Source: a virus. Taken from it: DNA of 64,000 bases. The position numbers were made by a program, and so were the translations under genes. The notes under the pieces are model-generated. The model made no database searches, had not been told where the DNA came from, and saw only the letters and a list, made by a program, of their open reading frames with translations. The DNA lies in IMG/VR virus record IMGVR_UViG_3300035698_022014, positions 11,602 through 75,601 of that record. One strand, given 5' to 3'. This document shows positions 1-64,000 of this stretch, piece by piece (the first letter of the stretch is position 1; every line of letters starts with the position of its first letter).

Positions 1-1274
1 ATGGTAACGCTTCCTGTGGCTGCAACAACTTTGCAATATCCACCGTAATTAAAGTTTACAGGCTGGTTACTAACATCAAATGTTGTTGTGTTTGCATTTG
101 GTATTTCGAACAACCTTTTTGAGTCGTTCGAAACTCTATAACCTTTCGAATATGCAACGCCTTCGCCCATCTCCACAAAAAAGGTGTCTGTTGCCTCGTT
201 CTTGAGTATTTTAAATTGAAATTCGTTCTTTGCAAAGTCCCCATTAGTCTCGTATGTTCTTCTTGCCAATTCTCTCGCGATCGAGTTAAACTCAGATACG
301 TTTCTCGTCTCGACAGGATATCCGTTTTCGTATCTACGGAGAATGAAGAATTCAGGATCAGCTTCTGCTGTCGGTGTTGCAATTGCAACAAGTTTCGGCA
401 CTAGCAAAAGTCTGTCAGCGCCAGGTGCATTCTCGTTTGGAGATCCGTTTGCATTGTCGAGCAATGAAGAGTCTTGCTGTGAGCTAACGATCGTCTCGTC
501 TACAGCATATCCAACAGATATATCGTTGGGCTGAATTGCGAATGGGTCGTCTGACTGGGTCATATACTTCTTAACAACAATAGTCTGATCGTCAACAAAT
601 AGGAAGTGGCCACGCTGAAATATGATACCCTCTGAAGCATTCAGGCCAAACGAGGCTCCTATAGGAGTGGAGAAACCTGCAACAGAAGTGCTTGCGACTA
701 TTCCGTTGTCAACAATTGACTCTACAGCCTGTCCTTCGACGGTCTGTGTTCTTAGAATATACTCTCTAACATTAAGGGAATCATTCGGCTCATAGAGTTT
801 CTTTTCGATGTTACCTACAAGAACAGTGTTCAAGTAGGTAACAAAAAACGTATTGAGATCAGGAGCTCTGCTTTGGAAGCCTGATTCGCCTTGGACGACC
901 AGTGACTTCAGACCATTCTCATCTTCGATCTCATAATAATACTCGTCTATCGTACCGTCTTCTTGAACAATAGTACGCTCAACAAATTCCTCAGGAGCTG
1001 CTCTACTCGAATCAGAGCTGAATATTATTGCGTCGACGACCTTTATGTATTGCAAGTTAGTGAATTCAGTGAAGGTACACCCTTTAATGATTGATCCTTC
1101 TTTGTATATGTTCTCCCCAAACTGCTCAATCTGATTTTGAAGAGTAGTCTGTAGTTGAGTCAATTCCCTTGCTTGTACAGCAAAACCAGGCTTGAAAAGG
1201 ATTCGATAATATTTGTTGGCAATGTCATAATCATCGAAGTACGGTGCTATGTTTAAATCCGTTTTGATACCCAT
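1..1274 (-). CDS. VrlC/DUF4815-family virion structural protein, partial (runs off the left edge; not in the ORF track)
   Basis: Manual translation from ATG at 1274: MGIKTDLNIAPYFDDYDIANKYYRILFKPGFAVQARELTQLQ..., the typical VrlC N-terminus of T4-like phages; follows gp8. Confidence 0.85.
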   Translation of the reverse strand, partial: MGIKTDLNIAPYFDDYDIANKYYRILFKPGFAVQARELTQLQTTLQNQIEQFGENIYKEGSIIKGCTFTEFTNLQYIKVVDAIIFSSDSSRAAPEEFVERTIVQEDGTIDEYYYEIEDENGLKSLVVQGESGFQSRAPDLNTFFVTYLNTVLVGNIEKKLYEPNDSLNVREYILRTQTVEGQAVESIVDNGIVASTSVAGFSTPIGASFGLNASEGIIFQRGHFLFVDDQTIVVKKYMTQSDDPFAIQPNDISVGYAVDETIVSSQQDSSLLDNANGSPNENAPGADRLLLVPKLVAIATPTAEADPEFFILRRYENGYPVETRNVSEFNSIARELARRTYETNGDFAKNEFQFKILKNEATDTFFVEMGEGVAYSKGYRVSNDSKRLFEIPNANTTTFDVSNQPVNFNYGGYCKVVAATGSVT

Positions 1275-1289
1275 TGTGTGCCTTTACCT

Positions 1290-2867
1290 TTAGAAGTCTA
1301 TAATAAGACGTAATTGTTCGATTTTGTCTTGAGATCTGGTTATAGGAGTAGAATCCGATATAAAGAGAACATCGCCTGAATCGCTGATATATGGCGAGTA
1401 TTCTATTGTATTTATGTCGATGCCGCCTGTCTCCACACTGATTGGCTGTGTATTTACAAATATTTCCGTGTATGGGCCCACATAATTGGAAACATATATG
1501 GTGGATTCGGCCGAATCCACCTCGTGAACAGTCCCTTCCACGTCTCCTTGAGTCACAACATCACCGACAGAAAGAGCTCCAACGCTCGATCCTAAAAACA
1601 TTTTGAGTCTATTGTCGAAGGTAGTCGCGTCAAACGCACCGTCAAATAATGGCGATTTGACCAAACCTATTTTACTATATGTTCCTGATGATGGTATAGA
1701 AGAACCAGCACCACTCGAAATGCTTTTTGCAATTCCTATATGTTTAGATTTCAGCTCTCTGAATATGTTGGTTCCGTGGCCTCCTCTAGGTGAGATAATA
1801 GGTCTAATTGTAGCGACAATTGCTCCTTCATTGACGTCAAAAGCTTGAACAGGGGTTTTTATATATGCTCCTGCTCGTGTGTAGTTCGATCCATACTCAA
1901 GCATTCTTGTGGAGACTATTTTACCTCCTTCGAAAATGGGCATTGCAACAGCGCCTGTACCGTCACCTTTTATTTCTATGGTTGGTGCAATCTGTATTAC
2001 GTCATTTGCTTCAATAAAGGTGTTGGACAACACCTTGACATAAGGTTTCGAATTCAGAGTGCCTGACTCAATTATATTGAACGCACGCGACTCGAGTATA
2101 GACGAAGAATCGTTTTTTCTAACATACAAAGTTCTGTTCAGATAGAAATTCGGAGTAGTAAAATCAAACGTCTGTATAGGAGACAAATCTGAGCTACTGG
2201 AAGATTCAAGTTTTACAGGCGAATTTATAAATATTGTTGACGTCAACGAGTCAAAACTCTCGACAATGCCTGTTATCAGCTCATACCCACGATTAGATTC
2301 GCCGTTCTCCACAATAATAGAATATATTCCATCGTTGGCGACGGATTCCACCAAGGCATTTCTCACGATAGGTATCAGATTTCTTGTAAAAAATCTTCTA
2401 TATGTAATGAACGGCGTTGACGACATATATTTCCACACATAGCCATCAGCCAACTCGTATATTCCGTCACTTATGTTGTTTATAAAAATGGGTTTGTTTA
2501 GGGATGGTGTGTTTAGGGAGTTTGATAAACACTTGAATATATGATAGTCTCCACCTTCAATGTCAGGCTCAACAACCACAAAGAAGCTTTCTTCAGATAA
2601 GTTAACACTATTGTCGAAGGCTACGTATGTTGTCCCTTGACGCCATACAACACTTGCTAGCATAAACGAAATGTCTTTGGGTTCTACCTGAATACCAAAG
2701 ATGGCCCGTCCAAGAAACTCTTGAGCTGTCATTTGCGAGTTAGTAGATCTTGTTCTTGCTAATTCGCCTGCAAACGATCCGAACAACCAAAAATTGTTAT
2801 CAATTAAGTTTTTCATGTAGTAGTTCTCTACAAGATCGTAGTCGAATTTATCTAATTTTGTTGACAC
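1290..2867 (-). CDS. Baseplate wedge subunit gp8-like
   Basis: IFKCLSN, DGYVWKYM, ISPRGGHG and terminal EQLRLIIDF motifs; synteny. Confidence 0.85.
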   Translation of the reverse strand: MSTKLDKFDYDLVENYYMKNLIDNNFWLFGSFAGELARTRSTNSQMTAQEFLGRAIFGIQVEPKDISFMLASVVWRQGTTYVAFDNSVNLSEESFFVVVEPDIEGGDYHIFKCLSNSLNTPSLNKPIFINNISDGIYELADGYVWKYMSSTPFITYRRFFTRNLIPIVRNALVESVANDGIYSIIVENGESNRGYELITGIVESFDSLTSTIFINSPVKLESSSSSDLSPIQTFDFTTPNFYLNRTLYVRKNDSSSILESRAFNIIESGTLNSKPYVKVLSNTFIEANDVIQIAPTIEIKGDGTGAVAMPIFEGGKIVSTRMLEYGSNYTRAGAYIKTPVQAFDVNEGAIVATIRPIISPRGGHGTNIFRELKSKHIGIAKSISSGAGSSIPSSGTYSKIGLVKSPLFDGAFDATTFDNRLKMFLGSSVGALSVGDVVTQGDVEGTVHEVDSAESTIYVSNYVGPYTEIFVNTQPISVETGGIDINTIEYSPYISDSGDVLFISDSTPITRSQDKIEQLRLIIDF

Positions 2868-2886
2868 TTGAAAACCTCAATCGATG

Positions 2887-5457
2887 TTATGTTGATAAGT
2901 ATTGGAAGTTAGTACTCGATACAAACACACCGTCATCTGAGATGTATTGATTGCCTGTTTCTAAATCCAAATCAGAAACACGAACATCAGGTATGGTAAC
3001 ATCGATAGTAATGACGTCTGTCTTAGTGAATTTGGTGAACAACTTCATCCCAGAAGGGTGTAGTAGATCTCTATATTCCGTCTCGTATATACTTGTAGAT
3101 ATATCTGTATTTATTTCATACGAATAGTCTTGATAAAACACACTATCCTGTAAAACTTTGTTGCTGTTAATTTGTGAGGCGAAACTCGTCCATCTGCCTT
3201 CTGTTAGCCCTTGACGGCGTGACCTTGCAACGCCGACCGAATCAGGTACTGGATCATTAATGACAAACAAATCCAGATTCTCTTGGAACCACTGAGTGTT
3301 CCTCAAGGCAGGAACTATTATTCTGTTCCACATATTCAAATTATTTGGACTTGCTGTCTCTGTGGCTATCTGTTCAAATATAGAAGCATCAAGTGCAGAC
3401 AATATTCCATCTGCACTTATGTCTCCATATATATAATCATTTGTGCCAAGAGTCTTAATAAACGATTCTAACGGGATTGACCTTGTAACATCGCCTGTAA
3501 TAATTTTCGACACTTCTGCGAAAAAGGTTCCGCCTTCTGATTGTGCAACGGGTACAATTGGGGTTATGTTGTCACGAATGGCTTTTGTGGTGTTATAAAT
3601 TTCAACGGAAGAGCCATCTGCATACCCAAAACCGCTGTCAATTATTTCAAGCGCTTCAATTTTTCCTGTGACTGTTTGTACTGTTCCCTTGATATGTGCA
3701 TTCAATCCTATAGGTTGAGATGAAAGGTCTCTAGAAATTGCCGTCACGGTTATTGGTGCTGTACTATCAAGTTTAAATATAGGCTGAGACAACACAAACG
3801 ATGCAAATGACAAGTGAGTCACGTATAAATTGTTACCTTCTACTCTTACGATACGGCCTTTGACTTGAATGTCTACTTGATTACCCTCAAAGGTTTCGAC
3901 AGTAATCTGTTGTCTTATCTCATCGCCCACGAACAATATTACACCTGCAGCAGGGACAATTCTCAGTACCTGATCTCTAAGGTTGAAGCGCCTAATAATA
4001 TCTTCTCTTGCAACAAGGAACACATCGCTAAAATAATCTGTTCCAGGATTCACGTTTGAAAGTGTAGATATTGCTCCTAACGTAAAACTTTCAGGGACGA
4101 ATGCTACGTTCAATTGCGTGGCAATTGACGGAACAACATCGTTGACTCTCGTTCCACTCATTTCTATTATAGCAGGAGGAACGGCAGAGAAGTTTGCTGA
4201 ATCTAGCGGGACGTCCAAATAATTTTGTATTAAATCTGTAATGATGATAATATCTTCTGTGTTTTCTATCAATCCAACATCGACACTAGCGCTGCCATTA
4301 GGCTCTGTGATGAATATAGGGACAGTGGCAATGTTTTCTGGTCTGTCGACTGTATTGATCTCAAAACCGCCTTCAAAGAAGTATGTAGCTGGCTGATTTG
4401 TCGCTTCGTCTGTTGATAGGTCAAGTTTAACCCCAACGGACGTTTTGCTCTGACCAATTACCAAACCTGTGACTAGTGTAGAACTACTGTTGATCTGCTG
4501 TACAGTCTCGCCCACAATGAACTGTACAGTAGCCTCATCGAGTTCTGGATCAGCAGTGAAGAATGTTTGTGTAGATATCTCTATGTCTGTGTTTGATACT
4601 GTGTAGCCATATCCACCCGAAACTACATCAAAGTTAATCTCGCCTGTCAGTTCCTTAGATGTGGCTGAGACTCTTGCTTTGCCGCCGTAACCATCTGTAG
4701 ACGTAACGTCCACAACGTCGCCTATCCGGTTGTCACTGCTAGCGATTGCAGTAGGTTCGATGTCGATGTTTCGTAAGGACCCATACACTCTACCGTATGT
4801 AATGTCTGGATTTCTACTAAAAATTACATCAAACCCTACAAATTCGCCTCTTACGTCACTGATGAACAGAATTGGGATTAATGCTTTGTTGATGGTGATA
4901 AAATAGATGCTATCCACAAACGCCTCAGCTCTACTCTTGTCACCAAACACTTTCTTGTTTACAACTCCCTTGAAGATGTCTGTGTTGTAAACAGCACCAA
5001 GTTGTATGAAAGTACCTACTTTCCACTGTGAGGAAGACGGTGTAAAAATATCCTGTGACGGATAATATATTTCAACTTCTGTATCGAAGAAGAGTTTGAA
5101 AAAAAGCTCAATGCCTTCTTTTGATCCTTTGCGACGATATAAATCTAATATGTGCTTGATGAGGAACCTTGTATCCTCCTGAAAAAACAGACCATTCATG
5201 TATTTGTTTTTGAAGAAAATTAGCATTCGATCGAGTGTAGAATCAATGTCACGATATTCGTAAATTCTTCTTATGTTGTATACTGATTGGTTCTCTTGTG
5301 TCTCCATGAACTCGTAGTATCTTTTTACAAGTTCAATAAGTTCTCTTCCGTCCTCGCGGTACAAAGCAGGAAATTGGTTTTCAACAACGAAAGATGTTGT
5401 TGTCGATTCAGCCAGAACATAGTCTGTGAGACGAATGTCGTTGATGTTTTCGGCCAT
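2887..5457 (-). CDS. Baseplate wedge subunit gp7-like
   Basis: IKHILDLYRRKGSKEGIELFF and C-terminal LQDSVFYQDYSYEI...LLHPSGMK. Confidence 0.85.
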   Translation of the reverse strand: MAENINDIRLTDYVLAESTTTSFVVENQFPALYREDGRELIELVKRYYEFMETQENQSVYNIRRIYEYRDIDSTLDRMLIFFKNKYMNGLFFQEDTRFLIKHILDLYRRKGSKEGIELFFKLFFDTEVEIYYPSQDIFTPSSSQWKVGTFIQLGAVYNTDIFKGVVNKKVFGDKSRAEAFVDSIYFITINKALIPILFISDVRGEFVGFDVIFSRNPDITYGRVYGSLRNIDIEPTAIASSDNRIGDVVDVTSTDGYGGKARVSATSKELTGEINFDVVSGGYGYTVSNTDIEISTQTFFTADPELDEATVQFIVGETVQQINSSSTLVTGLVIGQSKTSVGVKLDLSTDEATNQPATYFFEGGFEINTVDRPENIATVPIFITEPNGSASVDVGLIENTEDIIIITDLIQNYLDVPLDSANFSAVPPAIIEMSGTRVNDVVPSIATQLNVAFVPESFTLGAISTLSNVNPGTDYFSDVFLVAREDIIRRFNLRDQVLRIVPAAGVILFVGDEIRQQITVETFEGNQVDIQVKGRIVRVEGNNLYVTHLSFASFVLSQPIFKLDSTAPITVTAISRDLSSQPIGLNAHIKGTVQTVTGKIEALEIIDSGFGYADGSSVEIYNTTKAIRDNITPIVPVAQSEGGTFFAEVSKIITGDVTRSIPLESFIKTLGTNDYIYGDISADGILSALDASIFEQIATETASPNNLNMWNRIIVPALRNTQWFQENLDLFVINDPVPDSVGVARSRRQGLTEGRWTSFASQINSNKVLQDSVFYQDYSYEINTDISTSIYETEYRDLLHPSGMKLFTKFTKTDVITIDVTIPDVRVSDLDLETGNQYISDDGVFVSSTNFQYLST

Positions 5458-7239
5458 TTATCTCGACTCTATTATTGTAATGGTTGTATCTTTGTCTAAT
5501 GATATCAGGACTCTAGTGTTTGGCGCTGATACGTTTCTTTCGCGTGTCTTGGCAGATACGCGGATTCCATCACCAACGTATGAATCCGCTACGAAGTCAG
5601 AAAGTCGTGCCACGCCGTTCGTATAATCAACCGTTCCAACATTGCGTCTGATGACGTCCAACACGCCCTCTGATCTTCTACTTGAATCCACAATGTTCAC
5701 AATCCCTAAGCCGTTATCTTCAAAAATAGCATTTATACCATCAAACACAAATGGGCTACTCTGAACGATTGAATTGTAGCTTTCAGACCTCGTTGCCTGT
5801 GTCAGACTGTTGGGCGTTTGGAGCGGTGTTCCAAAATCAAAAATAGGATTGTCTTTTAGTTTAAATTGAGGTGAATATAGTATATACGGTACAGCTTCCA
5901 TCGTGTTGCTTGTGATAGCAAGGTTGCTATTGTCTATCAATGCGGACACTCTGGAAAGCTCAAATATAGCTCCAAACTTATCAAGTGAAGCGTTGTTGTA
6001 TGCTTTGATAACTTCTCTGACACTCTGCTCTATTTCAGACTCAGATTGAGTGGTCTGTTTCCTTGAATAGAAGACGTTTATGCTCAAGGAAACATACAAG
6101 AACTTAGGAGGTAAAAATATCGGCTGAATGGCAACAGGTGTCTTGTCTCTGAGATAAACCTCATAGTTTCGTGCAGCAACGTCTGATAGGCCACCATCAA
6201 CATTGACTGCTATTGCTACTTTACCAAAACGTGGCGGGTCAAGCTCATCGCCACCAAATACAGAGATGTCTTTTATTTCGTTAAATCGTTGTTTTAGCAA
6301 AACTTCATAATCACGTGAAGTGACAGCGCGTTCTTGAATTTGTATTGATCTTGGAGCGAAAAATTTAATATCTTCAACTGTTTCTTTTTCAGCGCCACCC
6401 CTTGCGTTTGTGGTAGTTATAATAGTCACGTTGGGCACGAACGCAGTAGTAAATTTGCACGCTCCGTTTGCCTCACTGCCACTAGTTACTCTATACAGTA
6501 ATCTTATTTGCTCATTCTCGGCTGGGCTTCTACCAAATTTTTCGTTGCCAAACAGCACTTCGTATGTACCATCAAAACCTGGTTCTATGTAGAATACAGC
6601 ATCACCTGTTTGTACTCCAAAAACATCGCTGCGATACACATACTCAATTGTATCGAGTGGTTGGTCAAACTGCTCAAATACCTTAATGCTCGACGTGTCT
6701 ACATTTTGGTTGATCAGTCTAATAGATTTTCTCGCTCCAGTGACAAAGAAGCCCTCGTCAACTATTTCCCCCTCGAAAATTTCAACATCATTAGCAACAA
6801 ACACACCCTCTGCTGTTCGTCTTGCTATGAACACATTGTTGGTGTAAAAATTGTATCTTTCACCTGCATGTGTTGTGGTAAACCGTGTATTCGCAGGTAT
6901 TGTGATGACCGATCCTGTCTCTTGTGTATTGGTGATTGATACATTTATTATAGCAACAGCCGATTTGGCAGATCTGGGAAGATAGTTCAACTCTTTTGCG
7001 TGCGATACAACAGAGTTCTCTAATTGAGCACTGTCGAGAAACATTTCAGAGATTGCCATGTTTGTGTAGAAATTGTTCTGGTATGTGTTATAAGCAAGCA
7101 CGTCAAGTAACACAGACATGTTCGAACCTTCAAAGTCAACATCTTTGAATCTACCTGTCGGATCAGCTTTGAGATAATCTTTTAGTTGAGATTTAACACG
7201 AAAGAAATCTAGTTCTGTAATTGGCGTCTTTAATGACAT
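5458..7239 (-). CDS. Baseplate wedge subunit gp6
   Basis: ELDF..VK..LK, DFEGSNMSVLLDVLAYNT, QERAVT..DY. Confidence 0.93.
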   Translation of the reverse strand: MSLKTPITELDFFRVKSQLKDYLKADPTGRFKDVDFEGSNMSVLLDVLAYNTYQNNFYTNMAISEMFLDSAQLENSVVSHAKELNYLPRSAKSAVAIINVSITNTQETGSVITIPANTRFTTTHAGERYNFYTNNVFIARRTAEGVFVANDVEIFEGEIVDEGFFVTGARKSIRLINQNVDTSSIKVFEQFDQPLDTIEYVYRSDVFGVQTGDAVFYIEPGFDGTYEVLFGNEKFGRSPAENEQIRLLYRVTSGSEANGACKFTTAFVPNVTIITTTNARGGAEKETVEDIKFFAPRSIQIQERAVTSRDYEVLLKQRFNEIKDISVFGGDELDPPRFGKVAIAVNVDGGLSDVAARNYEVYLRDKTPVAIQPIFLPPKFLYVSLSINVFYSRKQTTQSESEIEQSVREVIKAYNNASLDKFGAIFELSRVSALIDNSNLAITSNTMEAVPYILYSPQFKLKDNPIFDFGTPLQTPNSLTQATRSESYNSIVQSSPFVFDGINAIFEDNGLGIVNIVDSSRRSEGVLDVIRRNVGTVDYTNGVARLSDFVADSYVGDGIRVSAKTRERNVSAPNTRVLISLDKDTTITIIESR

Positions 7240-7243
7240 TTGT

Positions 7244-7684
7244 TTACCTTACTCGCTCTATAAACACTGTAATTGATATTGGTGCTTCGTTGTCTTTTAC
7301 ATAGAAGTATATAGTGATTTGGACTTTGTTGTCGTCATACAATGATATGACATCTATATCAATTAATGATACTCTTGGCTCGAAGTTATTTATAACATCA
7401 CGTACACGTTCTTCAAGTATTTTCAGAGTAACAGGAGTAACATTTTCAAACAGTGAAGCTCGAACGTCAGAACCAAGATTTGGCTGAAACAGTCTTTCAC
7501 CTCTGTCTGTTAGAATCAAATTCTTCAACGATTCCTTTATCGATTCTTCGTTTGTCCTTAATGCAACGTCCAATGATATAGGATTTACTGTCAAGTCCTT
7601 GTGGAAGTCTGTATATACAACTCTCTTTTTCCGTAGAGGCGACACTCTAGGAATAGGATAAAGTGGATCATTAAGTGTAAACAT
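7244..7684 (-). CDS. Baseplate wedge subunit gp25
   Basis: NLILTDRGERLFQPNLGS, FEPRV. Confidence 0.92.
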   Translation of the reverse strand: MFTLNDPLYPIPRVSPLRKKRVVYTDFHKDLTVNPISLDVALRTNEESIKESLKNLILTDRGERLFQPNLGSDVRASLFENVTPVTLKILEERVRDVINNFEPRVSLIDIDVISLYDDNKVQITIYFYVKDNEAPISITVFIERVR

Positions 7685-7687
7685 TTG

Positions 7688-9820
7688 TTAGCCTCCCTTA
7701 GTGCCTGCAGTGCCTGACAGACTGTAATATTGGAAGTTGCCCCAGTCACCTCGACTTCCCCTCGTATCAACATGCACAAATGTCCCATAAGAGCCGAATC
7801 CTCTGAACCCTACTTGGTATGCAAGATTCATAAACCGTATTTGATTCGATCTTCCTGAAACACTACAATCAAAGGCCTTTCCTGCTAGATGCAACGACCC
7901 TGGTTTTCCACCTGCACTCCTGTTGGCGCGCGGACTTCTATATGCACTATTTATAACAATTGTTTGACCCCAACGTGTTGCAAGTAAATATAGCATGTAC
8001 ATCGATTCGACATCGACACCGCCTCCAATGCTCATTGGGGTAAACCCTGCAGGCCCTGAAAGACTTGAAGAAGGGCCTGGGGAGTACTTGATTCCGCCCT
8101 TACCTGCAACTGCATCTTGATATGAGGGGAATGTATATCCTGTAGGTATGTTGGGGGTTGGACCATATCCAACATATGGCACTGTTCCTTGTGGCAGGTT
8201 TGCAACGCCGCCTCTTGCTGTTGTTGCAGGCAAAGATCCTGACAACCTTGAAGCTTCTAGTCTTGCTTGTGTGTCAAACCTTGTTGCACCAGATCCTATT
8301 GCTGTCAAGGTAGTTCCATTGCCTGCTGCAGACAATACAACATTTGTGTCCCTGAATTGTGTGTGAACAGACTCAAGTGGTTTAATTGAAAGATCAAACA
8401 GTCTTTCTATTTCTCTGACAAGATTACCAAAACGAAGGACGACGAAATCGACTTCCTCTATTTGTGGATCTCTGTATTTTGCAATGGCTATTGCAATTTG
8501 TCCTCTGACAACATCTTTCATTTGATTGGCCGTTTCATCGCTTGCTGCTTTCTGAGCAGATGCTACAAGGCCTGCATTTTTCCTTTGAATCGGTCCCATA
8601 TTGAAATTGAAATTATTACTGAGAATGTCCGTCGCAAAAAAGAATATCTTAGACTTTAGTTGGCTCGATGCACCATCAATAACAGACGACATTTCGCGGT
8701 CGAGGTTCCTCAATACGCCGACAGCAGCAAACCCTCTTACAATCTCACGCATTGCGTTAAGGTCCGTCTCCAACGTGATTCCAAACCCCTTTGAAGCCTC
8801 GCCGAGTGTCGCAAAAGTCGATGAAAGAGTTCCTTCCATTGCTTGCTTGATTGAGTTGCTTATCTCTTGTGTTCTTGAGGGGTTTGAAACAGAAACACTT
8901 TCAGCTTCTGCATATAGTCCACCTGCTAATTCATCAAAGATGTTTGATGCGTTAGCATAATCTTCATACATTTTAACATTCAACTGTGATGTTAAAATGG
9001 ACAGTTGCGTCAACTGTGAGGTCATCGATTCAATACTGACTTTGGAAATGGGACACGAGGTTTCTTTGCCCACATCTTTGATGCTTTGAATGTACGATAA
9101 GAGGTTGTTTATGACAGATGCAAGCTGTGCTGCTTCGACAAAGCCAAAGTCTGAATCAAACGATCCGCTCAATGCTGCTACAGCAGTCTGTGCAGTCTGT
9201 TGTATGTTTGCAAGTAAGCTACGTGCTGCTCCAACAAGAGACAGTAACTTCTTTACCAATGCAAGTACTTCCTCTAGTTTTGCGCCAATAGTATTTACGA
9301 AGGAGGTGAACTCATCACCAAAGCTCCCTGCATTGTTGAAAACGTCCTTGCGACCGCTTACGTTAGAGTATACGTTATTTACAACAAAACACGATCCTAC
9401 AACATCTAAACCGTTTCCAAGACGTAAAAGATAGTTTTCAACGAGCAACAAAACTCCTCTTGGGTTTTGCTGTGTCTGTGACCCTAATGTTGTAGGGTTT
9501 AGACTGTTAGAGCTTATTATCTGCGTGACCTCTGCAGATGTTATGTCACTAAGATTTATTCTCCTCTCAATGCTTGGAAACTCTATAGCGAACGATCTAA
9601 ATTCTTGAGTCCGTAATGGAGTCGTGGAAGCTGTGTTTGGTGATAGACTGTTTCTTGTTGCACGATATATTTTAATCTCGGCATTTATTATTGCTGTGTT
9701 GGTGTTGAGCAGGGCGATGTCCACATTATTGTTTCCAGCCAACGGAGTAAGGATCGCCTCCGAAGCTAATCGGAGACTTTCAACCAACTCTTCGGAATAT
9801 TTACAGCTATTAATGTCCAT
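7688..9820 (-). CDS. Large helical protein with C-terminal peptidase M15A (D-Ala-D-Ala carboxypeptidase-like) domain
   Basis: INSAYRSP..N...GG...SLH..GKAFD and FVHVD zinc-ligand motifs. Confidence 0.8.
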   Translation of the reverse strand: MDINSCKYSEELVESLRLASEAILTPLAGNNNVDIALLNTNTAIINAEIKIYRATRNSLSPNTASTTPLRTQEFRSFAIEFPSIERRINLSDITSAEVTQIISSNSLNPTTLGSQTQQNPRGVLLLVENYLLRLGNGLDVVGSCFVVNNVYSNVSGRKDVFNNAGSFGDEFTSFVNTIGAKLEEVLALVKKLLSLVGAARSLLANIQQTAQTAVAALSGSFDSDFGFVEAAQLASVINNLLSYIQSIKDVGKETSCPISKVSIESMTSQLTQLSILTSQLNVKMYEDYANASNIFDELAGGLYAEAESVSVSNPSRTQEISNSIKQAMEGTLSSTFATLGEASKGFGITLETDLNAMREIVRGFAAVGVLRNLDREMSSVIDGASSQLKSKIFFFATDILSNNFNFNMGPIQRKNAGLVASAQKAASDETANQMKDVVRGQIAIAIAKYRDPQIEEVDFVVLRFGNLVREIERLFDLSIKPLESVHTQFRDTNVVLSAAGNGTTLTAIGSGATRFDTQARLEASRLSGSLPATTARGGVANLPQGTVPYVGYGPTPNIPTGYTFPSYQDAVAGKGGIKYSPGPSSSLSGPAGFTPMSIGGGVDVESMYMLYLLATRWGQTIVINSAYRSPRANRSAGGKPGSLHLAGKAFDCSVSGRSNQIRFMNLAYQVGFRGFGSYGTFVHVDTRGSRGDWGNFQYYSLSGTAGTKGG

Positions 9821-9831
9821 GAAATTCCCTC

Positions 9832-12126
9832 TTACGTAAATCTTGTTTGATCAGGCGACGTGATTGATCTGATAGGTGGCTCAGGGATGCTGTCACTTTC
9901 AGGAGTAGTACCTTCTAATGGAGGCTCTGCTCCATCAGCCCTTTCACCCACACTGGACGGGTTGTAGTTGAACTGCGGTGCGTCTATTTTCTGCTTGACT
10001 TCAGCAGGTTGAGCGCCACCGTCTGCCAATTGTATAACGTCGTCAATGTATACAATCGGTCCAGCTATATGAACATTGCCTGAACCTGTTAATCTCATTT
10101 CTGAATTGGAAGATGCATTCAATCTCCCACTTCCTGAATCTAGGAACATGGCTGTCGACTTCAATGAAAGTAGTCCACCTGAATTTATGTTTGTTGTTGT
10201 TTTTGCATTGATGAACACATTTGTTTCAGATCCTATAGAGACAAAGCTCTCTGACTTCATTGCAATCGCACTTCCTGAATTGATTCTAAGATTACCCTTC
10301 GACTGCATAGATATTGTTCCTTCGTCAGAATTGAGAAACAAGTTTTGCTTAGGACTGACAAACATGTTACCTTGTGATTTCATATGAATGCTGTCTTGTG
10401 ACTCTACATATACACCTTGGTTGCCTGTTATACTTGTCCACTCCCCACCTATTCTGATATTTTTCGACTTGAAGTTTATTGATTCGCCTGACTCAAACAC
10501 AATGTTTTTTGCTGTCCTGATGCTAATGTTTTCAACATTGGAATCGAATCCTATTGAAGCACTTCTTATGTCTGTTCGATCAGCACCATTGAGTTCAATC
10601 TTCCCTGCACTACCAATCTGTACATTACCGTGAACTATTTGCTTGTAATCGCCTTGGATTTCCTCGACCTTGTTCCCTTTAATTAACGTGTGACAATCGC
10701 CATCGATTGTGACGAGATTGTTTCCTCTTATATACACGTGATGGTTTCGCTCGTGTATATCATACGTGTCGTTGACGTTCTTGTGAGTTGTGCTCGTCGG
10801 TGCTATTTGAATATAGGAACCACTGTGGTGCCATATCATGATTCGTTCTGCACCAGGCGTATCATCGAGCTCAATCGAGTGACCTGATGCTGTCTCAACT
10901 ACTCTGTTATACGGATATTGAGCAGCATATGCAGAAGCTGGTTCTTCCCATGATGTAGTTTCAGCAGGTGTCGGCGGCGTTGTGTTCATGTATCCGCTAT
11001 ACGGATCGTTCGACGCAACTTGACCATCAGGTTGAGGCGTGTCAGTAGGTCCGCCTATAACAGAAGGGTTTTTTCTTTGGTAGTATTTGTTGATGCTGTC
11101 TACAGTAATGGTGCCGTCACTGCCACGCCATCCAGGATTATTGGTCCATGCTTGTCCGCCAACAGGATATACGATAGTGTCGCCTGATCTCGAAGCAAAT
11201 GCTGGTGCAGCTTGCATTATACCTAATCCAGATGTGTTACGATAATTCCACCTTTTTAGATACAGACCATAGGCGCGCAACTGTTCTGCAGGTGTCGAAC
11301 TAGCTATTGATTGGGGCGTGTACTTGGTTCCGTTTCTATTGTTTATGTCTGTCAGTGCATTAGACCCTAGTTGGAAAAACCCTGCATAACCAAACCTATT
11401 AATTACAGACGGATTGTAGGTGCTTTCGCCTGCAATAATTCCATAGACTTGTTCTCTTGATAGACCATATTGACTTTTCAATATCGACAATTCACTTTGA
11501 AACTCTTTGTCATTGTCGAGCGCGTCTATCTTTGCTTGCATATCAGCACCAACAAACGCTGATGAAGTTCCTTGACTATTCTCCGACTCGTTTACATCGT
11601 TGCCCCACAAGTTTCCGTTCCCGACACTACTGTGGTTTCTTATTTTGCCACCTGCTATTGGGATTTCTTTTACGCGATTTGTTTCAAGGGCCTCGTTGTA
11701 TGTCTCGTTTAAAAACTCGCCTGTTGCTAGCTTTGAAACTGGTGACAGTCCTAAATCCCTTGGTCTTGATCCTTGGGCTTGTCTATCATAATTTTCAACA
11801 GGGATTGCGCCCCATCCTGTTGTTGCAGGATCGACCAAAGCAGTGATTTGTGTTGGAATCAGGCCCAACAACATTGGCTGTTGGGCATCTCTACCATCAA
11901 CGAAGAAACCAAACATCCACGCGTTCAGCGGCGGAACAGTGAAGTTCACGTCGTGGCTTCCTATAATCAAGGTGGCCCAAGGCAGATCCTCGGTAGGGAC
12001 GTCACGGTTGGAGCCATGGATTCCAAATGCTCTGACCTGTACTCTACCTTCTGCACGCGGATCTTCGCGATTTTCAACTACACCAATAAAAAACAACGGC
12101 TGAATAAAACCTAAACCTGTATCCAT
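9832..12126 (-). CDS. Baseplate hub/needle gp5 with an internal lysozyme-fold (transglycosylase-like) domain
   Basis: GVVENREDP...GRVQVR OB fold, YPYNRVVETASGH, beta-helix repeats; insert with GESTYNP...GFFQL. Confidence 0.9.
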   Translation of the reverse strand: MDTGLGFIQPLFFIGVVENREDPRAEGRVQVRAFGIHGSNRDVPTEDLPWATLIIGSHDVNFTVPPLNAWMFGFFVDGRDAQQPMLLGLIPTQITALVDPATTGWGAIPVENYDRQAQGSRPRDLGLSPVSKLATGEFLNETYNEALETNRVKEIPIAGGKIRNHSSVGNGNLWGNDVNESENSQGTSSAFVGADMQAKIDALDNDKEFQSELSILKSQYGLSREQVYGIIAGESTYNPSVINRFGYAGFFQLGSNALTDINNRNGTKYTPQSIASSTPAEQLRAYGLYLKRWNYRNTSGLGIMQAAPAFASRSGDTIVYPVGGQAWTNNPGWRGSDGTITVDSINKYYQRKNPSVIGGPTDTPQPDGQVASNDPYSGYMNTTPPTPAETTSWEEPASAYAAQYPYNRVVETASGHSIELDDTPGAERIMIWHHSGSYIQIAPTSTTHKNVNDTYDIHERNHHVYIRGNNLVTIDGDCHTLIKGNKVEEIQGDYKQIVHGNVQIGSAGKIELNGADRTDIRSASIGFDSNVENISIRTAKNIVFESGESINFKSKNIRIGGEWTSITGNQGVYVESQDSIHMKSQGNMFVSPKQNLFLNSDEGTISMQSKGNLRINSGSAIAMKSESFVSIGSETNVFINAKTTTNINSGGLLSLKSTAMFLDSGSGRLNASSNSEMRLTGSGNVHIAGPIVYIDDVIQLADGGAQPAEVKQKIDAPQFNYNPSSVGERADGAEPPLEGTTPESDSIPEPPIRSITSPDQTRFT

Positions 12127-12128
12127 AA

Positions 12129-13607
12129 TTAACGACCACCTCTAAATCTTCTTATATCAACAGATTCTGACCAATCTTTTTTTATCATTGTGTAATAGTT
12201 TTTCATTTCATCTTGTTCCATTATGTGGCTAACAGATTTCAATATGTACTTCCCGCTCAGATGTCTGTTCTGCTCAGGCTCGCCAAGATTTGTGCCATCA
12301 GGCTGTTGAAGCTTTTTGACTTCAAGATCGATAATGTCCCCTGCTGTGATGTCTAGTCTACCAGGTCCTGATGCAGAAACAATCACACTCTCAATGTGTC
12401 TGGAATATGCCTGTCTATTAGAGACGATTTCCGCATAATACGTTTCAGCGGAGAGTACAGTTCCCTCATCAGCATTTTCTCTATCTTTGTCGTAATTAAC
12501 AACAATTAAGAACTGCTTCTGAACATCTTCGTCTCTTCCATTTGATGAAGATGTCCGATGTGAATTGTTAACGAATTTTCTTGTGTGTCTATCCTCAAGC
12601 TGTTCAAACGCTTTCACATCAAAGTATTTTCTACGTTCGTCAAAATAGTTATACTGTCCATCTTCATTCAGTAGATTCGTCTGTCTTCTCAATATGTCCA
12701 ACTCAATAGCTTTGTTGCGGTATGCACCATTATACAAGTCTCCAAGACTGTTGATTCTCTCTGTGTTCTCTATTGTCTCAAGATTGTTCAACTGCATGTC
12801 GAAGTTGTCAAGTGTGTTTGGGATAGCATCAAGAAATGTAAACTCAAACGTCCTTCCCAGATCGTAATCAGGATCGGTCGTGTCCTGTGCCATTCTAAAC
12901 AAGTGCTCGTCCGTAACAAAGTGGTATCCACGTGTAGACTCAAAGAAGCGATATGTGCAAGACGGACTTTTTGAAGTGGAGTACGATCTTTTTGTCAGAA
13001 ACGCCATTGCTTCTTCAGGTCTCATTTTTGGTATGATACAACGTGCTCTTCCACTCGTCTCCTCAACGATGAACGGTTTTTTGTCCTGAGGCTCCAAAAA
13101 AGTATCTGCAACATTGTCAAAATAATCATCGAACACTGTTTGAGCCATTTCTGATATTTGAATATCGCGGAACGGTCTTGTGATCTCATATGTCCCTGCT
13201 TTGTATGATTGATACGAGATAAAATGCATGTCGTATTGGATACCGTCATTAGTATCCTTTGTTGTCACGTTATCGATTTTATACACAAATCCTACAAAGC
13301 GGAACGGCTCAGCAATGTTTCCACCACTAAGGCCACCATTTTCATTTATTGATCTCGAATCAGCGATCTCAAGAATAATCTGTTCTTCTCCACGCAAAGG
13401 AGGGTTGTCACCAACACCTTCAAGCAGACCGACAGAATCAATGACACTAATTGTACCATACATTGTCTCGCTGTCTATTGACGAGTTTAGACTGAACGAT
13501 GGTATCAGTCCTGTTATGTCGAGTTCTATTATCTCAGGGCTGAATTCAAACCTCAGCAATGCTCTTTGAAGGTTGTAGTATGTGGGGTTTACGAAGGTCT
13601 GAGTCAT
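12129..13607 (-). CDS. Putative baseplate hub protein (gp27-like)
   Basis: YRFFES..GYHF, GDII.L, LSGKYI...H motifs; lies between gp53 and gp5. Confidence 0.55.
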   Translation of the reverse strand: MTQTFVNPTYYNLQRALLRFEFSPEIIELDITGLIPSFSLNSSIDSETMYGTISVIDSVGLLEGVGDNPPLRGEEQIILEIADSRSINENGGLSGGNIAEPFRFVGFVYKIDNVTTKDTNDGIQYDMHFISYQSYKAGTYEITRPFRDIQISEMAQTVFDDYFDNVADTFLEPQDKKPFIVEETSGRARCIIPKMRPEEAMAFLTKRSYSTSKSPSCTYRFFESTRGYHFVTDEHLFRMAQDTTDPDYDLGRTFEFTFLDAIPNTLDNFDMQLNNLETIENTERINSLGDLYNGAYRNKAIELDILRRQTNLLNEDGQYNYFDERRKYFDVKAFEQLEDRHTRKFVNNSHRTSSSNGRDEDVQKQFLIVVNYDKDRENADEGTVLSAETYYAEIVSNRQAYSRHIESVIVSASGPGRLDITAGDIIDLEVKKLQQPDGTNLGEPEQNRHLSGKYILKSVSHIMEQDEMKNYYTMIKKDWSESVDIRRFRGGR

Positions 13608-13855
13608 TCGCTGATAGACCTTTTAAACTCCTCAACAGCTTGATTACGAAACTGTTTGTCTATCAAAACAATTTCTCTCTTGTTTTCATTAATCTGCTTT
13701 TCATATTCGTAAACTCTTATTGGAGTCCACTCTTCTGGAATTATTTGCCTTACTACAATTCTTCTTCCTCTTTCGGTTAGGAGGATCTCGTCTGATTCTG
13801 TTCTAAGAAAAAGCGTCTTAAAGGATTCAGGACTGACTCTTACAATATCAATCAT
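13604..13855 (-). CDS. gp53 C-terminal-like fragment
   Basis: VYEYEKQINENKREIVLI resembles the gp53 C-terminal motif; ATGA-coupled to the upstream ORF. Confidence 0.6.
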   Translation of the reverse strand: MIDIVRVSPESFKTLFLRTESDEILLTERGRRIVVRQIIPEEWTPIRVYEYEKQINENKREIVLIDKQFRNQAVEEFKRSISE

Positions 13856-14235
13856 TTGATTACATCCTTATAGTAATATACAACATTGTCGGTTGAAGTT
13901 GTGTCCTGACCCCATCGTAGAACATCTATGCCTTCTTTTTTTGATATTTTGGCATACTTGTTGATAAAATATAAGTCGAACTCTTCGTCGGTCATTGGCC
14001 ATTGGGTATATGGATCTACAATGTTATTTGCTAACATCACTAGCCACGTATCATCGACTGATCCGTAATAATAGTACGCTACATCTTCAGCCTTCTCGCC
14101 TTCTCGGACTGTATATGGCAAAAATATGTACGGATCGCGTAGAGTTTCGTCAATCACCTTACTACGTCTTGTAATGTCACGTACCATTTTGCCGTCATAT
14201 CTGATTAACGGATAATTGGAAAAGTATTTAGACAT
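13852..14235 (-). CDS. Baseplate wedge gp53, N-terminal (LysM-like) part
   Basis: YF..YP, YTVREGEKAEDVAYYYYG...W.V..AN.I.DP..QWP. Confidence 0.85.
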   Translation of the reverse strand: MSKYFSNYPLIRYDGKMVRDITRRSKVIDETLRDPYIFLPYTVREGEKAEDVAYYYYGSVDDTWLVMLANNIVDPYTQWPMTDEEFDLYFINKYAKISKKEGIDVLRWGQDTTSTDNVVYYYKDVIK

Positions 14236-15212
14236 TAAATCCCTCCTCTTATTCTGCCTGCTTGGTCAGTACTATTTAAGTTTGTGCTTGTACTTTCTGT
14301 ATCAATGTCAACACTACTACCGCCATAATCTTCTGATGTGTGGATATCCGATTCAATAATATTCATCTGCATCTGAACCACGGCAGGACGTCCACCGCGA
14401 AGTATGGCATTTCCATTGGTTGTAAAGTTAGAGCTGAAGGTTTGAATCATTGCCGTTTTAAAATGGAAGTAGTAATCAGGATCAACCCCTACAAAGAATA
14501 TGTCAACCATCGCAGGATATTTAAACATCGCTCTTTGAATCACAGACGTATTGACGTATTGCGGTAACATGTTTCGCTTTATTGTATCGGATATTTGTTG
14601 CAAGTTTACAGATTCTTGTGAACTCTTTGGAGCCATTGTCCAGTCAAAACTATGTGTCTTCATTTCCACACCGTCGAATGACAGAGCGGCTTTTGGGTTT
14701 ACAAAGGTTCCTGTTCCTGCATCTATGTTTCTGCCTTGATTTGGAAATGCTTGATCGATACCTTTTCTTGCAAGAAAAGCCAGATCCTGAGAGAGCTTTC
14801 CTGCAATCTCACTCGCGTTTGATCCTTGTATGTTCGGCATGCTCTTGAGTGCACTGCTACTAAGAGCGCCTGTTATACTTCCTATTCCTAAGTTGTCTAT
14901 GTCAACTTCAGATATCAAACTTGACACAGTCTCTCCCATAGAACCCTGATCAAAACGTTGTATCCTCACAGCAAACGAGTCGGATATGTTGGCAGGCAAA
15001 GGCAAAAATATTGTGTCTGAAACTGTCGATCCTGCACTCACTAATTGCGAGAAGCCTCTTTCAGAGGATGGACGAAACTGATAATCCCTAAACATCAACA
15101 ACATCCCATAATCATTGTCTTCAATGGGAAAGGAAAGGTTGGTTGACGTTGAGGATTTTGATGCTCTCATTATATCCTGTTTTATAGGTCTGAATCTTTG
15201 TCCGTTAGGCAT
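14235..15212 (-). CDS. Baseplate tail-tube cap gp48
   Basis: IFLPLP, NP....F.G..K.HSF.W...PKS..ES, YP; start moved to the ATG at 15212, downstream of a late promoter. Confidence 0.85.
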   Translation of the reverse strand: MPNGQRFRPIKQDIMRASKSSTSTNLSFPIEDNDYGMLLMFRDYQFRPSSERGFSQLVSAGSTVSDTIFLPLPANISDSFAVRIQRFDQGSMGETVSSLISEVDIDNLGIGSITGALSSSALKSMPNIQGSNASEIAGKLSQDLAFLARKGIDQAFPNQGRNIDAGTGTFVNPKAALSFDGVEMKTHSFDWTMAPKSSQESVNLQQISDTIKRNMLPQYVNTSVIQRAMFKYPAMVDIFFVGVDPDYYFHFKTAMIQTFSSNFTTNGNAILRGGRPAVVQMQMNIIESDIHTSEDYGGSSVDIDTESTSTNLNSTDQAGRIRGGI

Positions 15213-15280
15213 ATTGGTTCCTATTGTTATCGACGTGGTCGCTTTTGTCTCACCTGCTATTGATAACAGGTGATTACAGG

Positions 15281-15288
15281 TATTTATA
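15281..15288 (-). promoter_or_regulatory. T4-type late promoter TATAAATA (gp48 operon)
   Basis: Exact consensus in the divergent intergenic region; gp55 is in the window. Confidence 0.75.
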
Positions 15289-15364
15289 CGAAAACAATCA
15301 CACATCAACCCAATTTACATTCACGACAAATAAAAGTATTCAACAGTCAATGTTTTATTTATGT

Positions 15365-15372
15365 GATAAATA
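15365..15372 (+). promoter_or_regulatory. Late promoter variant GATAAATA (gp4 operon)
   Basis: 7/8 match upstream of gp4. Confidence 0.65.
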
Positions 15373-15417
15373 GTACACGCGTGCAATTTGCACCTATTGA
15401 TACGAAAAGAGGAAGTT

Positions 15418-15882
15418 TTGGCTTACAGAGGAAAATTTAGACCTAACAACCCTGGAAAGTACAAAGGGGATCCCACAAAGATCACCTACAGATCTTTGTG
15501 GGAGCTTAAAGTGTTCAGGAGATGCGACGATCACCCTGATATTATAGAATGGCAGTCTGAAGAAATCGCAATTCCTTATATGAACCCTGTAAAAGGCAAA
15601 ACAAGCAGATACTTTCCTGACATTGTAATAAAAAAGCGTGTTGGTATTGATAAATATGAGATGATCATGATTGAGATCAAACCTAAAAGTCAAACTAAAC
15701 CGCCCGACCCATCAAAAAAGAACAATACGCCTACAGGAAGAATATCAAGACGGTATATAAATGAGGCTGCTACATACGCTATTAACGAGGCAAAGTGGAA
15801 GGCAGCACAAAGGTATTGTAAAGAACGTGGGTGGATTTGGCACATTATGACAGAAGACGAAATTAAACCACTAGGGAAATAA
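15418..15882 (+). CDS. Head completion nuclease gp4
   Basis: KYKGDPTKITYRSLWE, RYFPD, EIKPKSQT, N.AKW.AA; probable TTG start at 15418 after GAGGA. Confidence 0.92.
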   Translation: MAYRGKFRPNNPGKYKGDPTKITYRSLWELKVFRRCDDHPDIIEWQSEEIAIPYMNPVKGKTSRYFPDIVIKKRVGIDKYEMIMIEIKPKSQTKPPDPSKKNNTPTGRISRRYINEAATYAINEAKWKAAQRYCKERGWIWHIMTEDEIKPLGK

Positions 15883-15883
15883 C

Positions 15884-16480
15884 ATGGCTAGTTTATTTGA
15901 TGATATATTGCTTAAAGGTGTGCGTGCAGGTCAGATGCCTGCACGCTCCTCGACAGCGCGTGAATGGTTCCGCGAAAAGGCAAAAGGCCTTGGGAAAGTA
16001 ACAGAAACAAAACTTCTGCGTGATGACACAAGTCGACTGAAGGATAGAACAGCTATAGGCAAGATGTACTTCTTCATGTATGATCCAAAACACAAAAAGA
16101 CATTGCCCTACTATGACTCGTTTCCGTTAATCTTTCCTGTAGATCGTGCTGAAGGCGGCTTTTACGGTATCAACTTCCATTATCTGCCACTGCCTATGCG
16201 TGCTGATTTGATGGACGCTCTCTATGACATTACAAACAATCAAAGATACAACGAGGGTACAAAGCTCAAACTTTCATACAGTGTACTGAAGGGCGTGGAA
16301 AAATTCGACGCCTTCAAACCTGCATTCAAGAGATATTTAAGTGCCCAAGTTCGAAGTAGATTCATACAGGTGCAGGCTGCAGAATGGGACATAGCTTTGT
16401 TTCTCGGCAGCGAGCAGTTCGTTGGTGCTTCCAAAACTAAAGTGTGGGCCGATTCCAGAAAAATAATAAAGGGCAAGTAG
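15884..16480 (+). CDS. DNA end protector gp2
   Basis: YDPKHKKTLPYYD.FPL, G.NFHYLP, VWADS. Confidence 0.93.
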   Translation: MASLFDDILLKGVRAGQMPARSSTAREWFREKAKGLGKVTETKLLRDDTSRLKDRTAIGKMYFFMYDPKHKKTLPYYDSFPLIFPVDRAEGGFYGINFHYLPLPMRADLMDALYDITNNQRYNEGTKLKLSYSVLKGVEKFDAFKPAFKRYLSAQVRSRFIQVQAAEWDIALFLGSEQFVGASKTKVWADSRKIIKGK

Positions 16481-16484
16481 GCAC

Positions 16485-17207
16485 ATGTTCAACATATCAG
16501 AATTTAAATCGAGAATGGACCGTCACGGCGGACCTGCACGTACAAGTCTGTTTGAGGTGTCTATATCATCCACAAATAGACGTGGCGAGATAATAGTTCC
16601 TGGTGTGATATCAACAGACGATCTCAGATTCTTTTGTCAGACTGTTACGATGCCAGGAATCAACCTTGAGGTGATGTCATACAAGCCTAACGGTGTTGGG
16701 TATGGTGAATCGATGCCCATGAACGCTACACCAGACCAATTGAACGCTGTGTTCATGCTTGACAGCAATAACCGTGTAATGACCTTCTTTCATCGTTGGA
16801 TCTCATCTGTTGTTAATGTTAGTGGAAGTCGTGGTGGGAATTCTCGTGGACTTGCACCAAAACTCATTGAGTATAAAGACACATACGCTGCATCCGAACT
16901 ATCAATAAGGCACTACTCTACTCACAGCCCATTACAATTCTACGAGTGCCGATATGAAGGCGTGTATCCTACACAGGTCGGTGCAATAGATCTTAGTTGG
17001 GCTGCCAACGATGTTGCAGCCACAACAACAGTAAACTTCTCATATAACAGAATGATATATTCAGGCTTTGTAGATGGCAACTTCGAATCGACAGACAATT
17101 TCATTGGAACTCAGTCATCTCAAGTGAGGGGCAACGTGATAGGACAAACAGTACAATCGTTTGATCGTAGGTCTGTAGATGCGCTGACCGCACCATCATT
17201 TTCATAA
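16485..17207 (+). CDS. Tail-tube initiator gp54-like (gp19 fold)
   Basis: ARTSLFEV, C....PG, YP..VG.IDL.W; synteny gp2-gp54-gp26. Confidence 0.75.
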   Translation: MFNISEFKSRMDRHGGPARTSLFEVSISSTNRRGEIIVPGVISTDDLRFFCQTVTMPGINLEVMSYKPNGVGYGESMPMNATPDQLNAVFMLDSNNRVMTFFHRWISSVVNVSGSRGGNSRGLAPKLIEYKDTYAASELSIRHYSTHSPLQFYECRYEGVYPTQVGAIDLSWAANDVAATTTVNFSYNRMIYSGFVDGNFESTDNFIGTQSSQVRGNVIGQTVQSFDRRSVDALTAPSFS

Positions 17208-17228
17208 TATCCAAGGAGACTACACATT

Positions 17229-17930
17229 ATGCCACTACCTAAAATTGATCTTCCAGTCTACCAATGCGAATTACCTTCGACAGGCAAAAAAGTAAAATTT
17301 AGACCGTTTTCTGTTAAAGAGGAGAAGATCCTCTTAATGGCTCAAGAGTCTAAAGACACTGAACAGATGATGCTGTCTATCAAGCAAATTGTCAACAACT
17401 GTCTGATCAACAATACAATTGAAGATCTTCCTATATTCGATGTTGAGTATTTGTTGATTCAGTTGCGGTCCAAGTCTGTAGACAACATTGTTGTGTTTCA
17501 GATTGAAGATCCTGAAACACAAGAGACGATCAAGCTTGAAATAGATTTGAGCAATGTCAAAATACAAAGAGATGAAAACCACACAAACAAGATCACAATT
17601 TCAGATGAGTATTCCTTGTTCCTAAAGTATCCTACAATAGATCAGTTTGAAGGATTGGTAGGCAAAGAGAAGCAAACATCAGACGATAGTTATGGTGTCA
17701 TGATTGCTTGTATAGACAAACTTGCATCTGCTGAAGAAGTCTTCACCTTCAAGGACTTCACCAGATTGGAGGTTGATAATTTTATCGACAGTCTTCACAG
17801 TGACACGATCAAGAAAATCAAACAGTTTTTTGATACGATGCCGAAAGTTCGTCATGAAGTTCCGTACAAAAACTCAAAAGGCGAGGACAAGAAGTTTGTC
17901 GTTGAAGGAACACAAACTTTTTTTATCTAA
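17229..17930 (+). CDS. Baseplate hub subunit gp26
   Basis: MPLPKI..P.Y...LPSTG..VKFRPF.VKEEKILL, LRSKSV, FF.TMP. Confidence 0.92.
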   Translation: MPLPKIDLPVYQCELPSTGKKVKFRPFSVKEEKILLMAQESKDTEQMMLSIKQIVNNCLINNTIEDLPIFDVEYLLIQLRSKSVDNIVVFQIEDPETQETIKLEIDLSNVKIQRDENHTNKITISDEYSLFLKYPTIDQFEGLVGKEKQTSDDSYGVMIACIDKLASAEEVFTFKDFTRLEVDNFIDSLHSDTIKKIKQFFDTMPKVRHEVPYKNSKGEDKKFVVEGTQTFFI

Positions 17931-18103
17931 TGTTGAGCCACAATAAACTATCACTCTACTACCAGAAGATATTTGCCATGGCTCAACACCACAAATACAG
18001 TATTACAGAAATTGAAGAAATGCTACCATACGAAAGAGACATTTATTTTGCATTGTTGTTGAATTATATCGAGAAACAGAAAGAAGAGCAAGGGAAGAAT
18101 TAA
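17930..18103 (+). CDS. Baseplate hub assembly protein gp51-like (57 aa; not in the ORF track)
   Basis: MLSHNKLSLYYQKIFAMAQHHKYSITEIEEMLPYERDIY...; TAATG overlap with gp26. Confidence 0.85.
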   Translation: MLSHNKLSLYYQKIFAMAQHHKYSITEIEEMLPYERDIYFALLLNYIEKQKEEQGKN

Positions 18104-18105
18104 CA

Positions 18106-19824
18106 ATGGCAAAACAAACACTTCAAGGTGTAGTAGACAAGTTGGTGGAAGAGGGCCAGCTCACACGCGAGTCGTCTAAGGACGATTCAAGTAAACTAGA
18201 AGGCGTTCTGTTGAGTGTTTCTGAATCTATCGTTGATCAGACAGTGTCTCTTCAGCAGTTGTTAAACCTCAACGAGAACACACAAGAGCGGATCGAGGAG
18301 CAGAGACGTCTTGCTGCTGCGGATGGGACTCCTACAGTGGCTCCACAACCTGCACCCAGTGCAGATCCGCCCAGTGGGAACGGAAACGAGGGCAGATCGT
18401 CTATCCTTGCATCTGTTTTTGGTGGTACTTTTTTTGGTACTGGATTTGCAAGAGTGTTGTTGTCAGTCGGAAAAGTCCTAGGCAGTGTAAAGTTGTTGTT
18501 TAAGAGCCTTGCGGTGGGCGGTGTCATCGGCATTGCAATATATGGCATCAGCGAGGTGTTGAAAGATATAGGCGAAAACGAACAATTCCAATCAGCACTT
18601 ACATCGATCAGCAGTCTGTGGAACGACAAGGTATTGCCCACATTTAACAGGATCGAAGATTTACTTGCTAACATCTCAGGCTTGGGCGAGTTTGCAGAAA
18701 GACTTAGAACCAATGTACAGGACTTTGTGGTCAACACGTTACTGGTACTTTCTGAAACCGTCGGATCGATATTTGAAGGAATAAATCAAATGTTAGATGG
18801 TGATTTTCTAGGCGGTACTCTTACTATACTCAAAGGCTTGGGCACAGGATTGTTAAGCATTTTTGACTCGTTGGTGACCAACGTCCTCAACATCTTTGGT
18901 GTCGATTTTGCAGAAGACGGATCTTTTTTTGGTATACTGTCACGAAAGTGGTCTGAAATGACACAAGGGGTCAGTGACGTTTGGGACAACATCACCACGT
19001 TCATTGGCGAGAAATTTGAATCCTTCAAGAGTTTCATGTCCCCCATAATTGATGAGTTCAGTGTAATTACAGACATCTTCACACTTGATCGAGATGATAT
19101 GTCCGCACTTGGTGCGCTAGGCAAACTTAAAGATATTGTTTTTGCACCTGTCAACATGGCTATAAACTTTGTCAAAGGAATATTTGGATTTGACAGTACA
19201 GGCGAGCCTTTCAAACTACAGGATTTTGTTACAGACAAAGCCAATGAGATATTCGAATGGATAGGAGATTTGTTTTCGTCTCTTCCGTCCATTGAGGGAA
19301 TGAAAGCCGCTCTATATTCTCGCTTGCCAGAGTGGATGAAACCTGATTCTATCGATGAACAAAGACAGAGCATAATATCTGATATCCAGACTGAAAGAGA
19401 TCTACTTAATTCGGGCGACACGCGCAATTGGAGAGGACAAAAGAGAACAGAAAGCATCTCCAATCTCGAGCGTGAGTTGGACATGTTGCCTCAATACAAT
19501 AGGGGATCAAGCGGCTTCATGAACTTTGGCATGGGTACACCTGCAATGTTACACGGGATAGAGGCAGTTGTGCCAAAAAACTCGCCTGCAGGCGCTTTTC
19601 TATCTAGAAATTTTGACGAGAACTTCGATCCAATCAACCGTAGAATCCAATCTATTGAATCCTCTGCAATGTCTGGCTCCTCTGCTCCTGTTATAATTGC
19701 AAGTGCACCAACGATAGCTCCAGTGACAAACAACGTTAGAGGAAGTACAAATTACAGCAGTCAGCGGATAACAGCAGTAGGAAACGGATCGAGTGGATCT
19801 GGTTTAGGCAGGTTTGCAAATTAA
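18106..19824 (+). CDS. Probable tape measure/baseplate hub protein (gp29-like)
   Basis: Long amphipathic helical repeats with regularly spaced W/F, AMLHG.EAVVP motif, position after gp51. Confidence 0.65.
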   Translation: MAKQTLQGVVDKLVEEGQLTRESSKDDSSKLEGVLLSVSESIVDQTVSLQQLLNLNENTQERIEEQRRLAAADGTPTVAPQPAPSADPPSGNGNEGRSSILASVFGGTFFGTGFARVLLSVGKVLGSVKLLFKSLAVGGVIGIAIYGISEVLKDIGENEQFQSALTSISSLWNDKVLPTFNRIEDLLANISGLGEFAERLRTNVQDFVVNTLLVLSETVGSIFEGINQMLDGDFLGGTLTILKGLGTGLLSIFDSLVTNVLNIFGVDFAEDGSFFGILSRKWSEMTQGVSDVWDNITTFIGEKFESFKSFMSPIIDEFSVITDIFTLDRDDMSALGALGKLKDIVFAPVNMAINFVKGIFGFDSTGEPFKLQDFVTDKANEIFEWIGDLFSSLPSIEGMKAALYSRLPEWMKPDSIDEQRQSIISDIQTERDLLNSGDTRNWRGQKRTESISNLERELDMLPQYNRGSSGFMNFGMGTPAMLHGIEAVVPKNSPAGAFLSRNFDENFDPINRRIQSIESSAMSGSSAPVIIASAPTIAPVTNNVRGSTNYSSQRITAVGNGSSGSGLGRFAN

Positions 19825-19854
19825 AAAAGGGACCCTTCAGAAGGCTCCCTTTTT
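19823..19854. terminator. Bidirectional intrinsic terminator
   Basis: A6-GGGAcCCTT-cag-AAGGcTCCC-T5 between convergent genes. Confidence 0.8.
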
Positions 19855-19878
19855 GTTACGATGGTGTTGAGATGGATG

Positions 19879-20394
19879 TTATTCTACTCCCGTCGAACCT
19901 AAACCACCTTCACGGTCAGTCTTTTGAGTCGGACGTGACAAACGCTCTGTGAGTTTGCACTTATCCTTATCGATCTTCTGCAATTGTGCCTGGGCAATTC
20001 TATCACCTGCATAAATTGTAATCGGCGTATCGCTTGCGTTGTAGACCATTACGTATGTAGGATCAATGTAGTCTGAATCAATAACACCAACACCGTTTGC
20101 AAGCATCAGTCCATATTTTAGAGCCATGCTTGAACGAATGTAGATCTTCATCTCGTGGTGTTTGGGGATATCAAATATCAAACCTGTAGGGACAAGAGTT
20201 CTGAACGATGCGTGAAGCTGGACAGAAGGTTTGCCACCTGCAATTCTGACTGGTAGTTGCATAGCTTTATTGTGAGGATTGTATGCTGTAACTTTGTCTT
20301 CCAGATCAAAGCAAGCACGAAGATCAAAGCAAGCTGACCCTTCTGTTGCAAATTCAGGGATTACAGCCGATTCTTTATCACGAAATATTCTCAT
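19879..20394 (-). CDS. dut: Trimeric dUTPase
   Basis: SACFDL, RSSMALK, GVIDSDY, GDRIAQ, REGGLGSTG (all five motifs). Confidence 0.93.
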   Translation of the reverse strand: MRIFRDKESAVIPEFATEGSACFDLRACFDLEDKVTAYNPHNKAMQLPVRIAGGKPSVQLHASFRTLVPTGLIFDIPKHHEMKIYIRSSMALKYGLMLANGVGVIDSDYIDPTYVMVYNASDTPITIYAGDRIAQAQLQKIDKDKCKLTERLSRPTQKTDREGGLGSTGVE

Positions 20395-20827
20395 TGTGTG
20401 TTCTTCCTCTTTTGGTGCCAACTGTGTATTTGCTCTCCAACGACCAATTACTTTTTTCTTTGAAGGCGATGATTTTAATTTTGTTTAACTCTGCGACAGG
20501 TGCATCAGATTGATCAGGATACACGATTTCTAACAGTCCCCATTCTTCAAGAAGATTGGCTGTGGTGTTTCTACGTGCAATGTCTTCTTCGTCTAGTGTG
20601 TTGTGCTTTCCATCAAGAATAAACAACTCCTTGAAATGCATAATAGCGTACCGACTTACATCCGTACTTTTGTCTTTTTTGTGTAGTATGTGACAGGACT
20701 GGTACAAGATGCGCTCTCTCCGTGACGCAATTCCTATACGTGTTAGTGTCTCTTTTATCTTTAGGAAATTGTCTGGGACGATCAGCTCGATTTCTACACC
20801 GTGTCCTCTAAATAGGTTCTGATCCAT
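20378..20827 (-). CDS. regA: Translational repressor RegA
   Basis: FLKIKETLTRIGIAS, LYQSCHILHK, HFKELF.LDG. Confidence 0.95.
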   Translation of the reverse strand: MDQNLFRGHGVEIELIVPDNFLKIKETLTRIGIASRRERILYQSCHILHKKDKSTDVSRYAIMHFKELFILDGKHNTLDEEDIARRNTTANLLEEWGLLEIVYPDQSDAPVAELNKIKIIAFKEKSNWSLESKYTVGTKRGRTHNENIS

Positions 20828-20889
20828 GTTATGTTCACTCTCATTTCTTGTTGTTATCTACGACGAGTTCATTGTGAATGTTCGCATGT

Positions 20890-21381
20890 TTATTTATCTT
20901 TTTTATTTTTTGTAGGCTTCTGCTCTCCTGTTTCTGATAATGCACGCAGATCGCTGAGATTCTGCTCTGTAAGTAACTTCAGGTATTGTTTTGCTATCTC
21001 TGGACGAACACCATACATCTTTTGAACCATCACAACATCGTCGTTCTTTTCTAGCTTGTGCCACTTTGAAAATCTCTTTCGCTTTCTGAGCGAACCCATG
21101 TAATAGTAGAACTGTGCTGTGTCAGGTATGCACGAATGCATATTCATTTCGTTAGCGTGTAGGACCGAATCAGGAAAGAACCCAAACCCACGGTTGATAA
21201 TATACGCTACATAATCTTTTGCAACCTCAGGCTCCTGTGCAATCATATCCTTTTTTGTTTCTGACACTGCCGTCATGAACTCAAACGGACTTTTCTTCAA
21301 CGTCTTTGTAACAACTTGCTCCTCAACACAAGCTTCGTGTGGCTTTATCACATCACTCGCATCAATTTCTACCAAACTCAT
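20890..21381 (-). CDS. Clamp loader small subunit gp62
   Basis: Y..YIINRG...F.D....ANEMN, RKRKRFSKW. Confidence 0.88.
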   Translation of the reverse strand: MSLVEIDASDVIKPHEACVEEQVVTKTLKKSPFEFMTAVSETKKDMIAQEPEVAKDYVAYIINRGFGFFPDSVLHANEMNMHSCIPDTAQFYYYMGSLRKRKRFSKWHKLEKNDDVVMVQKMYGVRPEIAKQYLKLLTEQNLSDLRALSETGEQKPTKNKKDK

Positions 21382-21542
21382 AAATCTTTCCCACTAATCA
21401 TTTTTTGCATTGTATCAGCACACTCTAAACACACAACGAGTACGTGGTCGCCATCCGCTGTGTTGATGTGCAGACTGAACTTCTCTTTTTGGCTAACCAT
21501 GGTTGTGCACAACTTACATTTCACCTTTTTGGCTTTGAACAT
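21378..21542 (-). CDS. Small CxxC...CxxC zinc-binding hypothetical protein
   Basis: CKLC...CLEC; fills the gap between gp44 and gp62. Confidence 0.55.
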   Translation of the reverse strand: MFKAKKVKCKLCTTMVSQKEKFSLHINTADGDHVLVVCLECADTMQKMISGKDL

Positions 21543-21544
21543 AC

Positions 21545-22489
21545 TCACAAATCGCACGATGCCATTATCTCTGTCAAACACGCAACCAAATTCAGCTCGT
21601 GGTCAGGAACAGATGCGTGTTGAAACTGGTACTTTCCGAGAAGAACAACAAAGTCGGCCATAGAGTTAAGAGGAACAACAGTAAGTCCCGTATCGAACAG
21701 TTTGCGATAGATGTTTGCAAAATCTTGGTCGGTATTAGAGGCGACCCACTTACGCATTTCTGTGAAGTTCTTGTGTTTCAAAAACAGAAACAATCCATCA
21801 ACAGATTCTTGTTTGAAGTTGACAAATATCCCCTCATCAATTCGACCTGACGAAGCGTACTTTTGCAATTCGTTAAGGGTCCGACGAAAGTCAGGAAAGT
21901 GCTTTTCAACGACTTTCGCTACAACTTTCTGATCATAATCAACATTTTCTTCTTTAAGGATCCAAAGCACACGTTTGAAGAACTGCGTGGCTATTGCAGG
22001 CTTCTCAGACTTGTCGATTGAGAATTCAACAAGAGAAAAACGTGAGTGAAGTGGCTCAATGATACGGTTTTTGAAGTTGCACGTGAAAATGAATCCGCAG
22101 TTGCGGCTAAACTCCTCAGAGAACGATCGAAGGGCATATTGTGTGTTTGGAGTAAGGTAATCAGCCTCGTCGATGATCACATATTTGCGGCCACCTGCAA
22201 ACGATACAGAGGATGCAAAATTTGAGATCTCATAGCGAAGAGTGTCGATGCCACCGTTTAACGATCCATTGATAACAATATAGTCACAATTAAGTTCTTT
22301 CAGCATTGCGACTGCTGCAGTTGTTTTACCTGTTCCAGGTGTTCCAGAAAGAAGCAGGTTAGGGATGTTTTTATCGTCTACAAACTTTTGAAAAGACTTC
22401 ATTGTCTTTTCTGGTAGGATGATGTCAGAAACCTTTTGAGGTCTGTATTTCTGACACCATAGCATTTCAGCAGCAATTGAATCGAGCAT
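21545..22489 (-). CDS. Clamp loader large subunit gp44
   Basis: W.QKYRP, GTPGTGKT, IIDEAD, PLHSR. Confidence 0.95.
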   Translation of the reverse strand: MLDSIAAEMLWCQKYRPQKVSDIILPEKTMKSFQKFVDDKNIPNLLLSGTPGTGKTTAAVAMLKELNCDYIVINGSLNGGIDTLRYEISNFASSVSFAGGRKYVIIDEADYLTPNTQYALRSFSEEFSRNCGFIFTCNFKNRIIEPLHSRFSLVEFSIDKSEKPAIATQFFKRVLWILKEENVDYDQKVVAKVVEKHFPDFRRTLNELQKYASSGRIDEGIFVNFKQESVDGLFLFLKHKNFTEMRKWVASNTDQDFANIYRKLFDTGLTVVPLNSMADFVVLLGKYQFQHASVPDHELNLVACLTEIMASCDL

Positions 22490-22545
22490 AATATAATACC
22501 TTTGTGTGGTGTGTTAATCAAATAGAAGGCCAGCGATGAAGCCCT

Positions 22546-22761
22546 TTAAATGTCATCATCGTTAGTATCGTCTGCTTGGTCAGGCTGCACTTCGGTGGCC
22601 TTAGCAGTGTGGCTCTTTACAAACTCTGCAAACTTCTCGCGTACAGTTCCCACTGCAACTAACTCGTTTCCTTTGAACGAGCCACGCTCTGTACACGTAT
22701 CGATGATATTGACCATCATCGTGAAATCGTTTAGTGTCAGGCTGTTTTGTAGATCAGTCAT
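22546..22761 (-). CDS. Conserved T4-like hypothetical protein
   Basis: IID.C.ERG.FKG.EL..VG motif; ATG at 22761. Confidence 0.65.
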   Translation of the reverse strand: MTDLQNSLTLNDFTMMVNIIDTCTERGSFKGNELVAVGTVREKFAEFVKSHTAKATEVQPDQADDTNDDDI

Positions 22762-22765
22762 ATTG

Positions 22766-23428
22766 TTATCCTTTTTTATATGTTGATTTGGATTCGATTG
22801 CAATGAAGTATGTAACTTTCGATGAACTGAACTTCGATATTCCTTTTGAAGACAGTTCAACCTCATAATCTCCTGAAAGAAGAGGTAGATTCTCTGTTTT
22901 GATAATCAGCGAAAAAGTATCATCTGTGTCGCCCAATTCAAACCCATACGAGTCAGCAGATGGGTTTGCACTGTCAATTGCTTGTAGATAGCACTTACCA
23001 TCAGTGCCCACAAACGCAATCTCAGGCAACTGAAAGACGCTTGACGCCTTCAACACCTTTGACAGATCGTCTGCAGACAATGAAACAGACACATCAACAG
23101 ATGGCAGCTTGATCTCTTTCTCTGGGGGCGAAATTATCATGGACGGGTCAGCATAAACATACTTCGCCTTGCTCTTTCCTTCAACGATTGTGATGAAGCT
23201 GCTACCAAAGTCGAGATCAGGCTCTGAATATAGACTGCACACAGACAAGAAGCGTGGAAGGTTGTATATTCCTGCTGTTCGTGGAAACTCGTCAGGAACA
23301 GTAGCAACTGCCATAATAGTTTTTAGTGGACTAATAGTTTTTAGTGTGTTACCTTCTTTAAGAAGTATGGATTGATTGATTCCTGCAAAGTTCTTTAGTA
23401 CCATCATCGTTTCACTTGATAGCTTCAT
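22766..23428 (-). CDS. Sliding clamp gp45
   Basis: MKLS.ET..VLKNFA.INQSI, GIY.L..FL, YFIA.E. Confidence 0.95.
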   Translation of the reverse strand: MKLSSETMMVLKNFAGINQSILLKEGNTLKTISPLKTIMAVATVPDEFPRTAGIYNLPRFLSVCSLYSEPDLDFGSSFITIVEGKSKAKYVYADPSMIISPPEKEIKLPSVDVSVSLSADDLSKVLKASSVFQLPEIAFVGTDGKCYLQAIDSANPSADSYGFELGDTDDTFSLIIKTENLPLLSGDYEVELSSKGISKFSSSKVTYFIAIESKSTYKKG

Positions 23429-23458
23429 AATGTATCCTTTATGGTTGTTGTAATTATA

Positions 23459-23683
23459 TCAGATCTTAGGGGTGAGGGCAATAGGAATCTGTCTGAATGA
23501 CATGTGCTTTTCAATAACACTATCATATAGAAATATCATCTTGTGATAGATGATCGCTTGCTCTTCGACTGTTGTTCCGTCGTCGAACGGACTCTCCCTC
23601 TTGTCAATAATTTTATAGTAATTGGGATTGTACCCCAGACACAAACTAATGATCATTTCCTCACGAGCAGTTGCCATTTGCAT
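23459..23683 (-). CDS. Hypothetical protein
   Basis: ORF in operon context with a GGAG RBS. Confidence 0.5.
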   Translation of the reverse strand: MQMATAREEMIISLCLGYNPNYYKIIDKRESPFDDGTTVEEQAIIYHKMIFLYDSVIEKHMSFRQIPIALTPKI

Positions 23684-23709
23684 GCTCCGTTTTTATAGAA
23701 AGGTGATTG

Positions 23710-24354
23710 TTATCTATCGACATTTTCCATGTCGAGCTCTGCACGCATAATCGCTTGCATACGAAGAACATTAGCCACAACGTCAATACTCGAGTCTGCT
23801 TTTACATAAATGCTTTTCCAATATTCTTCATCGTTAATTGGTGTCATGTCGAGCTTGGGGAGATTGAACTCAAACTTCGAATCAATGAATGTTGACATGT
23901 CACGCGACTTCCAACGAGGAAGATGTTCGCGGATCACACTTTCTTTCTTTGAGTCGCAAAACAGACGCCACAAGATTGCTGCATCATCCATACTATTCCA
24001 CGACCACCAAAGATCAATTCTGCCATGCGGCAGAAGATAATTTACGAACTCTCTTGTGAATTCGTCTATTGTAAGATCTTTAGAATGTGGTTTCAACGTC
24101 CTTTCGATGATCGCTTTTGGTTGGGATTTCCAAAACTCGACCCCGTCTGATGCTGCTAGATATCCACGATCTTTTTGGTCAGCGATGCTAAGCTTGAATC
24201 GTTTGATACTCGAATATGCTGATTTTGTAGTGTACGGAGAAGTCGATACCATTGTTTTTGTATCAACCACAGCAACAGAGCAGTCCAATACAATACAATT
24301 CTCGGGATGGTAACCAAGCATTGAGAAATCTATGAACAGAAACTTATCCTTCAT
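23710..24354 (-). CDS. DexA-like 3'-5' exonuclease with an atypical active site
   Basis: FIDFSMLG, FWKSQP, W.....D..IL, W..RD..T pattern of the T4 DexA family. Confidence 0.65.
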   Translation of the reverse strand: MKDKFLFIDFSMLGYHPENCIVLDCSVAVVDTKTMVSTSPYTTKSAYSSIKRFKLSIADQKDRGYLAASDGVEFWKSQPKAIIERTLKPHSKDLTIDEFTREFVNYLLPHGRIDLWWSWNSMDDAAILWRLFCDSKKESVIREHLPRWKSRDMSTFIDSKFEFNLPKLDMTPINDEEYWKSIYVKADSSIDVVANVLRMQAIMRAELDMENVDR

Positions 24355-24877
24355 TGGACGTACCTGTTTTGTATAAATCAAGTTCCATCTGCTTCGTTGT
24401 GCCGTTCTTTGTGCGTCCATAGTCGCCGTCATACATCTTCAACGCTTCTGCCTCAAACAACACAAATTGAGCAATTCGAGTACCTTGTTTGACTCTGATA
24501 GGGCCTGTTGTAACATGCAGTGCACCGCCAACATTCCCACTATATCCCGTATCATAAACACCTGACGTGATGAACACTCCATTACGATTGAACGAGGAAC
24601 GAATTACCAACCACCCTGCCTCACCGTCCCCAATGGTGACATCGCTACTCATTGCGACGTCATATACACCAATGTGCAGGTTAAAATAGCCATCATCATC
24701 AACCTCTACATCAATGCGATCACGGTGCAGTTTTTTATCCTCATCAATCACGAAAATTGTGGGTGACAAAGCAATAACTCTGTCCAATCGCATGTCGACC
24801 GCATTGGAGCTTATCATCTCTACATCAACGTTGGTCGCAGTACTGTTGTTTTGCTCGCTAGCTATGTGTCTCATCAT
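24344..24877 (-). CDS. dCTP deaminase/dUTPase-fold protein
   Basis: AVDMRL, RSSFNRNG, YDTGYSG, GTRIAQ, YDGDY. Confidence 0.75.
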   Translation of the reverse strand: MMRHIASEQNNSTATNVDVEMISSNAVDMRLDRVIALSPTIFVIDEDKKLHRDRIDVEVDDDGYFNLHIGVYDVAMSSDVTIGDGEAGWLVIRSSFNRNGVFITSGVYDTGYSGNVGGALHVTTGPIRVKQGTRIAQFVLFEAEALKMYDGDYGRTKNGTTKQMELDLYKTGTSNEG

Positions 24878-25224
24878 GGTTGCTTACGCTCCTTGTCTGT
24901 AAAATGTGTTAGAAGGATTATGTAATGCATCGACTTGAGAAGGTCCTTCCGGTTGATACCTTCTTTACGTCCAAGTCTCATCAGATACTTGATGGCTGTC
25001 CCTTGACACATTTCACTGGCAATGTTCAATGATTCCCACACATCGATTGTTTGTATCTCCTCCTTACCAACATAGTGTTGAGAATAAGTACTTGCGACGT
25101 ACTCTCCTAAGTCACGGAGTATTTCTTGCTCACTAAACTTATATTTGATAGTAGACGTATCACTTTGTGGGCTGACTGTCGTCTCAACTTTCGTCTGGCA
25201 GGGGTTATCTAATTTATCTCGCAA
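24874..25224 (-). CDS. DUF3310-like protein
   Basis: TY.QHY, G.AIKYL.R.GRK.G....DLLK..HY; probable TTG start at 25224. Confidence 0.7.
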   Translation of the reverse strand: MRDKLDNPCQTKVETTVSPQSDTSTIKYKFSEQEILRDLGEYVASTYSQHYVGKEEIQTIDVWESLNIASEMCQGTAIKYLMRLGRKEGINRKDLLKSMHYIILLTHFTDKERKQP

Positions 25225-26083
25225 AGTCAGTCTCCATGTTAATAAGGTTGTCGATGTAATCGCAATTCGTCTTTGCAAGATCGATCAGGGTCGAATCAGT
25301 GCACACTGTATCAAAATGTACCTCGGGCTCATACTTGCCATTCACCAATCCTGAAGGACTGTTGTCAAATCCAATGTTGTTCAATCCTGCCCACACAGCA
25401 GCAGAGCTATCCCACGTGTTGATATACCCAAGGTGATCTTTGACCAGAGATATTTCATTAGGACCGTCGATCATTCCAAGCATGTGTACACGCTTGTTGT
25501 TGTCTTGGATCTTTTGTACAATCCCACGATCAACAAGGATGTTCAGAAAGTGCCATCTGGAAAGAAACCGTTGAAGCTTATTACCTTGCTCTACGCCATA
25601 TGCATTCGGTATAGCAAGAATGGACACTCCAATGTAATCTACGTGTCTAGATTCAGCGGCCCATGCAAATCCATCGATTAGATCTTCGATGTCGCCAACA
25701 TTCGACTGTGGGACAAAGAATGTCCCAAACCCACCATCCCTGATTTCTCGACTAGTTTCAACGGCTTTGTCAATTGTTTTTTGACCTGGCTCAGCAGGAT
25801 AGTCCGACATTACAATGTAATCAGCACTGACTGTTGTACCCATCTCTACAAGTTTAGACGAAGGATACATAGGCGACCCTTGCTTGAACATCTCAAACCC
25901 GCCATTGTCAAGAATTGTCACACTCTCAGGATTCTCAAACTTTTCGTCCCCATACCACTGTGCATAACGCGGATCTGATTCGACAAGATGTGCCAACACG
26001 AGATGGGTCTTTCTTCCTTTAGCAAAGTTGTCGAGGTGGGGAGTGGGTGTAATGTGGCAAAAGTCTGTCATGCAGTTCTCCAT
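25214..26083 (-). CDS. TGT-fold transglycosylase-like protein, candidate DpdA (inserts 7-deazaguanine into DNA)
   Basis: ILDNGGFE, SDYP, VPQ, VHMLG, WDSS motifs in TGT/DpdA order; clustered with folE/queD/queE. Confidence 0.6.
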   Translation of the reverse strand: MENCMTDFCHITPTPHLDNFAKGRKTHLVLAHLVESDPRYAQWYGDEKFENPESVTILDNGGFEMFKQGSPMYPSSKLVEMGTTVSADYIVMSDYPAEPGQKTIDKAVETSREIRDGGFGTFFVPQSNVGDIEDLIDGFAWAAESRHVDYIGVSILAIPNAYGVEQGNKLQRFLSRWHFLNILVDRGIVQKIQDNNKRVHMLGMIDGPNEISLVKDHLGYINTWDSSAAVWAGLNNIGFDNSPSGLVNGKYEPEVHFDTVCTDSTLIDLAKTNCDYIDNLINMETDFAR

Positions 26084-26096
26084 GTTGTAAATACAA

Positions 26097-26128
26097 ACAA
26101 GCGGAGATCATCAATGCTCTCCGCTTGT
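26097..26128. repeat. 11-bp inverted repeat (intergenic hairpin)
   Basis: ACAAGCGGAGA / TCTCCGCTTGT. Confidence 0.7.
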
Positions 26129-26137
26129 CAATTCTGG

Positions 26138-26521
26138 TTATTGGTAGATTGAAGTAGAGCCGTTCTCGCCATCTTCAGATATTTCGATGTGGATACCACG
26201 GTCAGGATATCGCGCTGATATCTTCTCTGCAAGGTCATCAGAAATCATCTCACAGCTTTTGTAGTCTAACTGCAAGGCACCGTCACCATACAACGATTCG
26301 AGCCAACGTTTGAATTGAATAAATTCAATGTCACGATCGTTGTGAAAGACGTCAATAGCCACTTTGATATGAAAAATGTGACGGTGTGGATAGCCCAAAA
26401 AGCTGACATCGTACTCATCACCTGTAGCGAGTTTTGGATCAGTCAGCGCAGCTGGATATTTGTGGACACCTTCTCGCTGAAACTTTACCCAAATACGGTT
26501 TGTAATTTTACTTAGCATCAT
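26138..26521 (-). CDS. QueD-like T-fold paralog, candidate DpdL (CDG decarboxylase)
   Basis: LGYPHRHIF (LxxxHRHxF), DRDIEFI, SCEM, SEDGENG. Confidence 0.65.
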   Translation of the reverse strand: MMLSKITNRIWVKFQREGVHKYPAALTDPKLATGDEYDVSFLGYPHRHIFHIKVAIDVFHNDRDIEFIQFKRWLESLYGDGALQLDYKSCEMISDDLAEKISARYPDRGIHIEISEDGENGSTSIYQ

Positions 26522-26593
26522 ACATCTCCATTATATAGAAAATGATGCAGGACAGAACCTACATCATTTTGATTATCGTTCGTCGGTTTGTTA

Positions 26594-26848
26594 TTAGTCG
26601 ATTTGCGTAACAGGAACCATGGTCATTCCTTGGTTGTTGTCAACTTCAACTTTTGCATAAGATCTGCCGCCGCGGTTCTCAAGACCTTTATAACGGCCAG
26701 TTGTTTTGACACCCTTGGTGTTTGTAAAGGATACAGGATCACCTTTTTTCATCTTTTGCACACGCTTTTTAGCTTTGTCATATTCTGCAGGCGCGTCCTC
26801 GGAAAGCTTGACTTTGATTGATTCTTCGATAAGTTGTTTGATTGACAT
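26594..26848 (-). CDS. Small basic late protein, possible internal head protein
   Basis: CATAAATA upstream (26890-26897); N-terminus MSIKQLIEE. Confidence 0.55.
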   Translation of the reverse strand: MSIKQLIEESIKVKLSEDAPAEYDKAKKRVQKMKKGDPVSFTNTKGVKTTGRYKGLENRGGRSYAKVEVDNNQGMTMVPVTQID

Positions 26849-26908
26849 GTGTATTTCTCCTGTCGTTTGACTACATTAGCATTCTTGTCTATTTATGTGA
26901 AAACTACA

Positions 26909-27139
26909 CTACACTACACGGTTATCTGGAAACAGTGCAAGCTGTGCTGCAATCCGGTCAAGTTCATTGGGAGTAGAGGCTTTGCGGATTGTAGACTGAA
27001 AGCGTTTGACGTTTTGGCTATTCTCGCCTTTAGCGACAAATTCTTTCACAGCTTTCAAGAGAATCTGTTGTTTTTCGTCTGCTGATTGTGCTGCCCATAC
27101 TTTTTTTGCTACGTCGCTGTAATCATTCAGAGTTTTCAT
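26909..27139 (-). CDS. Hypothetical protein
   Basis: ATGA-coupled to the upstream ORF. Confidence 0.55.
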   Translation of the reverse strand: MKTLNDYSDVAKKVWAAQSADEKQQILLKAVKEFVAKGENSQNVKRFQSTIRKASTPNELDRIAAQLALFPDNRVV

Positions 27140-27543
27140 TCGATATGTCCTTTGGTTGATGCTTCATGATACCATTTATAGCGACGAAAGTCAACACTGG
27201 TACTCATGAATGTAGGAAGATTATCACAATAAAGTATCCTATCACCTCCTTTTTTGAGATAGCCTTTTAAGATTTTTGTGTCACACCATGCCATCCATTG
27301 GTGTGAATTGTCAACAAAGAACATTCGATGTGTATTGACAGGTTCAAGTAATTTGTCATTGAGCATGACACAACCTCCTGAATTGAATGGAACGACAGTG
27401 CCTGTATAACCATTTGACCACTTCGGGTTCTTGAATCTTATCGTGTTGTCACCTGTTCTGTAGCATTCCCATCTCCATTTGATAATTGCATATACTGCAG
27501 TCTTTACTGCACCATCCAATTGTCGATCAACCAATTCTTCCAC
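27136..27543 (-). CDS. Hypothetical protein
   Basis: GAAGGA RBS, GTG start, operon context. Confidence 0.55.
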   Translation of the reverse strand: MEELVDRQLDGAVKTAVYAIIKWRWECYRTGDNTIRFKNPKWSNGYTGTVVPFNSGGCVMLNDKLLEPVNTHRMFFVDNSHQWMAWCDTKILKGYLKKGGDRILYCDNLPTFMSTSVDFRRYKWYHEASTKGHIE

Positions 27544-27559
27544 AATTATGTTCCTTCGA

Positions 27560-29271
27560 TTATTTTGTATACTTCAACTTTCCACAATCATACACCTTTA
27601 AAAACCCATGATCAAGTGCGTTCTGATGCTCTGTCAATTCGGGACAAAAAGTGTCAGGATATTTTGCTTGGAGTTTAGCCCTTGTCATTTGTCTCCGAGG
27701 GATTCTCCTCTTTGTAGCTCTACAGTAGTAAGTGTAATCTGGTTTTGTCTGATGAGCCAGATTCATCCCCGACTTTTGATATATGTTGTTTTCAAAATCA
27801 GTCCACAACAAATCAGCATACGTGTAGACGTTAGTGACATTTGACATTATTTTTGATAGTCCACCCACAACAGGGAGTTTTGACGCAAATCTTGTAAGGT
27901 CGTGACTGTCACCATACCGTTTAAATGTCGCAACAGAAACCAACTGACCCTCATGCTCGAGGCCTATGTTGAAAGAGTGATTGACATGCCCTTGAATGTG
28001 ATGATGCTCGAGAAACTCCTTCAATCAACATCATATACTACTTTTGTCTTTCTTGCCCCTATAGATGTGTCTGATGGCTCCAAAAGAGACATGATTTTTC
28101 GTCGGATTAGATCTGGACCATCTCTTAGATCATCTTCAAATAGGTGGATCAATCTTATGCCATTGTGTGCAGCATCTTTCTTTTTGTCTAAATGATAATT
28201 TGTAGGTTTGAATTTCTCAGAATGCCAATAACAACCGTTTATTTCAAACCCTATGTTATAATCAGGGAGAAAGATATCAATCTCCTTGCGGTCACTTAAC
28301 AATGTTCTATCATTGAATATAGGGGAATAATCGGCTAGCCATCCACTAACTAAATGCTCGTAGGATGAAGGTTGTCCAATTCCCTTTCTCAGAATGTCGA
28401 AACTATCAAGCATCTCTGCTACAATAGGGTGGCTACATCCTAGAAATTCGCCCATTTGCTCGAGTGACATCGTTTTATAAAGTTCCTCCAACAGAACTTT
28501 GTCGTAAAGACCTTCAATGTTTTCTCTTGGCGTTCCTTTTGTAAACACGCCCAGTTTGCGTATTTGTGTGTTGATTGTGTGATTCTTGACATTGTATTTT
28601 TTCGCAATTTGTGGTATTGTGTATTGCTCTCTTAGTTTACGTAGAGTATCAGCACTCTGTATATCTATATGAATCTCTACATGCGTGTTTCTTTTTGTGT
28701 CTTCTCCAGACTGTTTAATAATGTCTGATGCTGTCTGAATGCTACAGCCAATTTGTTTTGAGCATTGTGTAACATTAGAACCGCTATGCCACTGTTTCAA
28801 TATCTGTGTTTTGACACTCTCTGTATCGAACTTAAACTTGTCAAACTTTTTGTACTTTTTGGCCCACTTGGTTACAGTAGAGGGTGCGTGTCCTGTAATT
28901 GCTGATATTCTAACAATTGTCTCGCACGTATCGAATAGGATAGGATCGAAAGGGATTGATTTAATTGCAACAAGATTGCTAATTCTCACAAACCTTCGAA
29001 CAGAATCAACTGGAACCTCTAACCTATCTGCAACGACTCTACAATTGATAACTCCACTAATATAATCGTCCTGAAACTCACAGAACCTACGCGTGACAAT
29101 ATCATAGAATGTCTCTTTCAAGGTTACACCCCAACGATCTGCAAGCTCCTGCACAGACGAGGATGATACGCCGTACGTATTTGCAATGGAAGAGAAGCTC
29201 TCCCCTGAATCAATTAGATCCTGAAAAGAGCTTCTAGTAAGAACAGACGTAAGTGTTCCTCTCTTAGACAC
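27560..29271 (-). pseudogene. Hef-like homing endonuclease broken into two ORFs (28021-29271 and 27560-28024)
   Basis: HTH-like repeats, EIDIFLP..IGFEINGCYWHS, GIRLIHLFED; the usual continuation KEFL..HHIQG...VVGG.SK...YAD...VYDCG lies in the -1 frame. Confidence 0.75.
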
Positions 29272-29978
29272 TATGCGCGATTACCTGCAAACTGCTGCTG
29301 CATCTTCACATTGTCAAAGAACTCTTGCTTGACACTTTGGTTGAAGAATTGTCCCCTAAGTTCCGTTGTCTGAGTCAATGAGCTGTTTGCCATCACTCCT
29401 CGTGTGGAACAACATCCGTGTGTAGCTTGGATGTAGACAGCAACATCGCGCGTTTCTGTTGCCTTGCTGATCTCGTTAGCAATGTCCATCGTCAACTGTT
29501 CTTGGAGTGTTCCACGACGTGCTGCATGCTGAGCAATACGAATATACTTCGAGAGTCCGATCACACTTGACGATGGTAATACTCCGATGTATGCTACACC
29601 TTGAACGTCCTTGTGGTGGTGACTACACATTGAGTGGATCTCTGCACGAACAACAATCATTCCGCCATACCGTGTATCAGGATCAGTGTTTGGGAATGAA
29701 GTTACAGGTGGTGGTGGTGCGTAGCGACCTTGCATCGTTTCGTTGATGTACATCTTTGCAAGACGTTTTGCTGTTCCCATTGAGTTTGGATCTGTGTTGC
29801 GATCGATAATTAGGGAGTCGAGTACACCTTCAAACTTAATAGCCAATTCATCGATCAGCATGGCCGTTTCACCTTCTTCAATGAATGTCGATATGTTGTC
29901 ATTTGCCCAGAAACGGCTATTACTATCTTCTAGCCGCGCTCGTATTGTATCGGAGATTGATTTGTTTTCTTTCGTCAT
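29271..29978 (-). CDS. folE: GTP cyclohydrolase I
   Basis: TAKRLAKMY, SMCSHH, IGLSK..R, LQEQLT, HGC...RGV; ATG at 29978. Confidence 0.95.
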   Translation of the reverse strand: MTKENKSISDTIRARLEDSNSRFWANDNISTFIEEGETAMLIDELAIKFEGVLDSLIIDRNTDPNSMGTAKRLAKMYINETMQGRYAPPPPVTSFPNTDPDTRYGGMIVVRAEIHSMCSHHHKDVQGVAYIGVLPSSSVIGLSKYIRIAQHAARRGTLQEQLTMDIANEISKATETRDVAVYIQATHGCCSTRGVMANSSLTQTTELRGQFFNQSVKQEFFDNVKMQQQFAGNRA

Positions 29979-29988
29979 GTTTGTAGTG

Positions 29989-30035
29989 CCTTTCAGATTG
30001 TGTTTTATGTCAGTGGAAAGGAGCGAGGACTGACA
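29989..30035 (-). promoter_or_regulatory. Candidate H-type pseudoknot sequestering the folE Shine-Dalgarno sequence
   Basis: P1 UGUCAGU/ACUGACA; loop CCUUUC complementary to the SD GAAAGG; A-rich linker. Confidence 0.55.
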
Positions 30036-30091
30036 CACTCGGCCAACAGAAAAACCTTACGGTGCAACCTGTTGGAAAGTCTTGTTGCTTT

Positions 30092-30532
30092 CTATTGTTG
30101 TTCCCATGGGAACGTGGCCCACGGTGCATCAGCCTGCAACATCATAGCTGTCACACCACTGTTGAATATGCTGTCTACTTTTGTAACAAGTGATGCATAC
30201 ATGACGTTGTCTGTGCCACCATACGCACTGCTTATTGAGCTAAAAGTATGACCAGTATCATTGATATCATCAACAAATACAACTCTTTTACCTGCTTTTA
30301 TGCTTTCTTTTAGTGTGGAGTTGTGCTCGCACTTCTGCACATCACGTGTTTGCCAGACAATAGTTTGAAGTGGTACCTCAAGATGGTGTGATAGGTAAAG
30401 AGCAGGAAGAAGCCCCCCTCTTGTAATTCCTACAATAATGTCAGGACGATGTGTCTCAACGTGCGTCCTCAGGTGTTTGCACATAACATCAATATCATTG
30501 TAGCTGATATACATTTTAGCGACTATGCTCAT
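30092..30532 (-). CDS. Purine phosphoribosyltransferase (Gpt-like, type I PRT)
   Basis: VGITRGGL.PA, VFVDDINDTGHT, W..FPWE. Confidence 0.9.
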   Translation of the reverse strand: MSIVAKMYISYNDIDVMCKHLRTHVETHRPDIIVGITRGGLLPALYLSHHLEVPLQTIVWQTRDVQKCEHNSTLKESIKAGKRVVFVDDINDTGHTFSSISSAYGGTDNVMYASLVTKVDSIFNSGVTAMMLQADAPWATFPWEQQ

Positions 30533-30559
30533 TTACGTGCTCCTATTGTAAGCGGAATG

Positions 30560-30596
30560 AACGACAGATCTGATTGAACGTAGCAGATCTGTCGTT
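30560..30596. repeat. 13-bp perfect inverted repeat between queE and the PRT gene
   Basis: AACGACAGATCTG / CAGATCTGTCGTT. Confidence 0.75.
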
Positions 30597-30602
30597 TGTG
30601 TG

Positions 30603-31487
30603 TTACGCTAAACTAGCATAGAGGTGGATCTGAAGATTGAGAACGTAACCATGTTCGATGCAGTATTGTGCTGCATATTCATGATTGCGTTGATTTGCAC
30701 TCATGTCCAACAATCCAGGTTCCCAGAAGCTAATCACCTCATCGACTGTAGATCTTTCTCCGATCTCAATTCTGTTTGCTCCACTGTTCCGCAACTCCTT
30801 ACTCTTTATTGGCTCGTCGTTGTATACGTTCATTGGACTGATGTAGATTGGCTTGTTTGTCTTTTTGTGCTATTCTTGTGCCCACTCTGGGATTGAGCTG
30901 TATGGACTGTCCGGATCCGCTTCCATCACGAACTTCAAACAATCTGCATCGATCATGTTGTCTTTGTGTGGTTTGATGTACTTGCCCATCATTCCACCCT
31001 TCTCAATGCACTTTGGACTCATAACCAAAGTCGTTGTTTTCGGAATGCTTGCTTGATGAACGATCCCATTAGACTCGATTTGAGTATTCTTAAATACCTT
31101 ATTCATCCGTTCCAACAGCGGTCCAATATTCTTCTGTAAGAGAGGTTCGCCACCCGTCATTACAAGAACCATTTGCTTTTTAATTCCCAGAACCGGATCA
31201 TGCAAAGTCCAATTAGGACGATTTATTCCTTTGTCTGAATAGAATTTGTCTATTGCTGTTTCTATGTGAGCATCAATCTCATCGAACGTCATCCAATCAC
31301 CATCATCAAAGAACGTGTCACAAAAACTACATGCTAGATTACATTTTGCTAATCTAACAAAGAAAGCTGGTTCACCTCGGAACGGCCCTTCTCCTTGTAA
31401 AGTCATGAACATCGATGTGACGAATAATTTGTGTTCTTCTACGTCCTTAAAATATTTCTGTCCTACTATCTCGTTTTGCCCAAACAT
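30603..31487 (-). pseudogene. queE: 7-carboxy-7-deazaguanine synthase QueE interrupted by one in-frame TAG (30870-30872)
   Basis: TLQGEGP, CNLACSFCDT radical-SAM motif, TGGEP, ESNG, SPK; the same frame continues past TAG to the conserved LNLQIHLY end. Confidence 0.85.
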
Positions 31488-31645
31488 GTATAATTGTCCT
31501 TATTTATTGAGTGTTAAATTTTCATCGATCAGTTGAAACTGTGTGTGGTTCACTTTACGGTGCGCCACGAGAACAGTCATAACATCTTATATTTTGTTTC
31601 TGTTGTACTTTTATCTGAATAGGTTACAATTTTTGTTAGATGTGA

Positions 31646-32233
31646 TTAGGATCCAAGACGCTCAATCGCATCGCGTGGCGCTTCCCAATCCCACCGCGAT
31701 TTGATAGGAAGAGTTTCATGGCCACTGTCAATCTTACTGTTTGCATCTGCAAAGGCTGTTTGTTTATCTACTTCGCACATTGAATCGTTGCGGTTGTGCT
31801 CATATACACGTACGCGCTCTACGTAACAGCGTCCGTCCGTTACCTTATATACGTAATGGTTGACGTGTTCCCAGATAAACAGTGAGCTCATTTCCATAGA
31901 TACGCCGCTTGGCAATACTCGCAACGTGCCAAGTATGCCACCAGGTGCTGTCAGTTCAGACGTGATTTGTCCAAGTCTCGGATCGTCGGCAGGAAGGACT
32001 GTGACATGATCGAAGTAGTATTCGAGGAACTGTTTGACAGGACCAAGTTCGCCAAACGGAACGATCCATCCATGTTGATCAATTTCTCCTGCAAATGTAA
32101 ACTCAACTTCACGATCATATCCGTGAACACTTGCACAGTCGCCAGGTGTCCCGTCAGGATTCTTGTCAAAATATTGTGCATGACCACATGGAAGGTACTT
32201 AAATACCTTCGTCGCCTTAATCTGTATTGCCAT
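31646..32233 (-). CDS. queD: 6-carboxy-tetrahydropterin synthase QueD
   Basis: GHAQ, CASVHGY, FDH, SME, VYEH..N. Confidence 0.88.
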   Translation of the reverse strand: MAIQIKATKVFKYLPCGHAQYFDKNPDGTPGDCASVHGYDREVEFTFAGEIDQHGWIVPFGELGPVKQFLEYYFDHVTVLPADDPRLGQITSELTAPGGILGTLRVLPSGVSMEMSSLFIWEHVNHYVYKVTDGRCYVERVRVYEHNRNDSMCEVDKQTAFADANSKIDSGHETLPIKSRWDWEAPRDAIERLGS

Positions 32234-32240
32234 TGTAATT

Positions 32241-32293
32241 ACTCCTTTGATAGTCGGTCGGAGTGTTTAGAGAGGGTCGATCCGTAGTCCTCT
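32241..32293 (-). promoter_or_regulatory. Candidate preQ1-I-like pseudoknot with anti-SD upstream of queD
   Basis: AGAGG-ACUACGGAUCGAC-CCUCU-CUAAACAC-UCCG, then SD AAAGGAG. Confidence 0.5.
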
Positions 32294-32304
32294 TGTTTGA
32301 TCTA

Positions 32305-32763
32305 TTATACACCAACGCCGTAGTTGACATCAACAAAATTGTCGGAGATAGACGTGCCGTAATATCTATACCAACGAGGTTTAGATTGGATTCGTTCGAC
32401 GACTCTTGCTACATTCACAGCGAGATCTACACTGTTAGGAACCCAATCTTGCCACAGGCCCTCAGCTCGTTGAAACACTGTCCAATCTATCACCCTTTCT
32501 TCTGGTTTCATGTTGTAACCACGTTTACGCAACTCGGCAACGAGGCTATGGTACCTGTTAAAAAGATACAGGCCTTTGTCATAGTGAAAGGTTACGTGTC
32601 CCTTATTTAGCGTATAATTCTTAGGGATTCGTCCTTTGACTAGTCCACTTTTTGAGTCTAATGTGCGTCTCAGAGATGCATTGACCATAGGCAATTCCCT
32701 ATATTCAGCCATTGCATGTTGGTCTGTCAGTTTCGACGGAGGTATCACATTAATTCTTGTCAT
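32305..32763 (-). CDS. denV: Pyrimidine-dimer DNA glycosylase (endonuclease V)
   Basis: MTRINV...L.DQH..AEYRELP, YTL..GHV.F.YDK, KP.WYRYYG. Confidence 0.95.
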   Translation of the reverse strand: MTRINVIPPSKLTDQHAMAEYRELPMVNASLRRTLDSKSGLVKGRIPKNYTLNKGHVTFHYDKGLYLFNRYHSLVAELRKRGYNMKPEERVIDWTVFQRAEGLWQDWVPNSVDLAVNVARVVERIQSKPRWYRYYGTSISDNFVDVNYGVGV

Positions 32764-32764
32764 T

Positions 32765-32950
32765 TTAACAATTCCAAAGGTAAGTAGTGTCCGAATACTG
32801 GGTTTTGAGAACGTCTTCTGACATTCTATCAATCATATTTGCTTCTCCTTGAATATCGCCTTCAAGTTGTACAGTGTCAACGTAATGCTCCATCGCTTTT
32901 TTGATGGTCTCAAGTTGGTTGGTGTCCATCTCAATGATAATTTTACTCAT
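32765..32950 (-). CDS. Hypothetical protein
   Basis: Short acidic ORF, AAGGGG RBS. Confidence 0.5.
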   Translation of the reverse strand: MSKIIIEMDTNQLETIKKAMEHYVDTVQLEGDIQGEANMIDRMSEDVLKTQYSDTTYLWNC

Positions 32951-33008
32951 TGTATGCCCCTTGTTGGTGTTGCTCGTACTAATAGTGTATGTGCAACCTG
33001 GAGCCATG

Positions 33009-34721
33009 TCAAGCGAAAAAGTCTTCCAATGTGTCCACCTTTGTGGCAGACCACCCCAATGAATCGAGAATGTTTTGAATTGGATCTAAGAACACTTTTG
33101 AGAACTGTTTCTCTCTATCAACGTAAATGTCTATTTCCATTTCTGTGGGAGGACTCTCAATGAACGAGATTATATTTTCGCGAAGAGGATTCGGCAGCTT
33201 CAAATACACAAACTTGATCTTGTCTCCTGACTGTATTAGGGGATAACGGTTAACGAGGTCATTATCCACAGTCCACTTGTTTGATAGAAGACAACCACGG
33301 ATGTGAATTGGACAGGCCTTCTTGTATATCGTTCTTGGATCTGCATAGCCATCCACGTCGTTGGTTCCAGAGACCTTGGCTATATGCTGAACAGGCAGAC
33401 TAAAAAACTCCTCCTTGAAGTCTCTTATAAATTCCTGAGTCTCAGATTCACCTTGTGTGACAATAATCTTAAACGCCTCAAAGAACTTCTTTCTACAAAT
33501 TTCAGGCGTAGAGCTTCTTGCTGCATCAATGCCCGTGACAGACACTTTTGGCTCATCATAGTGAACACCCTCGCTGTTAAGGACATTTAAGATGTATCGC
33601 TTCTTTGCAACAAAGATGGCTTTGTCTGCAATCTTTTCACGCTTCATTTTCATTGCGTTACGATATGCGCCCATTCTTTCAGCTAAATCATCATATGCAT
33701 CATCAAGCAACGGTTCAATCTTTTCTTTACATACCTTATCAATAAAAGACTCGCCTTGCTCGCGCGTAACATTGACGGTTCCAAACACCTTTTCTACAAG
33801 CGGACCAAGATTGACATACACGCTGTCTGTATCACAATACACACAATAATCAACGTCTGTTGTTTTGAGCACCTTGTTCACATACAAGTTAATTGCCTGT
33901 GCGGCCCATTTTGTGGATAGCTGTCCTGATGTTGTGATTCCCTCTGCCATGTCACTAATATAGTAGATGAAAAATGCATTGGCTGTACTCCCATAAAGTC
34001 CGTTCATTAGAATCTTGATAGACATTTGACTGTTGTGTAGCTGGGTTATCAGCTTTTTCAATCGTACAATTTCGTCTTTCGTTGTTGCTGTCTCAAGCTC
34101 AGACTCAGCTATAAGCATGTTTACTTTGATCTCTGCACGCTCGTCGTAGTAGCCTTGAATGATCTGAGGAATGATCCCCTCACGTTCTTTGGAGAAGCAC
34201 GCTCCATTTGCTGCTACTGCATATTTGGTTGTGTTTCTGTATTTCCCATCAAGTACAATCTGCTGTGACACATCTTCTTTTACGTTGTGTTGATACGTTT
34301 CTGGTGACATGTTGTATTGCATCATTAAGTGTGGATAGAGGCTGTTAAGGTCAAAGGACACAACCCAATCCTTCATTCCCTTTTGTGGATCCTTTACATA
34401 TCCACCAACGATACTCGTTGCACGTTGCTCAGATGTGGACTTGACGAATGGTACACGTCCTTGATCCATTAGAGCTCTGAATATAGTTGTGTCCCACAGT
34501 CCCACAGTTCCAAACGCCTCGTTAAAATTCACACCACTCTTGTATGCAACAGTAAACGACAGTGCGAGAAGGGCTGCTTGTTCTTCGAACATCTCAACAA
34601 GTCTAGTATCATATAAGTTGTAATCTAATCCAAGCTGATGATATTCGCGATCAGCAAGATCGGAATACTTGCGATGCATTTCAAGCAACTGCTTGTCTGT
34701 TAGGTCTTTCATATCTTCCAT
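33009..34721 (-). CDS. DNA polymerase gp43, C-terminal subunit (ExoIII + palm/fingers/thumb)
   Basis: DYNLYD, SFDLNSLYP, KILMNGLYG, YCDTDS, KKRY, C-terminal TLEDFF clamp-binding motif; GGAGA RBS before ATG 34721. Confidence 0.9.
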   Translation of the reverse strand: MEDMKDLTDKQLLEMHRKYSDLADREYHQLGLDYNLYDTRLVEMFEEQAALLALSFTVAYKSGVNFNEAFGTVGLWDTTIFRALMDQGRVPFVKSTSEQRATSIVGGYVKDPQKGMKDWVVSFDLNSLYPHLMMQYNMSPETYQHNVKEDVSQQIVLDGKYRNTTKYAVAANGACFSKEREGIIPQIIQGYYDERAEIKVNMLIAESELETATTKDEIVRLKKLITQLHNSQMSIKILMNGLYGSTANAFFIYYISDMAEGITTSGQLSTKWAAQAINLYVNKVLKTTDVDYCVYCDTDSVYVNLGPLVEKVFGTVNVTREQGESFIDKVCKEKIEPLLDDAYDDLAERMGAYRNAMKMKREKIADKAIFVAKKRYILNVLNSEGVHYDEPKVSVTGIDAARSSTPEICRKKFFEAFKIIVTQGESETQEFIRDFKEEFFSLPVQHIAKVSGTNDVDGYADPRTIYKKACPIHIRGCLLSNKWTVDNDLVNRYPLIQSGDKIKFVYLKLPNPLRENIISFIESPPTEMEIDIYVDREKQFSKVFLDPIQNILDSLGWSATKVDTLEDFFA

Positions 34722-34818
34722 AGAGTCTCCAAGATTGGTTATTTTTTTGTAGAAGGGGGAACCACAGTACAACGGAACATCAATTCTGACGCTTAACAGA
34801 AATTGTAATAGACGCAAA

Positions 34819-35865
34819 CTAGACAGAAAGTCCTCTACGTTGGATCTCTTCTAGTAAAACATCCCTTCGTTTTACATACGTTTCCCCATCTGTCAGTATA
34901 TCGTCGGGGAGGTCGTGTGATATTTTTACGTCCTTGGCCCCGTCAGAAATGAATCGGTGAGTATCGACTTTGTTTCCGTGTGCCTCATAAGAAAGCTTCT
35001 TTGTCCCCAGCACGACTGCAGCGACGTTGTCGAGCTTATATGACTGCATCGTGCCATATTTGTATCCAAACTTCTTAAACGTATTCATGTAATCAACGAT
35101 ACTGATACCACTAATTACATATGTTTTTTGCATCTTCTTGAACATCTCAAATGACCGTTCACGAACGTGGCCCCATGGTGAGAGTCGTTTGACAGCAGCC
35201 ATTCCGAGTATGTTTTCAATTCTCTTCACAATGTACGCGATGTCAAATAGCTCGACGTTCCATCCTGTGACGACATCTGGATAGTCACTGCACCACAAAT
35301 CGACAAACCTGTTCAGCATGTCGTACTCTGATTCACATTTGTGGTACTTGATTAATGACGGATCGATTCCTGTAACGGTCTTTTCTGGATCGTAGTCTTT
35401 TGTACCGAACATGTAGTAGTTGGATGATTTAGATGATTTAATTGCAACAGACGTAATCTCGTTGTCCGCATTCTCCATATCAGGCTTTTTCTTGCTGATA
35501 TCTACCTCAATATCGAAAGTAAAGATGTTGATCAGCGAAGGATCAAAATCAATTGTACCAGGATACATGTCATATGTGAAAGATGCGACGTAATTGGTAT
35601 TGCCACACATGATCATGTTTTGGACGTCTTTATATCTCTCTACAAATTCTGTTGCGCCCTTCATGCTATCACATTGGATAGACTTCAATGGCTTGTCACC
35701 TATTAACGATACGTGCGATGGCTTTTGATCCCCATTCTGTCGATCCTCTACATAGAATGTAGGCTGATATTTGACCTTCTTGTAGAACCGTTTGCCGTTG
35801 TCATAACCTGTCCATAGTATATCATTTCCATACCGTTCGATCTTTGTATACATCGTGCTGCTCAT
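34819..35865 (-). CDS. DNA polymerase gp43, N-terminal subunit (N domain + ExoI/II)
   Basis: FDIEV, TGWNVELFDI.Y, LSPWG, SYKLDNVA. Confidence 0.9.
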   Translation of the reverse strand: MSSTMYTKIERYGNDILWTGYDNGKRFYKKVKYQPTFYVEDRQNGDQKPSHVSLIGDKPLKSIQCDSMKGATEFVERYKDVQNMIMCGNTNYVASFTYDMYPGTIDFDPSLINIFTFDIEVDISKKKPDMENADNEITSVAIKSSKSSNYYMFGTKDYDPEKTVTGIDPSLIKYHKCESEYDMLNRFVDLWCSDYPDVVTGWNVELFDIAYIVKRIENILGMAAVKRLSPWGHVRERSFEMFKKMQKTYVISGISIVDYMNTFKKFGYKYGTMQSYKLDNVAAVVLGTKKLSYEAHGNKVDTHRFISDGAKDVKISHDLPDDILTDGETYVKRRDVLLEEIQRRGLSV

Positions 35866-35916
35866 TATATATCCTTATGTGCGGATTCTTCATTATACGT
35901 CAAAACGTATGAAAGA

Positions 35917-37647
35917 TCAATTGCCATCATCTGCTGATTCGGCTACTTGTGTGAAATTCTTTACCTTCTCAAACTTGAGATGGCGGTCAAATCGCTCTGT
36001 GAAAGCATCGCCACGATGGGTAATGACAAAGATGTTATCATTTGCGTTCAACCTCTTGAGGATCTCAAGGAGTGAATCGACTCCTTGTGCGTCGCTACCA
36101 CTGTCGAGTATTTCGTCCAGAATTAACAGGTTGGTTGATACACTGTTTCTTAGTTTCGATAATGCTCTCCATGAGAACAACAAGCTCAGGTTAATTCTCA
36201 TCTTTTCGCCTTCTGAAAAGGAGCCGAACGAAAATGTATCACGGAATCTACTTTTTATCACTTCATTGAAATTCTCGTCAAGATTAAAGTCTACAAACAA
36301 CTCGAACCCTGAAAGATACTGGTTGATTAACGTGTTCATTATAGGAATGTAGGTCCTGACAATGCTTGTCTTGATTCCTCCATCCTTTAACATCGTTGCT
36401 ACAACACCAAGAGTCTCTCTTTGTTCGTACAAATCTGTCTGAACACCTTCCAAACCTGTCAAACTTGCTGCATATTCAACAATTCTACTTTGATCGATCT
36501 CCTCAACGTCCCTTTCAGCAGATTGTAGCTCTTCCTTGATGTTGTTTAGTTGACTGATGACCATCTTGACTGACAGACGGCATTCGCTTGCCTTGGTATG
36601 CAATTTCTGAATATCATCTTCTACGACAGATATTTCTTCTAATCGCTGTTCCAGTGTAGTTTTTTTGTTTTGAAGTTGGACAATGCCATTTCCAAGTTCA
36701 ACACCTTTGTTTGTTTTCTCCTCAACAACAGTCCGTTTGAATTCGTGTTCGATCCCCTGCTTGCAGGTAGGACAGTTGTCATGTACAGAGTAAAAGTCAA
36801 TCTCTTTTTCAAACGCCCTTTGCTTTGTGTCAAGGTCGTAAATCAATTCTTTGACTTTTTCGTGTGATGTCTTCTGTTTGGACTTATCACTTATCGTTGT
36901 TCCTAGTTCTGTAATATTCGTCTCATATCCTTCTATCTCAACTTTGTCACGCTCTATTGTAGTCAGATATTCCGAGACTCTCAGTTTGAGCTTATCAACC
37001 TCTGTTAATTTGAGTTTTCGGATCTCTGCATTGTGCTCTTTGGCGGATGTGATTTTCATCTTCAGCAAATCAACAGAGTGGTTGTTGTCTGATATAAGTG
37101 TCTTGTTTGAGGATATGCGATCCTTTAGCAGCGTGTTCATCGTACTAAACACTTGAATATCGAGGAGATCTTCGATTATTTCCCTTCGTTGACCTGTAGG
37201 AAGGTCCATGAACGGGACGTACGTTGCACTTCCCAAGATTACAATTTGCGTAAATGACTTGTAGGTCATTTTGAGAATAGACTGTTCCAAATAATCCTGA
37301 TAGTCTTTTGAGGCTGCATCCTTGTTGAGAAGCACACCATCCTTGAGGACCTCAAATATGTTTGGTTTGATTCCTCTGCGAATTGTGTAGTCACTCGACC
37401 CTATTGAGAATTCAATTTCAACAAGCATGTCCTTTTGATTGACAGAATTGACAAGCTGTGGTTTGTTTATTTTTCTGAAACTACGACCATACAACACAAA
37501 AACAATTGCTTCAATCATCGTTGACTTGCCTGCACCATTACTACCTGACAGCAACGTGGTCTTCACGTCCGTGAAGTTAATCTCAATAAATTGGTTTCCG
37601 ACAGAAAGGATGTTTTTATATCTAATATTCTTAAAGTGAATGTGCAT
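35917..37647 (-). CDS. Recombination ATPase gp46 (Rad50-like)
   Basis: GSNGAGKST, CPTC zinc hook, FSEGEK, LILDE, VITH. Confidence 0.95.
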   Translation of the reverse strand: MHIHFKNIRYKNILSVGNQFIEINFTDVKTTLLSGSNGAGKSTMIEAIVFVLYGRSFRKINKPQLVNSVNQKDMLVEIEFSIGSSDYTIRRGIKPNIFEVLKDGVLLNKDAASKDYQDYLEQSILKMTYKSFTQIVILGSATYVPFMDLPTGQRREIIEDLLDIQVFSTMNTLLKDRISSNKTLISDNNHSVDLLKMKITSAKEHNAEIRKLKLTEVDKLKLRVSEYLTTIERDKVEIEGYETNITELGTTISDKSKQKTSHEKVKELIYDLDTKQRAFEKEIDFYSVHDNCPTCKQGIEHEFKRTVVEEKTNKGVELGNGIVQLQNKKTTLEQRLEEISVVEDDIQKLHTKASECRLSVKMVISQLNNIKEELQSAERDVEEIDQSRIVEYAASLTGLEGVQTDLYEQRETLGVVATMLKDGGIKTSIVRTYIPIMNTLINQYLSGFELFVDFNLDENFNEVIKSRFRDTFSFGSFSEGEKMRINLSLLFSWRALSKLRNSVSTNLLILDEILDSGSDAQGVDSLLEILKRLNANDNIFVITHRGDAFTERFDRHLKFEKVKNFTQVAESADDGN

Positions 37648-38708
37648 TATAGATTCAAAGCCTCCTGATAGAGATCATCGACTACGGTCTTGATCTTTGT
37701 TTTGTTGATTTTTGTGTCAACCAAATCTATGTATGTGTGCATCACATCTTTGGTATCTTTTGCTCCATCCATCACAACATCAACGCCAACATCAGAAAGA
37801 TTTAAGACGTCCTCTACAGCTTTAACATCTGCAGCATTGCTATCATTGAGACGATTCATGAACACATCATACAAGTATGGATTGGTGCGATTCTTTACCA
37901 TTACCTTGACATAACAACCGTCTAGCATTGATAGATCAAGAGATGTAATCTCATCAATTGTCAAATCTGAATCATCATACTCAAGCTTGTGGTGTATTGT
38001 CGACTCATTAGCAACAAATGTCAACTCTCTTGTTTCACAATCAAGTAAGTAGAATCCACGACGTGAGTTATAATCAGACCAACTCATTTCATATTGAGCG
38101 CCGAGATAACGTACATTGCCGTATTGGGAAGGGTGATGAAAATGTCCTGAAAACACAGACTCAAAGTGGCTAAACTTTTTGTGATCGTCACCGTGATCAC
38201 TGACGAACCCTTTCATCATCTCAAAGCCTTTTAGTTCGAAATGACCCATCAAAATGTGAGCTGTTGAATGTTCAATAGCGTTCATCGAGTATGCATAGTT
38301 CTCCTTTACAAGCCATGGACACATCATTATCCGCGTCTGATCAAACTTGAGCTCGACAGGATCCTTCTCATAGACATGAATGTTTTTATACTCTTTTAAC
38401 AGCAAAGACGACGAATTCACATCGTTTGTTGTTGTATATGTAGTATCGTGATTGCCAAGTATTGTGTGCATGGTAATATTCTGATCGCGTAGCACATCGA
38501 AAAAGAATTCCTTGCTACGCTTCAGTGTTCCAAAGCTGATATATTTTCTACGGTCAAACACGTCCCCAAGGTGCAGGACCGTATCCACTCCATGTTTAGC
38601 CAATGTTGGAAAAAACGTATCTGTGAAGAATTTAGATTGGTGATCAAGGAAGATCTTCGAATCGTTTCTCACGCCAAAATGTGTATCGTTAAGTAGCGCT
38701 ACCTTCAT
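37647..38708 (-). CDS. Recombination nuclease gp47 (Mre11-like)
   Basis: DTHFG, LGD.FDRR, GNHD, SGHFH. Confidence 0.95.
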   Translation of the reverse strand: MKVALLNDTHFGVRNDSKIFLDHQSKFFTDTFFPTLAKHGVDTVLHLGDVFDRRKYISFGTLKRSKEFFFDVLRDQNITMHTILGNHDTTYTTTNDVNSSSLLLKEYKNIHVYEKDPVELKFDQTRIMMCPWLVKENYAYSMNAIEHSTAHILMGHFELKGFEMMKGFVSDHGDDHKKFSHFESVFSGHFHHPSQYGNVRYLGAQYEMSWSDYNSRRGFYLLDCETRELTFVANESTIHHKLEYDDSDLTIDEITSLDLSMLDGCYVKVMVKNRTNPYLYDVFMNRLNDSNAADVKAVEDVLNLSDVGVDVVMDGAKDTKDVMHTYIDLVDTKINKTKIKTVVDDLYQEALNL

Positions 38709-38711
38709 ACA

Positions 38712-39230
38712 TTATTCCTCACGTTTTTTAGCTTTTGCTTTATCTCTTGCAAGTTTATCCTCAAAGTCACCAATGAAGGTGTCAATGTAATCTGCATCGA
38801 GACTTAGGTTCATTCCTATCTCGCCGCCACCGACGTGCGTTTCGCCCATCGCAAGCAGTGCCTGTGAGGACTTGAGTTTAGTGTAAAGGAATTTCTTCTC
38901 TTTTGCGATTCGACGTAAAAAAGCGAACCAAATGATCTGAGTGAAATATGCAAACGGATTACTCGATTTAGCTGCATCGAAATTCTCGATGTATAGCAGT
39001 GAGTTTTCTATTCCATCCATAACCATGTCCTCTCTGAACGCGTATCCTGAGAAGTTAGGCTTTGATGATAGTCGGTTGGAAATGTGGTAAATACACTCTC
39101 CAAGATAATTAGGAACAACAGGGAGCTGCTTACCTGCATCTCTCGCATCTTGACAGTTCTTCTTGTGTAGAATTAGCGCTTCGAGAAAGTCAGGATTGTT
39201 GACGTAGTTTCTCTTTTTTCTCTTTTCCAT
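38712..39230 (-). CDS. Late-transcription sigma factor gp55
   Basis: NYVNN, PNFSGY, SSNPFAYFTQI...AFLRRI.KEKK. Confidence 0.95.
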   Translation of the reverse strand: MEKRKKRNYVNNPDFLEALILHKKNCQDARDAGKQLPVVPNYLGECIYHISNRLSSKPNFSGYAFREDMVMDGIENSLLYIENFDAAKSSNPFAYFTQIIWFAFLRRIAKEKKFLYTKLKSSQALLAMGETHVGGGEIGMNLSLDADYIDTFIGDFEDKLARDKAKAKKREE

Positions 39231-39247
39231 TTTGTACCCTCTGATAG

Positions 39248-39284
39248 TTACAGCGGTGTGGACAGAACGCCCACACCGCTGTAA
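39248..39284. repeat. 14-bp inverted repeat just upstream of the gp55 RBS
   Basis: TTACAGCGGTGTGG / CCACACCGCTGTAA. Confidence 0.75.
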
Positions 39285-39300
39285 TTGTTGGTTTAATTGT

Positions 39301-42300
39301 TTAGATTGTAGTCGGGGTGTTCTCTTTAAGATATGCTACAAACTGTTCCATATAAAGAACCAGGCCATCACCCACTAAAAGACCAGCATAACGCTCATCA
39401 TACACTTCACTCACTGTTGCACTTGGAAAAACAACTGCAGGTCCTTGACTTGTTATGTCATAGAGCTCCTTAGGCAGTTTGCCTTCTTGTAGAGCCTCTT
39501 GAAAATCGACATATTCAATTTCATTCGTTTCCACATCTACAATAGGGATCATTCCGTCCCTGAATATAAATGTGGTTGTTGGTGCATAGTTGCTCATTAA
39601 TTCTTCCGTGATGTAATTTTTGAAGGTAGATACCTTGTTGTTATTATTAGAGTATACACCCTCAGCCAGGTGCTTGTCAACGTTTTGTTTTGTGGTTAAC
39701 TCAACTTCGTACACTTGCTGAATGCGCAACTGTGCAGGTGGATTAAACACACACCATTCAGGCGATCTGATACCACCACCTGCTCCAGGAACACCTGCAA
39801 CCTCATAGTCTGTTCTTTTTTTCCCAAGGTTAACATCCATCGAGAACAAATAGCCTTTTTGGCCTGCACGTCTTGAGTAGCCGCCATTAGAAACATATTG
39901 CAACGCTTTATCGACCTTGTTGCTGAAATATATACCATCGCCAAGCATTCTACCCACAACACCTGAATCAGAAGGCTTGATGACTCTGAACCCATATCTC
40001 AAAATCATCGATGCTGCAATACCGCCTGTGCCATGGTAAGCAGGTTCTACTGTTCCATCACCAAACTTATTGTTACGGAAGTCGTCAAACAGAGGGTTGT
40101 CTGTTGTTCCGTCATACACGTTTAGAATCTTAGGAAACACATCGCCATGCTTTCCTGCATGGTCTCTTTGAATGATGGTTTTGTTCAGTGCATTCACGTT
40201 TATAGTATCGTTTTTTGCAACATCCGGTTCGGGAAGAATTGTCCCTTTCTGAGCAATTGTAGCCTTTGCACGCGCAAAGAACTGCGTATACGTCTCGCCC
40301 TTCTTTTTCTTTGATACTGTGCCTGATACAATTGCAGATAAATCAATGTCGTTATACAAAAACAACTGCTTTAATCTATTTTTATCAATTTTATCGAACG
40401 GTTTAATGTCTCCGCTAGAAATTTCATCTATCAAAACTTGTGAGCCGACAAGTGACATTCTAATCTTCTGTACGACGTGAGGTGCAAGTCCATCGATGAT
40501 GTCATTAACATAATCTTCGACATCTGTGCCAATAGCGTCAAGAATGATTCCTGTCAGCACTTCAACATATTTTCCCTTGTTGTCCTTGTTGATATCTTTA
40601 TACAAATCTGCACTCATGATGTATTTTTTGTTTGAGGATTTTGCGAACCTCATCCATTCTAATACTGTCTCTGATGTTGCACTTGAAAGAAGGTTCATGA
40701 TAGTATTGCCACCCTTTGACGTATCAAAATCAAAACCAGTGTCTTTCTTTGCAATGATCAATGACGCTTTGGCCAAAGCGTCATTGATCTTGTCTTTATC
40801 ACCAGGCGCAAAACGTGCGACACTTACATTACCGTAGAAATCGTTTCTCGATTCAAGGAAGTTTGCTAACACCTGTGTATCAAGATCAGCAACACCGTCA
40901 CGTCGAACCTTAACACCTACTAGTGCTACATCACTAGGGAAATTGTCCATCATTTGCTCAAGATCAATGTTAAGCGTTCTAACAACATTGACAATTTTGT
41001 CAGGATTGTTAGCGCCGATAATTCTACCAATGGCTGATTTTTCAAAACCTACATCTACAAGGTCCGCTGCATAGCGGTCGTGCAACAGCTCAAAGAGCAC
41101 GCCGCCGTTTTGAGGAGCCTGTGTATTGTACACCTCTTCCTTTGTGAATTCTTCAAACAATTTTGGAACGATAGAAGCCTCATATGTAGGAAATAAATCA
41201 ACTCGAATGAAGTATTGAGCCATTTCCTCAATGCGGGCAATAGTTGCCCGTTTAAATAACTCGGGATTATAACCAATTGTTGATCTACTATTTCCTGATA
41301 CTATAAGGAGCCTGATAAACGAACCCGTAAACATGCCATCGCTGACCATATCATTATATACAGTTGATAAGAAATCTATTGATTGTGCAGCAACAAAATC
41401 TAACAAAATCGAACCATCACCGTATGTATATCTGATATTTCCATCAGGGTATTGTCGTATGATGCCATTAAACACGTTTTTAATGGGTATTTTACTTGAT
41501 GTTTCTGGATCAGAGACCATGAACGAAATCAATCTTCTTTTTTGTTTTTCCTCAACAGTTTTGTTGTATACTTCTGACAGAAGATAATTATTATTTTTAT
41601 TATTTATATATACGATACGCTTTATTAGTGGATCTTTTGCCTCTATTTCAAGTGCAGCATGTACAAGCCCTTCTATAGATGATTGGCGATAGGATGCTGT
41701 ATTACCACTGCTGTATATCTGATCGACGAACATTTCAAGAAAACCAATTGGCGTATATTTAGTCTTCCGTACAGCATTAGCTTGTTTAAGCACTGATGTA
41801 AAATCTTGGGAGGTGTCACGATCTCTAAAAGCTTGAAAATAATTTTCAACGTTGTACACTGTTTTATATATTGCTTCATATGCTTTGCGAGGAGCATCAG
41901 GTAGTTTAACAGCATAAAGCAAGGTATCTGCAAGATTGTATTTTGTTTTGATAAATTTAAGGGCCGCTGCTTCAAGTCTGTAATTATGATTTATATCGTC
42001 TGTGTGTATATCTATAAGGATCTTTATGCCCTCATCAATCAATTGATCTATATCGATGTTACTTGCAACTAATGCCTGCGCTGCCTCTCTTTCCTTCTGA
42101 TCAGCAGCAGCTTGGTCATCAATCACCTTCTGATCAATAGCAGCCTGAGCGTCAATCGCTTGTTGTGCTTGTTGTGCAGCAGCTTGTTTAATCAGTTTTT
42201 GACGTTGGTAGTAATTCAGCTTCGGTGCTGTAGGTGTAGCAACAACAGGGTCAACTGGTGCGCCTGTCAGTGCCGCAAGCTTCTTCAGTTTTTGACGTTG

Positions 42301-43014
42301 ATAATAGTTCATTGGTGGCGCAACAGCAGGTGTTGGAGCTGTACCGACCTGAGCTGATGGATCAACAATTGGTGTTGGCACTGCAGGCACTGCAGGAGTT
42401 GCAGCTGTGGCCATAGGAGACATTCCAGCAGGCTGTGGTGTTATTTCTGTCAACCCAAAGAATCTCTTGGCATATTTTTGATAGTCGCCACCACCATCAA
42501 CTGTATTGACTCTCTTCTTCAATTGAACAGCAAACCTGGAAACATCAACAGTCGTTCCGCCACCACCTACGAAATCATCAAATACTTGACGCATCTTTGT
42601 ATCTTTAATGTTCAATCGGAAACTTGGAACCATCCCTCTAAGCCATCCTGCAACAACGTTCGAGTCAATTGAATCGATTTGGCCTGATTTCAACTTAAAA
42701 AGGAATTTCGTTATTTCATTTGCTGTGATGTCCTGTTTGAAGAATCCAGCCTCATGAGCCAACTTAACAGACAAAGAAATGTCGTGGTTATCATCACCAA
42801 TTGATCCAAGACGTACCTGTTTGTCTTTGCGCAAGAACTTGATAATTGTTCCACGTTGGGTGGCGTTCGTTGCGTTAATCATCCCCAACATTCCGAGGAA
42901 GTTGAACATGAAAGCAGCAGCAACTCGATCTTTATCTGCGAGTAATGCTGCTCTTTCTGCATCGTTAGAGTAAAGAGAATTTTCCCCAAGAAAAGATTTG
43001 AAGTTTTTGGTCAT
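39301..43014 (-). CDS. 1237-aa putative internal virion protein with a PARP-like (H-Y-E) ADP-ribosyltransferase domain
   Basis: YHGT...ILRYGF...GRMLGDGIYFS...KALQY...SPEWCVF; N-terminus FKSFLGE; late promoter GATAAATA at 43055-43062. Confidence 0.8.
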   Translation of the reverse strand: MTKNFKSFLGENSLYSNDAERAALLADKDRVAAAFMFNFLGMLGMINATNATQRGTIIKFLRKDKQVRLGSIGDDNHDISLSVKLAHEAGFFKQDITANEITKFLFKLKSGQIDSIDSNVVAGWLRGMVPSFRLNIKDTKMRQVFDDFVGGGGTTVDVSRFAVQLKKRVNTVDGGGDYQKYAKRFFGLTEITPQPAGMSPMATAATPAVPAVPTPIVDPSAQVGTAPTPAVAPPMNYYQRQKLKKLAALTGAPVDPVVATPTAPKLNYYQRQKLIKQAAAQQAQQAIDAQAAIDQKVIDDQAAADQKEREAAQALVASNIDIDQLIDEGIKILIDIHTDDINHNYRLEAAALKFIKTKYNLADTLLYAVKLPDAPRKAYEAIYKTVYNVENYFQAFRDRDTSQDFTSVLKQANAVRKTKYTPIGFLEMFVDQIYSSGNTASYRQSSIEGLVHAALEIEAKDPLIKRIVYINNKNNNYLLSEVYNKTVEEKQKRRLISFMVSDPETSSKIPIKNVFNGIIRQYPDGNIRYTYGDGSILLDFVAAQSIDFLSTVYNDMVSDGMFTGSFIRLLIVSGNSRSTIGYNPELFKRATIARIEEMAQYFIRVDLFPTYEASIVPKLFEEFTKEEVYNTQAPQNGGVLFELLHDRYAADLVDVGFEKSAIGRIIGANNPDKIVNVVRTLNIDLEQMMDNFPSDVALVGVKVRRDGVADLDTQVLANFLESRNDFYGNVSVARFAPGDKDKINDALAKASLIIAKKDTGFDFDTSKGGNTIMNLLSSATSETVLEWMRFAKSSNKKYIMSADLYKDINKDNKGKYVEVLTGIILDAIGTDVEDYVNDIIDGLAPHVVQKIRMSLVGSQVLIDEISSGDIKPFDKIDKNRLKQLFLYNDIDLSAIVSGTVSKKKKGETYTQFFARAKATIAQKGTILPEPDVAKNDTINVNALNKTIIQRDHAGKHGDVFPKILNVYDGTTDNPLFDDFRNNKFGDGTVEPAYHGTGGIAASMILRYGFRVIKPSDSGVVGRMLGDGIYFSNKVDKALQYVSNGGYSRRAGQKGYLFSMDVNLGKKRTDYEVAGVPGAGGGIRSPEWCVFNPPAQLRIQQVYEVELTTKQNVDKHLAEGVYSNNNNKVSTFKNYITEELMSNYAPTTTFIFRDGMIPIVDVETNEIEYVDFQEALQEGKLPKELYDITSQGPAVVFPSATVSEVYDERYAGLLVGDGLVLYMEQFVAYLKENTPTTI

Positions 43015-43086
43015 TGTGTATTATATCCTTGTGAAAGCTGGTGCGTGTCTTCCTTATTTATCAAAACATCACACGCTTTGACTCTT

Positions 43087-43404
43087 TCACGCGAATTTTA
43101 CAGATGTGTGCCAATACTCAACTTGTTCAGACGTCACGATCATTTCAGGATTATCATCAATCCACACATCAACTTTGATGTTGTTATCTTGTGCAAACGT
43201 CTTCTTATAACTGCCACCTGTGGGTCTACAATTGTGCACTCCAATAGTCATGCCAAGCGTATCATGCACTTTCTGCATTTCGTCGTGTCGTCTAAAGGTG
43301 ATGCACAGAACTGTGTGTCCCCTTTCCATGGCTGATTTGGCCCACAACGTCCAAAGGTCAGGATCTGCCGTATAAGTCCCATCAAAATCCAAAGCAAAAA
43401 TCAT
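43087..43404 (-). CDS. Capless HAD-family phosphatase-like protein
   Basis: ALDFDGT, ITFR, K, WIDDNP. Confidence 0.8.
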   Translation of the reverse strand: MIFALDFDGTYTADPDLWTLWAKSAMERGHTVLCITFRRHDEMQKVHDTLGMTIGVHNCRPTGGSYKKTFAQDNNIKVDVWIDDNPEMIVTSEQVEYWHTSVKFA

Positions 43405-43466
43405 GTCTTTATCTATCCCTGACATACAAAAAATTAGCACCCCAAATCACAAGGATGTTATTTTTA

Positions 43467-43793
43467 TTACATTGTGCGTGTTACACTCGAAAGCTTCTGG
43501 TAGTATGTTGCTGCTGTGCCGCGTGACACGCCTTGCTTGACTGCAAGGTCGATCACGTCTTTGCGACGAAGCAAACCGTAGTTTGCTAGAAAGATCTGAC
43601 GAAATTCAGCAACAGGAGATACAATCGAGGACGATACAAGCGAGGCTTTTTTTGTCTTTGCTTTTGCAGCAAGTGTGACAAGAATTTTACCGTCATCGCG
43701 TTTGATGAAAATGGGCTGTACCAAGCCTGCGCGAACTGCGCCGCGCTTTGCACTTGACATTGAGGTATATGTTTTTTCAAAGTTCTTAGTCAT
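43467..43793 (-). CDS. Basic hypothetical protein with possible C-terminal helix-turn-helix
   Basis: RKDVI..AV..GVS..TA.TYYQ. Confidence 0.55.
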   Translation of the reverse strand: MTKNFEKTYTSMSSAKRGAVRAGLVQPIFIKRDDGKILVTLAAKAKTKKASLVSSSIVSPVAEFRQIFLANYGLLRRKDVIDLAVKQGVSRGTAATYYQKLSSVTRTM

Positions 43794-43883
43794 TTTTATG
43801 TTCCATTTGTTTGTTGTTGTTTGCTTACCTTTATAAGCTAGCGCCAAACAAATGGAATGGCAACAATGTTTTTTGGAATATTC

Positions 43884-44381
43884 TTAACTAATTTCTACCA
43901 GACTGACTTTTATCTGTTTTTCGCCTCTGAGTTGAGCAGCGACGACAGCATGGTGCCCATCACTTATAAAGAACTTCCCAGCGTGCTTAACAACGTGAAT
44001 GTGGTTAGGGTTTGTATTTGCGATCTTGCCGCGTAGCTTATCAACATCGTTTGTCATGACATATGGCTGTGTAGCAATTAACTGGCTGATGTTCAATGTC
44101 GCCTGTTTGTTCATTTTGTCGTACTGACGTTGGCCTTCATCTCTTACCTTCTTGTCTGCATCCTCCATTCCTAGCTCCATCTGCAAGTCATACAGTGCCT
44201 CTGCTGCTTGACCTGAAAGTTTTTCATCAAAGGATGTGAGGGGGATGTGACCTCCCTTTGGGACCTTCTCCCATGTGCCAAAGCTTGAACGTGTTCCATA
44301 TCTGCGAGATACACGCTGCGCGAGCCTTACAGGGTCCACCTTACGTTCAAATATTTGACAAAATTGTGTGAAAAGTATCAT
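43884..44381 (-). CDS. ParB/sulfiredoxin-like domain protein
   Basis: L.ATQ, I.VV......FISDGHH...A..L.G. Confidence 0.7.
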   Translation of the reverse strand: MILFTQFCQIFERKVDPVRLAQRVSRRYGTRSSFGTWEKVPKGGHIPLTSFDEKLSGQAAEALYDLQMELGMEDADKKVRDEGQRQYDKMNKQATLNISQLIATQPYVMTNDVDKLRGKIANTNPNHIHVVKHAGKFFISDGHHAVVAAQLRGEKQIKVSLVEIS

Positions 44382-44464
44382 TTTGTTGTTGACCTGTTTG
44401 TGAAAATGGGGATAATAGAGTTATGGCTCTAGATATAGAAGGCTATGGTAGATGCTGCGGTGAC

Positions 44465-45955
44465 TTAGTTGAGGTCAATGTTGAAGACTTTGAAAGGAAA
44501 TTGTTCAGAAGAATATATCTCAATTCGCTTCTTAAAGTGGTCTAATGTATAATTAGTATATGCACCATGAGTGATGTCATCGGCAATGTCATACAGTGTA
44601 GCTTCGTCAGCATTGTTACCTTTTCTTAGTACCCTACCAATAGATTGGAGAATGCGAACTTCTGATTTTGATCCTGATGCGAGAATTAGATTATCAAGCT
44701 TTTTGAGGTTCGTACCTGTTGAAAAAGTTCCGAATGAGGCGAGTATATCATGTCTCTTTATAGGATCATTTTCAATCTGATCACGTATCCGCTCTCTTTC
44801 CTCACCACTGACGTTTCCATGAATGAAGTGGAGGACGCGTCCTTCTTTGCGGAGCAAAGGCTCTAACACCTTACCATGCTTCTCTACAAGTTCAAACAAA
44901 ATAAGATTGTTCTGATCTTTGAGTGACCAGACGAGATTGCGTATGAATATGTTTCTCTTGCTGCTATTTATGATGAACTCACGCTCTGCATGGTAACGCT
45001 CTTCTTTTTTCAGCTTCTTAATTGCCTTTGAGAATGTTGATCGTGTCTGTGCAGGGTGTTTGAGAACAATTGCCTTAACATTGAATGTTGCAACCGTACC
45101 ACTATCAATCAGATCCTTTGTCGACACATACCTCTTAACATTTCCAAACAGTCCTGTCAAGATTAAAACATGCGTTTTAGAATCAGAGGAGATGGTACCA
45201 GTAAAGCCAAATCTATAAGGAGCTTCAGTACATTTCTCCATGATCTGGGTAAGTGACTTGCCAGTAAACAAATGTGCCTCATCACCCATCACAACGCGGA
45301 ATTGGTCAAACCACTCCTTTTGTAACGGTCCTAATGACTGCCATGTTGATATTACAATTTGTGCCGAGGTGTTTTTGTCAACCCCTCCTTGTATCTTGTA
45401 TATCAAGCTTGGATCACAGCCATAATCGATAAAGTCTCCTGCCATCTGATGTACAAGGGAAATTGTTGGGACGATTATCAGAACACGGTGTTGAAAGGCA
45501 GAAATGTAGTGGTGAGATATTAAATACTGCATGAACGATTTACCACTAGAAGTCGGCGAAAGAGATAGGGTTCTCTTTTTACGAATGGCATTGACAATGT
45601 AGTCGTTTTGATACTCACGAAGCTCGAGCTTCGTCCCTGTTTCCTTTGCTAATTGGTATCCGTAGTCGTCAGGAACATTTGGTTCGTCACATATTTCTTT
45701 GTCTACAATTAGATCATATGATCTAATTTCACAAAATTGTCGAAGTTGATCGATTAGACCTATGTGGAGATAAGGCTTGAATGGGGTGACCAGGCGAATA
45801 TACCCATCCCAAACTTTCGCTTTGTATTTCGGCGAGAATTGATAGTTTGCAGGTCGGAAGGCAAAGAATTCCATCAACTCCTGCATTATGCTCACATCAG
45901 CAATTACCTTCATGTGAACCTCATTCATCTTCTCAACTCGAATTGTGTCAGTCAC
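44465..45955 (-). CDS. uvsW: DNA helicase UvsW
   Basis: WDG.IRL, PTSSGKS, DEAH, GFTGT, LQSIGRVLR. Confidence 0.95.
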   Translation of the reverse strand: MTDTIRVEKMNEVHMKVIADVSIMQELMEFFAFRPANYQFSPKYKAKVWDGYIRLVTPFKPYLHIGLIDQLRQFCEIRSYDLIVDKEICDEPNVPDDYGYQLAKETGTKLELREYQNDYIVNAIRKKRTLSLSPTSSGKSFMQYLISHHYISAFQHRVLIIVPTISLVHQMAGDFIDYGCDPSLIYKIQGGVDKNTSAQIVISTWQSLGPLQKEWFDQFRVVMGDEAHLFTGKSLTQIMEKCTEAPYRFGFTGTISSDSKTHVLILTGLFGNVKRYVSTKDLIDSGTVATFNVKAIVLKHPAQTRSTFSKAIKKLKKEERYHAEREFIINSSKRNIFIRNLVWSLKDQNNLILFELVEKHGKVLEPLLRKEGRVLHFIHGNVSGEERERIRDQIENDPIKRHDILASFGTFSTGTNLKKLDNLILASGSKSEVRILQSIGRVLRKGNNADEATLYDIADDITHGAYTNYTLDHFKKRIEIYSSEQFPFKVFNIDLN

Positions 45956-45961
45956 GGTATA

Positions 45962-46399
45962 TCAATAGCCTCCGTTTTGGAATTTCTGAAAGTCGATCAT
46001 GTTCTTTATGATGAAGTTTCTGTTATTTATCTGTTTGATTACATCTTCGAGAAATTTGGCCATTCCTGTATAGTAATCGATCTGTAGGGACAATTTAATT
46101 ATCTCCTTGTCAGAGTGAATATATTTATCCATATCGCTCCGAAGTATCTTCAAAGGGTTTGGCTTCCACCCACGCTCTTTCAAATCTTCCATCGCCATCG
46201 TACCGTTGTAATATTCTATCTTATCTTTTTCAAGGACTTTCAGGTCTGCTTTAAGTTTGTTCGCTTTCATTACAGCGCGGTAGTATATCTTGTAGTATTT
46301 TGCATGTAATCCAGGGATCTTTCCTGACTCTTGTGATAAGTTGGTTTCGTTTATTATTGCGTCTTCGGCCCACATCTTTTCATACTCTTCAATGTCCAT
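45962..46399 (-). CDS. uvsY: Recombination mediator UvsY
   Basis: W.ED..I, IP.LH.KY, I.NR.F.IKN.ID..KF..G. Confidence 0.9.
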   Translation of the reverse strand: MDIEEYEKMWAEDAIINETNLSQESGKIPGLHAKYYKIYYRAVMKANKLKADLKVLEKDKIEYYNGTMAMEDLKERGWKPNPLKILRSDMDKYIHSDKEIIKLSLQIDYYTGMAKFLEDVIKQINNRNFIIKNMIDFQKFQNGGY

Positions 46400-46417
46400 A
46401 TATTCAATCCTATCATA

Positions 46418-46909
46418 TTATTTTGGTATCTTTTCAATTGTGAAAGTGTCGTATTGAAACGTTGCTGTCGCCTGAGGGTAGGTGACGTCTGTATCAGTCA
46501 CATTTAACTGAACATCACTGAGCGATATTGGAAAGCAATTTTTATATTTCACGAGAATGTTTGAGTTCTTCTTGCTGTTCATTATTGTGATCGTTATATC
46601 TGAAAACAGTCCTTCTACAGTGTTCTGTATTTTCTCGTATTGGCTATGGTTGCTTGGAAATGCTGAACCGACAATCCAATCAAAGATTTCCACGTAGTTG
46701 TTCATGTCTTCATCGATTATAAAAACTAGATCGAGATTTGAGTATGTTATGTTGTCAGGAGTCTGAAACACAGGGTTGAACCTTGTAGGCTGCACAATTG
46801 GTGATGTGCTGATATTTGGGATCGAGGACTGCTGTGTGAAGAACTCGACGTTGGGTAGCCTCTTTATTGCTACCCTGAATTCAAGTGGTGAAAAATAGTT
46901 TGGTACCAT
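46418..46909 (-). CDS. Tail completion/sheath stabiliser gp3
   Basis: P.VEFF.Q...IP, F.IDEDM.NY.EI..W, FP.SLS; CATAAATA at 46957-46964. Confidence 0.88.
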   Translation of the reverse strand: MVPNYFSPLEFRVAIKRLPNVEFFTQQSSIPNISTSPIVQPTRFNPVFQTPDNITYSNLDLVFIIDEDMNNYVEIFDWIVGSAFPSNHSQYEKIQNTVEGLFSDITITIMNSKKNSNILVKYKNCFPISLSDVQLNVTDTDVTYPQATATFQYDTFTIEKIPK

Positions 46910-46925
46910 GAGATCCTGTTCCCTG

Positions 46926-46954
46926 TTGACTAAGCAATTTCAGACGACTATAGT
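46926..46954 (+). promoter_or_regulatory. Sigma70-type early promoter
   Basis: TTGACT-N17-TATAGT at the strand switch; similar gTTGAC elements at 47262, 49483, 53585, 54293, 60441, 62425. Confidence 0.6.
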
Positions 46955-46986
46955 GCTATTTATGTTTAAAGATAAAGGACAGTTCA

Positions 46987-47232
46987 ATGAAACAGAAGCA
47001 CCATGACTTTGATGTAATCAGTGGAGACAGAGTCGAAGACACTCGAGGAAATGTGTACCTAATTACAAGCATCACAGAGTCTGTCGGATATGAATTGAGC
47101 AGACCGTATGGGGGCAGAGTCGTCAACCTAATTTGCGTGTCAGGGCCAAACGCACCAAACGCACGTGACATTAAATATAGGGTGCTGCACGAAATGTCAC
47201 GGAACTCTAAACTATGGAAGTGTAACACCTAG
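46987..47232 (+). CDS. Hypothetical protein
   Basis: AAGGA RBS, downstream of the promoter. Confidence 0.5.
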   Translation: MKQKHHDFDVISGDRVEDTRGNVYLITSITESVGYELSRPYGGRVVNLICVSGPNAPNARDIKYRVLHEMSRNSKLWKCNT

Positions 47233-47321
47233 TATACCACAATTTCCAGGAAAAACAACTGTTGACTGTGTGTTCCACAGCCTGTATATAGAACATATAA
47301 CAAACATGAAAGAAAACTAAA

Positions 47322-47516
47322 ATGAAATATGCAATCATCGCTTCTGTCCTGCTTCTGTCAGCTTGTTCTTCGCCATCGATTACAGACCTTGAAAAACACC
47401 TCCGTGCTGAGGAAGATTTTCACTCGCACCAAGTGTACATCGAAGAACTATACACCAAATATGACCCCGAGTTTGTAGATGACTGTATCTTCTACAAACT
47501 CGAATGTGGATTTTGA
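47322..47516 (+). CDS. Small putative lipoprotein
   Basis: Signal peptide with lipobox LLSAC. Confidence 0.65.
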   Translation: MKYAIIASVLLLSACSSPSITDLEKHLRAEEDFHSHQVYIEELYTKYDPEFVDDCIFYKLECGF

Positions 47517-47572
47517 AATAACGATACATCTATTTTACAGTAGCACAAATAAGACGTAGTATAAAAGAGAGT

Positions 47573-48808
47573 GTGGAAATGAAAAAATATCTTGTGGGTG
47601 GTGCAGTTCGTGACATGCAAATGGGCATTGAGCCTAAAGATCTTGATTATGTTGTAGTCGGTGCTACACACGAACAAATGATTGCTGATGGGTTCGAGAA
47701 CGTTGGTGCTGATTTCCCTGTGTACCTCCATCCTGTTACAGGTGATGAGTACGCACTCGCACGACGTGAAAAGAAGACAGGTGTAGGATACATTGGATTC
47801 ACATCTGAATTTGATGTGAGTGTGACTCTCGAGGAGGATCTGGGGAGGAGAGACATTACTGCTAACAGCATGGCATATGATATTGATGGTGATGAAGGAT
47901 TAATTGATCCGTTCAATGGCCAAGATGATGTTGCTAACAAAGTTCTTCGTCACACTGGTATTGCCTTTGTTGAAGATCCTGTTCGTGTTCTTCGGATTGC
48001 ACGACTTCGCGCAAGGTTTGGCTCAGAGTGGACAGTTGCACCAGAGACAAAGATTTTGATTCATCAGATGGCCAAATCAGGTGTTCTCAATGAGCTGCAA
48101 GCTGAGCGTGTGTGGAAAGAAATGAGTCGTGCACTGATGGAACCAAACCCACAGCTTTTCTTTGATACGTTGCTTGAATGTGATGCGCTCCATGTTATAT
48201 TCCCTGAAATCTACAAACTGCTAACTGCACTAGAAAGCAACCGTTGGCATCCTGAGAAAAACGCCTTTCAACATTCTATGCTTGTACTCGAGCAATCTGC
48301 AAAGTTTGATTTTCCTCTTGATGTGCGCTTTGCATGTCTTGTTCATGATATTGGAAAAGGGCTCACACGTTTCGAGAATCTTCCAAGTCACCTTGGTCAT
48401 GATGTTAATGGGGTAGTTCTTGTAGAATCGTTTGCAAATCGACTTTCTGTTCCTGCAAAGATTCGTGATCACGCGATGAAGGCGACACGCTACCACATGA
48501 GCATGCATAAACTCGACACACTGAACGACAAGACGTTTGTCAAGATGTTTGATGCTATGAATGCTAAGAACGACCCACGCTGCATAGAGGTTTTACTACA
48601 GGTTGGTATTTGCGATGAGAGAGGGCGTCTTGGTTCCGAAAACAATCCTGTCGACCATCTCAATGTTCTGACTACACTGTTTGAAGCATATCACAGTGTG
48701 AAGTTTGCTGATGTTTTTCCAAACGGTCAAACAAACGTCAACAAGATTAAAGACGGTTTGTACAAGGCAAGAATCCAAGCAATTAAATCAGCTAGAGCCT
48801 CTAGCTGA
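47573..48808 (+). CDS. cca: Multifunctional CCA-adding enzyme (nucleotidyltransferase + HD phosphatase)
   Basis: YLVGGAVRD, D.DYVVVG, EYALAR.E.K, RRDIT.N, EDP.R.LR.AR, ERVW.E, LVHDIGKG. Confidence 0.93.
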   Translation: MEMKKYLVGGAVRDMQMGIEPKDLDYVVVGATHEQMIADGFENVGADFPVYLHPVTGDEYALARREKKTGVGYIGFTSEFDVSVTLEEDLGRRDITANSMAYDIDGDEGLIDPFNGQDDVANKVLRHTGIAFVEDPVRVLRIARLRARFGSEWTVAPETKILIHQMAKSGVLNELQAERVWKEMSRALMEPNPQLFFDTLLECDALHVIFPEIYKLLTALESNRWHPEKNAFQHSMLVLEQSAKFDFPLDVRFACLVHDIGKGLTRFENLPSHLGHDVNGVVLVESFANRLSVPAKIRDHAMKATRYHMSMHKLDTLNDKTFVKMFDAMNAKNDPRCIEVLLQVGICDERGRLGSENNPVDHLNVLTTLFEAYHSVKFADVFPNGQTNVNKIKDGLYKARIQAIKSARASS

Positions 48809-48811
48809 TTT
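48785..48811. repeat. 27-nt near-perfect palindrome spanning the cca stop codon
   Basis: AAATCAGCTAGAG-C-CTCTAGCTGATTT. Confidence 0.75.
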
Positions 48812-48859
48812 GAACTAAATGATAAATAGGGCATCCACGTCATAAAAAGGCTTGCTTTA

Positions 48860-49480
48860 ATGATATCATTTAAACAGCACATGAACGAGAACTATAAGAA
48901 CTTCATAGGTCCCGCTGAAACAAGAGTTCAACGTGAGAAATGGATTGATCAAGTGTGGGACATCGTACAGAAGTCTTATGCACCGATTGGTGGGATTCAA
49001 GGAAGTGGTTTTGGCTCCAAAAAAGACATGATTGAAAAGATCCCCTTCTGGAAATTGTACACCAAGGGGGATAAACTTCTAGCTGCAGCCTTCTATAAAG
49101 ATAAGGGTGGGCGAAAGTCAGTTGCAATTGCAACTGACGGGTCTGATGCTGGCAAGAAAGTTGTCGTGGATATATTCAAAGCGTCTCTTGGCGTTTCATA
49201 TGGTGAAAAGTCAGGGCCTGCTCTTGCAATGATGGTAAAAACAGTCCCGTGGGACGTGTTGCAGAACTTCATGCTCACACCAAAGCAAATAGCAAGAATT
49301 AGTGGCGTGGATGTAATGACAGTGGCGGAGTTTGGTGTAGAACAGTTGAATCCAAAAGATAAATTTACATACGATAAATTTCCTCAATTACGTCCTTTCT
49401 TCTATGTGAGATCACTTGGTGGAGAGATGCATCTGAAAGCTGCGATGGGAACTCCTAATCTTGATATAATTTCAAAATAG
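48860..49480 (+). CDS. Late hypothetical protein, probable internal head protein
   Basis: GATAAATA at 48821-48828; N-terminus MISFKQHMNE. Confidence 0.65.
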   Translation: MISFKQHMNENYKNFIGPAETRVQREKWIDQVWDIVQKSYAPIGGIQGSGFGSKKDMIEKIPFWKLYTKGDKLLAAAFYKDKGGRKSVAIATDGSDAGKKVVVDIFKASLGVSYGEKSGPALAMMVKTVPWDVLQNFMLTPKQIARISGVDVMTVAEFGVEQLNPKDKFTYDKFPQLRPFFYVRSLGGEMHLKAAMGTPNLDIISK

Positions 49481-49531
49481 CGTTGACGTCCGTCTGTATT
49501 CAGCTTATAGATATACATAAGGAGACATACA

Positions 49532-50110
49532 GTGCATTACATTTACTTACACGGCTTCAATTCAGCGTATAGACAAGACTCACAGAAGGTTGTTGATCTT
49601 TCCACAATCGGAGAAGTTTCAGGTATTACGTACGATACCTTTGACACGTTCTCGAACATATTAAATCACATCGTCAGCCAAGTTCCTGATTCCTCAGATG
49701 TTGTGTTTGTTGGAACATCGCTTGGTGGCTTCTGGGCTGCGCATATGGGGAGATACTTTGGTGTCCCCTCTGTCATAATTAACCCATGTACTGATCCGTT
49801 TACAATGCTTCGTAAGTATGTAGGGTTGCCACAAGTCAACTATCAGACAGGCGAAGAACGTACCTTAACACAACGTAACGTGGATACCTATCGCACAGCT
49901 CTGGTGAACGACGAACAGTTTGATCTACTTCCTCTCGTACTTCTCGATATGGGCGATAAAACCATTGATTCACAAGAAACGTTAACCAGACTTCAAGGAT
50001 TCCCTACTAATACGTGGGAAGGTGGAAGTCACCAGTTTGAACACATGAAAGAAGCACTCGAACACGTCGCTGTGTATATCAATCACACCTCATACGTATG
50101 TAACACGTAA
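49532..50110 (+). CDS. YqiA/YcfP-family alpha/beta hydrolase (esterase)
   Basis: YLHGFNS, GTSLGG, INP, D.GD, GGSH.F. Confidence 0.9.
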   Translation: MHYIYLHGFNSAYRQDSQKVVDLSTIGEVSGITYDTFDTFSNILNHIVSQVPDSSDVVFVGTSLGGFWAAHMGRYFGVPSVIINPCTDPFTMLRKYVGLPQVNYQTGEERTLTQRNVDTYRTALVNDEQFDLLPLVLLDMGDKTIDSQETLTRLQGFPTNTWEGGSHQFEHMKEALEHVAVYINHTSYVCNT

Positions 50111-50144
50111 CACACACATATACAGTACTGATAAGGTGAGAAAA

Positions 50145-50306
50145 ATGTTTGAGGCTGCTTGCGAGATGTATGGTACTTGTATCGGCGAGATGTACTGTAA
50201 AGAAAAGACTGTCGATCGAATGATGAGCGTCTATAACATCAATGAAGAAGAAGCAGTTGCTCTTGTTGAAGCCGCGTTTGAAGAATGGGTTGAAGCATAC
50301 GAGTAA
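50145..50306 (+). CDS. Small acidic hypothetical protein (53 aa; not in the ORF track)
   Basis: AAGGTG RBS; MFEAACEMYG...WVEAYE. Confidence 0.5.
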   Translation: MFEAACEMYGTCIGEMYCKEKTVDRMMSVYNINEEEAVALVEAAFEEWVEAYE

Positions 50307-50343
50307 CACCAACTTATGTCCCACACAATGAAAGTGAATAATA

Positions 50344-50529
50344 ATGTATAATGTCTTTTTTACTCGACCGTACTCCAACAAACCGCAAATTGCCGAGTGT
50401 AGCACGTATACGCGTGCTCTGGAACGTCTCGACGAGGAACTGTCGAACGGCTCTGTCAAATGTCAAATGGTTTCTCAAGGCACATACGAAACTCTTGAGC
50501 GTGAAGAACAATTCCTTTATGAGGACTAA
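50344..50529 (+). CDS. Hypothetical protein
   Basis: ORF in co-directional context. Confidence 0.4.
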   Translation: MYNVFFTRPYSNKPQIAECSTYTRALERLDEELSNGSVKCQMVSQGTYETLEREEQFLYED

Positions 50530-50576
50530 AAAGCTGTTGGCCTCAATGAGCTAAACAGGTATCTTTACATTAAGCA

Positions 50577-50864
50577 ATGAAAGGCTTCAAAATGCAAAAA
50601 GAAATAGAAACTCTGATTCAGACAGTCGCCAATAACTACTTCACGTACACGGATCTGTATCCCAAAATCACACGCACAGAAGGCAAAAAGTACATCCGTA
50701 TTTCTGTAAACAATTCTGCGTGGGGCTTTGTTGTGAAAGAAGATGGTGGGAAGTTTCGTAAGGGGGACATCTTGAAAGCTGCTGGATACTCCACTCCAGC
50801 TAAAAACTTCTCACGTGGCAACATCTTAGATGGTGGATATGCAGCTTCGTGGACAGGAGCTTGA
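50577..50864 (+). CDS. Conserved phage hypothetical protein
   Basis: KYIRI..SAWGFV...GDILKAAG...PAKN..RGNI. Confidence 0.7.
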   Translation: MKGFKMQKEIETLIQTVANNYFTYTDLYPKITRTEGKKYIRISVNNSAWGFVVKEDGGKFRKGDILKAAGYSTPAKNFSRGNILDGGYAASWTGA

Positions 50865-51469
50865 TTAAAATTCAAGGTAAAATCGACCGTGAAGTAAACG
50901 TTGCTTGTTCAGGTGGAGTCGACTCCATGGCTGTTGTCGACTTCCTGATGCAAAACCACAAAGTGAATTTGTTGTTTTTTGATCATGGTACAGAGACATC
51001 AACTGATGCAAGAAACTTCATCACAGAGAAATTCACACAAAGAGAATTTTCTGATGGAACACGTGTTGAATTTGGCAACGTCCAAAACAGGAAAACAAAA
51101 TCTGAATCGTGGGAAGAATATTGGAGGAATGAACGATATGCGTGGTTCCACTCATTTGACAGTCCTGTTATTACCTGTCACCATCTTGACGACTGTGTTG
51201 AAACGTGGCTATGGTCATCCATTCATGGGAACGGTAAGATTATCCCATATGCAAACCTAAACGTCATCCGTCCGTTCCGCCAGAACAGAAAAACAGAATT
51301 TACCAACTGGGCAAGACGAAAGGACATCTCTTGGATCGAGGATGCATCTAATCAAGATGTGAAACACATGAGAAACTTCATTCGTCGTGATCTCATGCCT
51401 AAAGCATTGGTTGTCAACCCTGGACTGCACAAAGTTGTGGAAAAGAAGGTTGTGGCAGATGCACCCTAA
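50861..51469 (+). CDS. tilS: TilS-like PP-loop ATPase (catalytic domain only)
   Basis: ACSGGVDS, R..RY, T.HH.DD..ET, IRP, W.ED.SN......RN.IR. Confidence 0.82.
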   Translation: MIKIQGKIDREVNVACSGGVDSMAVVDFLMQNHKVNLLFFDHGTETSTDARNFITEKFTQREFSDGTRVEFGNVQNRKTKSESWEEYWRNERYAWFHSFDSPVITCHHLDDCVETWLWSSIHGNGKIIPYANLNVIRPFRQNRKTEFTNWARRKDISWIEDASNQDVKHMRNFIRRDLMPKALVVNPGLHKVVEKKVVADAP

Positions 51470-51629
51470 CGATGACGAATATAAGCAGTTCAAACAATCT
51501 TTTTGGTTGTGGTTTGACGAACTCTCGATTAAAGACAAAGATAAGTTCTGGAGTTATAAAGATGACATATCTGAAACAAACTACTATTTCTCTATGTGGT
51601 CAAAAATTAACAAGGACAACTACAAATGA
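51459..51629 (+). CDS. Hypothetical protein
   Basis: Overlaps both neighbours; aromatic-rich. Confidence 0.5.
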   Translation: MHPNDDEYKQFKQSFWLWFDELSIKDKDKFWSYKDDISETNYYFSMWSKINKDNYK

Positions 51630-51990
51630 AGCCTCCAATTCACGCGCGGAACTGAGTTCCGCGATATGGTGGAACAGTTGAAAACTATATCGAAATTCAC
51701 AACTGGTTTGACAGTACAAAAGCGTCCACAGCAAATTTTTACCATCGAGCAATCCTCCACAACACGTTTGGGATCTTCCTCTGTGAGCAGTTGTTTGGTG
51801 TTTACATCACCAATACAGATGGCAAGCAAATATCTGTTCGGGACATTGCTGAGGATCATGTTAAAGAAGATTGTCAAGGTAAGATCCCTACCATCGACCA
51901 TCCAATCTTGGGGATTTGCCTCCACAAGATTGGATGGTCGGCAAAGGTTTGCGAAAGCACATAATTAATATGGGAATGGAGGCTGATTAA
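51626..51990 (+). pseudogene. Conserved phage protein (DUF6915-like) with a TGA at codon 10 and a frameshift near 51900
   Basis: MKPPIHARN*VPRYGG...IHNWFDSTK...HRAILH..FGIFLCEQLFG..ITN.DG..ISVR.I.E.HV.ED...IP, then LPPQDWM in another frame ending TAATG into the next gene. Confidence 0.75.
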
Positions 51991-52277
51991 TGGAAAGACA
52001 AGAGTTTAACGAGATTGTAGATGGTGATAGTGAAGATTATTTGCACGTCAATGAGGTAACGATCAAAGATCAGAGTCGGTGGTCAATCTACAAGAGTATT
52101 GTAGTGCAACAGTTTTCGACAGCGAAATTCTTCGAGTGTTATTGGGGCGAAGGCGCCACAGAGATACAAGATGGCCAAGACGAGATGTGGACTTTTCATG
52201 AGGTCGAATCATACACTGTTTCAGAAACAAAATGGAGGCCCGTCAAAGATGGGATTTTAATTGAAGGGAGTCGTTAA
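51990..52277 (+). CDS. Conserved phage hypothetical protein
   Basis: SRWS...GATE.Q motif; GGAGG RBS. Confidence 0.65.
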   Translation: MERQEFNEIVDGDSEDYLHVNEVTIKDQSRWSIYKSIVVQQFSTAKFFECYWGEGATEIQDGQDEMWTFHEVESYTVSETKWRPVKDGILIEGSR

Positions 52278-52279
52278 AA

Positions 52280-52954
52280 ATGGACACGAAAGTACTCAAA
52301 CTGCTGAAATTTGAATGTGATGATCTTAACAACCAGACAAAAGCGTTAAAGACGAAGATGCAAGCGAAGTCGCGTGACCTGATGGTAGAAGGGTTCAAAG
52401 AGTTTTTTACGCGTCATGGGGAGCACGTTCAAAACCTGTTTTGGACCCAATACACCCCACATTTTAACGACGGTGAGGAATGTTCGTTTGGTGTCAGTGA
52501 GGTCTATATATTGCTCAAGGGCGACGAAGAAGCGTGCGAGTATGAAGGGTCGCTACTGTACGACCAAGAGAAAGTCGTTGAAATTGAAAATGACATTGCC
52601 ACAACTATTGCATGGCAAAAAGATCCTATTGGTACGGCACAGAAGTACGCAAATGATTATTTCGCAAAGTATAAGAGGGATCTGTTCCAAGTAAATACTT
52701 GGGACAGAGAAACTGTTCAACAAAAAATGGAAAAATGGACACCGTCTCGTCAGAGCATCGTCGAACTTAACACTGAGCTACTATTTGCTACGCAGTTTGT
52801 TTCGAAAAGCAAGAATCTCAAAGAAGACTTCGAACACATCAAGAGGATAGTTGAATCGATGGACGACGATATGATGAAAATGGTGTTTGGTAATCATGTC
52901 AAGGTGATTGTTTCTAATGATAGTCTTGAAGTAGAAGAATATGATCACGACTGA
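52280..52954 (+). CDS. Conserved phage hypothetical protein
   Basis: WTQYTP.FNDGE.C.F, FG.HV.V, EY.HD end. Confidence 0.7.
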   Translation: MDTKVLKLLKFECDDLNNQTKALKTKMQAKSRDLMVEGFKEFFTRHGEHVQNLFWTQYTPHFNDGEECSFGVSEVYILLKGDEEACEYEGSLLYDQEKVVEIENDIATTIAWQKDPIGTAQKYANDYFAKYKRDLFQVNTWDRETVQQKMEKWTPSRQSIVELNTELLFATQFVSKSKNLKEDFEHIKRIVESMDDDMMKMVFGNHVKVIVSNDSLEVEEYDHD

Positions 52955-52983
52955 TGTTTGTTGAAAAATGAAAGGAATCCACT

Positions 52984-53235
52984 ATGTTTGAAGTTATAAT
53001 TATGGTTTGCGCCAGCACATTTGCGTTTGAGGTTGACTTTGATAATTGCACACACTTAAAAGATGCGTGGGGTCCGTACAAAACAGAATACAATTGTGAG
53101 ATAAGGTCGAATCAATTGTCGAAAGAACTACTTGTTGGCGAGCTTAATGGACACTTTACAGTATTATTAGACTATCCTGAGATGCTATATGTAATGGGAC
53201 ATTGTAGAAAAGTGGACGGTAATGACATAACATAA
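52984..53235 (+). CDS. Hypothetical Cys-containing protein
   Basis: AAGGA RBS; C..D..GPY.T...C..R. Confidence 0.55.
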   Translation: MFEVIIMVCASTFAFEVDFDNCTHLKDAWGPYKTEYNCEIRSNQLSKELLVGELNGHFTVLLDYPEMLYVMGHCRKVDGNDIT

Positions 53236-53266
53236 ATAGCTGTAACCTCTAACTAGGAAGCAACTA

Positions 53267-53575
53267 ATGAATACATTCAAGGAATACATCGTCGAGTCGG
53301 AAGCACAGCTGAAAGCAGCAGGTGTTTCCAAGTACAACGAACCAAAAAGAACGCCCTCACATGCAACAAAATCCCATGTGGTCGTCGCAAAAGAGGGCGG
53401 TAAAATTAAACTGATTCGGTTTGGCGAACAAGGAGCAGAAACTGCTGGTGAGCCTAAAAAAGGCGAATCGGATAGAATGATAGCTAAACGTAAATCATTC
53501 AAGGCACGACACGGTGCAGACATCGCTCGTGGTAAAATGAGTGCAGCGTATTGGTCTGACAAGGAAAAATGGTGA
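53267..53575 (+). CDS. Small basic late protein, probable internal head protein
   Basis: CATAAATA at 53231-53238; MNTFKEYIVE; RFG..G, R.SF.ARH, SA.YW. Confidence 0.7.
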   Translation: MNTFKEYIVESEAQLKAAGVSKYNEPKRTPSHATKSHVVVAKEGGKIKLIRFGEQGAETAGEPKKGESDRMIAKRKSFKARHGADIARGKMSAAYWSDKEKW

Positions 53576-53649
53576 TCAACACTGTTGACTAAAATTGTTG
53601 TGACTGTATAGTTAGACATGCAAAGCAATTTATAAATGGAGGATTTGTT

Positions 53650-54138
53650 ATGAAAATTGAATATCGTCATGGTGATGTGTTGAGTACAGACGTCACTCAC
53701 ATTGTACATGGCTGTAATAGTCACGGAGTGATGGGTTCTGGCGTTGCTAAGATGGTCAGAGCAAAATACCCCGTTGCATATCAAAGATATGTAGATGAGT
53801 ACAACTGTGTTGGTCTTAAACTAGGCACAGTCATTCCTTCTATTCAACCTGACGGCAAAGTGATTTATAATGCCATCACACAGCAAGACTATGGTACTAA
53901 TAAAAATGTAGTCTATAATTCCATCGTACAGCAAGACTACGGTACAAGCAAAAATGTAGTTTATGTGTCGTATTGGGCGATTGCCGAAGCTTTCAGACGT
54001 ATTGATTCGGCCAATATCAAAAAGATTGCGCTGCCGATGATTGGTGCAGGATTAGCAAACGGAGATTGGAATGTAATCTCTGCAATCATCGAAAACACCC
54101 TGACACGAACATTGCCTGTGGTATACATCTACGAATAA
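53650..54138 (+). CDS. Macrodomain protein (ADP-ribose binding/hydrolase)
   Basis: GDV, HGCN..G.MG.GVA, P.IGAGLA.GDW. Confidence 0.9.
   Translation: MKIEYRHGDVLSTDVTHIVHGCNSHGVMGSGVAKMVRAKYPVAYQRYVDEYNCVGLKLGTVIPSIQPDGKVIYNAITQQDYGTNKNVVYNSIVQQDYGTSKNVVYVSYWAIAEAFRRIDSANIKKIALPMIGAGLANGDWNVISAIIENTLTRTLPVVYIYE
53866..53961 (+). repeat. In-frame 48-bp tandem duplication inside the macrodomain gene
   Basis: YNAITQQDYGTNKNVV / YNSIVQQDYGTSKNVV. Confidence 0.9.
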
Positions 54139-54292
54139 CTTTTTGTGGTCTTCGTGTCACGTTGAACAAACACCAAACGGTTGGACGATTTTATATCCTG
54201 ACAACACAAGTGCTTAGTCTCAAACTTTCAAAACGAGGGGTTGGGCTACAAGAACGCTGAATTGGCTCAACAAACAGTAGTAATTAGGATAG

Positions 54293-54323
54293 TTGACATT
54301 GTGTGATTTCCCAGGTATAAATA
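54293..54323 (+). promoter_or_regulatory. Overlapping sigma70 and late promoter
   Basis: TTGACA-N17-TATAAATA. Confidence 0.7.
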
Positions 54324-54363
54324 GTCTTACGTCTGCGAAGTTTTAACAAAGAAAGCAAACCCA

Positions 54364-54531
54364 ATGAAACAAAAGAAGAAAAAGGGCCTGCCCAAACAAA
54401 GAAACGAGTTTGTTGTGCAGCTGATTCAAAGAGCAGGAGCAGGTGCAGGAAGTCATCAGAAGTCGAAAAAGGCTTCGAGACGTGACGATAAAATGAAACT
54501 GAACAAGGAATGGTCAATCAAGGTCACTTAA
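54364..54531 (+). CDS. 55-aa basic protein, candidate alternative ribosome-rescue factor (not in the ORF track)
   Basis: MKQKKKKGLPKQRNEFVVQLIQRAGAGAGSHQKSKKASRRDDKMKLNKEWSIKVT; 3' end folds into a 24-bp hairpin. Confidence 0.6.
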   Translation: MKQKKKKGLPKQRNEFVVQLIQRAGAGAGSHQKSKKASRRDDKMKLNKEWSIKVT

Positions 54532-54620
54532 TCACAGTGTCTTTCGTTGACTGTTCCTTTTGATGTTTTATGCATTGTAACTGTCAGAACCCCCAATTAC
54601 CCAAATAGGAGGCTTGAACC

Positions 54621-54818
54621 ATGTTTCAGCTTAATAGACGCGACCTGAGACTTACTCAGGAAGAACGTGACATGATCGATGTAGCAGTTAAAGCAGGCAA
54701 TGTAAACGTCGTTGAATTGGGGAGTGTAGGCTATGTTGACAAGTTTCAACAGAAGCGGGACGATGCACGTAAAGAGCGTGCAAGATTGCGAGCGATTGAA
54801 AAGAAGGCAGAAGAGTAA
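54621..54818 (+). CDS. Hypothetical protein
   Basis: AGGAGG RBS. Confidence 0.6.
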   Translation: MFQLNRRDLRLTQEERDMIDVAVKAGNVNVVELGSVGYVDKFQQKRDDARKERARLRAIEKKAEE

Positions 54819-54820
54819 TT

Positions 54821-56650
54821 ATGACTGAAAAATTTGAAATACTGACACCACGTCAACACGTAAGGCTAAAAACAGGGATGTGGCTTGGTTCGACATCTAT
54901 CGAGGAGATCGATAGGTTTGTTGTGGGCAAGTGGGATAGAGTGTCCTATGTTCCTGCATTGTCAAAAATGATCGACGAGATTGTTGATAATAGCATCGAC
55001 GAAGCAATCAGAACAGATTTCAAGCACGCCAATAAAATAGGGGTCTCTATTGACGGTGATACTGTCACCATCGTTGATAATGGTAGAGGGATCCCACAGG
55101 ATGATATTCTAGATGTATCCACCAACGAAATGATTTCAAGACCTGTTGCAGCGTGGACAAGAAACAATTCTGGTACGAGCTTTTCAAGTGAAAGAACATC
55201 TATTGGCTCGCACGGACTCGGGGCAGCGCTTGTAAATTACATGTCAACAAGTTTTGTTGGACACACATGGCAGAATGGTAAATGCATTGAGGTAAATTGT
55301 CTCAATGGTGCTGAAACAATTGAGACAAAAACGAAGAAGAAAGAAGGGCATGGCACATCTGTATCCTTTACTCCTGATTTCAGTCTTTTAGAAGTTAGTG
55401 GAGTATTAGAGCTTGATACCGTTGCTTTGGTTGAAGATAGGTTGATGTCTCTACAATTGGCATTTCCTGAAATTCAGTTCTCGTTCAATGGAAGCAAGAT
55501 TAAGGTAACCGATCTCAAAAAGTATGCAGCGTTGTTTACTCCACAAGATGCGTCCGTAATTGTTGAAAAGACAGACGACCTATCGTTCTTCTTTGCTGCG
55601 TCTGATGACGGGTTTCGTTCAAATAGCTTTGTCAATGGTGTGAATACACGTCAGGGTGGTGTGTATGTTGACTACATCGTCAACAATGTGGTGGACGAAC
55701 TTGGTGGAATGATCAAAAAGAAATACAAAATTGAAGTTGCTAAATCCACATTGAAGAATGGGATCACCTTTGTGATGTTTGCACGTGGCTTCACAAACCC
55801 AAAGTTCGACAGTCAGACTAAAGAGAGATTGACCAATCCACTTATAGATGTTCGGGAACATTTTGAGAAATCAGGCACGAAACCTTTTCAACACATTGCT
55901 AAGAGACTGTTTGTGGCACATGATATCATCGAGCCGATCATTGCTGCTCAGATTGCAAAGAAAGAGCAACAAGATCGACGTGAGGCACTTCAAGCACAAA
56001 AGAAACTCAAGAAGGTTAAAGTTGCAAAACACATTTCTGCCTCCTCGCCTGATGCGACACTCTTCTTGACTGAAGGCCAATCTGCATCAGGTTTTTGTAT
56101 CAAAGTTCGCGACCCAAAAATGCACGGGATGTATCCTTTGCGTGGTAAGGTAATGAACATCTGGGACATGAAGGCATCAGACGTTTTGAAAAACAAAGAA
56201 CTTAGTGAACTTGTCGCTGTCCTCGGACTGAACATTAACGATCCGAGCAGCGCTGAATTTGCTCACTATAAGAACATTGCAATCCTCGCTGACGCTGATA
56301 AAGACGGTGGACACATTGCTGCTCTTCTGGTAACATTCTTCTATAAGTTTTGGCCAAAACTGTTGTCTGATGGTCGGATCAGAATCACGCGAACACCTAT
56401 TATGATCTCCACAAAGGGCAAGGAGACATCGTGGTTCTACACATATAAGGAAGCAGAGGAATTCAAAAAGGATGCAACTAATGGGTATGTACATCGCTTC
56501 ATAAAAGGTCTTGGATCTCTTGAAGAGAGTGAGTATTCTGTGATTCTGAACGACCCAACAATGGATCAGGTTACAGTCGATGATGTAGGACTGTTTGAAG
56601 TGATGTTTGGCAGTGACTCGAGCCTCCGCAAAAAGTTCATGCTGACATGA
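54821..56650 (+). CDS. Type II topoisomerase large subunit (fused gp39+gp60)
   Basis: EIVDNS.DE, DNGRGIP, FDSQTKE, TEG.SA, PLRGK, DADKDG.HI, KGLGS. Confidence 0.95.
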   Translation: MTEKFEILTPRQHVRLKTGMWLGSTSIEEIDRFVVGKWDRVSYVPALSKMIDEIVDNSIDEAIRTDFKHANKIGVSIDGDTVTIVDNGRGIPQDDILDVSTNEMISRPVAAWTRNNSGTSFSSERTSIGSHGLGAALVNYMSTSFVGHTWQNGKCIEVNCLNGAETIETKTKKKEGHGTSVSFTPDFSLLEVSGVLELDTVALVEDRLMSLQLAFPEIQFSFNGSKIKVTDLKKYAALFTPQDASVIVEKTDDLSFFFAASDDGFRSNSFVNGVNTRQGGVYVDYIVNNVVDELGGMIKKKYKIEVAKSTLKNGITFVMFARGFTNPKFDSQTKERLTNPLIDVREHFEKSGTKPFQHIAKRLFVAHDIIEPIIAAQIAKKEQQDRREALQAQKKLKKVKVAKHISASSPDATLFLTEGQSASGFCIKVRDPKMHGMYPLRGKVMNIWDMKASDVLKNKELSELVAVLGLNINDPSSAEFAHYKNIAILADADKDGGHIAALLVTFFYKFWPKLLSDGRIRITRTPIMISTKGKETSWFYTYKEAEEFKKDATNGYVHRFIKGLGSLEESEYSVILNDPTMDQVTVDDVGLFEVMFGSDSSLRKKFMLT

Positions 56651-58038
56651 GCAACCAACTAACAGACTTCTTTGAACAAGACGAACAAACACAGCGAAAG
56701 GATACTCCTCAAGTGTCGAAATCTAACATCAAAATGTATCCTCTTTCCGCGCTTGCAAGCAACGAGTTGAAAGATTACGCAATGTATACTATTGAGTCAC
56801 GTGCAATTCCAAACATGATCGATGGCATGAAACCTGTCAATAGGTTTTACCTTTATTCGTCTATCAAAAACTCCAAGAAGGAATTTAAGAAGGTGTCTGC
56901 TGTATCAGGCGTAGTCTCAGGATATGGTTACAACCACGGTGAGACGTCTGCTGCTGCAGCAGGTCAGTTAATGGCTGCAGATTGGGCAAATAACATATGT
57001 TTGATTCAAGGACGTGGGTCGTTTGGAACACGACTGGTCAACGATGCTGCTGCTCCACGATACACATATACAAAATTGCACGACAACTTCGAGAAGTATA
57101 TCAAGGACATTGACATCGCTCCTGTTCATAGTGACCCTGAGCATGAGCCTCCTGCATTCTACGTTCCGTCGATTCCGCTTGTTCTTGTAAATGGTATCAA
57201 GGGAATTGGTACAGGATTCGCAACAAACATTCTACCACGCGATCCTATCGAGCTTGCACGTGCATGTGAAGAGTATATCAATACAGGTGACGTAGTCAAT
57301 AAGGTCAATCTGAAGTTTCCCGATTTTCGAGGAACAGTGACGTACGACGTCGAGAATGATCGCTATGTCAGTCGTGGTATTTTTGAACGTAAGGGCAAGA
57401 CTGTTGTCACGATTACAGAAGTCCCTTATGGTTACGATAGAGAAAATTACGTGAAGATTCTCGATGTTCTTGAAGATAAGGGCCTGATCGTTTCATATGA
57501 TGATCTGTGTGACAAGGACGGATTTAAGTTTGAGGTCAAGCTCAAGCAAAACACCTCATCAGGATGGAGCGATGAAAAGATTCTCACGCAGTTTAAACTT
57601 GAGAAAATGTTCACAGAGAATCTTGTTGTAATCGATCACAATGGAAAGTTACGTGAGTATAAAGATGAGCGACAGCTGATCAAAGACTTTTGTGACTATC
57701 GCAATACTGTAATTGAAAAAAGAATTGCAAAAAGGATCGAGGAGTATGTTGAAGAGACGAGATGGCTCAATGCTAAAATGGAATTTATTCAGGCGGTAAT
57801 CGACAACAAGATTATATTCAAGAACATGAAAAAAGACCGTGTAGCAAAACAAATTGTTGACAACACATCTGCCAAAGACGAAGATGTTGATAAGCTGCTA
57901 CGAGTCAACATCATGAGTCTTACAGACGAAATGGTCAAGCAACTCGAAAAAGAATGTCAGGATGCGGAAGTTCAGTTGAAGTTTTGGTCCAAGACAACCA
58001 TCAAGAAGCAGTTTCTCGACGACTTGAAGCAACTGTGA
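56647..58038 (+). CDS. Type II topoisomerase medium subunit gp52
   Basis: RAIP..IDG.KPV.R, Y.HGE.S, AAPRY. Confidence 0.95.
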   Translation: MSNQLTDFFEQDEQTQRKDTPQVSKSNIKMYPLSALASNELKDYAMYTIESRAIPNMIDGMKPVNRFYLYSSIKNSKKEFKKVSAVSGVVSGYGYNHGETSAAAAGQLMAADWANNICLIQGRGSFGTRLVNDAAAPRYTYTKLHDNFEKYIKDIDIAPVHSDPEHEPPAFYVPSIPLVLVNGIKGIGTGFATNILPRDPIELARACEEYINTGDVVNKVNLKFPDFRGTVTYDVENDRYVSRGIFERKGKTVVTITEVPYGYDRENYVKILDVLEDKGLIVSYDDLCDKDGFKFEVKLKQNTSSGWSDEKILTQFKLEKMFTENLVVIDHNGKLREYKDERQLIKDFCDYRNTVIEKRIAKRIEEYVEETRWLNAKMEFIQAVIDNKIIFKNMKKDRVAKQIVDNTSAKDEDVDKLLRVNIMSLTDEMVKQLEKECQDAEVQLKFWSKTTIKKQFLDDLKQL

Positions 58039-58063
58039 ATAAACAAATTGGAGGAATTATAAC

Positions 58064-58483
58064 ATGGTAACTGTAGAACTGATGTGCGATCAAGTAGATG
58101 GTATTATACTAGCAGATCTGAAATCTGTTGTTAGAGGGATACTTAACGATCCGTGGGAATGTCACCACAACCTTGATGAGACATCCCACTGTGTGGATGC
58201 ATTCCTGAAAGTGATTGAATACTACACGATAGTAAAGGATTATCAAGATTTTGTTGAAACTTTGGACTTTGAAAAACTCAAAACAGTTTCACCTTCGTCT
58301 GATAAAGTTGTAGGACATGTAGATATGGTTAACATCACTGAAATGAAAGATGGTTCTGCAGTGGTCGATTTCACTGTTGATGTTGAAAATCAGGCGACGT
58401 TGATCGGAGAAGGATTCAAGTATTTGTTGATGAAAGCAGCACTTGGCAAGACAGACGATGATATCATGAAGGCCTTCGATTGA
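58064..58483 (+). CDS. Hypothetical protein
   Basis: GGAGG RBS. Confidence 0.6.
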   Translation: MVTVELMCDQVDGIILADLKSVVRGILNDPWECHHNLDETSHCVDAFLKVIEYYTIVKDYQDFVETLDFEKLKTVSPSSDKVVGHVDMVNITEMKDGSAVVDFTVDVENQATLIGEGFKYLLMKAALGKTDDDIMKAFD

Positions 58484-58893
58484 TTTACGAGGTATATAAT
58501 AAGCCTGAACGGATCGAGATTGCTTTGCTTGACGAAGCAATCTCGTTTGCGTGTGATTACCTACACGTAGACATTGATGTTGTGTTAGAATTTAAAAAAC
58601 TTAAAAAGCACGTCTGTGGGTTTTGTGATTACGAAGGGGACGATGTGGTCATTACTCTATCACGTCGACTGAACACAAACGACGTGGTGAGGACACTGTT
58701 CCACGAAATGGTCCATGTCAAACAGCACCATGATGGAAGGCTTGTACATGGACGTCCTAGCATGTGGATGGGCGTTCCACACACAGAAATCTACGAGAAT
58801 CTTCCATGGGAATTGGAGGCATTCGATCTCGAAAACAAGATGGTGGAGTTGTTCAGTGTTGACAACTACACATCGGAACTATCGACCACATAA
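58480..58893 (+). CDS. HExxH zincin-like metallopeptidase
   Basis: HEMVHVKQ, Y..LPWE.EA. Confidence 0.75.
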   Translation: MIYEVYNKPERIEIALLDEAISFACDYLHVDIDVVLEFKKLKKHVCGFCDYEGDDVVITLSRRLNTNDVVRTLFHEMVHVKQHHDGRLVHGRPSMWMGVPHTEIYENLPWELEAFDLENKMVELFSVDNYTSELSTT

Positions 58894-58905
58894 AGGAGAA
58901 CGTCT

Positions 58906-59796
58906 ATGTCGTCACGTGCACAGCTTATGAAGCAAAAAGGTTTGATCAGCCCTCCTAAATGGCTGACACCAAACATCCACTATGAAACTATTGCAGGTTC
59001 TCAATCGTATGGGATTAACACAGACGAATCGGACATGGACATTGTCGGTTTTTGCATTCCTCCGAAAGAAGATGTGTTTCCTCACCTCGCAGGCATCATC
59101 CCAGGATTTGGAACACAAAGAGACAAGTTCAATGTCTGGCAACAACATCACGTCACAGACAAAGAAACACGACAGGAATACGATTTTGCCATCTACTCCA
59201 TTGTATCCTATATGTCGCTTGCAATGGACAACAATCCGAACATTCTCGATTCGCTGTTCACGCCTCAACGGTGTGTGTTGTTTTGTACCACTGTAGCACA
59301 GCTTGTTCGTGACAACAGAAAATTATTCTTGCACAAAGGAAGCTACCAGAAATTCAGAGGATATATGTTCAGCCAACTGCACAAAATTGGCACAAAGGCA
59401 AACTCTGCCAATGAGAAAAGAGCAGCAAACATTGCCAAGTTTGGTTTTTGTACAAAATTTGCAACACATACAATCCGTCTCGGACTACAATGTGAACAGA
59501 TTCTTGTTGAGCACGATTTGGACATTGAACGTAATCGAGAAGTGCTTAAATCAGTTCGTCGTGGTGAATGGTCTTATGAAAGAATCAAAGAGTGGGCAAC
59601 GCAGAAAGAACGACACCTTGATGACTTATATCAGAAGTCGACACTTCAACAGGCACCAGACGAGCAAGCAATCAAAGAATTGTTGATGAACTGTCTCGAG
59701 CAACATTACGGCTCTCTTAGCACAGCAGTCAAGCGTGAAGTCCCTTTACATCGCATGGTCAACGAGCTTCAAGCGGTTATCGACAAGTATAGTTAA
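58906..59796 (+). CDS. Pol-beta superfamily nucleotidyltransferase (YcgL/RlaP-like)
   Basis: GSQSYG.....SDMD, NPN.L..LF, K.A.H..RL. Confidence 0.85.
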   Translation: MSSRAQLMKQKGLISPPKWLTPNIHYETIAGSQSYGINTDESDMDIVGFCIPPKEDVFPHLAGIIPGFGTQRDKFNVWQQHHVTDKETRQEYDFAIYSIVSYMSLAMDNNPNILDSLFTPQRCVLFCTTVAQLVRDNRKLFLHKGSYQKFRGYMFSQLHKIGTKANSANEKRAANIAKFGFCTKFATHTIRLGLQCEQILVEHDLDIERNREVLKSVRRGEWSYERIKEWATQKERHLDDLYQKSTLQQAPDEQAIKELLMNCLEQHYGSLSTAVKREVPLHRMVNELQAVIDKYS

Positions 59797-60098
59797 AGTT
59801 TATACTTCAGCATCGGATCATGAGCCCATGTTATATCTGCAAATGTCAGATAACTGATAGCATCTAGCCTTGTCATGTCAAACCATTCACCTTTCAACCG
59901 CTTGTAGCCAATGTCCTTGTGCAAGAATTTTTCTAATGTGCGGACATTGTCCTCAGACACCTGTATCGTATGATGCAAGTGTAGTGTTTCAGAGTTCCCT
60001 GTTTGCAATTGCTTCAGCCTTGCTTCGGGATTTTTGCTGAATCCTATTTTTTGCTTCGTCTCAGTTCCAATCACGTAGATTTCCATCACATTCTCCAA
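59793..60098 (-). CDS. GIY-YIG (T5orf172-like) domain protein
   Basis: IYVI...KIGFS.NP..RL.QLQTGN...E..LH......GEWF; AATAAATA upstream. Confidence 0.85.
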   Translation of the reverse strand: MENVMEIYVIGTETKQKIGFSKNPEARLKQLQTGNSETLHLHHTIQVSEDNVRTLEKFLHKDIGYKRLKGEWFDMTRLDAISYLTFADITWAHDPMLKYKL

Positions 60099-60177
60099 TA
60101 AAACAATATTTATTAGAGTTGACTTCTGATTGTAACCATTATACGTTGATTGGGAACTACAAGGGATACGTCAACAG

Positions 60178-60417
60178 GTGGTCTACATGAAAATAACTTG
60201 CTCTGTGTGTGGCCTTCGTTGTAATCAGTCTATAATGCGAAACGAAAAGGTTTATGTTGAAACAGGGAAGTCCAAACAAGGTCTTTCGTGGGCAACATGG
60301 ATTGGAGCGTTGTTCGGAAATCGAAAGAGTCGCCGAGCAGTGTGGACATGGATTTTCAATTCAGGCCAGAGAACCTATAGCAGAAAGAGAACTGTCTGGT
60401 TCTGTCAAAACTGCTAG
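60178..60417 (+). CDS. Hypothetical zinc-ribbon protein
   Basis: CSVC...CQNC. Confidence 0.5.
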   Translation: MVYMKITCSVCGLRCNQSIMRNEKVYVETGKSKQGLSWATWIGALFGNRKSRRAVWTWIFNSGQRTYSRKRTVWFCQNC

Positions 60418-60474
60418 AGTACACGTACAAAACATCCTCGTTGACAAACACCTGTAGTTGAGGTTATAATAAAC

Positions 60475-60729
60475 ATGCAAAACAACATAGACGTGGAGTC
60501 AAAAACAATGATCACAATAGCTTCCATCAAATTGTTAAAAGTCGGCGAGCCCGACTCAGTTATTATGACCAACACCATCACAGAAGAAATTCGAGGTATT
60601 GTAGATATTGTTCACACTGCAAACCATGTAATTTTCAAAGTCAAAAACATCAAGCACGGTGGAACTTCAGAGGTCGTGTTTCGCGCTGACAGAGTACTGA
60701 TGTACTACACGTTCTTTGAGGAAGTATAA
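60475..60729 (+). CDS. Hypothetical protein
   Basis: Downstream of TTGACA-N18-TATAAT; start may be the ATG at 60508. Confidence 0.5.
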   Translation: MQNNIDVESKTMITIASIKLLKVGEPDSVIMTNTITEEIRGIVDIVHTANHVIFKVKNIKHGGTSEVVFRADRVLMYYTFFEEV

Positions 60730-60733
60730 ACAC

Positions 60734-61114
60734 ATGAACATCGAACTCACGTCCGATTTTGACAGAAACGTTGTCGAAAGATTTATTACCTTTTTATGTT
60801 CGGAATTGAACATTGTGCCACGAGAGCTAACGATCGCAACGTATCACATGTCTGACGCTCTGGGGATGTGCATTGATACGTCTCCAGACGAGTTTATCAT
60901 TCTTGTTAATGAGGAAGAGAGAAAGCCGATTGATATCTTTGTCACAATTGCTCATGAGATGGTTCACGTGAAGCAGTATATGAAAGACAATCTGGGGTGG
61001 TTTCTTGATAATCGGTCTGATATCCCTTACATGAAACGGTGGTGGGAGGTGGAGGCTTACAAAGACTCTGTCACACTGGTTGAAAAGTTTATACACACCA
61101 TCCAAAAAAATTAA
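60734..61114 (+). CDS. HExxH zincin-like metallopeptidase (paralog of 58480-58893)
   Basis: AHEMVHVKQY, PY..RWWE.EA. Confidence 0.75.
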   Translation: MNIELTSDFDRNVVERFITFLCSELNIVPRELTIATYHMSDALGMCIDTSPDEFIILVNEEERKPIDIFVTIAHEMVHVKQYMKDNLGWFLDNRSDIPYMKRWWEVEAYKDSVTLVEKFIHTIQKN

Positions 61115-61193
61115 ATTGAAAAATTCCAAGTTTGTTTGTCGAACTTGGAATTTTTGTTATAAATAGACTTACAATTCCACTAGAGAGAAGAAA

Positions 61194-61301
61194 ATGAACA
61201 TTCTACAAACAACATCATCGCTGCAGTACTGGGGACCGAATAATATCAATTCAGGTCGCATTGCATCCGTGAGCAAGATAGCCAAGGCTGCTTTAGAATA
61301 G
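61194..61301 (+). CDS. 35-aa late peptide (possible leader peptide; not in the ORF track)
   Basis: TATAAATA at 61158-61165, purine-rich RBS, MNILQTTSSLQYWGPNNINSGRIASVSKIAKAALE. Confidence 0.5.
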   Translation: MNILQTTSSLQYWGPNNINSGRIASVSKIAKAALE

Positions 61302-61330
61302 AAATGTTTACAAAAACTCTATTCTAAAGC

Positions 61331-61360
61331 AGCCCTGATATTATTATCAGGGTTTTTTTT
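61331..61360 (+). terminator. Intrinsic terminator overlapped by an upstream 17-bp hairpin
   Basis: CCCTGATA-ttat-TATCAGGG-T8. Confidence 0.85.
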
Positions 61361-61521
61361 GTTTTAGTGGTTGACCAAAAGTATGAATGAGTATAATAGT
61401 AACACTGCGGACATCCAAAAAAAGGAAGTTCGAAACGATAAAATGGTCCTCTTAACAAGGGTCCGACGCTCTTTAAATCTAACCGTACCTTATGATCTTA
61501 GAGAATCTTCTCGATAATAGA

Positions 61522-61631
61522 TTGAAAGCAGGATGTTTGAACAATACATGTTCAAACTCTGCGTGAGGCAAGAATTGGTGCGCTGCTCTTCGGAGTGTGT
61601 GTACACGACGATTGTTGCCTTCTGCTTTCAG
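61522..61631 (+). ncRNA. Candidate structured ncRNA (three-way junction)
   Basis: Closing stem UGAAAGCAG/CUGCUUUCA, a 9-bp hairpin, and a long hairpin capped by cUUCGg. Confidence 0.5.
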
Positions 61632-61754
61632 CTACATTGCCCCCAACCAATAAACAATGTAGCTGAAAACAGAAGAACTCACTACAACATTAGATGTTGA
61701 CATGTTTGGTGTTGTATCGTAAAAAGATGTAGTAATCAAAAAAGAGGCAAAGAG

Positions 61755-61967
61755 ATGAACATGAAGCGAGTCGAAAATGACTGGGTAAAGATTGCCCAAG
61801 AGTCTGTCAGAGTCGAACAAATTGGCGGTGCTGTATATGCTTTTTGTTCCGAAATTGCTGCATTGCGGTTGTTTCATAAGTATCGTGCAACAGATGAGAG
61901 TAAGATTCACGCAAACTACAGTGAAAACCTAAAGACTTGGTTTTTTAGTCTTGAGCTTCGGGATTAA
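61755..61967 (+). CDS. Conserved phage hypothetical protein
   Basis: Y.F.SE.A.LRL..KY...YS.NL..WFF.L. Confidence 0.65.
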   Translation: MNMKRVENDWVKIAQESVRVEQIGGAVYAFCSEIAALRLFHKYRATDESKIHANYSENLKTWFFSLELRD

Positions 61968-62001
61968 GAAATTGTTATGCTGACATTGAAGGAACTAGAC
62001 A

Positions 62002-62217
62002 ATGATTCGGAACAAAATTGAAAATCGTGAAATTATTTTGGACCTCACAGGACCTGACGGCAATGCATACGCTCTAATGGGCTATGCGAGAGACTTTGCA
62101 AAACAACTAGGAATTGATCATGAGCCGATCACAAATGAAATGAAAAGTGGTGATTACGAAAATCTCGTACTTACCTTTGATAGATACTTCGGACGTATCG
62201 TAACTTTGGAGCGTTAA
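62002..62217 (+). CDS. Conserved phage hypothetical protein
   Basis: DLTGPDGNA..LMG, M.SGDYE.L...FD..FG. Confidence 0.75.
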   Translation: MIRNKIENREIILDLTGPDGNAYALMGYARDFAKQLGIDHEPITNEMKSGDYENLVLTFDRYFGRIVTLER

Positions 62218-62218
62218 T

Positions 62219-62383
62219 ATGGATGTTTATGAAACCAACGGCTTTGCGAATCGCAAAGAATATCTAGAATCACTTGGAGAGGAGTATGGCCACATTGTTT
62301 TCGAACTCGCAGATCTTCTAGGTCCAAATGAAGACTTCGACGGATTGGTCACGTCACTAGAAGATTACTGCGAATTGTGCTAA
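62219..62383 (+). CDS. Small acidic conserved phage protein (not in the ORF track)
   Basis: NG..NR.EYL.SL.EEYG...LA..LG..EDFDGLV..LED. Confidence 0.7.
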   Translation: MDVYETNGFANRKEYLESLGEEYGHIVFELADLLGPNEDFDGLVTSLEDYCELC

Positions 62384-62424
62384 TCAACACTAACGAGACT
62401 TTTCAAACTGTTTGAAAATAGCTG

Positions 62425-62453
62425 TTGACAGTAAGTGATAATTAAACTATGCT
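62425..62453 (+). promoter_or_regulatory. Sigma70-type promoter for the tRNA cluster
   Basis: TTGACA-N17-TATGCT. Confidence 0.65.
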
Positions 62454-62570
62454 AGCATTAAGAAACAACATTATTTAAAAATCAATTTATAATCCTTGAA
62501 TTGGAAATTATGTGATCAGGTTGGGTGACGAGCCCGTAATCCCTGATTGACTATTTTATTATACTAACCT

Positions 62571-62654
62571 GGGCAGGTGGCTGAGTGGTCGAAGGCGGGG
62601 GACTGTAAATCCCTTTTGAAAGACGCGGTGGTTCAAATCCATCCCTGCTCACCA
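62571..62654 (+). tRNA. tRNA-Tyr(GTA)
   Basis: Full cloverleaf, GGGGA-CTGTAAA-TCCCT anticodon arm, long variable arm, A73, encoded CCA. Confidence 0.92.
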
Positions 62655-62923
62655 GATACAATACAATACAACAAGAAAAGAGTTATCTCTGCATATAACA
62701 TATTTTGTTAGAGCGGCTTTGCTGCACAAATAATGAAAGTTTATAACTTGTTGTGTTGTTAAAAATTGGTACTGGATTTAATATTCGGTTGAATCGCACA
62801 TAGGCGAAAGCACAGTGTAGAGCCTACCACATTCACGACACTATATTCGAGATGCGGGAACTGCAGATGTCCGACAGCATAGATAAACACATAAACCTGG
62901 TAGTGTCGTGAATAATTAATAAC

Positions 62924-62959
62924 GGACCATTAGCTCAGTTGGTTAGAGCAGCGGACTTA
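62924..62959 (+). pseudogene. tRNA 5' half truncated in the anticodon loop
   Basis: GGACCAT-TA-GCTC-AGTTGGTTA-GAGC-A-GCGGA-CTT, followed directly by the endonuclease leader. Confidence 0.8.
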
Positions 62960-63035
62960 AATCTCTTTTTGTATAAATAATAGCGTGGATCTTGGCATAC
63001 CAAGATCCATCTACTCTAGAATGCAAAAAGAGATT
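62960..63035 (+). promoter_or_regulatory. Late promoter flanked by an anti-RBS pairing (homing endonuclease control region)
   Basis: AATCTCTTTTTG (62960-62971) pairs with CAAAAAGAGATT (63024-63035); TATAAATA at 62972-62979. Confidence 0.75.
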
Positions 63036-63040
63036 CCAAC

Positions 63041-63703
63041 ATGAAACTATTTATATGCTGCCATTGTGGTAGTGAGCGTAAGAATGTAAACTCGTGGAAA
63101 AATCACGAACGAACTTGTCCATCTAATTCAAGCCGAAAATACAAAAATGGTATGACTGGTAAAAAAGGATCTAATCAACATACTAAGGCCAAAGAGTTGG
63201 GCAAACCTAAACCAGAAGTGTCAACAGAAACGCGCAACAAAATTAGAAATTCCAATATTGACCGAAAGCATACTCAGCAAACCAAAGATAAAATATCAAA
63301 GGCAAGATTGAAATACCTTGCTGAAAATCCTGACAAGGTTCCTTACAAATTAAACCATTATAGCAAAGGCCCGTCATATCCTGAAAGATATTGGAAGAAA
63401 GTTTTTGATAAGTTAAGAATTGAATATGTCGAACAATACCGAATACACACCTATCAGTTAGACTTTGCCTTAGTAGAAGAAAAGATTGACATTGAAATAG
63501 ACGGAGAACAGCATTATCAAGACGAAAGAATAGTAAAGAGTGATAAGCGTAGAAACGAATATCTTGAAGGTCTAGGTTGGAAAATAATAAGAATTCGTTG
63601 GTCAGAATATAAAAAGCTGATTGACAAACAAGATAGAATAGCTTATGTTGCTAGAATATTAAACAAAATACGGACGGGTACCCAAGTGGACAAAGGGAAC
63701 TGA
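63041..63703 (+). mobile_element. Free-standing homing endonuclease (zinc finger + NUMOD3-like + DUF559/Vsr-like nuclease)
   Basis: C..C...H...C, KHTQQTKDKIS, YQLDFA...IEIDGEQH...D..R..YL...GW.I.RI.W; the last 10 codons overlap tRNA-Lys. Confidence 0.85.
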
Positions 63704-63755
63704 CTTTTAATCAGTCGCGTAAGCTTCGAGGGTTCGAATCCCTCCCCGTTCACCA
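63672..63755 (+). tRNA. tRNA with Lys(TTT) anticodon on a Tyr-type class II body
   Basis: GGACGGG/CCCGTTC acceptor, ACTGA-CTTTTAA-TCAGT, 12-nt variable region, GAGGG-TTCGAAT-CCCTC, ACCA. Confidence 0.88.
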
Positions 63756-63773
63756 CTTAACAGTTTAAATATT

Positions 63774-63848
63774 GCGCCAGTAGTTCAGTGGTAGAGCATC
63801 TTACTCTCAAACCGCGTGTCCTAGGTTCAAATCCTAGATGGTTCACCA
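63774..63848 (+). pseudogene. Chimeric tRNA-like sequence (nominal CTC anticodon) whose halves do not pair
   Basis: Good D and T arms and CCA, but acceptor GCGCCAG/ATGGTTC has 2 mismatches and anticodon stem TCTTA/ACCGC does not pair. Confidence 0.75.
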
Positions 63849-63894
63849 AAAAATGATATGGGATGATCAAATCCTGTGGTCAATACTAAATAAC

Positions 63895-63981
63895 GGAAGA
63901 TGATTTAATCTGGTGATTAAGACTGATTGCTAATCAAATCGTGGAGAAATCCATGGGGTTCAATTCCTCCTTCTTCCGCCA
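63895..63981 (+). tRNA. tRNA-Ser(GCT), somewhat atypical
   Basis: GGAAGA/TCTTCC acceptor, TGA-TTGCTAA-TCA, long variable arm GTGGA/TCCAT, G73, CCA. Confidence 0.8.
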
Positions 63982-64000
63982 ATAACAAAGTATATTTTGC

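Follow-up and report, generated by a model that had tools for sequence, protein, structure and literature searches.

Our comparative analysis indicates that folE of a T4-like phage is very probably preceded by a conserved leader RNA in which a pseudoknot sequesters the Shine-Dalgarno (SD) sequence. The phage is known from a virus fragment of 75.6 kb in IMG/VR that derives from a salt-lake metagenome; we analyzed a stretch of 64,000 nucleotides of this fragment (hereafter the window). An RNA pseudoknot sequestering the folE SD had been proposed from the letters of the window alone, and this proposal is borne out by covariation of its two helices, P1 and P2, across related phages. Judged by sequence comparison, the RNA motif of the leader is not catalogued, and its functional kind is a known one. 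We describe it as a putative riboswitch, a translational OFF element, and put the chances of that assignment at about even.

Genes around folE lie on the minus strand, in the order queD-like gene, QueE-like gene, phosphoribosyltransferase (PRTase) gene, gap, folE (Table 1). In the list of open reading frames folE begins at an in-frame GTG (30038), giving a product of 255 aa and making the 3' half of the leader coding. We rejected this start and place the true one at the ATG at 29978, because in relatives the spacing up to the ATG varies by numbers of nucleotides that are not multiples of 3.

Table 1. Genes and leader elements at the folE locus of the window.
Feature	Position	Strand	Remark
queD-like PTPS gene	32233-31646	minus	
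QueE-like radical-SAM ORF	31487-30870	minus	
PRTase gene	30532-30092	minus	upstream neighbor of folE
PRTase-folE gap		minus	113 nt; holds the leader RNA
Whole folE leader element	29976..30091	minus	~115 nt, begins just past the PRTase stop codon, ends with the folE AUG
Px 5' strand, GCAAC	30084..30088	minus	candidate pseudoknot with P0
Px 3' strand, GUUGC	30064-30068	minus	
P0 hairpin domain	30043..30075	minus	CCAACAG 30075-30069 with CUGUUGG 30049-30043
P0a inner hairpin, ACC-GUAA-GGU	30063-30054	minus	inside P0
U-run inside P0	30053-30050	minus	U70-U72 invariant, 29/29 leaders
Candidate helix Pa, linker CGAG	30038..30041	minus	with CUCG 30027-30024 (5' end of P1 loop)
P1 hairpin	30008..30035	minus	UGUCAGU 30035-30029 with ACUGACA 30014-30008, 7 bp
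P1 loop, CCUCGCUCCUUUCC	30028-30015	minus	14 nt, pyrimidine-rich
P2 5' strand, anti-SD CCUUUC	30016..30021	minus	inside P1 loop; changes in step with the SD across relatives
L3 linker, UAAAACACAAUCU	29995..30007	minus	A-rich; starts U-(U/A)-A-A-A-C; AAYCYGA block directly 5' of the SD
P2 3' strand, SD GAAAGG	29989..29994	minus	10 nt before AUG
Spacer, CACUACAAAC	29988-29979	minus	10 nt
folE start codon, AUG	29978-29976	minus	
folE, GTP cyclohydrolase I	29271..29978	minus	235 aa; Pfam PF01227 (GTP_cyclohydroI), E 6.5e-37; putative regulated gene

The sequence-only reading had described a 7-bp P1, a 6-bp P2 between the P1 loop and the SD, an A-rich linker and a 10-nt spacer, and we find all four at the positions it gave. 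Its extent for the element (29979-30035, ~55 nt) is right for the 3' half. The whole element runs from 30091 to 29976, measures ~115 nt and has two domains, the upstream helices P0, P0a and Px having been missed. Within the P1 loop, CCUUUC is the perfect complement of GAAAGG, and a single C (30015) stays unpaired. A 7-bp stem whose loop carries a 6-nt complement in the last 22 nt arose in 484/100,000 dinucleotide-preserving shuffles of the 113-nt gap (0.5%), and the pattern is suggestive only when the window sequence is taken alone. Nested-only folding of the window leader was no better than in shuffles (z = –0.37), a null result that is expected because the key helix is a pseudoknot. The leader region matches neither a sigma-70-like promoter nor an intrinsic terminator, which fits control at the level of translation.

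Homologous leaders were gathered through FolE-based locus searches, a degenerate DNA pattern and two covariance models, R1 and R2, both of which match the window at 29975-30091 (125 bits, E about 1e-22). We collected 32 leaders, 29 of them distinct (alignment A5), each placed directly 5' of a phage folE and ending at its start codon. The FolE proteins encoded after them fall into two families with only 38% identity to each other, across which leader nucleotide identity is 59–77%, and a 37-nt leader block is unchanged in an IMG/VR contig whose FolE is 72% identical to that of the window. The gene upstream of the leader varies (PRTase, QueD, a radical-SAM protein or unknown ORFs), and the leader stays constant with folE. 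The neighborhood is a 7-deazaguanine cluster in every case, that of the window included. Five phage records (76–283 kb, three rated complete) carry one leader copy per genome, and a repeated intergenic element was ruled out on this ground.

Among cultured phages, the closest relatives, namely Rhizobium phage RHph_I1_18, Sinorhizobium phage Phosso and Vibrio phage 2.275.O, lack a homologous leader; the FolE of the nearest cultured phages is at most 60% identical to that of the window, and many homologs with 69–75% identity occur in ENA and Logan. A DNA search of the phage collection with an 800-nt region gave no match, and a search with the 14-nt loop pattern gave 117 matches, mostly by chance, the pattern being too unspecific. 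A metagenome scan returned nothing beyond contigs known by then and chance matches, a genome-contig scan returned one false positive (an archaeal MAG without the hairpin), and model R2, run on 95 more distant folE loci, detected no new leader except L255. Some FolE relatives with 80–86% identity have no leader, their folE being preceded by a plain SD or by overlapping stop and start codons, so that the control is dispensable. At two leaderless loci (L136 and L137, FolE 71% identical) the PRTase end ...FPWEKD-TAA overlaps the folE ATG (TAATTATG), which shows that gain or loss of the leader has taken place inside a close clade.

A third FolE subgroup (MSHP..HK..) has reduced or altered leader forms, represented by L272 and L269 (both at about 2400-2500). 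L272 has a short P0 and a 5-bp P1 (GGUGG/CCACC) and keeps CCUUU/AAAGG; L269 has instead an 11-bp helix, CUUGACCAUUC/GAAUGGUCAAG, that ends just before the SD. The covariance models detect neither form.

Covariation across the folE leaders of related phages, proposed with the original reading as a check on it, was found, and it supports both P1 and P2. In alignment A5, 90.4% of cells form standard pairs, against 75.9% in shuffles (0/500 reach the observed value); these and the following figures are raw counts, with no correction for phylogeny, from leaders of uncultured phages. When the partners were slid by 1–3 columns, only 36–46% of the cells were paired. P1 is paired in 96.5% of cells over the 29 distinct leaders, with changes on both sides in 4/7 pairs, more than 10 different stem sequences and a closing U-A replaced by C-G or A-U. 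P0 is paired in 97% of cells with both-side changes in 6/6 pairs, and its inner hairpin P0a in 97.5%, with GNRA, UNCG or longer loops as caps in relatives. G-U wobbles are confined to the mRNA sense, showing that the structure belongs to the RNA and not to the DNA or the opposite strand.

Two further helices, both possible pseudoknot helices, join these parts with less certainty. Px, which would link the 5' end to the inside of P0, is paired in 95% of cells; its pairs are mostly near-invariant, and three leaders replace G-C by A-U on both sides. We consider this helix probable, with moderate support from the alignment. Pa would pair the linker between P0 and P1 with the beginning of the P1 loop and is paired in 74.6% of cells, with a C.C mismatch in the commonest class. 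One of its pairs switches from C-G (13 leaders) to G-C (10) and another from G-C (8) to A-U (4), and a contiguous-helix permutation test of linker and loop was not significant (4151/20,000), so that we list Pa as tentative. Invariant unpaired nucleotides sit at the junctions, among them AA before Px, U before P0, C after P0 and the U-run inside P0. The same group takes in the CCU that opens the P1 loop, the stretch U-(U/A)-A-A-A-C behind P1 and AAYCYGA before the SD; within L3, U125 is conserved in 27/29 leaders, A127 and A128 in 29/29 and C130 in 24/29.

The helix between loop and SD carries the regulatory argument. P2 is possible in 29/29 leaders, with 5–8 bp between the 3' part of the P1 loop and a purine block, and this paired block lies 5–12 nt before the AUG in all 29. 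Most leaders have 0–1 nt between the P2 5' strand and the P1 3' strand. The two strands of P2 change together, matched changes of length included: loop and SD are CCUUUC/GAAAGG in the window, CCUUUC/GAGAGG in L006, CCUUUUC/GAAAAGG in L228, L253 and others, CCUUC/GAAGG in L220, CCUCUU/AAGAGG in L236 and L233, UUCCUUC/GAAGGAA in L229, L234 and L241, UCUCUUC/GAAGAGG in L256 and UCUCC/GGAGA in L216. Cognate loops and SDs pair better than permuted ones (0/20,000 permutations with 29 leaders, 23–33/20,000 with the 17 distinct loops). A covarying anti-SD/SD helix 5–12 nt before the start codon, the generic feature of SD sequestration, is thus found here. The spacer AAGG as an alternative, ON-state partner of the loop gave a weak signal (198/20,000 permutations). 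Duplex energies of P2 range from –5 to –9.5 kcal/mol, and by this estimate the helix might form without any ligand.

We compared the leader with the catalogued RNA families by cmscan against Rfam 15, scanning the window at the gathering threshold, the stretch 29800-30250 at E<=10 and 10 diverse relatives at E<=1. In these scans the leader has no counterpart in Rfam 15, preQ1-I, -II and -III and the folE/THF-II motif included, and the preQ1-III model (RF02680) has no match at E<=10 in five phage genomes (G000-G004). The closest RNA in architecture is nevertheless preQ1-III, represented by the Faecalibacterium prausnitzii queT leader (PMC11625349). Like the folE leader, it is about 100 nt long, has two domains and belongs to 7-deazaguanine chemistry, and it acts on translation, as the folE leader is predicted to; it combines a 5' pseudoknot, in which the 5' end pairs with a junction inside a hairpin domain, with a separate stem-loop whose loop is an anti-SD pairing with the SD in the 3' tail. 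Held against this architecture, the folE leader has the loop/SD helix, has a moderately supported 5' pseudoknot in Px, and has its anti-SD hairpin 3' of and outside the closed P0, whereas that hairpin is nested inside P2 in preQ1-III. The two also differ in the SD pairing, which covers the whole SD (5–8 bp) in the folE leader and two nucleotides in preQ1-III, and in the gene controlled, folE in phages and queT in Ruminococcaceae.

Next to preQ1-III, preQ1-II also comes close in architecture. In preQ1-II (RF01054; queT leaders of Lactobacillus rhamnosus and Streptococcus pneumoniae; PMC11625349) the whole SD enters a pseudoknot helix with a loop and translation is switched OFF, as we propose for the folE leader; preQ1-II has another helix layout, is found in Bacillota before queT, and its model does not match. 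THF-II, the folE motif of Rhizobiales, likewise occurs only before folE, buries the ribosome-binding site and is predicted to be a translational OFF element acting on GTP cyclohydrolase I (PMC6800512). Exclusive association with folE also marks our set, in which 32/32 leaders end at the folE start, with one copy per genome. However, THF-II consists of one hairpin of ~55 nt, which comprises P1, P2 and an internal loop and holds the ribosome-binding site in the right shoulder (3' strand) of P1, and it is bacterial and belongs to the folate pathway (PMC6800512), whereas the folE leader is a two-domain pseudoknot in which the SD pairs with a hairpin loop, lies in phage deazaguanine clusters and has no Rfam match.

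The reading that we favor is that the folE leader is a cis-acting RNA of ~115 nt that would control translation initiation of the phage GTP cyclohydrolase I. Covariation shows that its 5' domain consists of P0 with the inner P0a, and that P1 and P2 in the 3' part form an H-type pseudoknot that buries the ribosome-binding site. With the pseudoknot closed, the 30S subunit could not bind and no FolE would be made. The 5' domain and the conserved unpaired nucleotides would provide the binding site for a small molecule that stabilizes the closed form, and the resulting OFF switch would throttle the first committed step by which GTP is diverted into phage 7-deazaguanine DNA modification. A small-molecule effector is favored because the layout is that of the preQ1-II and preQ1-III translational riboswitches (PMC11625349), because THF-II, the other folE-specific leader, has the same logic (PMC6800512), and because three more helices, retained over so wide a divergence, are more than simple attenuation would call for.

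The gene content of leader-bearing phages narrows the choice of ligand. QueC (PF06508) is absent from two complete leader-bearing genomes (G001 and G002, one of them a near-relative of the window phage) and present in two others (G004 and G005), so different deazaguanine end products are expected behind the same leader. That the leader occurs in both QueC-plus and QueC-minus phages makes a sensor specific for preQ0 or preQ1 unlikely. The most plausible candidates are therefore those common to both pathways: CDG, a 7-deazaguanine core irrespective of the group at C7, an early pterin intermediate, or a signal of purine or folate status. We tentatively suggest, as a possibility of rather low probability, a new phage-specific riboswitch class that would sense CDG, the bare 7-deazaguanine core or another intermediate or product of 7-deazaguanine synthesis that the pathways with and without QueC have in common, and would shut off FolE translation.

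Two other explanations of the same structure are serious rivals to a small-molecule riboswitch. The leader could be a protein-bound translational operator, in which the SD helix is closed or opened by a protein of the phage or of its host, such as a RegA-like repressor, ribosomal protein S1, FolE itself or a different enzyme of the pathway. T4-like phages autoregulate translation through RNA operators and pseudoknots, as in the gene 32 leader pseudoknot and the RegA operators, and both the structure and the folE specificity of the leader fit a protein as well as a small molecule. At the loci compared, however, no candidate RNA-binding gene accompanies the leader, the neighboring genes being variable, and a multi-helix fold with invariant junction nucleotides placed before the first pathway enzyme is the pattern of a metabolite sensor (PMC6800512, PMC11625349). 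We hold a protein operator to be unlikely on balance.

The second rival dispenses with an effector altogether: the leader would lower FolE translation or set its timing, whether through constant attenuation, slow refolding, a link to translation upstream, or a response to temperature or ions, and no specific molecule would be sensed. RNA thermometers work through pyrimidine-rich or U-rich anti-SD pairing. The loop/SD helix is also fairly stable by itself, close relatives have lost the leader yet keep folE, and reduced variants exist (L272). Against this, an attenuator needs no 5' domain with two or three more covarying helices, and about 20 invariant unpaired nucleotides have been kept despite the divergence of FolE to 38% identity. 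These points leave tuning without an effector at a low probability, comparable with that of the protein operator.

The sequence-only reading had drawn an analogy to preQ1-I, and a divergent member of that class sensing preQ1 or preQ0 through a conserved C would share with the folE leader the H-type topology, the A-rich 3' linker, the SD inside P2 and the 7-deazaguanine pathway context. Type III of preQ1-I (RF00522; E. coli yhhQ leader) likewise folds as an H-type pseudoknot, in which a pyrimidine-rich loop covers an SD of the AAGG type and an A-rich 3' strand follows (PMC11625349). Yet the search with the Rfam preQ1 models, which had been proposed as a check, returned no match to the leader even at permissive thresholds (E up to 10). 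The dimensions differ as well: preQ1-I is about 30–34 nt long, has a P1 of 5 bp and keeps an invariant specificity C, as UC or AC, immediately 5' of the P1 3' strand (PMC11625349), whereas the folE leader has a P1 of 7 bp, a loop of 11–16 nt and a P2 of 5–8 bp, about twice the size of preQ1-I, together with an L3 of 13–15 nt and a covarying 60-nt 5' domain. The unpaired C just 5' of the P1 3' strand, to which ligand reading had been assigned, is not supported in that role, because the putative specificity base is variable: of the 29 leaders, 19 have C at column 115, 8 have U and 2 have a gap, and the A-C that follows it is base-paired and covarying. Complete relatives of the window phage also lack QueC, so synthesis of preQ0 or preQ1 is not expected in them. 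Membership in preQ1-I is largely refuted on these features and strikes us as highly improbable; the earlier qualification that the element would be a variant or a new class was right, in that the leader is not a canonical preQ1-I member. Finally, chance complementarity or a DNA-level signal (terminator, promoter or repeat) with no RNA function, in line with the 0.5% of shuffles that reproduce the single-sequence pattern, is refuted by covariation and retains next to no probability, given compensatory changes in four helices, strand-specific G-U wobbles, a single copy per genome always before folE and the lack of a terminator or promoter match.

To our knowledge, phage-encoded riboswitches acting on the phage's own metabolic genes are rare. 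In the library searched, we found no paper that connects a riboswitch with phage 7-deazaguanine (DpdA-type) DNA-modification clusters, and none that describes a folE or deazaguanine riboswitch of phages. As an orphan riboswitch candidate the leader would be new, and its possible ligands form a short list. If the riboswitch assignment is true, phages would use translation to control how much GTP flows into anti-restriction DNA modification, and the leader would supply a small, naturally occurring OFF switch that responds to deazapurine- or pterin-like molecules. Under the new-class proposal, the phage would meter the host GTP diverted into DNA hypermodification. Should no ligand exist, the leader would still clearly exemplify a translational operator that T4-like phages from the environment have conserved.

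Several minor features of the surrounding cluster are recorded here. The QueE-like radical-SAM gene (span 30603-31487, minus strand) appears as two ORFs, 30870-31487 (205 aa) and 30603-30833 (76 aa). Downstream, the start of a 416-aa ORF (28021-29271, minus strand) overlaps the folE stop; its Pfam matches are to helix-turn-helix families only (HTH_28, HTH_23 and HTH_29), and the Pfam search gave no match to a TGT/DpdA or T-fold family. The short queD leader (32234-32304, minus strand) contains AGAGG...CCUCU, a possible loop/tail pairing, and has no Rfam match at the gathering threshold. The queE leader (31488-31645, minus strand) contains a hairpin, GUGG-CGCACCGUAAAGUGAA-CCAC, especially at 31552-31563. 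Its apex, GCACCGUAAAGU, is identical in 11/12 nt to the P0a apex of the folE leader, GCACCGUAAGGU, and models R1 and R2 do not match the queE leader. This likeness may be local or due to chance, since the P0a apex varies freely in relatives. One leader-bearing phage contig (L214, 14073-14181) partially matches the alphaproteobacterial/permuted tmRNA models, with E about 0.004, which is under the gathering threshold; the match is cut by the end of the locus, and the host may perhaps be alphaproteobacterial.

Follow-up and report, generated by a model that had tools for sequence, protein, structure and literature searches.

The question raised by this locus is whether the short spacer in front of a viral queD gene carries a regulatory RNA and, if so, what such an RNA might sense and in which direction it would act. 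The window analyzed here, a stretch of 64,000 nucleotides, comes from an IMG/VR virus record of 75.6 kb with a completeness estimate of 36%. On its minus strand, the queD leader is formed by a 71-nt spacer (32304-32234) with a denV-like gene on one side and a gene of the PTPS/QueD family on the other. A preliminary description had pointed to a pseudoknot of preQ1-I shape in this leader, and the letters listed there are all found on the minus strand, at 32293-32231, exactly as written. The elements of the locus are the following.

32305-32832, minus strand: denV-like gene (Pyr_excise), upstream of the leader and bounding the 71-nt spacer.
32304-32333, minus strand: sigma-70-type promoter with -35 TTGATG (32333-32328), an 18-nt spacer and -10 TATAAT (32309-32304); 10 of 12 positions match the consensus.
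32293-32289, minus strand: 5' strand of P1, AGAGG, pairing with CCUCU.
32288-32285, minus strand: L1, ACUA; in the family, a consensus N-C-U precedes 0-9 variable nucleotides.
32284-32278, minus strand: 5' strand of P2, CGG(A)UCG, according to the family-model alignment; A32281 is bulged and the last three letters open the conserved UCRNC block.
32277-32276, minus strand: L2, AC, with C32276 immediately 5' of the P1 3' strand.
32275-32271, minus strand: 3' strand of P1, CCUCU, pairing with AGAGG.
32270-32261, minus strand: L3, CUAAACACUC, 10 nt, consisting of the A-rich tail (consensus N-U-A-A-A-Y-A-Y) and the opening UC of the UCYGN motif.
32264-32260, minus strand: anti-Shine-Dalgarno, ACUCC, complementary to GGAGU; C32260 is common to P2.
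32260-32255, minus strand: 3' strand of P2, CGACCG, pairing with CGG(A)UCG according to the family-model alignment.
32245-32241, minus strand: Shine-Dalgarno, GGAGU, 7 nt ahead of the start codon.
31646-32233, minus strand: queD, a PTPS-family gene of 195 aa under putative control of the leader (PF01242, 53.9 bits, E 2e-14).

The -10 hexamer of the queD promoter overlaps the stop codon of the denV-like gene, and the promoter position predicts a transcript start near 32297, about 4 nt ahead of P1. A look-up of RNA sequencing runs covering this stretch found none listed. The hairpin loop inside P1 is the 13-nt ACUACGGAUCGAC (32288-32276, minus strand), whose last letter is C. P1 is followed by the linker CUAAACAC (32270-32263, minus strand) and then by UCCG (32262-32259), and AAAGGAGU at 32248-32241 of the same strand is separated by 7 nt from the AUG (32233-32231). 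The minimum-energy fold of the leader holds P1 together with the ACUCC/GGAGU hairpin; since the stability of this single-sequence fold is not above that of shuffled sequence (z -0.01), the fold is uninformative either way.

Downstream of queD, the same strand carries a radical-SAM QueE-like gene, a phosphoribosyltransferase gene and folE, while a split family-B DNA polymerase gene and a gene for an SbcC-like ATPase are located upstream of the leader. The QueE-like gene (30603-31487, minus strand) appears as two ORFs of 205 aa and 76 aa, and its Pfam match covers the N-terminal radical-SAM stretch only. The polymerase (33009-35865, minus strand) is divided between two adjacent ORFs that encode its exonuclease (348 aa) and polymerase (602 aa) parts. 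At its distal end (24344-25278, minus strand), the same gene string carries a dCTP-deaminase/dUTPase-fold gene and a DUF3310 gene, and four ORFs neighboring them (25214-28024) have no Pfam match.

QueD relatives were collected at 40 loci from IMG/VR and at 80 loci from metagenomes, and their leaders share a common order. The 5' half consists of P1 (NNNGG/CCNNN), an L1 of N-C-U plus 0-9 nt, the 5-nt 5' strand of P2, a UC(A/G)NC block and the 3' strand of P1; the 3' half continues with N-U-A-A-A-Y-A-Y, UC(U/C)GN, the 5-nt 3' strand of P2, a stretch of 10-35 nt, the Shine-Dalgarno sequence and the AUG. Among unique elements, L1 mostly begins with ACU (80 cases), followed by UCU (20) and CCU (13). 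At about 40 metagenomic QueD loci, queD directly follows another gene, with neither a leader nor the element being present. Altogether, 243 distinct elements were collected from uncultured-phage contigs. The downstream gene belongs to the PTPS family for every element whose gene was read, representing five subfamilies with very different N-termini, and a PF01242 match was obtained for all seven downstream genes sampled. In 79 of 121 elements, a promoter with at least 10 of 12 matches to TTGACA-N16-18-TATAAT ends 3-14 nt, mostly 6-12 nt, before P1.

Both helices are conserved and covary in this family. P1 is paired to 96-97% (96.3% on alignment A6); its two GG/CC pairs closing the loop are invariant, and the middle pair on A6 appears as UA in 32, AU in 14 and CG in two sequences. 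P2 was assessed on the fixed-length and motif-anchored alignments A3, A6 and A7. A MAFFT alignment (A2) misaligned the 5' strand of P1 and an alignment from a P1-only model (A5) gapped the loop arbitrarily, and neither was used for this helix. Pairing amounts to 93.7% on A3 (19 sequences) and to 92.0% on A7, values that were reached by 0 of 500 shuffles in each case. On A6 (49 sequences), where P2 is set only by its position beside the conserved blocks and the alignment is, thus, blind to pairing, 75.5% of the P2 positions are paired as compared to 57.4% upon shuffling, with 48 versus 17 double-change cells and, again, 0 of 500 shuffles as high. The structure is a conserved H-type pseudoknot of preQ1-I shape which, judged by Rfam, lies outside standard preQ1-I membership.

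The covariation extends beyond the five P2 positions. Position 3 of UC(A/G)NC pairs with position 3 of UC(U/C)GN, as A:U at 44 and as G:C at seven of the protein-homology loci, and mixed combinations do not occur, although these loci could have yielded all four. On A6, the same loop-tail pair is AU in 43 and GC in six sequences, is never unpaired and adjoins an invariant C-G. Pattern scans of IMG/VR gave at least 120 stretches each for the combinations G..C and A..U, with P1 in 92 and 106, respectively, of those listed, as opposed to 20 stretches for A..C, none of them real, and 15 for G..U, none with P1. This exceptionless covariation strongly indicates that P2 extends through a U.C mismatch into the C-G and R:Y pairs, leaving two letters (N-C) for L2 and ten for L3. 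Four IMG/VR contigs (L379, L381, L384 and L387) have a conserved stretch in common whose match to the mixed A..C pattern is fortuitous and which is unrelated to the element; it contains neither an N-C-U L1 nor a Shine-Dalgarno sequence and looks like coding sequence.

The position of the U.C mismatch of most members is a U-A pair in the window. The family-standard register of P2 (ACGGA with CCGAC) does not pair here, while the register with bulged A32281 does, comprising C32284-G32255, G32283-C32256, G32282-C32257, U32280-A32258, C32279-G32259 and G32278-C32260. The preliminary description had instead drawn P2 as CGGA/UCCG. This complementarity is present (about -3.5 kcal/mol), but it was rejected as the conserved pairing, as UCYG is conserved regardless of the loop sequence and the family covariation favors CGG(A)UCG/CGACCG. 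CGGA/UCCG rather represents a rival register that competes for the same 5' strand of P2, and UCCG is an instance of the conserved UCYGN motif, the last two letters of which, together with the following A, make up the inner three P2 pairs in the window.

When 30 elements of the window's subtype from other phages were used, with the window excluded, to build a covariance model (R2), this model scored the site at 38.9 bits (E 1.9e-8); neither the window nor the entire 75.6-kb record contained another significant match. A second model (R1), built from A:U-type elements, gives the window only 15.5 bits, and the window belongs to the G:C type represented by R2. Four complete phage genomes of 208-462 kb contain exactly one copy of the element each. 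A 22-nt pattern for the window's subtype occurs in at least 120 stretches of IMG/VR, and P1 is perfect in 92 of the 120 listed. When the same pattern was run against 596 Gb of bacterial and archaeal genomes, the 120 matches listed included no real element. As far as found, the family is restricted to phage DNA. Blastn searches of GenBank phages with the locus and with two 66-nt elements gave no element, and model R2 had no match in ten cultured phages with a related QueD (RHph_I1_18, pf16, Pan1, Me-ZS1, RHph_X3_2, BcepGomr, Motura, phi13:1, BUCT-ZZ01 and R7M), so that neither search identified a cultured phage carrying the element. In those ten phages queD mostly resides inside an operon, where the leader is short or absent.

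The C immediately 5' of the P1 3' strand is kept in 120 of 121 unique elements and in 41 of 42 elements of the protein-homology set; the letter ahead of it is A, U or C in the family and A in the window. PreQ1-I riboswitches have a strictly conserved C at the same place, which pairs with the ligand and is preceded by U or A, and the roles of this C, of the G-C closing pair and of the A-rich L3 in the ligand pocket have been described (PMC11625349). As the phage elements have kept these three preQ1-I-like features, we infer that they bind a ligand.

The region between L3 and the start codon points to the way in which such binding might be transmitted. When this region was folded for 121 elements, the 3' part of the aptamer was almost always paired to the ribosome binding site in the minimum-energy structure. 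The Shine-Dalgarno sequence is located 10-35 nt past P2, and the knot contains a strand complementary either to it or to the start codon; no terminator was found after the element. In A:U-type members, the 3' strand of P2 together with AUC can pair with GAUG and the second codon, as exemplified by AAGUCAUC with GAUGACUU. This start-region pairing covaries, with a mean helix length of 6.03 compared to 5.36 +/- 0.06 for permuted start regions (0/500). In G:C-type members, the 3' region of P2 covaries with the Shine-Dalgarno sequence of the same leader (4.52 versus 3.96 +/- 0.07, 0/500), while pairing of the tail with the Shine-Dalgarno sequence, mostly a constant YUCC/GGAG, shows no significant covariation in this type (4.87 versus 4.79, 41 of 500 shuffles). 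The 3' part of the knot can pair with the start site, with which it covaries, and formation of the knot should therefore free that site. The ON direction of the switch is, thus, inferred from competing pairings, and the ON-switch platform which the preliminary description had seen in the single leader gains comparative support. Within the window, the anti-Shine-Dalgarno helix and P2 are mutually exclusive because both use C32260. The overlap is small, consisting of this single nucleotide plus L3, and exclusivity therefore rests in part on a presumed docking of L3 in the knot. The two competing states are close in energy, with about -5.5 kcal/mol for the 5-bp anti-Shine-Dalgarno/Shine-Dalgarno helix and about -4.8 kcal/mol for the P2 duplex.

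General features of riboswitches are, thus, found together in these leaders: a conserved structured 5'-UTR in front of one gene family in distant genomes, with covarying helices that compete with expression signals. We consider it probable that the elements represent a phage-restricted family of pseudoknot riboswitches in which a ligand-stabilized knot turns translation of queD on. From an early sigma-70-type promoter, transcription would start about 4 nt ahead of P1, and the first 40 nt or so would fold into an H-type pseudoknot with a 5-bp P1, a 4-nt L1, a singly bulged 6-bp P2, a 2-nt L2 whose last letter is the near-invariant C beside the P1-closing G-C, and a 10-nt A-rich L3. In the alternative fold, ACUCC at the border of L3 and P2 would pair with the Shine-Dalgarno GGAGU. 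By analogy to preQ1-I, a small ligand with a guanine-like pairing face may stabilize the knot at the junction of P1 and P2, candidates being a 7-deazaguanine or a pterin, for instance dihydroneopterin triphosphate, the substrate of PTPS. Binding would then pull the anti-Shine-Dalgarno strand off the Shine-Dalgarno sequence and, by this, allow translation of queD. A similar ON logic, in which the ligand-stabilized aptamer frees the ribosome binding site, is known from the translational adenine riboswitch of Vibrio vulnificus add, where a strand of the aptamer doubles as anti-Shine-Dalgarno; the folds are, however, unrelated, the aptamer of the latter being a three-way junction and that of the phage element a pseudoknot.

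The structure, its position at the 5' end and the competition with the start site do not by themselves require a ligand. It might therefore be argued that the leader is conserved as a protein operator, for autoregulation by PTPS or for a phage translational repressor, or as a 5'-end structure that sets either mRNA stability or, via temperature or folding kinetics, the rate of translation. Protein operators and start-site hairpins on early mRNAs occur in T4-type phages and provide a precedent, and the strict association with PTPS genes would suit autoregulation by the PTPS protein as well as regulation by a metabolite. However, the near-invariant unpaired C, the G-C closing pair and the A-rich L3 are found exactly where preQ1-I binds its ligand (PMC11625349), and one RNA consensus precedes five PTPS subfamilies with completely different N-termini, which is more easily explained by a common metabolite than by protein-RNA contacts that co-evolved in each subfamily. 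A conserved leader structure acting without a small molecule thus appears rather unlikely, albeit the most serious of the alternatives.

The riboswitch reading leaves a question of direction, as an ON switch on a biosynthetic gene would be unusual if the ligand were the end product of the pathway. Feedback repression is the usual logic of biosynthetic genes and the one followed by all known preQ1 riboswitches (PMC11625349). One may therefore envisage a ligand switch wired OFF, in which the bound knot and the helix of anti-Shine-Dalgarno and Shine-Dalgarno coexist in a double pseudoknot, similar to the preQ1-III docking helix, and an end product, e.g. a 7-deazaguanine, represses queD. The window would be compatible with such a structure to the extent that P2 and the anti-Shine-Dalgarno strand have one nucleotide in common and that the 3' strand of P2 lies inside the loop of the anti-Shine-Dalgarno:Shine-Dalgarno hairpin, which is topologically possible. 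In A:U-type members, however, the 3' strand of P2 itself contributes 4 to 8 nt to the pairing with the start-codon region, and as the letters of P2 and those of the covarying start pairing are the same, the two helices cannot coexist. The same applies to many G:C-type members, for example where ACACU followed by CC pairs with GGAGU. A repressing double pseudoknot is accordingly regarded as improbable, and we continue to favor a knot that turns translation on.

The relation of this knot to catalogued RNAs was addressed by searches against Rfam 15. At gathering thresholds, the whole window yielded three tRNAs only and no riboswitch, and the region 32100-32450 matched no family at E values up to 10. 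The tRNA genes lie at the window end (62571-63845, plus strand) and score 57.5, 55.3 and 30.4 bits. A search with the preQ1-I model, a check proposed in the preliminary description, gave no match to PreQ1 (RF00522) in this region of the window at E values up to 10. The relative L013 matches this model at 12.9 bits, compared to a gathering threshold of 39, and over model positions 6-32 only, corresponding to P1 with its loop and the beginning of the A-rich tail; no PreQ1 match was obtained for the G:C-type relative L136. A hit of L136 to the DUF805 RNA (RF03081), based on a GUGG/CCAC hairpin with UAAAA and purine-rich sequence behind it, reached 12.2 bits versus a threshold of 51.1. This family has a different gene association and gave no match in 32100-32450 of the window at E values up to 10, and the kinship was rejected as noise. 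The queD-leader element, therefore, belongs to no RNA family catalogued in Rfam 15, and a full-text literature search, with most subscription papers outside its coverage, returned no description of the motif.

PreQ1-I riboswitches (RF00522) comprise types I-III, with examples from B. subtilis queC, T. tengcongensis, C. antarcticum and E. coli (reviewed in PMC11625349). The phage element resembles them as a small H-type pseudoknot that opens the mRNA of a que gene, with both P1 and P2 in the phages being backed by covariation. P1 has 5 bp, its loop-closing pair is the G-C that forms the pocket floor in preQ1-I, the near-invariant C directly precedes the P1 3' strand, although with A, U or C before it, and an A-rich L3 follows P1, with P2 formed between the P1 loop and the 3' tail. 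The extended P2 leaves an L2 of just two letters, 'NC', which reads 'AC' in the window and matches that of types II and III. Given this layout, the weak PreQ1 match of L013 and the fact that queD is a classic preQ1-I target, the element might be regarded as an ordinary, divergent preQ1-I riboswitch for preQ1 or preQ0. Several differences argue against this. The best PreQ1 score among the elements stays at 12.9 bits against the threshold of 39, with no match in the window or in the G:C-type relative, and the family is found in phage DNA only. L1 starts with N-C-U plus a variable insert and lacks the conserved U with which L1 of preQ1-I begins and reads N9 of the ligand. P2 spans 5-8 positions as opposed to 3-4 bp, among them a U.C mismatch and a C-G plus R:Y step that are both conserved. 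L3 of preQ1-I enters P2 after about 6-8 nt, while the phage L3 has 10 nt, with the A-rich N-U-A-A-A-Y-A-Y leading into the conserved UCYGN block that is absent from preQ1-I. Finally, preQ1-I riboswitches are OFF switches that have the Shine-Dalgarno sequence in or near the P2 3' strand, or a terminator; the phage P2 has no Shine-Dalgarno sequence inside, and the knot instead holds the anti-Shine-Dalgarno or anti-start strand, as suits ON wiring. It is thus very unlikely that the phage elements are standard sensors of preQ1 or preQ0. A chance resemblance within an AT-rich spacer, suggested by a single-sequence fold no better than shuffles, is refuted by the score of 38.9 bits (E 1.9e-8) against an independently built model and by 243 distinct homologous, covarying elements, and its probability is negligible.

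What the favored ON switch would sense may be approached through its gene context. Most members precede a lone PTPS gene rather than a deazaguanine cluster, with FolE, QueE and QueC not being detectable nearby. The signal is, thus, more likely connected with PTPS chemistry, in the form of a pterin or precursor, or with a guanine-like base in general than with the DNA-modification cluster of this phage. The same context gives no support to the control circuit for phage DNA modification that the preliminary description had drawn between this leader and a folE element, and neither a second copy of the family nor a known riboswitch was detected in the window by R1, R2 and Rfam. Genes that follow lone PTPS genes in relatives code for a phosphomannomutase, UvdE, a histidine phosphatase, a JmjC-like protein and an FAD/NAD oxidoreductase (L145, L215, L157, L140 and L172). 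A complete 208-kb relative, whose QueD is 97% identical to that of the window and which contains locus L002, has no QueC (PF06508) and no TGT (PF01702) according to Pfam. Its deazaguanine pathway is QueC-less, and a DpdA-like enzyme, if there is one, has diverged too far to be recognized by the Pfam model.

On this basis it might tentatively be hypothesized, as a possibility that we would not yet call probable, that the elements constitute a new, phage-only riboswitch class, in which a preQ1-I-like knot recognizes a guanine-faced metabolite other than preQ1 to turn on translation of PTPS/QueD. Candidate ligands for such a class would be dihydroneopterin triphosphate, another pterin, or CDG/7-deazaguanine. 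If this is true, RNA would allow phages to sense the purine or pterin status of the host directly as they commit to making deazapurines or pterins.

To our knowledge, very few phage riboswitches have been described, all of them copies of cellular classes, and we know of preQ1-I-type architecture from OFF switches only. The present family occurs in hundreds of uncultured phages, including those with complete genomes of 208-462 kb, and was found in viral DNA only, and it apparently puts ON logic on a preQ1-I-like architecture. A preQ1-I-like pseudoknot that falls outside preQ1-I would, if its ligand is indeed other than preQ1, amount to a new riboswitch class. The identity of the ligand would further explain the purpose of the lone PTPS genes, which are widespread and poorly understood in aquatic phages, and would, in the phage studied here, reveal the timing of the first committed step in a 7-deazaguanine pathway that lacks QueC. 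The RNA of about 40 nt is easy to synthesize and offers testable positions in the candidate specificity base C32276, the covarying G32278:C32260 pair and the competing anti-Shine-Dalgarno strand. With regard to the candidate specificity base, the only natural variant with U in place of the near-invariant C (UCACU) is present at L009:2934-2982 and also in L010 and L011. The equivalent change from C to U alters ligand specificity in preQ1-I, and the U variant could be either a decayed copy or a specificity variant.

Follow-up and report, generated by a model that had tools for sequence, protein, structure and literature searches.

What does a T4-like phage do with a very large protein that carries a PARP-type ADP-ribosyltransferase (ART) domain near its C-terminus? 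The question is raised by an open reading frame on the minus strand (positions 39301-43014) of the window, the 64,000-nucleotide stretch of viral DNA analyzed here, which encodes 1237 amino acids without internal stops. The phage, an uncultured one, has been seen only in salt-lake metagenomes; its own contig is a 36%-complete fragment that lacks gp21 and gp23, and a sister genome, G001, is complete, with about 90% nucleotide identity. The original prediction had described the gene product as a PARP-like enzyme that is packaged in the capsid, matured by cleavage at both ends and injected. The present analysis points the same way: the gene probably encodes a head-packaged, injected effector of the PARP clade, which would do the job of T4 Alt with an ART of another clade, and all the computational tests run on packaging came out in favor of it.

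Is the enzyme really of the PARP type? On its sequence and modelled structure, the domain at residues 918-1110 (39685..40263, minus strand) is a PARP-clade (H-Y-E) ADP-ribosyltransferase, whose activity is predicted. It matches Pfam PARP (PF00644) over residues 948-1065 with 34.4 bits (gathering cut-off 26.7) and is the only part of the protein with a Pfam match. The motifs named in the original prediction are all present, both in the domain (YHGT, residues 993-996; GRMLGDGIYFS, 1021-1031; KALQY, 1036-1040; SPEWCVF, 1084-1090) and outside it (FKSFLGE, 5-11; HLAE, 1115-1118; FKNYITEE, 1131-1138), with the catalytic ones, at 39757-40035 of the window, falling inside the interval of 39700-40050 given for the domain. 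The full H-Y-E set that had been claimed consists of H994 (40033-40035), Y1029 (39928-39930) and E1086 (39757-39759), all on the minus strand; these three residues, as well as K1036 and Y1040, are invariant in 57 of 57 homologues. HMMER alignments to PARP1/2 cover H, Y, K and Y, with H994 and Y1029 aligned, and E1086 appears to correspond to PARP1 E988 by its strand position in the model (model residue 187, aligned range 19-211). The fold comparison that had been called for was made with an AlphaFold model of residues 900-1237 (mean pLDDT 87.6). An ART fold is present, and PARP1/2 are closest by a wide margin: Foldseek finds their catalytic domains at E ~1e-10, and VIA gives Z 15.9-16.5 for PARP1 (residues 786-1010; rmsd 4.0 over 182 residues for the top value) and 15.7 for PARP2. 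Other PARP-family chains score Z 10-15, and exotoxin A, diphtheria toxin, DarT, Tpt1 and R-S-E toxins reach at most 6.2. (The Z values do not discriminate between polymerases, with PARP1/2 and tankyrases at 14-16, and mono-transferases, with PARP3 at 14.0 and PARP10 at 13.7.) A multidomain PARP of the PARP1-3 type was rejected, as the Pfam search gave no WGR or PARP_reg and the structural alignment starts after the helical domain.

The protein belongs to a large family. It matches PHROG 18612 in two stretches (E 5.5e-134, 449.6 bits), its N- and C-terminal parts were matched by tblastn in 32 phage records, and metagenomes hold at least 460 clusters at 50% identity. Members of PHROG 18612 include Aeh1 ORF131c and proteins of phiAS5 and PX29 in Aeromonas phages, and Moby gp067, Ps15 ORF165 and a Mendera protein in Stenotrophomonas phages, so that the family is already annotated in both groups of phages, yet it is uncharacterized. 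Cultured phages gave no DNA-level match to the window's gene. The literature searched held no virion proteomics, N-terminal mapping or enzymology for any member of the family, and no publication on its processing or packaging.

Most of the protein is not enzyme. Residues 12-195 (42430..42981, minus strand) form a conserved all-helical domain (column conservation 0.55-0.76), modelled by AlphaFold with ten helices at a mean pLDDT of 91.3 and pTM of 0.88; it has no meaningful match in the PDB (Foldseek E at least 1.2, best VIA Z 5.1), and its matches in BFVD are confined to the family (the phiAS5 protein, for example). Next comes a Pro/Ala/Gln-rich linker (residues 196-335, 42010..42429) with two copies of a short motif, whose core NYYQRQKL lies at residues 236-243 (42286-42309) and 267-274 (42193-42216); its consensus, KLSYYQRQKLKKQQAA, is found in one or two copies in the 26 closest homologues in a linker that is otherwise variable, and two distant relatives have a WGR domain at this position. 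The central region (residues 336-780, 40675..42009) evolves fast and matches nothing in Pfam or Atlas. Over residues 336-640, identity is 69% to the sister phage protein and 22% to protein P0004, as against 96-98% and 73-79%, respectively, for the N-terminal and enzyme domains. Residues 781-917 (40264..40674), which precede the enzyme domain, are again conserved (0.48-0.71) and lie within the PHROG 18612 match; they do not align to the PARP helical regulatory domain, since the alignments begin at about PARP1 residue 786. The enzyme domain is followed by a linker (residues 1111-1140, 39595..39684) and a conserved C-terminal domain (residues 1141-1237, 39304..39594; column conservation 0.56-0.67) of mixed beta/alpha structure, with pLDDT 91-97 over model residues 250-330. 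(All these features are on the minus strand.)

Could such a protein be mainly structural, an ejection or pilot protein of the head or neck, in which the ART acts on phage DNA ends or head proteins, or is vestigial as far as host takeover is concerned? The large, conserved non-enzymatic domains at both ends and the long linker would suit this role, as would the genes of the L018 and L021 loci, which are co-oriented with, and lie between, the sheath and tube/portal genes; a cyanophage pre-ejectosome chain, 9k3a_B, also bears a weak resemblance to the ART, which would place ART-like folds among ejection proteins, although at Z 4.4 the match is not significant. However, nowhere is the protein more conserved than in its catalytic residues and NAD-binding motifs (0.88-0.92), which argues that enzyme activity is the selected function, and the NAD salvage genes that co-occur with it (see below) suggest that NAD is really consumed. 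Furthermore, Pfam, PHROG, Foldseek and VIA searches did not link it to any known ejection or tape-measure protein, and a mainly structural role is quite improbable.

A packaged effector, on the other hand, would be expected to bear the marks of its passage through the prohead, and candidate marks are found at both ends. The first 11 residues, MTKNFKSFLGE (42982..43014, minus strand), are a predicted propeptide resembling a capsid-targeting signal and ending in L-G-E. In 56 of the 57 homologues, an (L/I/V)-x-E stands near the N-terminus with N-(S/T)-L-(Y/F) behind it, and across the first 200 residues only two alignment columns are invariant, E11 being one of them; the model gives residues 1-9 a pLDDT below 50. 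The likening of FKSFLGE to the T4 capsid-targeting sequence holds up well: the peptide resembles the MKTYQEFIAE of T4 IPII/IPIII (from the T4 record) and the MKSFKKLIAE with which a head-module protein encoded between the portal and protease genes of the sister genome begins, and four proteins start with MxxFKxxhxE versus 0.77 expected. The conserved L-x-E-N-S-L-Y could alternatively be a structural N-terminal element instead of a cleavage site. The peptide preceding the (L/I/V)-x-E varies from 3 to more than 30 residues among homologues. In some it consists of only 3-4 residues (MLKE, MLLE), shorter than any mapped T4 propeptide, and targeting may therefore not rest on the N-terminal peptide alone.

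At the other end, the candidate prohead-protease sites claimed just after the enzyme domain are also conserved in the family. L-A-E-1118 (39661-39663, minus strand) is found in 49 of the 57 homologues and I-T-E-1137 (39604-39606, minus strand) in 48, with variable sequence in between. Both predicted sites lie in the linker after the ART domain, which has pLDDT below 50 over residues 1123-1140 (model residues 224-241), and apart from the N-terminal site they are the only two well-conserved L-x-E outside the folded domains. (L-T-E-190, which closes the N-terminal domain here, is found in only 28 of the 57.) The C-terminal domain would thus be a second propeptide. Since the 36%-complete contig lacks gp21 and gp23, the protease of this phage has to be deduced from the sister genome, which encodes a Peptidase_S77 at 128.6 bits (a gp21-type protease) along with scaffold and capsid genes.

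When would such a protein be made? A T4-type late-promoter-like motif, GATAAATA, lies at 43055-43062 on the minus strand, 40 nt before the ATG. The promoter form NATAAATA is not enriched over the window as a whole, and the copy here is not significant alone. Comparatively, the case for the late promoter that had been proposed is strong: of 36 non-redundant homologous loci, 24 carry NATAAATA at 31-53 nt before the start, versus 6.1% of random windows. (Aeh1 has no canonical NATAAATA upstream of its homologue.) No sigma-70-like site was found directly upstream of the gene. T4 alt has a hairpin plus TATAAATA at the same upstream position, and in Stenotrophomonas phage Moby a hairpin and then a late motif are found where they are in T4 alt. 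In T4-like phages, NATAAATA promoters are read by gp55, and a gene for a gp55-like late sigma factor lies directly downstream of the PARP-like gene (38712..39230, minus strand). Its product has a weak Pfam match to Sigma70_r2 (17.6 bits, below the cut-off of 24); the gene adjoins gp47/gp46-like genes, as in T4, and is 96% identical in the sister genome. Synteny and size suggest that it is gp55.

The surroundings of the gene differ between lineages. In the window it sits among replication and recombination genes (gp55, gp47, gp46, uvsW), outside the head module. In at least three uncultured lineages, it is found inside a sheath/tube/portal or a protease/capsid cluster, and in L046 it is downstream of Peptidase_S77 and Gp23. 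The local setting fits an enzyme that is never packaged, a cytoplasmic ART restrained by a phage-encoded eraser (an ADP-ribosylglycohydrolase, ARG, or a macrodomain) and acting in a toxin-antitoxin-like manner, in superinfection exclusion or in late remodelling of host proteins. There is a precedent in Iyer et al. 2022 (PMC9503650), where an ART of Aeromonas phages, apparently a PHROG 18612 homologue, forms a toxin-antitoxin pair with a neighboring ARG, and the Aeh1 homologue is indeed directly downstream of an ARG gene, the only locus with an adjacent ARG. The genome also encodes a macrodomain. However, neither an ARG nor a macrodomain is adjacent to the gene in this phage or its sister, and a cytoplasmic enzyme leaves unexplained the late-promoter motif found across the family, the location inside virion gene clusters in those lineages, the L-x-E sites, which are near-universal and fall precisely on domain boundaries, and a length of about 1200 amino acids with conserved non-catalytic domains at both termini. 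We consider it unlikely. An ART-ARG pair of the Aeromonas kind was rejected for this locus, where the neighbors are the gp55-like gene and two small open reading frames with no Pfam match, and where tblastn found no ARG in the contig or in the sister genome.

The macrodomain proposed as the eraser does exist: a protein encoded at 53650..54138 (plus strand) matches Pfam Macro at 36.3 bits (cut-off 22) and is 78% conserved in the sister genome. It is 10.6 kb from the PARP-like gene, on the opposite strand; in pf16-like loci and in L045, a macrodomain homologue follows the PARP-like gene at a distance of 2-4 kb. This loosely supports a part for it in erasing the enzyme's product. The sister genome carries NadM-like, NAMPT-like and Macro genes, and the Aeh1 and Moby homologues are near ARG, NAMPT and NadM genes. 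A lineage with its own NAD salvage pathway might also harbor an enzyme that is mainly an NAD+ glycohydrolase or consumer, depleting or diverting NAD+, or immune signals made from it, as infection begins, an option raised in the original prediction, and NADases do exist within the ART fold. Against this, both fold and motifs belong to the transferase PARP clade, with an acceptor-site-type lysine (K1036) and the catalytic E1086 among them, and characterized PART and Alt family members modify macromolecules (PMC9503650). Moreover, a few tens of injected molecules would presumably deplete the cellular NAD pool only slowly. Simple NAD consumption is very unlikely.

How, then, would a packaged effector work? 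The gene would be transcribed late from its own gp55-type promoter, GATAAATA, and the 1237-residue precursor would be incorporated into the prohead core. The IPIII-like N-terminal peptide would provide at least part of the guidance, with the conserved domains at the two ends perhaps contributing. The gp21-type prohead protease would then cut after E11 and after E1118 and/or E1137, taking off an N-propeptide of 11 residues and, at the C-terminus, a folded domain of 100-119 residues, and leaving a mature protein of about 1107-1126 residues with the enzyme domain at its new C-terminus. Ejected with the DNA, this protein would ADP-ribosylate host macromolecules with host NAD+ in the first moments of infection, and the macrodomain and NAD salvage genes that the sister genome shows may limit collateral modification and replenish NAD. 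A bolder version, which we regard as doubtful, is a poly(ADP-ribose)-forming zymogen that is inhibited by its C-terminal domain until cut inside the prohead and is active only on injection; targeting to host nucleic acid or protein would fall to the fast-evolving central region and the YYQRQKL motifs, whose place a WGR takes in some relatives, and the salvage genes and macrodomain would complete a set of writer, eraser and NAD supply.

To our knowledge, the one model of an injected ADP-ribosyltransferase is T4 Alt, which is an R-S-E enzyme. Were the packaging reading true, a large family would fill the role of Alt with a PARP-clade enzyme, PARP-type chemistry would gain a concrete role in the conflict between phages and bacteria, and the phage NAD salvage genes would be matched with a defined consumer of NAD. 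The logic of propeptides at both ends, as in Alt, would extend to an unrelated cargo, bearing on the question, raised when the C-terminal processing of Alt was found, of the purpose of such propeptides (targeting, tethering or activity control). The cultured relatives in Aeromonas and Stenotrophomonas phages make this reading directly testable.

How does the protein compare with known systems? Its closest kin, the PHROG 18612 proteins, are likewise full-length at 1150-1250 amino acids and match it in architecture and in the sites at the N-terminus and after the ART, at 31-39% identity; unlike these members from cultured phages, the window's protein is a distant one from an uncultured salt-lake phage. 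With the ART domains of PARP1, PARP2 and tankyrase it shares the fold (Z 14-16.5 over about 170-180 residues), the H-Y-E triad, G-x-G-I-Y-F and K-x-x-x-Y, but it lacks the helical regulatory domain, WGR, zinc fingers and BRCT of eukaryotic PARPs, and identity is 17-23%. Polyvalent virion proteins (Iyer et al. 2017) combine several effector domains in one packaged polypeptide; in the 1237-residue protein, Pfam, Atlas, Foldseek and VIA searches recognize a single enzymatic domain, and its N-terminal, central and C-terminal parts gave no match that points to a function. Phage ARTs, including those of the PART/PARP family, are described in two surveys as common in myoviruses and as predicted often to be packaged and injected (PMC9503650; PMC7824862). 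Those predictions came from MuF/portal fusions and head-gene neighborhoods, whereas the PHROG 18612 family has no such fusion; protease-site and late-promoter evidence of the kind presented here was not found in those surveys.

A further comparison is with T4 Alt itself, a head-packaged, injected mono-ADP-ribosyltransferase, which is cleaved at ITE-6 and LTE-619, as shown by mass spectrometry (PMC5694885; see also PMC9026906 for the cleavage geometry). Alt processing was thus mapped by experiment, whereas the 1237-residue protein is known from sequence and models. The two differ in clade, R-S-E (Alt/VIP2) versus H-Y-E (PARP), and in length, 682 versus 1237 amino acids, nearly double, and the C-terminal piece of 63 residues in Alt compares with a folded domain of about 100 residues, a predicted propeptide, here. 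Neither hmmsearch of family profiles nor BLASTP found anything significant anywhere between them, the C-terminal domain has no sequence similarity to the Alt C-terminus, and tblastn found no Alt homologue in the sister genome. Both come from a T4-like myovirus with a gp21-type protease, and in both cases the gene lies away from the head cluster and is preceded by a hairpin and then a late promoter of its own, a predicted one here. Each protein begins with a short propeptide, predicted in the PARP-clade protein, that closes with (I/L)-x-E, and each has an enzyme domain near the C-terminus and, after it, two L-x-E (LTE-619 and LME-630 in Alt) followed by a C-terminal piece that, in Alt, is removable.

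The gene at 39301-43014 (-) runs through 1237 uninterrupted codons, and its product carries an ADP-ribosyltransferase (ART) domain at residues 918-1110. All of the motifs that the original prediction had read in this protein were found where they had been placed, and the PARP-type fold with an H-Y-E set was borne out. The Pfam PARP family (PF00644) matches with 34.4 bits, above its gathering score of 26.7, and in HMMER alignments to PARP1/2 chains H994, Y1029, K1036 and Y1040 pair with the H, Y, K and Y of the PARPs. (A full-length family profile found no match among PDB sequences, but the single-domain query and Pfam did match.) When an AlphaFold model of residues 900-1237 (41 homologues as input, mean pLDDT 87.6) was compared with known structures by Foldseek, as had been proposed, the catalytic domains of PARP2 and PARP1 came first (E ~1e-10, probability 1.00). 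VIA-align placed model residues 19-211 on PARP1 786-1010 with a Z of 16.5 and an rmsd of 4.0 over 182 residues. An unbiased comparison with 48,161 chains gave Z scores of 11-16 for PARP1, PARP2, the tankyrases and PARP3/4/10/13/15/16, and none higher than 6.2 for exotoxin A, diphtheria toxin, cholix, DarT, Tpt1 or the R-S-E toxins. H994, Y1029, K1036, Y1040 and E1086 show no variation among 57 homologues, and the stretch that holds them is the most highly conserved in the protein. Because of the Pfam match, the fold match and the invariant catalytic residues, the protein is a PARP-clade enzyme, and by sequence and model it should be catalytically competent. Fold scores do not distinguish polymer-forming from mono-transferring PARPs, and neither the helical regulatory domain nor a WGR domain was found in the protein by Pfam or structural alignment. 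The family falls into at least 460 clusters at 50% identity, of which 183 reach E 1e-30 or better; most of the proteins are 1000-1700 aa long and carry the enzyme domain close to the C-terminus.

The source contig is a 75.6-kb, 36%-complete IMG/VR record of an uncultured T4-like phage, and only salt-lake metagenomes contain near-identical DNA. Here the neighbors of the gene are replication genes: a gp55-like gene and then gp47/gp46-like genes lie downstream on the same strand, and two small ORFs, a ParB-like ORF, uvsW and uvsY lie upstream. Neither gp21 nor gp23 was found in the contig, because it is a fragment, and the head genes were therefore sought in G001, a complete sister genome (208 kb, 100% complete, ~90% DNA identity to the contig), of which locus L008 is a part. 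The two phages also differ in uvsW: the gene at 44465-45955 (-) matches G001 168730-171595 in two pieces, residues 1-397 and 411-496, separated in G001 by ~1.4 kb of DNA that the window lacks, which suggests that the sister's uvsW carries an insertion, for example an intron, intein or homing element.

How would such an enzyme reach its targets? The mechanism that we favor, and consider probable as a whole, is that the precursor would be made late and built into the prohead core, that a gp21-type protease would cut it after E11 at one end and after E1118, E1137 or both at the other, and that the mature protein, which would then end with the enzyme domain, would be ejected together with the DNA to ADP-ribosylate host targets, consuming host NAD. 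The T4 gp21 protease recognizes the pattern (L/I/V)-x-E. In 56 of the 57 homologues, a prepeptide that varies in length and sequence ends in this pattern directly before N-(S/T)-L-(Y/F), an arrangement also seen in further viral contigs, and within residues 1-200 only E11 and one other column are invariant. When the complete alignment was scanned for other conserved (L/I/V)-x-E sites, two that lie outside folded elements proved to be well conserved, L-A-E-1118 (49/57) and I-T-E-1137 (48/57), in keeping with the candidate protease sites originally placed past the enzyme domain, where cleavage itself is predicted. The stretch between them is variable and lies in the low-pLDDT linker directly after the enzyme domain. 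L-T-E-190, considered as a third universal site, occurs in only 28/57 homologues and is therefore optional at best. In some homologues the prepeptide has only 3-4 residues, which means that targeting must involve more than the N-terminal peptide. The conserved LxENSLY could be a structural element, and the whole protein might be mainly a structural or ejection protein; this explains less of the evidence, which includes the invariant catalytic residues, than does a packaged and injected enzyme.

The remainder of the protein is elaborate. The disordered prepeptide (residues 1-11) is followed by a confidently predicted all-helical domain (12-195, pLDDT 91), a linker rich in Pro, Ala and Gln (196-335), a fast-evolving center (336-780), a conserved stretch preceding the enzyme domain (781-917), the ART domain itself, a low-confidence linker (1111-1140) and a conserved, well-folded C-terminal domain (1141-1237), for which any inhibitory role would be conjectural. 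For the N-terminal domain, Foldseek gave E values of at least 1.2 against the PDB, BFVD yielded only family members, and an unbiased VIA search reached at best a Z of 5.1, a value without meaning for a helical domain; a search of the ESM Atlas with the central region produced no usable match. The linker carries a conserved NYYQRQKL motif twice (cores at 42193-42216 and 42286-42309 (-); family consensus KLSYYQRQKLKKQQAA). One or two copies occur in the 26 closest homologues amid variable Pro/Ala-rich sequence, and two distant relatives (P0053 and P0077) have a WGR domain after the N-terminal domain, where this linker would be. The motif may serve to bind nucleic acid or a partner. Residues 336-640 (41095-42009 (-)) share 69% identity with the sister phage, between flanking domains that share 96-98%, and 10-22% with more distant homologues, for which the flanking domains share 46-79%; target-specific or arms-race change would fit this pattern, as would a weakly constrained spacer. 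At 40756-40789 (residues 742-753), the gene contains a perfect 34-nt palindrome, GATCAATGACGCTTT-GGCC-AAAGCGTCATTGATC, with a 15-bp stem and a 4-nt loop. In the sister genomes (L005 and L008) it is changed at two positions (A to G, T to C) and is still perfect because the changes mirror each other, one compensatory pair where divergence is ~9%. It was not found in more distant homologues; possible roles are those of an RNA hairpin or of a binding site for a protein.

Evidence that ties the protein to the head comes from the sister genome. The head genes found in G001 are those for a Peptidase_S77 (gp21-type) protease (128.6 bits), a scaffold, a major capsid protein and a portal of the T4 type. 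The gene between the last of these and the protease gene (L069:10766-11467 (-), equal to G001 86766-87467) codes for a 233-aa protein that starts MKSFKKLIAE, almost the targeting peptide of T4 IPII/IPIII (MKTYQEFIAE, T4 record). The start of the PARP-like protein, MTKNFKSFLGE, resembles both, in line with the earlier likening of FKSFLGE to a T4 targeting peptide. Four G001 proteins, including the PARP-like one, start with MxxFKxxhxE, where 0.77 would be expected from shuffled N-termini. The 233-aa protein itself matches only PHROGs of unknown function, and a 351-aa protein at G001 14693-15748 starts MIRFKQYLSE. In the window, a 206-aa ORF at 48860-49480 (+) has a capsid-targeting-like start, MISFKQHMNE, a peptide that ends in (L/I/V/M)-x-E; upstream of the ORF (48770-48859) are a hairpin and then GATAAATA 31 nt before the start, an arrangement like that of the PARP-like gene, and its homologue in L009 lies directly downstream of the PARP-like gene. 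This ORF is a candidate second head cargo. The ParB-like ORF (43884-44381) was rejected for that role: NATAAATA is missing from the 90 nt before it, and its start does not match the strict N-terminal pattern.

Gene order in other phages points the same way. The PARP-like gene of three uncultured lineages is within the morphogenesis cluster, co-oriented between the sheath gene and tube/portal genes in L018 and L021, and co-oriented after Peptidase_S77 and Gp23 in L046; in L054, capsid-, sheath- and tube-like matches flank it (tblastn only). In the window's lineage, the gene has moved beside gp55 and gp47. Neither the papers on pf16, Ps15, DLP6 and Ochrobactrum phage vB_OspM_OC nor literature searches on the Aeh1 group yielded virion proteomics data on the homologues.

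A late promoter had also been predicted. The motif GATAAATA (43055-43062 (-)) stands 40 nt upstream of the ATG, but such a lone site means little, because NATAAATA is no more common in the window than expected. Among 36 non-redundant homologous loci from IMG/VR, however, NATAAATA occurs in 24, at 31-53 nt before the start codon, compared to 6.1% of random 220-nt windows from the same loci. This comparison is the only informative evidence for the putative late promoter, and it favors the prediction. The Aeh1 homologue lacks a canonical late motif, and scans for sigma-70 promoters and terminators gave nothing exceeding shuffled controls.

G001 has NadM-like and NAMPT-like genes and a macrodomain, and neither Alt nor ARG (ADP-ribosylglycohydrolase) was found in it by tblastn. 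NadM and NAMPT lie at a distance of 3 kb from the Moby homologue; in Aeh1, the homologue comes directly after ARG, with NAMPT close by, and in pf16-like loci a macrodomain lies 2-4 kb downstream. Iyer et al. read the Aeromonas ART-ARG pair as a toxin-eraser pair (PMC9503650), and the present protein might likewise be half of a cytoplasmic pair. The macrodomain gene suggested as its eraser is real (53650-54138 (+)) but lies on the opposite strand, at a distance of 10.6 kb. Such a pair, or a role simply as an NAD-consuming enzyme, explains less of the evidence, which includes conserved protease sites and virion-cluster placement, than does the injected enzyme.

The closest parallel is T4 Alt, which, as had been stated, belongs to the R-S-E clade (PMC9503650). 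By mass spectrometry, Alt was shown to be trimmed by 6 residues from the N-terminus, at ITE-6, and by 63 from the C-terminus, at LTE-619 (PMC5694885; PMC9026906). Its sequence starts MELITE and has L-T-E-619 and L-M-E-630 after the enzyme domain (T4 record), the same layout as in the PARP-like protein, and T4 alt and the Moby homologue both have a terminator hairpin and then a late motif at the equivalent position upstream. Neither N-terminal, C-terminal and full-length HMMs nor BLASTP found significant similarity of the family to Alt, and homology of the non-catalytic parts, including an apparent C-terminal resemblance, was discarded. The likeness is one of design and not of ancestry; there is no detectable sequence similarity, and the ART clades differ. 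PARP-family ARTs in phages, and the frequent packaging of phage ARTs, are published ideas (PMC9503650, PMC7824862), and Stenotrophomonas phage homologues are already annotated as ADP-ribosyltransferases; the two-ended protease-site design, conserved late promoter and virion-cluster placement of this family were not found in the literature searched. Because of these three features, the family is probably a PARP-clade counterpart of Alt.

Follow-up and report, generated by a model that had tools for sequence, protein, structure and literature searches.

A small gene in the DNA of an uncultured virus encodes a 55-aa basic protein belonging to a family of basic proteins of 45-70 aa, found in large phages (and widespread in uncultured ones) and in Burkholderiales, in which the conserved core usually extends up to the start of an RNA structure (70 distinct loci). 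That structure may be a hairpin, an overlapping tRNA-Lys(UUU), or an in-frame intrinsic terminator. Because these three forms are mechanistically different and the core ends at the structure, production of the protein from a stop-less mRNA is the most economical explanation of the arrangement. Control of the family through non-stop mRNA and trans-translation would on this comparative evidence be well supported, and binding to ribosomes and their rescue are the putative functions to which the gene layout, the predicted basic C-terminal helix, and the rtcB and tRNA-Lys contexts together point. The whole reading, in which an undescribed family of basic proteins is made from a stop-less message as in ArfA/BrfA and likely acts as a back-up rescue factor, has in our estimation about an even chance of being right.

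The window (the whole 64,000-nucleotide stretch of DNA that was analysed) is part of a 75.6-kb contig from an uncultured virus, and the stretch occurs in five sequencing runs, all of them DNA runs from salt-lake metagenomes. The features of the locus are listed in Table 1. Since a gene just downstream is of the gp39 type and most similar to those of KVP40-like Vibrio phages, the phage can be placed as a distant T4-like myovirus; a homologous mini-gene lies directly before gp39 in a related locus (L004). In the window, the mini-gene precedes an unrelated ORF and the topoisomerase gene and not a tRNA, and a spacer of 61 nt separates the end of its hairpin from the next gene. The closest tRNA-Lys is 9 kb away; a search for a second copy of the family near this tRNA found none, and a 35-aa peptide at positions 61194-61301 was considered as a family member and rejected as unrelated. 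Elsewhere, phage copies of the gene often lie alongside the phage's own tRNA-Lys. The phage contig contains no rtcB. A search for an RNase III gene found none either in the contig or in a complete, near-identical relative of 208 kb, so that any cleavage of the hairpin would depend on the host.

Table 1. Features of the mini-gene locus, in positions of the window.
Feature	Position	Strand	Basis or remark
-35-like hexamer TTGACA	54293..54298	+	By eye
TATAAATA, with -10-like TATAAA; also a match to the T4-type late-promoter motif	54316..54323	+	By eye
ORF of the 55-aa basic protein (stop included)	54364..54531	+	Uncatalogued family, 87 representative relatives
Conserved core, codons 1-48	54364..54507	+	Alignment A3
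Hairpin 5' arm, codons 48-55 (K E W S I K V T)	54505..54528	+	RNAfold
Loop UAAUCAC, 7 nt, opening with the stop TAA (54529-54531)	54529..54535	+	RNAfold
Hairpin 3' arm, non-coding	54536..54559	+	RNAfold
U-rich tail TTTTGATGTTTTAT	54558..54571	+	RNAfold; no terminator called
Next gene, 65-aa ORF, function unassigned, own AGGAGG ribosome-binding site	54621..54818	+	Outside the element
T4 gp39-type topoisomerase II large subunit	54821..56650	+	Context; best 47% identity, KVP40-like Vibrio phages

The first-pass annotation had described the ORF as unannotated and rich in Lys and Arg, a description that is borne out by its composition (13 K and 4 R, hence 17 Lys/Arg, with 4 D/E) and by the lack of any match to Pfam, NCBIfam, or PHROGs. 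The reading frame is kept in relatives at 98%, 71%, and 63-64% identity, and the window ORF differs from the 98%-identical loci L001/L002 by three synonymous changes and one D-to-N replacement; because the frame is preserved across diverged relatives and the differences are mostly synonymous, the ORF is, on comparative evidence, a real gene. Its core consists of a K-rich N-terminus, an RNEFVVQLI helix, a Gly-rich loop, and a basic helix that runs to L46-x-K48. An AF2 model made from the family alignment (mean pLDDT 84) predicts helices at residues 15-23 and 35-54 with the Gly-rich loop between them, giving an overall helix-loop-helix fold with a long basic C-terminal helix.

A dual early/late promoter had also been proposed for the gene, and here the evidence is divided. 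The two hexamers, TTGACA and that within TATAAATA, are visible by eye with a 17-nt spacer, 41-71 nt 5' of the start codon (54293-54323), and both are identical in L001/L002 despite four substitutions in the spacer; TATAAATA also occurs just 5' of the homologues in L004 and L005. A simple consensus scanner, however, calls no promoter at 54293-54323, and the TTGACA/TATAAATA pair is best described as a putative promoter of the mini-gene.

A profile search of 1.84 billion representative sequences recovered 87 proteins of about 40-90 aa (E <= 1e-3) that share a K-rich N-terminus, the motif [PK]-x-R-N-x-x-V, a Gly-rich loop, and the pattern G-x-H-x-K-x-x-K-A-x-R-R-x-x-K-x-x-L-x-K. The window protein carries this core motif, and a local HMM built from alignment A3 matches the window ORF at E = 2e-25, the window sequence being itself part of A3. 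Seven columns are near-invariant among the 83 sequences of A3 (R13, N14, G29, H31, K33, K36, and R39). The 588-aa protein P0092, a 'member' brought in through a 90% cluster, is RecJ and an apparent clustering artefact. Ten bacterial relatives, like the window protein, have no match in Pfam, NCBIfam, or PHROGs, a sequence search of the PDB with the family profile gave no match at E values up to 10, and the neighbours in the ESM Atlas are all labelled 'hypothetical protein'. A distant relationship to DUF7230 (PF23876) is possible: the window protein does not match this domain, two of the 83 relatives match it weakly (best E = 9e-4), and it is carried by 18% of the members of one neighbouring Atlas cluster. 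No description of the family was found in the literature, and the term DUF7230 appeared in no paper; the family is thus uncatalogued, and undescribed in the literature searched.

By megablast, the region matches none of 50,697 phage records. With tblastn, the ORF has two weak matches, one to Sinorhizobium phage Phosso (E = 7e-3) and the other to a Synechococcus phage (E = 2), and a typical family member (P0015) has none; no cultured phage with the gene was identified in the phage records, among which the low-complexity filter may hide some. Homology to ArfA, for which an HMM search had been suggested, is likewise not detected: the ArfA profile PF03889 matches neither the window protein nor any of the 83 members (at E cut-offs of 1 or higher), PF03889 is likewise without a match in the contig translated in six frames, and hhalign of A3 against the ArfA alignment returned a probability of 0.2%, with only GaGaH aligned to GKGSY. 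The original caution that the likeness to ArfA is confined to size, charge, and layout was accurate.

The hairpin at the end of the ORF is reproduced by RNAfold exactly as first reported, with identical arms, 22 of 24 positions paired, and the TAA in the loop. The paired positions fall into segments of 14, 4, and 4 (18 Watson-Crick and 4 G-U pairs) separated by two 1x1 mismatches, and an outer 7-bp helix of AUGAAAC (54493-54499) with GUUUUAU (54565-54571) extends the structure. The minimum free energy of positions 54490-54580 is -30 kcal/mol, compared with -15.4 +/- 2.9 in 200 dinucleotide shuffles (z = -5.0), none of which was as stable. The sole hairpin change in L001/L002 is one G-to-A substitution in the 3' arm that turns a G-U pair into A-U. 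With about two turns (at least 20 bp) of mostly continuous double-stranded RNA, the hairpin has the size that RNase III calls for. The stem is long and AU-rich and is followed by a broken U-rich tail, TTTTGATGTTTTAT, that pairs partly upstream; a terminator scanner calls no intrinsic terminator in 54150-54900. This tail could make the window hairpin a plain transcript end. No in-frame terminator stands before the stop in the window, where the TAA precedes both the 3' arm and the U-rich tail. Because the TAA lies in the loop, an uncut transcript keeps its stop and is an ordinary stop-containing mRNA, and truncation before the stop needs cleavage in the 5' arm.

The 3' ends of relatives were compared at 70 distinct loci (45 viral and 25 bacterial), found by pattern scans with sub-family alignments and anchored on the conserved His, such that codon H+17 corresponds to K48 of the window protein and to the start of the window hairpin. 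The stop lies inside a hairpin of 11-26 pairs at 11 of the 45 viral loci, and a hairpin precedes the stop at two more. These hairpins start mostly between about -9 and +18 nt from codon H+17; their start is thus fixed relative to the core, whereas the position of the stop varies (in the loop, in the 3' arm, or past the hairpin). Control ORFs in viral loci have their stop in a hairpin in 15 of 281 cases, against 11 of the 25 family members without a tRNA (Fisher p = 4e-7, a value that is indicative only because the loci share ancestry and came from pattern scans). About a quarter of loci (L052-L059, L074, L079, L081, L095) end in a normal stop without structure, including the L052-L059 subgroup and several bacterial genes.

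Divergence among the hairpin loci is informative as to what is retained. In L004 and L005 (63-64% identity), the arm sequences are unrelated and the hairpin over the last codons is kept, each stem consisting of a perfect 13-bp helix and an inner one of 5-6 bp with TAA or TGA in the loop, and the two loci differ by a compensatory change of an A-U to a G-C pair. Absence of the hairpin from homologs had been named as an observation that would speak against the first interpretation, and the opposite is seen: the hairpin is present in diverged homologues, with compensatory change. Beyond this pair, ten homologous loci fold with z values from -2.8 to -7.9; a like hairpin covers the last codons in L006, L008, L012, L033, L038, and L043 (z = -4.4 to -6.5), and in L007, L011, L014, and L021 the hairpin lies wholly in frame with the stop further on (21 pairs in L021, including G-U pairs and mismatches). 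Most homologous hairpins have 17-26 pairs, commonly arranged as an outer stem of 11-14 bp, a 1x1 mismatch, and an inner stem, and neither loop nor stem sequences are conserved between homologues. The occurrence of U-tracts is inconsistent, with a U-rich tail in the window, L005, and L037 and none after the hairpins of L008, L012, and L033.

At 18 of the 45 viral loci, the frame runs into a tRNA-Lys(UUU) gene that supplies the stop (TGA or TAG), mostly within the D-arm, and at two further viral loci the stop falls 4-6 nt short of the tRNA. These loci contain 250 same-strand tRNAs, and every one of the 20 at a junction is a Lys(UUU). The tRNA is entered in all three frames (giving the tails WTVS*, GPIAELV*, and MDR*), from which it follows that the junction is conserved and the tail peptide is not. 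Judging from this layout, RNase P maturation of the tRNA-Lys must cut these messages 5' of the stop. The exclusive use of Lys(UUU) is not predicted by a pure model in which any processing site will do.

The bacterial relatives present a third arrangement. Among sampled Burkholderiales, the profile matches one place each in 54 of 301 genomes (about a fifth). Generic hairpin counting scored 32 of 74 control ORFs in these GC-rich loci and was therefore replaced by a test for in-frame T-runs, by which 13 of 25 distinct bacterial loci have a hairpin followed by at least 5 T in frame, past the core and ahead of the stop, as compared with 1.6 expected from the rate of T-runs in flanking coding sequence. 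The terminator is usually about 35 nt past the core, in-frame stops are found from a few to 58 codons past the core, and the terminators precede the stop by 5-55 codons. At some bacterial loci, a terminator closely follows the gene.

The bacterial genes also have a recurrent neighbour. A gene for RtcB (PF01139, E = 1e-131) is present on the same strand within 1.5 kb upstream at 11 of 30 bacterial loci, often ending 8-70 nt before the mini-gene; several loci have an unannotated ORF, about 300 aa in length, between the two genes. ArfB is encoded by 26 of the 54 Burkholderiales genomes that have the family and by 151 of the 247 that do not (OR 0.59, p = 0.09), a weak trend in the expected direction that is not significant, in a tally that includes one unpublished genome (G206, family-negative and ArfB-positive), to which no conclusion is tied, and carries no correction for phylogeny or genome completeness. 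ArfA is present in three of the 301 genomes, none of them family-positive, which is too few for a test of co-occurrence.

The mechanism proposed from these observations is one in which the gene is built so that its translated message would often be without a stop codon. In healthy cells, the product would be tagged by tmRNA and destroyed, and untagged product would accumulate only when trans-translation is saturated or disabled. In the window, a double-strand-specific cut of the 22-pair hairpin upstream of the TAA, for which host RNase III is the likeliest enzyme, would take the stop off the message and spare the conserved core in full, and an uncut message would be read to the TAA. In Burkholderiales relatives, the stop would be lost through the in-frame intrinsic terminator, and in many relatives from large phages through RNase P cleavage at the overlapping tRNA-Lys(UUU). 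The protein would most likely bind stalled ribosomes whose mRNA channel is empty and assist in their release, as a back-up rescue factor used under RNA damage, for instance when tmRNA is overwhelmed by anticodon nucleases or mRNA decay in the course of infection. The interpretation in the first-pass annotation is thus upheld in part: the arfA/brfA-like regulation gains strong comparative support from the kept hairpin with its fixed start, the in-frame terminators, and the tRNA-Lys overlaps, whereas in the window itself it would require cleavage of the hairpin, the uncut transcript retaining its stop, and the rescue activity is a putative one. A more specific version, in which a new rescue-factor family of large phages and Burkholderiales strips its own stop in three interchangeable ways, is made when tmRNA is overwhelmed, and is carried by phages to keep ribosomes working under RNA-cleaving host defences or mRNA decay, is offered tentatively and falls somewhat short of probable.

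Several other explanations compete with this mechanism. The window locus taken alone would be accounted for by an ordinary gene for a small basic protein (nucleic-acid-binding or ribosome-associated), with a hairpin that acts as a terminator or as a block to 3' exonucleases and overlaps the stop by chance or through compaction, without any non-stop control. With the TAA in the loop, termination or stabilisation past the 3' arm would leave a normal mRNA, and the U-rich tails of the window, L005, and L037, the plain stops of some family members, and the 5% of control ORFs in phage loci that have their stop in a hairpin all agree with such an account. We nevertheless regard it as unlikely, since the 61-nt spacer 3' of the hairpin indicates no constraint on space, the 22-pair AU-rich stem is unlike a short GC-rich terminator and is not called as one by the scanner, and hairpins without U-tracts occur in relatives (L008, L012, L033); moreover, the hairpins that lie in frame (L007, L011, L014, L021), the bacterial terminators, and the tRNA overlaps would be left unexplained. 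A second alternative gives the protein an accessory role in the repair of tRNA or other RNA, in which it holds or shields tRNA-Lys(UUU) or broken ends, or counters an anticodon nuclease, with the stop-less layout only timing or limiting its synthesis. The tRNA-Lys(UUU) is a classic target of anticodon nucleases, and RtcB-type ligases can seal such breaks, which fits both the exclusive identity of the junction tRNA (20 of 20, among 250 same-strand tRNAs) and the frequent presence of rtcB upstream in bacteria, as does a protein that is strongly basic and, in the AF2 model, helical. The window and many other members are without a nearby tRNA, however, and the link to tRNA may partly reflect shared ancestry of tRNA arrays. 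The stop-less message would moreover go unexplained, and the only known small partner linked to RtcB, PrfH, is itself a rescue factor (PMC9304027), such that a repair role appears quite unlikely.

The two remaining alternatives concern the peptide as a regulator. Lys codons are packed into the N-terminus and many relatives stand directly before tRNA-Lys, sometimes with a hairpin between (L011, L014, L021), as might be expected of a Lys-codon-rich leader peptide, itself functionless, that senses Lys-tRNA and controls the downstream RNA by attenuation. This is very improbable considering that residues other than Lys are near-invariant across 83 sequences (R13, N14, G29, H31, R39), that the AF2 model is confident, that the window gene and other loci have no tRNA downstream, and that a terminator closely follows the gene in some bacterial loci; with a simple terminator, the feedback would also have the wrong sign, low Lys-tRNA leading to more termination. 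A similarly slight chance is given to an Arg/Lys-rich RNA-binding peptide that has its own 3' hairpin or the tRNA as target and autoregulates, or that serves as a small antiterminator like the arginine-rich motif of lambdoid N. The structure and the gene are always adjacent, and part of the basic helix in L028, ERRAEKIALRKQ, resembles the arginine-rich motif of lambda N, a likeness to be taken as a lead only. A common recognition element is nonetheless hard to find when loops and stems are not conserved between homologues and the tRNA, hairpin, and terminator forms share only a structure before the stop, and the family proteins are far shorter than N proteins.

If production from a stop-less message does serve ribosome rescue, several consequences would follow. 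To our knowledge, the only back-up rescue factors are ArfA, ArfB, ArfT, BrfA, and PrfH, all of them found by genetics in single species, and no report of a phage-encoded ArfA-type rescue factor was found in the literature searched. The present family is recognisable by gene layout alone, and occurs in single copy in about a fifth of sampled Burkholderiales, an order with ArfA in only 3 of 301 genomes. Should the rescue function be correct, a new family would be added to these factors, tRNA excision would be seen to be capable of programming a non-stop mRNA, and rescue would be tied both to RNA repair, through rtcB, and to the phage-host arms race over tRNA-Lys. A simple sequence rule for finding more such factors would also follow, namely to search for small conserved ORFs with a core that runs up to a processed RNA structure.

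Among known systems, ArfA offers the closest comparison with the window gene. ArfA (YhdL, PF03889) is an RF2-dependent alternative rescue factor of E. coli and other Proteobacteria, with a signature that consists of an N-terminal RF2-binding segment and a basic KGKGS tail. Like the window protein, it is small and basic (about 55 aa in its active form), with a dispensable, non-conserved C-terminal tail, and in both genes the conserved part is followed immediately by a hairpin of about 22 bp over the 3' coding end. When folded for comparison, the hairpin of E. coli arfA consists of 13 bp, a 1x1 mismatch, and 8 bp, and starts at the W-E codons; within the family, the form most like it in structure is the hairpin form of the window, which has its stop in the loop. 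The differences are equally clear, since the window protein resembles ArfA neither in sequence nor by profile comparison, lacks the KGKGS motif, and has a predicted helix-loop-helix fold, the stop of arfA lies downstream of the hairpin rather than in its loop, and the window gene is phage-borne, with relatives that use tRNA-Lys and RNase P. These tRNA-Lys forms, unlike the hairpin form of the window, resemble mitochondrial tRNA punctuation, in which an mRNA acquires its 3' end, and loses its stop in whole or in part, when the tRNA that follows it is excised; in mitochondria polyadenylation then completes the stop, and no such step is expected in this family. At the level of the protein, ArfB and SmpB insert a basic C-terminal helix into the empty mRNA channel, and the basic C-terminal helix predicted by AF2 is, from this general background, the kind of element that could be so used.

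The regulatory comparison extends beyond ArfA. RNase III cleavage or in-frame termination deprives the messages of arfA and brfA of their stop; tmRNA tags the proteins made from them, which build up only if trans-translation fails (PMC8012679). In Bacillus subtilis, the gene for the small protein BrfA (YqkK) has a rho-independent terminator ahead of its stop, and a non-stop mRNA results (PMC6881298, PMC8012679), a layout shared by 13 of 25 Burkholderiales relatives; the lineage is a different one, no homology to BrfA was detected, and the window gene has no in-frame terminator. The position of bacterial relatives just downstream of rtcB (11 of 30 loci) recalls rtcB2-prfH, in which the gene for an RtcB RNA ligase is paired with one for a ribosome-rescue factor (PMC9304027), although PrfH is a release-factor homologue with a GGQ domain, unlike a 50-aa peptide without GGQ. 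ArfT of Francisella tularensis can be set beside the family by description and not by sequence: it is a very small basic rescue factor with the tail KKGGSTNKK, is not homologous to ArfA, and is not regulated like it (PMC6299226). Its case indicates that rescue factors of this kind evolve independently of one another and are missed by homology searches (PMC6299226).

Every tRNA gene found abutting a gene of the family is tRNA-Lys(UUU) (20/20 cases, from loci that carry 250 same-strand tRNAs), and in none of the 20 cases does a different tRNA, the nearby tRNA-Lys(CUU) included, stand at the junction. This restriction to Lys(UUU) may reflect function or shared ancestry. In one relative's locus, L042, the frame may continue into a tRNA that resembles Lys(CUU) and for which ARAGORN made no call. 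In locus L050, where the mini-gene frame extends through 47 nt of the tRNA-Lys(UUU), this tRNA seems to carry a long variable arm. The tRNA-Lys(UUU) of the window itself, called as 84 nt, lies 9 kb downstream of the mini-gene.

Features in the window and in the relatives' loci (L) and proteins (P)
Feature	Location	Remarks
Macro-domain protein gene	window 53650-54138	PF01661, E = 6e-9; phrog_335 'phosphatase'
65-aa ORF	window 54621-54818	between mini-gene hairpin and gp39; strong AGGAGG ribosome-binding site
tRNA-Lys(UUU)	window 63672-63755	
Family gene overlapping tRNA-Lys(UUU)	L011, L014-L016, L019-L021, L023, L027-L030, L032, L036, L039-L041, L050	L050: about 2600-2700
Family gene adjacent to tRNA-Lys(UUU), no overlap	L017, L065	
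A-run with one additional A	L049, about 2590-2700	
Open frame of ~300-400 aa	L081:530-1501; L073:302-1504; also L075, L078	
ssrA-tag-like C-termini	L006, L008, L017, L033, L004	P0003, P0012, P0015, P0040, P0045

The 3' end also varies among the phage members. The large phage contig IMGVR_UViG_3300020084_000003 (284,776 bp) carries two diverged family copies (L034 and L037), one with its stop in a 21-pair hairpin and the other with TAG in a hairpin that is short and GC-rich and has TTTTTT after it. Members of a single phage subgroup (L052-L059; MKPRNHVVLAMI...DQRGSYNDAK) end in an ordinary stop with neither hairpin nor tRNA, and the stop-less layout is therefore not obligatory for the family protein. 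In L049, a close relative of L005, the additional A shifts the mini-gene frame but the hairpin is preserved; the cause could be an error in assembly or a genuine slippage site.

In the window, the macro-domain gene lies directly upstream of the mini-gene promoter. The 65-aa ORF on the other side has no family match and is missing from L004, where the mini-gene immediately precedes gp39, the topoisomerase II large subunit gene. At several Burkholderiales loci, a conserved open frame (measured stop to stop) is found between the RNA ligase gene rtcB and the mini-gene, or immediately upstream of the mini-gene. This frame has no match in Pfam or NCBIfam, and may represent a third component of an rtcB/mini-gene module.

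The full-length tails of hairpin-form members often have non-polar ends that resemble the ssrA tag (VAA, LVA, KAA, IAA, LAA, LIA, KVA). Because of the resemblance to the tag, the product read to the stop might also be unstable, in the manner of the full-length form of the rescue factor ArfA. Alternatively, GCN codons in these tails may serve only to stabilise the top of the stem.
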